Positions 1 to 13,829 of a stretch of DNA of 13,829 nt are shown one piece after another; within the stretch, counting starts at the first letter, position 1; every line of letters begins with the position of its first letter. The translations under genes and the position numbers were made by a program. Under the pieces are notes generated by a model. It made no database searches and was not told the origin of the DNA. It saw nothing but the letters and a program-made list of their open reading frames with translations. Source of the stretch: Verrucomicrobiota bacterium (GTDB lineage: Bacteria; Verrucomicrobiota; Verrucomicrobiia; Limisphaerales; CANJXF01); assembly GCA_038214755.1 (NCBI GenBank), contig JBBQRQ010000122.1, positions 1 through 13,829 on the forward strand, in the 5' to 3' direction.

Positions 1-86
1 ATGGTTTCCAAGATACGGTTGGCAATGCCGCGCTGTTGCACGGCCAGATCAAAGAAGGTCGGTTGGTTCGCTCGTTTAGGTTGCAT
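1..86 (-). CDS. N-terminal fragment of a probable IS5-family transposase (partial)
   Basis: Manual translation from the ATG at 86 gives MQPKRANQPTFFDLAVQQRGIANRILET..., open to the edge. The Q-x-T/S-F-F-D start followed by a basic helix resembles IS5-family transposase N-termini. Only 28 codons are visible. Confidence 0.55.
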   Translation of the reverse strand, partial: MQPKRANQPTFFDLAVQQRGIANRILET

Positions 87-141
87 GATTTTCAGATGAC
101 CTCACTACCCTCATTGTTCAAAAAACTTTTGCAGAGATTTC
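1..141 (-). mobile_element. Left end of an IS5-family (IS1106/IS5 subgroup-like) insertion sequence, truncated by the window edge
   Basis: Bases 127-141 read GAAATCTCTGCAAAA on the minus strand, resembling the GAGACCTTTGCAAAA-type terminal inverted repeat of IS1106-like elements. An ORF starts about 40 bp inside it and runs off the window edge, as expected at a contig break in a repeated element. Confidence 0.65.
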
Positions 142-277
142 TGAAAGAGTTGAATCAAATCGCTTTGAGAGGGGATTTGATGCAACCCGTTCCGGGTTGA
201 TAATTTGTTGGCAACCGGACCCAGCGTAGCTCGTTCCTCGCAACGCTGGGCTGAATGATTTTAATCCCGTTGGGATT
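141..277. repeat. Multi-hairpin REP-like palindromic element, cut on its left by the IS end
   Basis: Inverted repeats are 149-161/174-186 (gttgaatcaaatc/gatttgatgcaac, 1 mismatch), 183-199 (caacccg-ttc-cgggttg), 220-227/243-250 (cccagcgt/acgctggg) and 263-277 (aatccc-gtt-gggatt). Confidence 0.7.
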
Positions 278-370
278 GGGGACGCCCGAAGAATTGTGGG
301 TAATGGCAAGGCCGGAGGCAGCTGCTACCCGAAGATTGTCTGCGCTCGGAATTGAGCAATACTTCCTTTC

Positions 371-1972
371 ATGGCCGAAATAATTCTTTCCACGCTCAAC
401 GCCAAATATATTCATGCGTCCTTTGGCCTGCGCTATTTGCTGGCCAATCTGGACGGATTGCGCGAGCACGCCGCGCTTCTCGAATTCGACATCAACCAAA
501 AGCCGCTCGACCTCGTGGAAATTTTACTCGCGCAGAATCCAAGAATCATCGGGCTGGGAATTTATATTTGGAACGTGGCTGAAACGACGGAGGTTGTCGC
601 CGCGCTTAAACGGCTTCGTCCCGAAATCACTGTTATCCTGGGCGGACCGGAGGTTAGTTTTGAAATGGAGCAGCAAGAGATTGTTCGGCTCGCAGATTAC
701 GTCATCACGGGCGAAGCGGATTTCAAATTTGCGGAAGTTTGCCAGCAACTTCTGCGCGGCGAAAAGCCCGCCGCGAAAATTATTCCAGCAGAGCTTCCCG
801 ATCTGGCGCGATTGGCTTTGCCCTACGAATTTTATTCTGACGATGACGTGGCGCATCGAATCATTTACGTGGAGGCATCGCGCGGCTGCCCGTTCACCTG
901 CGAATTTTGTTTGTCGTCGCTCGATGTTCCCGTTCGGCAAATCCCATTGCCTTCGCTTCTGGAAAATCTGGAAAGACTTCTCCATCGCGGTGTGAAGCAA
1001 TTTAAATTTGTCGATCGCACCTTCAATCTGAATCTGAACACCAGCCGCGCCATCCTTGAATTTTTTCTCGTGCGAATGAAGCCGGGGTTGTTTGTGCATT
1101 TCGAAATGATTCCAGATCGTTTGCCGGAAACGTTGCGTGACCTTATTTCTAAATTTCCACCGGGCGTTTTACAATTTGAAGTCGGCATCCAAACTTTTGA
1201 TGAAGCCGTTTCAAAGAATATCAGCCGCCGGCAGGATTACGCGAAGCTCGCTGATAACTTTCATTTTCTGCGGGAGAAAACCGGCGTCCACATTCATGCG
1301 GATTTGATCGTCGGGTTGCCGGGCGAGACGCTCGAAAGTTTTGCCAGAGGTTTTGATCGGCTGGTCGCATTGCGTCCGCAGGAAATTCAAGTGGGCATTC
1401 TCAAGCGGCTGCGCGGGACTCCGATCGTGCGTCACGACAAAACCTGGGAGATGGTTTACGCCGCCAATCCGCCTTACGAAATTTTGCAAAACAAGCTGAT
1501 CGATTTTGCCACGATGCAAAAAATGCGGCGGTTCGCGCGCTACTGGGACTTGATTGGGAACAGTGGAAATTTTGTCGGCGCGTTGCCGCTCCTGTGGAGC
1601 GGAGAAAAGAAAGTGCTGCCGAAATCCTCTCGGCAGTCGGTCTCTGCGGTTGCAACTTCTGCCGACAGAATGTCGGCAGCACTTTCTCCGTTCGCGAATT
1701 TCATGCGGCTGAGCGAATGGCTCTTTGCGAAAGTTGGCCGACAACACAGCATCGCGTTGCTGCGTTTGTCTGAATTATTTTTCCAATTTCTCACCGAAGA
1801 AATGGACTTGGAGAAATGCGAAACCGCCGAAATCTTCTGGCGCGATTGGCAGCGCGCGGGTCGAACCGAAAGACCAGTTTTTCTGCGCGAGTTTATTTTC
1901 AATGCGCCCGTCCGCTCGCCTCGGCCAAACAATTTGCCCAAGCGCCAGTCCCGCCATCTCGCGCCGGTTTGA
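371..1972 (+). CDS. B12-binding domain radical SAM protein (probable C-terminal DUF4080-type region)
   Basis: 533 aa. N-terminal cobalamin-binding-like region (GIYIWN, ILGGPEVS, VITGEAD), radical SAM motif CxxxCxxC (SRGCPFTCEFC), FVDRTFN, EVGIQT and DLIVGLPGET. Confidence 0.9.
   Translation: MAEIILSTLNAKYIHASFGLRYLLANLDGLREHAALLEFDINQKPLDLVEILLAQNPRIIGLGIYIWNVAETTEVVAALKRLRPEITVILGGPEVSFEMEQQEIVRLADYVITGEADFKFAEVCQQLLRGEKPAAKIIPAELPDLARLALPYEFYSDDDVAHRIIYVEASRGCPFTCEFCLSSLDVPVRQIPLPSLLENLERLLHRGVKQFKFVDRTFNLNLNTSRAILEFFLVRMKPGLFVHFEMIPDRLPETLRDLISKFPPGVLQFEVGIQTFDEAVSKNISRRQDYAKLADNFHFLREKTGVHIHADLIVGLPGETLESFARGFDRLVALRPQEIQVGILKRLRGTPIVRHDKTWEMVYAANPPYEILQNKLIDFATMQKMRRFARYWDLIGNSGNFVGALPLLWSGEKKVLPKSSRQSVSAVATSADRMSAALSPFANFMRLSEWLFAKVGRQHSIALLRLSELFFQFLTEEMDLEKCETAEIFWRDWQRAGRTERPVFLREFIFNAPVRSPRPNNLPKRQSRHLAPV
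1608..1687. repeat. REP doublet (REPIN-like) palindrome inside the radical SAM CDS
   Basis: Perfect 15-bp terminal inverted repeat agaaagtgctgccga (1608-1622) / tcggcagcactttct (1673-1687). Each arm is itself a hairpin: ctgccga-aatcctc-tcggcag (1616-1636) and ctgccgaca-gaa-tgtcggcag (1659-1679). Confidence 0.8.
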
Positions 1973-2010
1973 TTTGTTTTGGAAATCCATTTTTTTTATT
2001 TGCGTGTGAC

Positions 2011-2081
2011 GGAACGCCGATCTCCTGATCGGCCTTGGCGCGCTCGGCTTTTTGCCGAGCCGATCGGGAGATCGGCGTTCC
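2011..2081. repeat. REPIN-like inverted doublet, GGAAC family, copy 1
   Basis: ggaacgccgatctcctgatcggc (2011-2033) and its inverse (2059-2081, 1 mismatch). Each arm folds as GCCGATC-N4-GATCGGC. The same arms recur at 7311-7382. Confidence 0.85.
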
Positions 2082-2147
2082 TCTACCAAAAAGCCTGACG
2101 GTAAAGTGAGGTTGCTCCCTCGGAAGTGGCGGACTTATTTTTTTAGT

Positions 2148-2531
2148 ATGAAAGATTCACCAACCACCAGCGGACGGATTTCAGATCACACCCACGGCCT
2201 CGGCACCGTCACCAATGAGATGGTGACTCAACGCGCGAAAGAATTGGCGGTGATCAACGGGCGCGACCGGGCGAAATTTACCGAAGCTGATTGGCAGCAG
2301 GCGCGGCGTGAATTGTCAGGCCAGCAATTGTTCGATGACCGCCAAACGGAGGAGCCGGTCGAAGGACTTACCGAATGGGACGAGAAGCCGGATGTTTTAG
2401 AGCATCGCGTGAAAAATAGTCCGCCGTCCGACGAGCAAACGGTCGCCGAGCATTTAACTCGCGAAGGGTTGGAAGAAGCGGCGCACGAGCAAATGTTGGA
2501 GGGAAGTCGCGAGCAAAAGAATCAGTTGTAG
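2148..2531 (+). CDS. Hypothetical protein with a DUF2934-like N-terminal motif and acidic C-terminus
   Basis: 127 aa from the ATG at 2148. The ORF-track start at 2052 lies inside the repeat. The motif VTQRAKELAVINGR...DWQQARREL resembles the DUF2934 pattern (RAyeL...G...DW..Ae.EL). The gene is co-oriented with the downstream cluster. Confidence 0.7.
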   Translation: MKDSPTTSGRISDHTHGLGTVTNEMVTQRAKELAVINGRDRAKFTEADWQQARRELSGQQLFDDRQTEEPVEGLTEWDEKPDVLEHRVKNSPPSDEQTVAEHLTREGLEEAAHEQMLEGSREQKNQL

Positions 2532-2562
2532 TTTTTCGGCGTCCAACGTGCGGGCAAAAATT

Positions 2563-3234
2563 ATGAGCGAAAGATTTCGTGATCGGAGCGAGGGGGGCCG
2601 CGTGTTGGCGGAAAAACTTCGGCATTATTCCAACAATCCAAACGTGGTGGTTCTCGCATTGCCGCGGGGAGGAGTTCCCGTTGGATATGAGGTCGCCAGA
2701 AAACTGGGCGCGCCGCTGGAGATTTTTTTGGTGCGAAAACTCGGCGTTCCCGGCCACCAAGAATTCGCGATGGGCGCGATTGCCTCTGGAGGATTTTGGT
2801 TCGTCAATCCGGACGTGGTTGAGCGGTTGGGAATTTCACCGCAAGAAGTTCAACAAGTTGTCGAGCAGGAAACACTGGAGTTGACGCGCCGAATGGAAGC
2901 GTACGGGATCGAATCCTCCAGCCTGCGCGTGCGCGACCGGATTCTCATTCTGGTCGATGATGGATTGGCGACAGGCTCGACGATGCGCGCCGCCATTGCC
3001 GCGCTCAAACGAGAACGCCCCGAGCGAATCGTCGTCGCGGTTCCGGTCGCATCCGCTTCGACCTGCCAGGAACTTTGGTCGGAAGCGGACGAAGTAGTTT
3101 GCGCGCGCACGCCGGAAGATTTTTACGCCGTTGGACAATGGTATGAAGATTTTTCGCAGACGTCGGACGATGAAGTGCGTGAACTGTTGCAACGCGCCCG
3201 GGTGCCCGTCGAAGCCACTTCTGGTCTGGCATAA
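2563..3234 (+). CDS. Type I phosphoribosyltransferase-family protein (Rv0571c/Rv2030c N-terminal-like)
   Basis: 223 aa. Motifs FRDRSEGGRVLA, LALPRGGVPV, VRKLGVPGHQEFAMGAIA, the PRPP-binding loop ILVDDGLATGSTM and AVGQWYEDFSQTSDDEV. Confidence 0.9.
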   Translation: MSERFRDRSEGGRVLAEKLRHYSNNPNVVVLALPRGGVPVGYEVARKLGAPLEIFLVRKLGVPGHQEFAMGAIASGGFWFVNPDVVERLGISPQEVQQVVEQETLELTRRMEAYGIESSSLRVRDRILILVDDGLATGSTMRAAIAALKRERPERIVVAVPVASASTCQELWSEADEVVCARTPEDFYAVGQWYEDFSQTSDDEVRELLQRARVPVEATSGLA

Positions 3235-3252
3235 TTCACTTGGAAAATAATT

Positions 3253-4596
3253 ATGGCAACGAGCCTTGGTGTGATCGAAGAGAGAATTCAGGAAGCCGCG
3301 AGCCCCATCAGCGGCGCGGCGAGTGATTACGATTCGCTCCTGAAAATGATCGGCGACGCGCGTTTCGTTTTGCTCGGCGAAGCGACGCATGGCACACACG
3401 AATTTTATAAAGCGCGCGCCGAAATCACCAAACGGCTGATCCGTGAAAAAGATTTCAACGCCGTCGCGGTGGAAGCGGATTGGCCCGATGCGTATCGCGT
3501 CAATCGGTTTGTGCGCGGCGACACTACCGACGGCGACAGCGAAGAAGCGCTGGGCGGCTTCAAACGTTTTCCAACCTGGATGTGGCGGAACGCCGACGTG
3601 TTGGATTTTGTCGGCTGGCTGCGCGAGCACAACGATCAACTCGGCGATGCCAAAAATAAAACCGGTTTTTACGGCCTTGATCTCTACAGCCTTCACACGT
3701 CGATCCATTCGGTTTTGGATTATTTAAAAAAAATTGATCCCGAAGAAGCTGGCCGCGCGAGGTCCCGCTATTCCTGCTTCGATCAATACGGCCCCGACGC
3801 GCAGTCCTACGCTCAGTCCGCCAATTTTGGTTTCCTCGAATCGTGTGAGAAAGAAGTGATCGCGCAACTGATCGAGTTGCGCCGCCGCGCCAGTGATTAT
3901 TCGCAGCGCGATGGGAACGTTGCTGCTGACGAATATTTTTTCGCCGAACAAAATGCGCGCCTGATCAAAAATGCCGAGGAATATTATCGCTCCATGTTTT
4001 ATGGCCGCGTTTCGAGTTGGAACCTGCGCGACCAACACATGGCCGAAACGCTGGCTGCTTTGGCGGCCCATCTGGAGCGGCAAACGAAAAAAAATAAAAT
4101 CGTCGTTTGGGAACACAACTCGCATCTCGGCGACGCGCGTGCCACCCAAATGAGCGAGCGCGGCGAGTTGAACGTCGGCCAATTGGTGCGGCAAAAATAC
4201 GGAGACGCCGCGCGATTGATCGGCTTCACCACTTACGACGGCTCAGTCACGGCCGCGTCCGCGTGGGACGAGCCGCCGGAACGAAAACGAATTGTTCCTG
4301 CGTTGCCGGAAAGTTACGAAGCGCTTTTTCACGAGGTGGGGATTAAAAAATTTTCTCTTAACTTGCGCGACGACGCCGAGATCAAGGAACATTTGCGCGA
4401 GCCGCGTTTGGAACGGGCCATCGGCGTTCTTTATTTGCCGGAGACCGAGCGGATCAGTCATTATTTCGAGGCGCGCCTATCCGATCAGTTCGACGCGGTT
4501 CTGCATTTCGATAGAACAGGCGCCGTCGAACCGCTGGAGAGGACCGGCTTGTGGTCGAAGGACGAACCGCCGGAAACTTTTCCGACGGGGCTGTGA
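3253..4596 (+). CDS. Erythromycin esterase-family protein (Ere/Bcr-like fold, function unknown)
   Basis: 447 aa. Family motifs LLGEATHGTHEFY, AVEADWPD, FPTWMWRN, FYGLDLYS, WNLRDQHM, VWEHNSHLGDARAT, ERAIGVLY and FDAVLHFD. Confidence 0.9.
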   Translation: MATSLGVIEERIQEAASPISGAASDYDSLLKMIGDARFVLLGEATHGTHEFYKARAEITKRLIREKDFNAVAVEADWPDAYRVNRFVRGDTTDGDSEEALGGFKRFPTWMWRNADVLDFVGWLREHNDQLGDAKNKTGFYGLDLYSLHTSIHSVLDYLKKIDPEEAGRARSRYSCFDQYGPDAQSYAQSANFGFLESCEKEVIAQLIELRRRASDYSQRDGNVAADEYFFAEQNARLIKNAEEYYRSMFYGRVSSWNLRDQHMAETLAALAAHLERQTKKNKIVVWEHNSHLGDARATQMSERGELNVGQLVRQKYGDAARLIGFTTYDGSVTAASAWDEPPERKRIVPALPESYEALFHEVGIKKFSLNLRDDAEIKEHLREPRLERAIGVLYLPETERISHYFEARLSDQFDAVLHFDRTGAVEPLERTGLWSKDEPPETFPTGL

Positions 4597-4615
4597 GGGG
4601 GGAAATTTATTTTTT

Positions 4616-4984
4616 ATGACGACTCAGGAAATTGCCAGCGAGGAATGGGAACAATTCTGTGAAACGTTTACCGAGACCAATCGCAACTCGCTTCTGATCA
4701 TCGAAGTAATCGGCGCCGACGGAATTCGCACGGCGGTGGCGCGTGACCTGCCGTTGGACAAAATGTCGTTGGACAAAAGCGACGCTTGCAACGACGTCAT
4801 CACGATAAAGCTAGGGCAGGGGAGGATGACCCATTTTATCATCGAGCCGATCCACCTCAGACTCCGGCAATCCAAAGATGGAAAAAAACTGCTGGAGTTG
4901 GATGCTGAAAACGGAACGACGCTCGTGACGTTTCATTCGGGACGCTTTCCGCAAGTGATGGAAAACTCGACGGGCGTTCTCTGA
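4616..4984 (+). CDS. Hypothetical protein, DUF5335-like
   Basis: 122 aa from the ATG at 4616; the ORF-track extension to 4292 overlaps the esterase. MTTQEIASEEWEQFCETFT...IIEVIG...LPL resembles DUF5335 proteins. The gene fills the gap between its neighbours exactly. Confidence 0.7.
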   Translation: MTTQEIASEEWEQFCETFTETNRNSLLIIEVIGADGIRTAVARDLPLDKMSLDKSDACNDVITIKLGQGRMTHFIIEPIHLRLRQSKDGKKLLELDAENGTTLVTFHSGRFPQVMENSTGVL

Positions 4985-4992
4985 ATATTTTT

Positions 4993-5652
4993 ATGAAAAC
5001 AAATTTTGCGCAAACGAGTCAGGTCGCGATTCGCGCCGGAGACGTGGAACTGCAAGGCGACTTCGATCTGCCGGAAAATCCGCGCGGGATTGTTCTGTTT
5101 GCCCACGGCAGCGGCAGTGGGCGGCACAGTCCGCGAAATCGATTTGTCGCAAATGTTTTGCGCGAAGGCGGGTTGGGCACGCTGCTTCTGGATTTGCTTT
5201 CCGAGGAGGAGGAGACCGTTGACCTGCGGACGGGCCACCTGCGATTTGACATTCCATTTCTAGCGGAACGTTTGCTCTACGCGATTGATTGGCTGGGGCA
5301 AGATGAACGCGCGCGTGATGTGGGGATCGGTCTCTTTGGCGCAAGCACCGGCGCGGGCGCCGCCTTGATCGCCGCCGCGGACAAACCCGAGGTTGTGAAA
5401 GCGGTGGTCTCTCGCGGCGGGCGACCGGACTTGGCTGGCGTGGCTTTACGGAAAGTTCGAGCGCCCACGTTGTTCATCGTCGGCGGAGATGATGTTCCGG
5501 TCATCGAGTTGAATCGCCAGGCCATGAGTCAAATGTCTGCGCCGACAAAACTGGAGATCGTGCCGCGCGCCACTCATTTGTTTGAGGAGCCGGGTGCGCT
5601 GGAAAAAGTTTCTGAGTTGGCGATGAAATGGTTTCAGACTCATCTTGGTTGA
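4993..5652 (+). CDS. Dienelactone hydrolase-like alpha/beta hydrolase (Rv0571c C-terminal-like)
   Basis: 219 aa. Motifs VLFAHGSGSGRHSPRN, nucleophile elbow GLFGASTGAGAAL, VSRGGRPDLA, IVGGDD and ATHLFEEPGAL, consistent with a Ser-Asp-His triad. Confidence 0.9.
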   Translation: MKTNFAQTSQVAIRAGDVELQGDFDLPENPRGIVLFAHGSGSGRHSPRNRFVANVLREGGLGTLLLDLLSEEEETVDLRTGHLRFDIPFLAERLLYAIDWLGQDERARDVGIGLFGASTGAGAALIAAADKPEVVKAVVSRGGRPDLAGVALRKVRAPTLFIVGGDDVPVIELNRQAMSQMSAPTKLEIVPRATHLFEEPGALEKVSELAMKWFQTHLG

Positions 5653-5657
5653 CGATT

Positions 5658-5735
5658 GGAGCGCGGGGTTTAGCCCGCTTCAACATTGTTCCACCTTTGG
5701 AATCTCACCTCCAAGCGGGCTAAACCCCGCGCTCC
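5658..5735. repeat. REPIN-like inverted doublet, GGAG family; possible terminator between convergent genes
   Basis: Perfect 23-bp inverted repeat ggagcgcggggtttagcccgctt (5658-5680) / aagcgggctaaaccccgcgctcc (5713-5735). It has a GGAG foot and an internal GCGGG/CCCGC hairpin, is followed by tttt, and lies between the hydrolase stop and the rnpB 3' end. Confidence 0.8.
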
Positions 5736-5748
5736 TTTTAAAAGAAAA

Positions 5749-6298
5749 GATTTTGGAAGAGCTGTAAGCCGAATTTTGTCTGCGCTCTTGCGAGCGGAGA
5801 GAATCATTTGTCTGAGCAGCCAGACCCGGAACCCCGATGGATTTCTCCATCTTGAAGCGGGCCGCTTCGAGTTCCCTATTTGGCCTTGCACCCGATGGGG
5901 TTTTCCGTGCCGCTCCGCTTGCGCTCGGCGCGGTGGTCTCTTACACCACCTTTTCACCCTTACCCAGCCCTTCCTGAAATTCTCAAACTGGAAACTTTTT
6001 GAAACGCCTTCGCACCTCCGAAAAATTTCTGCAGCCGATAATTTGAGGAAGGGCTGGGCGGTTTAATTTTCTGTGGCACTGTCCGTCAAAACGTTTTTGC
6101 GTTTCGCCCGCGTGTATCCCAGCCCTTTCTAAAACCTTTCCGCAACTCGCGTCGCTAAATAATTTCGCGGTTCAACCCGAGGCGATCGGTGGTTTCAGAA
6201 AGGGCTGGGTTACGCGGCATCGTGCCCTGCGGTGTTCGGACTTTCCTCCTCCATCCCGCTCGCGCCGGACGAAAGCGATTCTCCGCTCTTCCAAAATC
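5749..6298 (-). ncRNA. rnpB: RNase P RNA (bacterial type A-derived), ~550 nt, enlarged
   Basis: The minus strand has the universal motifs GAGGAAAGUCCG, AGUGCCACAGAAA, AAACCG, GGGUGAAAAGGUGGUGUAAGAGACCACC, AAACCCC...GCAAGGCCAAAUAGG and ACAAAAUUCGGCUUAC. P1 is a perfect 14-bp inverted repeat (5749-5762/6285-6298). The exact mature ends are approximate. Confidence 0.97.
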
Positions 6299-6304
6299 AA
6301 ATGG

Positions 6305-6332
6305 AATCTAAACGGATTCAGTCCAATGACAA
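6305..6332 (-). promoter_or_regulatory. Putative sigma70-type promoter of rnpB
   Basis: Minus strand TTGTCA (6332-6327), 16-nt spacer, TAGATT (6310-6305), ending 6 nt before the P1 5' end at 6298. Confidence 0.65.
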
Positions 6333-6406
6333 GAGGACAGAAGAAAGAATCGCACCAACGCGCACTGGGGGAATTACGCGTTCCGATCTCCGCGTTGCGA
6401 GTTGCA

Positions 6407-7135
6407 TTAGTCCGCCACGGCCATATCCATATCCCGTGTGTAATAAAGAATTCGTCCGCAGTTCGGGCAGGTGACGATTTCCTCCTCGCGCCTGCAAGAG
6501 AGAACTATTTGCATGGGAAATTTCATGTGGCAACCGCCGCAAACTCCGTGCTGAATTCCGACCACGACATTTTCTCCTTTGGTTTTTACCAGCCGATCGT
6601 AACGGGTTCGCGCGCTTTCCTCGACCGCCGCCGCAAGCTCTTCCCGATTGGACGATAGTTCCGCCAATTCTTTTTTTAAGTTTTCTTCACGGCCGGCCAA
6701 ATCGGCAACCTGGCTCTCGACATGTTGCTTTGCTTCCTTCGCCGTTTGCGTCGCGCTGACCACTTCTTTTTGCACGGCCTCAGCTTCTTCCATCAACTCA
6801 AGTTCTTGGTCTTCAATTTTAACAATGGAGGCTTTGCAGCTTTCAATCTCATGGCCGATGGCGCGAAACTCCTCGTTCTTCTTCGTCTGAAATTGTTGGA
6901 CAGAATATTTCTCGATCTTTTGTTTCTGCGCTTCGACTTCGAGTTCCAAATCCTTGCGCTGCGATTCGATTTGTTTGCCGCGCAACTTACCGGCATCAAG
7001 GCTGGCCTGAGTGCTGGCGGCGCGCGCTTGCAGGAGCTGGCGTTCCGGATCGATGCGCGCCAACTCATCTTTGATCTGTGAAATTTTACGGTCGCGGTCC
7101 TGAAGAATGAGAAGTTTTTCGATCGATTCGAGCAT
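6407..7135 (-). CDS. Coiled-coil protein with C4-type zinc ribbon (COG1579; HP0958/CT398-like)
   Basis: 242 aa from the ATG at 7135 (alternative TTG at 7141). LLILQDRD start, a long coiled coil, then CGGCHM...CPNCGRILY. It lies immediately upstream of rnpB, a linkage known from several phyla. Confidence 0.92.
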   Translation of the reverse strand: MLESIEKLLILQDRDRKISQIKDELARIDPERQLLQARAASTQASLDAGKLRGKQIESQRKDLELEVEAQKQKIEKYSVQQFQTKKNEEFRAIGHEIESCKASIVKIEDQELELMEEAEAVQKEVVSATQTAKEAKQHVESQVADLAGREENLKKELAELSSNREELAAAVEESARTRYDRLVKTKGENVVVGIQHGVCGGCHMKFPMQIVLSCRREEEIVTCPNCGRILYYTRDMDMAVAD

Positions 7136-7167
7136 GGGCAAAAAGATAAAATCCGATGGCGAGAAAC

Positions 7168-7196
7168 ACGTTATCGGCTCAATTCGGGCAAGTCAA
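7168..7196 (-). promoter_or_regulatory. Putative sigma70-type promoter of the zinc-ribbon gene
   Basis: Minus strand TTGACT (7196-7191), 17-nt spacer, TAACGT (7173-7168). Confidence 0.55.
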
Positions 7197-7227
7197 CGCG
7201 CGGAATAACTTCGGGTGAATCAACCCG

Positions 7228-7262
7228 AAGGTTCAAAGTTTAAGGTTCAAAGTTCAAAGTTT
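7228..7262 (+). repeat. Heptamer tandem array, 5 x AA(A/G)GTT(C/T)
   Basis: aaggttc aaagttt aaggttc aaagttc aaagttt. Confidence 0.85.
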
Positions 7263-7310
7263 GAGTGGCATACGTGCAGTTGGGCGCATCTCAATTTCTT
7301 GAAAAATAAC

Positions 7311-7382
7311 GGAACGCCGATCTCCTGATCGGCTCGCGGAAGATGTGGACTGTTCCACTGCCGATCAGGAGATCGGCGTTCC
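7311..7382. repeat. REPIN-like inverted doublet, GGAAC family, copy 2
   Basis: Perfect 23-bp inverted repeat at 7311-7333/7360-7382. The left arm is identical to 2011-2033, but the spacer differs. Confidence 0.85.
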
Positions 7383-7450
7383 TTTGCCGCCTCTTTCCCA
7401 ACATTTGAAACCTGCAATTTAGTGAGATGCGCCCCGTGCAGTTCGGGTTA

Positions 7451-7485
7451 AGACTTTGAACTTTAAACTTTGAACTTTGAACTTC
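7451..7485 (-). repeat. Heptamer tandem array, 5 units, inverted relative to 7228-7262
   Basis: agacttt gaacttt aaacttt gaacttt gaacttc, the reverse complement of AAAGTTC-type units. Confidence 0.85.
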
Positions 7486-7512
7486 GGATTGGCTTCTGCG
7501 ATTAGTTTGGTC

Positions 7513-8076
7513 ATGAACACGGCTCTTCCAGTTGAACGGTTGAGCGTCGAGGATTATCTCGAGGACGAGTTGCACAGCGAAATTCGTCACGAATACATCG
7601 GCGGCGCGGTGTATGCGATGGCTGGAACAAGCGACGCGCATAATCTTATTTCCGGCAATTTTTTCGCGGCGCTCCATTCCCATCTTCGCGGCGGGCCGTG
7701 TCGCGTCTTTATCGCTGAAGTCAAAACCCGTTTGCTCATCGCCGGTCAGGACCTTTTTTATTATCCCGACCTGATGGTGGTTTGCGATCCGCGGGACACC
7801 GAGCGTTATTACAAAAGATTTCCAAAAGTATTGATTGAAGTTTTCTCCGAATCCACCGAGCGCACCGATCGTCGAGAGAAATTTCTCAGCTACACGCAAA
7901 TCGAGACGCTGGAAGAATACGTGTTGGTGGCGCAGGACAAAATGGAAGTGACGCTTTTTCGCCGCGCCAATCAGTGGAAGCCCGAGGTCGTCCGCGCTCC
8001 GGACCAATCCGTGCAACTTACTTCCCTCAATTTTGGTCTCCCGCTTCGCGCCCTCTACGAGGGTGTGAAAATTTAG
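7513..8076 (+). CDS. Uma2-family (DUF820) PD-(D/E)xK endonuclease-like protein
   Basis: 187 aa from the ATG at 7513. Motifs LSVEDYL, RHEYIGGAVYAMAG, HNLI, YYPDLMVVCD, LIEVFSESTERTDRREK and LEEYVLVAQD. Confidence 0.92.
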   Translation: MNTALPVERLSVEDYLEDELHSEIRHEYIGGAVYAMAGTSDAHNLISGNFFAALHSHLRGGPCRVFIAEVKTRLLIAGQDLFYYPDLMVVCDPRDTERYYKRFPKVLIEVFSESTERTDRREKFLSYTQIETLEEYVLVAQDKMEVTLFRRANQWKPEVVRAPDQSVQLTSLNFGLPLRALYEGVKI

Positions 8077-8161
8077 TCCAAAATTTTTTTGCGTTGCCCT
8101 CCGCGGAGTCATCGAATCAAAAGAGCTTTAACTGTTAGAAAAAAAACATCACAATTCTGAC

Positions 8162-9124
8162 ATGAAATCTTTTTTACTTCTCGGCCTCTCCATTCTTGCC
8201 CTTTGTTCCTGCGGAAAAAAAACGGACAATTCGCCCAGCCCATCGCCCAACGAAAAATTCATCGTCGGCTTTTCCCAAATCGGCGCGGAGAGCGCGTGGC
8301 GCTCGGCCGAAACCCAATCCATCCGCGACGAAGCGGCAAAACGCGGGATCGACCTGCGGTTTTCTGACGCGCAACAAAAGCAGGAAAATCAAATCAAGGC
8401 CCTGCGCACTTTTCTCGCGCAAAATGTGAAAGCAATTATTCTCGCGCCCGTCGTGGAAACCGGCTGGGAGCCGGTGCTGCGCGAAATCAAACAGGCGAAT
8501 ATTCCAGTGATTCTCGTCGATCGTGGCGTGAAAGTTTCCGACGACTCGCTCTACACCACTTTGATCGCCTCCGATTTTGTGCAGGAAGGCCGCATGGCCG
8601 GGGAGTGGCTCGCAAAAAAATTAAATGGAAAAGGGAACATCGTTGAATTGCAAGGCACCCCCGGTTCCGCTCCGGCGATTGATCGCAAAAAAGGTTTTGA
8701 AGAAGTTCTCGCGAAAACTCCGGGAATGAAAATTATCAAGTCCCAAACCGGCGAGTTTACCCGCTCGAAAGGAAAGGAAGTGATGGAAGCTTTTCTCAAA
8801 GCCGAGGGAAAAAACATCAACGCCCTTTACGCCCACAATGACGACATGGCGCTGGGCGCAGTCCAGGCCATCGAAGAAGCCGGCCTTAAACCCGCGACGG
8901 ATATTATTTTGGTTTCCGTGGATGGAGTGAAAGCCGCGTTCGAGGCCATCGCCGCCGGTAAATTAAATTGCACGGTCGAATGCAATCCGCTCCTCGGCCC
9001 GGCGGTTTTCGATACGCTCAATGCCATTCGCACCGGCGCCAAGCCTGAGAAAAAAATTGTCATGCGCGATGAAATTTTCGACGAGACAAACGCGAAGCAG
9101 GCTTTGCCAGCCAGAAAATATTAG
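8162..9124 (+). CDS. ytfQ: Sugar ABC transporter substrate-binding lipoprotein, YtfQ (galactofuranose-binding)-like
   Basis: 320 aa. Lipoprotein-type signal (LALCSC), VGFSQIGAESAWRSAET, SDAQQKQENQIKA, APVVETGW, AHNDDMALGA and VECNPLLGP. The substrate is inferred from the family only. Confidence 0.85.
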   Translation: MKSFLLLGLSILALCSCGKKTDNSPSPSPNEKFIVGFSQIGAESAWRSAETQSIRDEAAKRGIDLRFSDAQQKQENQIKALRTFLAQNVKAIILAPVVETGWEPVLREIKQANIPVILVDRGVKVSDDSLYTTLIASDFVQEGRMAGEWLAKKLNGKGNIVELQGTPGSAPAIDRKKGFEEVLAKTPGMKIIKSQTGEFTRSKGKEVMEAFLKAEGKNINALYAHNDDMALGAVQAIEEAGLKPATDIILVSVDGVKAAFEAIAAGKLNCTVECNPLLGPAVFDTLNAIRTGAKPEKKIVMRDEIFDETNAKQALPARKY

Positions 9125-9209
9125 GGTCAGTGGCCACCGGCGTTTTCCTCAGTAATGAAACGTTCCGCTGGACTTGGATTGGAACACATGAGGCCTACGA
9201 CAAACTTCG

Positions 9210-10736
9210 ATGACCCATTCTCTTGCTGACGATTCTCTGCTCCGACTGCGTAGAATCACCAAAAGTTTTCCCGGCGTAAAGGCGCTGGCCGAAGTGGATT
9301 TTACACTCCGCAGCGGCGAGGTTCATGCGCTGATGGGCGAGAACGGCGCAGGTAAATCAACGTTGATCAAAGTTTTAACGGGAGTTTATCAGCGCGACGG
9401 TGGAGAAGCATTTCTAGAAGGACAAAACATCAATCCTCGCTCGCCGAAGGAGGCGCAATCCCTCGGCATCAGCACCGTTTATCAGGAGGTAAATTTAATT
9501 CCGCACCTATCCGTCGCGGAAAATATTTGCCTCGGCCGTCAGCGAACAAAAGCCGGGTTTCTCGATTGGAAAGAAGTTCGCCAGCGCGCCGAAAAAGCGT
9601 TGGCTCGGCTCGGCATCAAGATTGATGTCACTGAATTGGTTTCCAACTATTCAATCGCGATCCAGCAACTCGTCGCCATTGCCCGCGCCCTCGATATTTC
9701 CGCAAAACTTTTAATTCTCGACGAGCCGACGTCCAGCCTTGACGAAAAAGAAGTGACGACCCTTTTTGGCGTGATCCGAAAACTTAAATCCGAAGGACTC
9801 GGCATTGTTTTCGTGACGCATTTCCTGGATCAAGTTTACGAAATAGCTGATCGCATCACGGTTTTGCGAAATGGCAGATTCGTCGGTGAATTTGACACCG
9901 CGAAACTCCCGCGCATCGACCTGATCTCAAAAATGATGGGCAAGGAATTATTCGAAGCTGATTTCAAAGCGACGGCGCGAAGCTCAGTCGCAAAACGTGA
10001 GAAACCTTTGTTGGAATTAAAAAAGCTTGGTCGCAAAAATTCCATCCATCTAATCGATCTGGAAATTTTTCCCGGCGAGACCGTTGCGCTCGCTGGTTTG
10101 CTTGGTTCTGGTCGAACTGAAACCGCTCGGTTGATTTTCGGAATTGATCACCCGGACGCCGGAGAAATGTTGCTTGAAGGAAAACCACTTTCACTTTCAT
10201 CGCCGCGACATGCCATCGGTCATCGATTTGGTTTTTGTCCTGAAGACAGAAAAGTTGAAGCCATCATTCCCAATCTGTCGGTGCGCGAAAACATCGTGCT
10301 CGCGTTGCAATCGAATCAAGGCTGGATGCGCTACGTTTCGCGCGCAAAACAAAATGAGATTGCAGAACAATTTATCCAGGCGCTGAACATCAAGACGCCG
10401 AACGCGGAAAAACCGATCCGTCTTCTCAGCGGCGGCAATCAGCAAAAAGTAATTCTGGCGCGCTGGCTTGCGTCCCATCCGCGCCTCCTGATTTTGGACG
10501 AACCGACGCGAGGAATCGACGTCGGCGCGAAATTGGAAATTGAGAAATTGATTGCTGAACTGGCGCAAAAAGGAATGGCGATCTTGTTCATTTCTTCGGA
10601 CCTCGAGGAAGTCGTCCGCAACAGCGACCGCGTCGTCGTCTTGCGCGATCGCCAAAAAGTTTGCGAATTAAGCGGCGAAGAAATTTCTGAAACACGAATC
10701 ATGCACGCCATCGCCGCATCGCGCGAAAACGAATGA
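9210..10736 (+). CDS. ytfR: Sugar ABC transporter ATP-binding protein (tandem ABC domains), YtfR-like
   Basis: 508 aa. Walker A GENGAGKST, ILDEPTSSLD, AGLLGSGRTE, LSGGNQQK and ILDEPTRGIDVGAK. Confidence 0.9.
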   Translation: MTHSLADDSLLRLRRITKSFPGVKALAEVDFTLRSGEVHALMGENGAGKSTLIKVLTGVYQRDGGEAFLEGQNINPRSPKEAQSLGISTVYQEVNLIPHLSVAENICLGRQRTKAGFLDWKEVRQRAEKALARLGIKIDVTELVSNYSIAIQQLVAIARALDISAKLLILDEPTSSLDEKEVTTLFGVIRKLKSEGLGIVFVTHFLDQVYEIADRITVLRNGRFVGEFDTAKLPRIDLISKMMGKELFEADFKATARSSVAKREKPLLELKKLGRKNSIHLIDLEIFPGETVALAGLLGSGRTETARLIFGIDHPDAGEMLLEGKPLSLSSPRHAIGHRFGFCPEDRKVEAIIPNLSVRENIVLALQSNQGWMRYVSRAKQNEIAEQFIQALNIKTPNAEKPIRLLSGGNQQKVILARWLASHPRLLILDEPTRGIDVGAKLEIEKLIAELAQKGMAILFISSDLEEVVRNSDRVVVLRDRQKVCELSGEEISETRIMHAIAASRENE

Positions 10737-11734
10737 GGACGCTTTTCCAGACTCCCACCTGGCAAAAGCTGAAGTGGCCGCTCGCAGCTTTGGCGCTGGT
10801 CTTGTTGGGCAACCTCATTTTTTTAAATGGTTTTTTCCACCTCGAAATCAAAGACGGCCGCCTCTTTGGAAGCCTGGTGGATATTTTGAATCGCGCGACG
10901 CCAGTGATGCTGCTCTCGCTCGGGATGACGTTGGTGATCGCGACCGGTGGGGTGGATTTATCGGTCGGCGCGGTCATGGCCATTTCGGGTGCCATCGCGG
11001 CTTTGCTTCTCACCCGAACTAATTTAAGCGCGCCGGTGGTAATCATCATTTGCCTCGCGGCTTCGGGCGCAGGTGGACTCTGCAACGGTTCTCTTGTTGG
11101 ATTTTTCAAAGTGCCTCCAATCGTTGCGACGCTAATCCTGATGGTTTCCGGTCGTGGCATCGCCCAACTTCTGACCAACGGACAAATCATCACTTTTGAA
11201 AACAAAAGTTTTTTATTCATCGGACGCGGCACTTTTCTTGGGTTGCCATTCACCATCACGTTGACGTTTTTAATTTTTTTAATTCTTTCAATTTTTACGA
11301 GAAAAACCGCCGCTGGACTTTTTATTCAATCGACCGGCGACAACGAAACCGCCAGTCGCTATGCGGGTGTGAACACTTCTTTCGTCAAAGTTTTTGTTTA
11401 TTTTATTTGTTCAGTTATTGCGGGGCTAGCCGGGCTGATTGTCGCAACGGATATCAAAGCGGCGGACGCGAACAACGCCGGCCAATGGCTCGAACTGGAT
11501 GCCATCCTCGCTACCGTCATCGGCGGAACGTCTCTAATTGGCGGACGTTTTTATCTGATCGGTTCGCTCGTGGGCGCGATTTTAATTCAGACATTGACCA
11601 CGACAATTCTCACTCGCGGCGTTCCGGTGGAATGGACGTTGGTGGTGAAAGCAGTTGTTATCATCGCCGTCTGCCTTTTGCAGTCGGAACAATTTCGAAA
11701 CACCGTTTTTGCGCGGGGAAAACGTTCCACTTAG
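10733..11734 (+). CDS. ytfT: Sugar ABC transporter permease, YtfT-like
   Basis: 333 aa, hydrophobic. Motifs DGRLFGSLVDIL, GMTLVIATGGVDLSVG, ATLILMVSGRGIAQL and ADANNAGQWLELDAILATVIGG. ATGA overlap with the ATPase gene. Confidence 0.88.
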   Translation: MRTLFQTPTWQKLKWPLAALALVLLGNLIFLNGFFHLEIKDGRLFGSLVDILNRATPVMLLSLGMTLVIATGGVDLSVGAVMAISGAIAALLLTRTNLSAPVVIIICLAASGAGGLCNGSLVGFFKVPPIVATLILMVSGRGIAQLLTNGQIITFENKSFLFIGRGTFLGLPFTITLTFLIFLILSIFTRKTAAGLFIQSTGDNETASRYAGVNTSFVKVFVYFICSVIAGLAGLIVATDIKAADANNAGQWLELDAILATVIGGTSLIGGRFYLIGSLVGAILIQTLTTTILTRGVPVEWTLVVKAVVIIAVCLLQSEQFRNTVFARGKRST

Positions 11735-11757
11735 CGTCCGAGAGTTTGCGACAACAC

Positions 11758-11786
11758 TTGTTTGTCAGTCATTACCTCGCTAATTT
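11758..11786 (+). promoter_or_regulatory. Putative promoter of the toxin-antitoxin pair (leaderless geometry)
   Basis: TTGTTT (11758-11763), 17-nt spacer, TAATTT (11781-11786), then 6 nt to the ATG at 11793. A short palindrome CCTC-N8-GAGG overlaps the -10 element. Confidence 0.4.
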
Positions 11787-11792
11787 GAGGCT

Positions 11793-12071
11793 ATGAAAAC
11801 GGTGACTCTCCATGTGGCAAAAGAACAACTCAGCCGCATTCTCGCCGAAGCACACCAGGGCGACATCATTGTTCTGACTGACGGAGCGAGACGCGTGACG
11901 CTGGAACCGAGCGCGGACCATGGCGGGGCGCTTGATTTGGATCTTCAGAAAGACAGCCCGGAACTCGGCGCGGAATTGTTGAAAGCTGCCGAAGGCCAGT
12001 TCACTCCTTACTCACGCCGAGATCTCGAAGGGGTAGCTGACCAAGTCCTTCGCGAGTCGATTCGCGAATGA
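11793..12071 (+). CDS. Probable type II antitoxin with a Phd/YefM-like N-terminus
   Basis: 92 aa. MKTVTLHVAKEQLSRILAEAHQGDIIVLT matches the Phd/YefM N-terminal pattern. The C-terminus is acidic, and there is an ATGA overlap with the downstream toxin gene. Confidence 0.7.
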   Translation: MKTVTLHVAKEQLSRILAEAHQGDIIVLTDGARRVTLEPSADHGGALDLDLQKDSPELGAELLKAAEGQFTPYSRRDLEGVADQVLRESIRE

Positions 12072-12400
12072 GCCGAGCGATCCGAAAGTCGGAGCAATTC
12101 ATCGCGGATTTCGATCTGCAATATCGCTGGTATTTTCGAGAGGCAGGCGAAGATTTGGCGTGCCGCTATCTGCTCGCGGTTGACGGCACCTTGCAAAAAT
12201 TGGCGAACTTTCCAGACATGGGATACCTGAGACATTTTCCGCAACCGGACCTGCGCGGCATTCGTTCTTTTCCGGTCGAGCAGCCTTTTGATCGCCATTT
12301 AATTTTTTATCGGGTGACTGAAACAGAGGTTGAGGCGTGGCGAATTATGCACGGTGCGCGTGACTTGCCGGCACGCTTGCTTGATCCAACTATTTTATAA
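12068..12400 (+). CDS. Type II toxin, RelE/ParE superfamily (ParE-like)
   Basis: 110 aa. Motifs LANFPDMG, LRGIRSFPV, HLIFYRV and the ParE-type C-terminus VEAWRIMHGARDL. Confidence 0.85.
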   Translation: MSRAIRKSEQFIADFDLQYRWYFREAGEDLACRYLLAVDGTLQKLANFPDMGYLRHFPQPDLRGIRSFPVEQPFDRHLIFYRVTETEVEAWRIMHGARDLPARLLDPTIL

Positions 12401-12425
12401 CCAGGCAATGACATTTGGTTTCTCC

Positions 12426-13418
12426 ATGCATTATTTGAATCGCTTAAAAAGAAATATTCCGTTCGCAGCCACCGCGTTCGTTTGTCTGCTGCTTTATTTT
12501 TCCGCGGGAATAAAATTTCGCGCGGACGGATTTTTTTCACTGCGCGTCTTCATCAACTTCTTTTCTGAGAACGCATTTTTAGGAGTTGCCTCCATCGGAA
12601 TGACCTTTGTCATTTTGTCGGGCGGAATTGATTTATCCGTCGGCGGAATGATCGGGTTGACCAGCATTCTTCTCGCCCTGCTCATCGAAAAATATCATCT
12701 CCATGCGTCCATCGCGATTCCACTGGTCCTCATTTTCGGCAGCGCGCTTGGCGCAATCATGGGCAGCTTGATCCAATATTTTTTGCTCCCGCCGTTTCTC
12801 GTCACGCTCGCTGGAATGTTTTTTGCCCGTGGCCTTGGGCTCGTCATCCATCTTGAGTCAATGGAAGTCACTCATTATTTGGACGCCATTTCTTCGCATT
12901 TGAAAATCCCGTTACAGCCGGGAATCGCGCTCCCAGCGACTGCGGTAATTTATTTCGGCGCCTTTATTTTTGCGCTTTGGCTGGCTCACTTCACCCGCTT
13001 TGGACGGAATGTTTACGCCATTGGCGGCAACGAACAGTCCTCGGTTCTTATGGGCTTGCCCGTCGCGCGAACCAAAGTCGGCGTGTATGCGCTCAGCGGT
13101 TTCTGTTCCTCGTTGGCCGGAATCGTTTACACGCTTTATACTTTTTCGGGCAATCCAACGGCGGGTGCGGGTCTCGAACTGGACGCAATTGCAGCCGTCG
13201 TGATCGGCGGAACTTTGCTGAGCGGCGGCGTCGGCTATCTCGCGGGAACGTTCGTTGGCATTTTAATTTTCGGCATCATTCAGACCGCCATTACTTTTCA
13301 AGGCACGCTGAGTTCGTGGTGGACGAAAATTGTAGTTGGCGGATTGCTGCTCGCATTTATTCTTTTGCAAAAAATAATTCAGGCAAAGAAATTCAAAGCG
13401 AAACTCAATCACGGATGA
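12426..13418 (+). CDS. yjfF: Sugar ABC transporter permease, YjfF-like
   Basis: 330 aa from the ATG at 12426 (alternative ATG at 12408). Motifs NAFLGVASIGMTFVILSGGIDLSVG, FLVTLAGMFFARG, TRFGRNVYAIGGNEQS, ELDAIAAVVIGGTLLSGGVG and GTLSSWWTKI. Confidence 0.88.
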   Translation: MHYLNRLKRNIPFAATAFVCLLLYFSAGIKFRADGFFSLRVFINFFSENAFLGVASIGMTFVILSGGIDLSVGGMIGLTSILLALLIEKYHLHASIAIPLVLIFGSALGAIMGSLIQYFLLPPFLVTLAGMFFARGLGLVIHLESMEVTHYLDAISSHLKIPLQPGIALPATAVIYFGAFIFALWLAHFTRFGRNVYAIGGNEQSSVLMGLPVARTKVGVYALSGFCSSLAGIVYTLYTFSGNPTAGAGLELDAIAAVVIGGTLLSGGVGYLAGTFVGILIFGIIQTAITFQGTLSSWWTKIVVGGLLLAFILLQKIIQAKKFKAKLNHG

Positions 13419-13420
13419 AC

Positions 13421-13624
13421 ACAGCGCGGCGAAGCCGCAACCAAAGTAGGGCAGTGCGTCTCGCCTGCCTGGGGCCAAGGGGGAAACTCTCAACTCTGAT
13501 TTCCCCTTTACTCAGGCAGGCGAGACGCGCTGACCTACTTTCGAATGCCGCATCCCGCCGGAGAATTTTTCGCAGCAAAACAATTTTTTATGAAGAGTAT
13601 TACAACGCGACGAAGCCGCAACCA
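13421..13624 (+). repeat. 23-nt direct repeats bracketing the GTAG REPIN
   Basis: acagcgcggcgaagccgcaacca (13421-13443) and acaacgcgacgaagccgcaacca (13602-13624), 2 mismatches. The core is a GCGGC-GAA-GCCGC hairpin. Confidence 0.65.
13443..13541. repeat. REPIN-like inverted doublet, GTAG family
   Basis: aaagtagggcagtgcgtctcgcctgcctg (13443-13471) pairs with caggcaggcgagacgcgctgacctacttt (13513-13541) at 27 of 29 positions. It has a GTAG foot and an inner ggggaaa/tttcccc pair. Confidence 0.85.
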
Positions 13625-13829
13625 CACCGGAGCGGGGGGGGGGGGGAGGCGGGGGGGGGGACGCCCGCAACAACCCCACCGGGCGAAACCGCCCCCCCGC
13701 CCACCCCCAAAAAATTAGTAGAGAACAGGCCCAACGAGGAACAGAACCCGCTGAGCGCATCCACGCCGACTTTGGTTCGCGCGACGGGCAAGACCATAAG
13801 AACCGAGGACTGTTCGTTGCCGCCAATGG
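13625..13829. other. Probable assembly or sequencing artefact: G/C homopolymer-rich junction plus an inverted copy of part of yjfF
   Basis: 13731-13829 is the reverse complement of 13018-13116 with 3 mismatches. It is preceded by ~100 nt of poly-G/poly-C sequence and sits at the sequence end. Confidence 0.8.

Follow-up and report, generated by a model that had tools for sequence, protein, structure and literature searches.

Two hairpins of 92 and 96 nt enlarge the RNase P RNA gene (rnpB) of the window, the stretch of 13,829 nucleotides analysed here, and are most probably (at a probability of roughly 0.7) copies of a widespread, selfish palindromic hairpin module that resembles the intervening sequences (IVS) of bacterial rRNA. 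Like those sequences, the module takes the place of peripheral helix tips in stable RNAs, and it is patchy among close relatives and common to distant phyla. Peripheral rnpB helices would then be landing pads for hairpin inserts of the kind that fragments rRNA, and a single hairpin family, its arms identical across phyla, connects RNase P RNA with 16S and 23S rRNA, with a riboswitch, and with sites beside tRNAs and at gene starts.

RNase P RNA is an essential ribozyme, and its bacterial form is viewed as a single continuous RNA of about 350–400 nt. The rnpB of the window scored 214.6 bits against the Rfam model of the bacterial type A RNA (RF00010, threshold 100) over the full length of the model, and measured 546 nt, in line with the approximately 550 nt claimed in an earlier reading made from the letters alone (the sequence-only reading). 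Its excess length came from a 96-nt block at the L8 position of the model and from roughly 80 nt inserted into P12, so that the Rfam alignment placed both inserts where that reading had put them; its observation was correct in all details open to checking. P18 was absent, the corresponding model segment ([24]) being aligned to 0. The features of the gene are listed below. Throughout, G labels denote genomes, G000 being that of the window (a 175-contig assembly), and L labels denote public loci; the hairpin family to which both inserts belong is called A.

5749..6294, minus strand: rnpB, bacterial type A RNase P RNA, 546 nt, without P18 (RF00010, 214.6 bits, model positions 1-367 of 367)
6118..6209, minus strand: 92-nt A-family hairpin of the UUUCU arm subtype in place of the distal P8 hairpin (−47.9 kcal/mol, z −6.64)
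5963..6058, minus strand: 96-nt A-family hairpin of the UUCCU arm subtype forming P12 (−46.8 kcal/mol, z −6.73)
6197..6209, minus strand: 5' arm of the P8-tip element, CCCAGCCCUUUCU in RNA sense, exact match
6118..6130, minus strand: 3' arm of the P8-tip element, AGAAAGGGCUGGG in RNA sense, exact match
6046..6058, minus strand: 5' arm of the P12 element, CCCAGCCCUUCCU in RNA sense, exact match
5963..5975, minus strand: 3' arm of the P12 element, AGGAAGGGCUGGG in RNA sense, exact match
6210..6219, minus strand: 5' strand of P8 and the conserved UAA(C) side of its internal loop, conserved across the order
6106..6117, minus strand: (G)AUACA side of the P8 internal loop and 3' strand of P8, conserved across the order

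The 13-mer CCCAGCCCTTTCT occurred exactly at 6118-6130 on the plus strand and at 6197-6209 on the minus strand, and the 13-mer CCCAGCCCTTCCT exactly at 5963-5975 (plus) and 6046-6058 (minus), which bears out the description of twin hairpins whose 13-bp basal stems lie one compensatory pair apart. With up to two mismatches allowed, the window contained five matches to the arm 13-mers against 0.60 expected, and none of 200 shuffles reached five; the inverted repeats and the cross-complementarity of both elements were likewise found by a repeat finder. The P8-tip hairpin is joined to its host between GCCGCGUAA and AUACACGCGG and the P12 hairpin between AAACCG and UAAGGGUGAAA, matching the junctions given earlier. 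Both hairpins were predicted to fold as rods, with near-perfect basal duplexes of at least 19 bp, and none of 200 shuffles was as stable. A misfold in which the nearly identical arms of the two hairpins cross-pair had also been envisaged. The energy model disfavoured it by approximately 24–26 kcal/mol, with −219.1 and −220.7 kcal/mol for the cross-paired whole-RNA folds vs. −244.9 kcal/mol for the fold with local stems, and it was rejected.

Comparison across the order indicated what the P8 element replaces. In seven of seven aligned family members and in 22 of 23 order-level rnpB (those whose P5-P11 segment was printed), P8 reads GCCGCG-UAAC-hairpin-GAUACA-CGCGGG, with a middle hairpin varying from 6 to about 50 nt. 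The order has therefore remodelled P8 into a conserved internal loop (UAAC / GAUACA) carrying a variable distal hairpin. Because of this arrangement, the 92-nt element swaps a variable helix tip and does not break a terminal loop with tertiary contacts; the hairpin that had been assigned to L8 does lie in P8, although it interrupts no simple L8 cap. The 3' part of the gene was about 200 nt in all order rnpB compared, meaning that P18 is missing order-wide. Both P12 and the distal P8 hairpin of this order are variable tips directed away from the catalytic core, and for this reason inserts are tolerated there.

Occupancy of the two sites differed sharply among close relatives. Within the genus, rnpB of G002, G004, G006 and G007 measured 386–404 nt, the distal P8 hairpin 18–21 nt, and P12 was short, whereas G003 and G005 each had an rnpB of 520 nt with a palindrome of heptamer repeats, here called B, at both the P8 tip and P12. 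In G009, an unpublished genome from another genus, B occupied the P8 tip and P12 was an A-type hairpin. Both sites could be read in eight family genomes, of which four were occupied and four short. No rnpB match was found in G001 either by model or by DNA, and that of G008 was a contig-end fragment, the contig breaking just 3' of the P8 tip. In a maximum-likelihood tree of the rnpB core without the variable tips (14 rows; L122, L136, L184, L118 and G034 were dropped because their anchors failed), G003 paired with G004 (96/94) and G005 with G006 (98/94), so that each genome with B at both sites is sister to one with two short tips. The short P8 hairpin UUUUCGUUUCGGCGAGGAG recurs in G027, from another family, indicating that the short form is ancestral and not a remnant of deletion. 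Occupancy of the rnpB sites has switched several times over very short branches. The two sites of one genome mostly shared an element family (A/A in G000, B/B in G003 and G005), the exception being G009, with B at one site and A at the other.

The B palindromes of G003, G005 and G009 consist of heptamers, (CGCGGAA)n...(UUCCGCG)n, and in the rnpB of G003 and G005 read ...AACGCGGAACUCGGAACGGGGAAC...GUUCCGCGUUCCGCG.... Copies were counted in ten family genomes with an 18-mer allowing up to three mismatches, against a reversed-pattern control. Counts vs. control were 97/6 in G000, 45/4 in G003, 38/6 in G005 (the values for G003 and G005 including a few matches from the rnpB copies themselves), 34/1 in G008, 25/5 in G007, 16/5 in G009, 12/7 in G006, 10/13 in G001, 9/8 in G002 and 5/5 in G004. 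B is a dispersed repeat, and its genome-wide abundance follows the occupancy of rnpB by B.

The A family extends far beyond these genomes. Its arms, CCCAGCCCUUYCU/AGRAAGGGCUGGG, close hairpins of about 75–103 nt (about 95 nt in rnpB) at 70 public loci, found with a pattern of two 12-nt arms, CCAGCCCTTYCT-N50-80-AGRAAGGGCTGG: 27 in one-genome-per-species contigs and 43 in metagenome contigs, where by our own rough estimate fewer than one chance match per collection would be expected. These loci represent 56 distinct hairpins, 50 of which extended to the full 13-bp arms even though 12 were required. Host groups included Verrucomicrobiota, Planctomycetota, Omnitrophota, Endomicrobiales, several Patescibacteria/CPR groups, Saccharibacteria, Gemmatimonadaceae, Mesorhizobium and others; the GC-rich coding matches L127, L129, L177 and L123 may be chance hits. 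In an even sample of the phylum (G000 and 400 other genomes), the arm pattern was present in G000 alone (1/401). The A family is rare and sporadic, yet spread across phyla.

Within G000 itself, five exact arm 13-mers were found, four of them in rnpB, and 23 matches vs. 12 in the control when one mismatch was allowed; in the other nine family genomes the arms were at background level. Outside rnpB, where the sequence-only reading would have had the stem searched for, this left one exact 13-mer and a few short hairpins with the same stem:

C17:15957-15983, C17:16165-16221, C5:47622-47647 and C32:28601-28626, all in G000: short A-stem hairpins

The idea that A is a high-copy, lineage-specific repeat was accordingly rejected, given its low number in G000, its background level in nine relatives and its presence in one of 401 genomes of the phylum.

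Host contexts were assigned with Rfam for 60 of the 70 loci (all except L131-L135, L137, L177, L180, L185 and L186), and several proved to be structured RNAs:

L122, L155, L179 and L188 (one copy), L136 and L149 (another) and L187: rnpB P8 tip, with a window-like junction between UAAC and GAUACA
L113, L118, L184, L136 and L187: rnpB P3
L163 and L187: rnpB P12
L187: rnpB P19 position, hairpin between the 3' strands of P2 and P4
L154: 16S rRNA helix tip, model position ~456, 8 nt in the model vs. 94 nt
L152: 23S rRNA, 212-nt insertion
L130: cobalamin riboswitch, sequence the same as the G009 copy

The rnpB of L187, about 700 nt by reading of the locus, contained four A copies. In G009, one helix of a cobalamin riboswitch (RF00174, 65.6 bits; loop of 4 vs. 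86 nt) ended in a 94-nt hairpin with UUUCU arms, and in L178 and L182 the arms directly flanked a tRNA gene (RF00005, 61.7 and 70.3 bits, respectively). All copies in structured RNAs replaced the native tip exactly, leaving neither a nested stem remnant nor a flanking direct repeat. The UUCCU subtype was also located exactly at gene starts (in Omnitrophota, Endomicrobiales and one further bacterium), where unrelated genes obtain from its 3' arm both a GUG start and a GGAGG-like ribosome-binding site. A TGAR motif flanked both sides in 10 of the 56 distinct copies, all of this gene-start UUCCU subtype.

The interiors of the hairpins were compared in interior-only alignments, each scored against 100 shuffles. 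Between the P8-tip and P12 hairpins of G000 the alignment z was 1.1, in agreement with the earlier statement that their interiors are unrelated. Nearest to the P12 interior of the window were those of P12 in G009 (z 6.2) and of P12 (6.1) and P19 (4.9) in L187, and nearest to its P8-tip interior were those of the P8 tip in L136 (z 4.1) and P3 in L113 (3.3). The window hairpins are therefore not copies of each other, and would be two independent copies from different subfamilies. Interiors were homologous even across sites, as between P19 of L187 and the P8 tip of L184 (z 8.4), between P12 and P19 within L187 (z 8.7), and between the P8 tip of L187 and P3 of L113 (z 6.4). Movement of the module between helix tips is most strongly indicated by this homology, which also argues against local gene conversion as the cause of the likeness of the two stems; the distribution of the A module likewise suggests mobility.

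A further line of evidence came from the orientation of the copies. For 17 of them the host RNA gives the transcribed strand, although several are orthologous and do not count as independent trials. The RNA-sense strand folded better than the antisense strand in 15 of the 17, by a mean of −10.2 kcal/mol, and the predicted structures held 81 vs. 23 G-U pairs; all 17 folded as rods with near-perfect basal duplexes. This asymmetry points to selection on the RNA helix, since no such bias would be expected of a palindrome that acts only as DNA. The interior alone was self-complementary (z < −2) in 16 of the 56 distinct copies, and interiors outside Verrucomicrobial rnpB were often not self-complementary, so the description as a rod does not fit the whole family. 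While the arms stayed constant, the G+C content of the interior ranged from 0.18 to 0.74, so that in the A family conservation lies in the arms and not in the cargo.

Intervening sequences in bacterial 23S and 16S rRNA, as in Salmonella, Campylobacter, Leptospira and Coxiella, are stem-loops of about 100 nt at the tips of peripheral helices, and Burgin et al. are said to have treated them in 1990. By behaviour, they are the closest known kind to the hairpins of the window, with the excision step carried over by analogy. In both cases stem-loops of about 100 nt replace a peripheral helix tip, are patchy, and are common to distant taxa, and members of the A family sit in the helix tips of 16S (L154) and 23S (L152) rRNA of other organisms. 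The traits of an intervening sequence found for A were thus replacement of a tip without nesting or target duplication, sporadic presence in close relatives, and presence at rRNA tips. The differences are that the host here is RNase P RNA, occupied at two sites including the P8 tip, that A carries no ORF, and that a riboswitch, tRNA flanks and gene starts are further places where its arms are found. The IVS of Coxiella is the subject of a separate report (PMC4990558).

Expansions of rnpB have other precedents. The P12 of heterocyst-forming cyanobacteria reportedly contains STRR heptamer repeats (Vioque, in 1997). As short repeats that occur genome-wide and also in P12, these are the nearest precedent for the B heptamers of the relatives; unlike them, the window hairpins contain no heptamer repeats, and the B arrays are palindromic, with arrays of like design flanking PF05635 ORFs in G000. 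The bacterial MITEs Correia/NEMIS, ERIC and RPE form RNA hairpins, and A resembles them as a small palindromic repeat that is co-transcribed and tolerated in unusual places; it differs in lacking target duplication in structured RNAs, in being low-copy, and in having arms that are identical across phyla. Another parallel is Thermodesulfatator indicus, whose P12 expansion was excised in vivo, both in the host and in E. coli (PMC9945441). After excision the P RNA was fragmented but functional, and the authors favour RNase E, or possibly RNase III, as the enzyme (PMC9945441). Like that RNA, the window RNA is a type A P RNA with a long P12 expansion that close relatives do not have, a likeness of architecture (PMC9945441). 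In T. indicus P12 alone is affected (PMC9945441); the window RNA is enlarged at the P8 tip as well. In the literature searched, which covered few subscription journals, neither the arm sequences nor IVS-type rnpB hairpins were found beyond this one report (PMC9945441). The window adds several points to this picture: inserts are tolerated at the P8 tip, P8 is remodelled and P18 lost throughout the order, two classes of element have turned over at one pair of sites within a genus, and the asymmetry between strands argues for selection at the RNA level.

Of the explanations offered by the sequence-only reading, one had a small MITE- or REPIN-like element inserted twice. The idea of a mobile palindrome inserted twice is supported in its core, as the arms recur across phyla and sites and interiors are homologous at different sites. 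A classical DNA element of this kind, non-autonomous and moved in trans by a transposase or RAYT, whose two chance landings in rnpB were tolerated, nevertheless seems unlikely to us. It would fit the 13-bp arms, which are terminal inverted repeats, the multi-copy state of the UUCCU-arm subtype in some genomes (G042 has 22 arms vs. 0 in the control), the TGAR direct repeats on both sides of 10 of the 56 distinct copies, which resemble a target duplication, and the wealth of REP-like repeats in G000, where one unit has about 290 copies. The copies in rnpB, rRNA and the riboswitch, however, lack a flanking direct repeat and replace a tip exactly, without nesting; A is low-copy in G000, where a MITE would be expected in many dispersed copies, and a related IS, that is, one with A ends, was not seen in a non-systematic look. 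Nor did A show the high copy number or, in its arms, the GTAG-type motif of the RAYT-linked REP/REPIN elements, and the RNA-sense strand bias would be unexpected for a purely DNA-level palindrome. No autonomous A copy or enzyme was found, the copies in the copy-rich genomes G041-G045 being ORF-less or composite in a search whose spacing was below ORF size. It was therefore the MITE/REPIN details of the earlier proposal that failed, and the exact replacement of tips without target duplication is, to our knowledge, unexplained by any known transposition chemistry. Study of the A family may help with the long-standing problem of IVS mobility.

That the rods are a selected expansion which aids RNase P, through folding, stability without P18, localisation or protein docking, is quite improbable. 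The same module occurs in unrelated RNAs and at gene starts, the unlike palindrome B occupies the same sites in relatives, and four of the eight family genomes with a full rnpB are short at both sites, with sister genomes differing. These observations weigh against a functional role even though the order lacks P18 and has remodelled P8, and even though arms that remain identical while interiors track G+C (0.18 to 0.74) suggest a sequence-specific constraint; in T. indicus, moreover, complementation was impaired when a short helix took the place of the expanded P12 (PMC9945441). Concerted evolution, with gene conversion or an intragenic duplication keeping the P8-tip and P12 stems alike, is less probable still. 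It had been suggested together with a shared protein ligand, and could draw on the usual agreement of the two sites within a genome (A/A in G000; B/B in G003 and G005) and on the near-identical P3 and P12 interiors of L187. It is largely refuted in the window, where neither interior resembles the other (z 1.1) and both have nearer counterparts in other genomes; G009, in addition, mixes B and A. As the arm sequence is common to many phyla, its identity at the two sites needs no local conversion, although both helices may share a protein ligand. Least probable of all is an artefact of the metagenome assembly. G000 is in 175 contigs, and the break of the G008 contig just 3' of the P8 tip indicates that repeats can disturb assembly here, but the same architecture and junctions recur in independent records (one copy in L122, L155, L179 and L188, another in L136 and L149), and both inserts are unique sequences within a full-length, high-scoring rnpB.

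Under the preferred reading, that of an IVS-like hairpin module, the hairpins would be transcribed with rnpB and fold locally into rods, which would then be either inert appendages or substrates removed by RNase III. After excision, the RNase P RNA would consist of three pieces, kept in place by P8, P12 and the tertiary fold. Removal by an RNase III-like enzyme, also raised in the sequence-only reading, is plausible by analogy and now better motivated, because of the A copies at 16S and 23S tips, the basal duplexes of at least 19 bp, the presence of rnc and the published P12 precedent. A duplex of at least 19 bp is a substrate of RNase III, and the gene for this enzyme (rnc) was found in G000 at C17:32782-33162 (PF14622, 124.7 bits). 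The odds that RNase III cuts the rods out are, in our view, slightly below even. Contigs from four small-share metatranscriptomes covered only conserved rnpB cores of other organisms, with none on 5986-6029 or 6140-6183 in the hairpin interiors, and the many sequences that joined the hairpin flanks held other letters between them, corresponding to short helices of other species. The 23S rRNA was absent from the G000 assembly. Should the rods be excised, RNase P ribozymes in several pieces would be commoner than one might think from the only published case; should they be retained, they would show in nature that a ribozyme can carry large neutral cargo. A further-reaching and rather doubtful proposal is that CCCAGCCCUUYCU/AGRAAGGGCUGGG is a portable processing stem, whatever lies between its arms, be it an IVS interior, a tRNA or a 5' leader, being cut out by a ubiquitous double-strand RNase in many phyla. 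In that case, the RNase P ribozyme of this bacterium would work in three pieces, and the module would spread by swapping into the hairpin tips of highly expressed structured RNAs, a form of mobility centred on RNA and not that of a DNA transposon.

An association with IVS genes was observed for the repeat-array hairpins. G000 contained 11 matches to PF05635, 10 of them above the cut-off; this family is the ORF of rRNA intervening sequences. Inverted repeats of at least 9 nt flanked nine of the 11 loci, and at eight or more of them the flanks were inverted arrays of short tandem repeats with a locus-specific unit, such as GGTTGAG, GAGCGTG, AAGTGAG, GTGAAAC or AATGACG. B therefore belongs, without a gene of its own, to a class of repeat-array hairpins that elsewhere in G000 brackets the IVS protein gene. 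One pair of B-type arrays 264 nt apart (G000:C13) was considered as a cassette and rejected, since a longer ORF runs through both of them in frame. Although B copies are numerous in the genome of G000, its rnpB carries A.

The rnpB gene of the window and 30 order-level rnpB genes were compared, and features common to RNase P RNA throughout the order Limisphaerales could be read from them. Helix P18 was missing throughout, P8 carried a conserved internal loop (UAAC / GAUACA) topped by a distal hairpin that varied, and the P19 position held a small hairpin. Locus L187 (346-1048) had an rnpB of about 700 nt with four hairpins of the A family, the family found at the P8 tip and P12 of the window rnpB. 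These occupied P3, the P8 tip, P12 and the P19 position. Because the P3 and P12 copies were near-identical in their interiors, sequence comparison suggests that the hairpin spread recently inside this gene. The rnpB of L113, from a record titled uncultured Bifidobacteriaceae, clustered with L187 in the tree, had the Verrucomicrobia-type P8 internal loop and was without P18; this contig was probably mis-binned. In the relative G008, the rnpB contig (L213, G008:C304:1475-1743) stopped within P9, shortly after the P8 tip on its 3′ side, and the fragment had a short P12. This assembly break may be due to a repeat located at the P8 tip.

Arms of the A family were also found at other kinds of genes. 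At L178 (501-601) and L182 (501-603), a complete tRNA gene lay directly between arms of 12-13 nt, so that a 12-13-bp stem would join leader to trailer in the pre-tRNA. Copies of the UUCCU-arm subtype were positioned exactly at gene starts (L111, L116, L119, L128, L131, L134, L135, L137, L160 and L164; also L193-L211), with a TGAR direct repeat on each side. From the 3′ arm of these copies, unrelated genes received a GUG start together with a GGAGG-like site, and the 5′ end of the copies left a mini-ORF (MNPALP.../MSPALP...). Some copies were composite, with either a degenerate third arm or a second family nested inside, as at L194, where the nested family had arms CCCAGCCCCTCACCTC.

Among rRNA genes, the CPR-like 16S rRNA of L154 had a further insertion, its second, at model position ~188 (145 nt), and the 23S rRNA of L152 had insertions (168 and 212 nt) close to model positions 168 and 225. 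At L151, L153 (the same as L189) and L181, the A hairpin lay between conserved flanks, UCCCGUGUUCCGCGGGAUG before it and GUC..AACCAAAGGAAA after it. No Rfam family matched these flanks at E 0.001, and together with the hairpin they may represent an unrecognised structured RNA.

A B-like heptamer pair, CGCGGAGATCGGAACGCG, was located at 6377-6394 of the window (minus strand), with the 5′ end of rnpB ~85 nt downstream; the pair had 3 mismatches to the probe for B, the dispersed palindrome of heptamer repeats. Elsewhere in the source genome, G000:C13:57700-57963 held two B-type arrays, inverted relative to each other with a spacing of 264 nt; both were in frame within a single long minus-strand ORF, similar to the in-frame palindromic inserts of Rickettsia.

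PF05635 (23S rRNA IVS protein) had 11 matches in the source genome, including, with others besides:

C148:924-1241, PF05635 match
C5:19129-19443, PF05635 match
C55:3051-3362, PF05635 match
C43:11022-11345, PF05635 match
C49:5318-5617, PF05635 match
C64:26709-26960, PF05635 match
C2:28407-28691, PF05635 match
C157:2073-2360, PF05635 match

Most of the 11 were bordered on both sides by inverted short-tandem-repeat arrays, whose repeat unit was locus-specific and differed from one locus to the next. Outside the window, the repeat content of this genome was very high. Across the whole genome, 12-mers of a REP-like unit, GGGTAGCATCTGCCTCCGGCGGGTGCGAA, occurred ~290 times and a second unit, with GTAG inside, ~180-210 times; several heptamer-repeat families were also present (e.g., TCCGAAA and ACATCGA).
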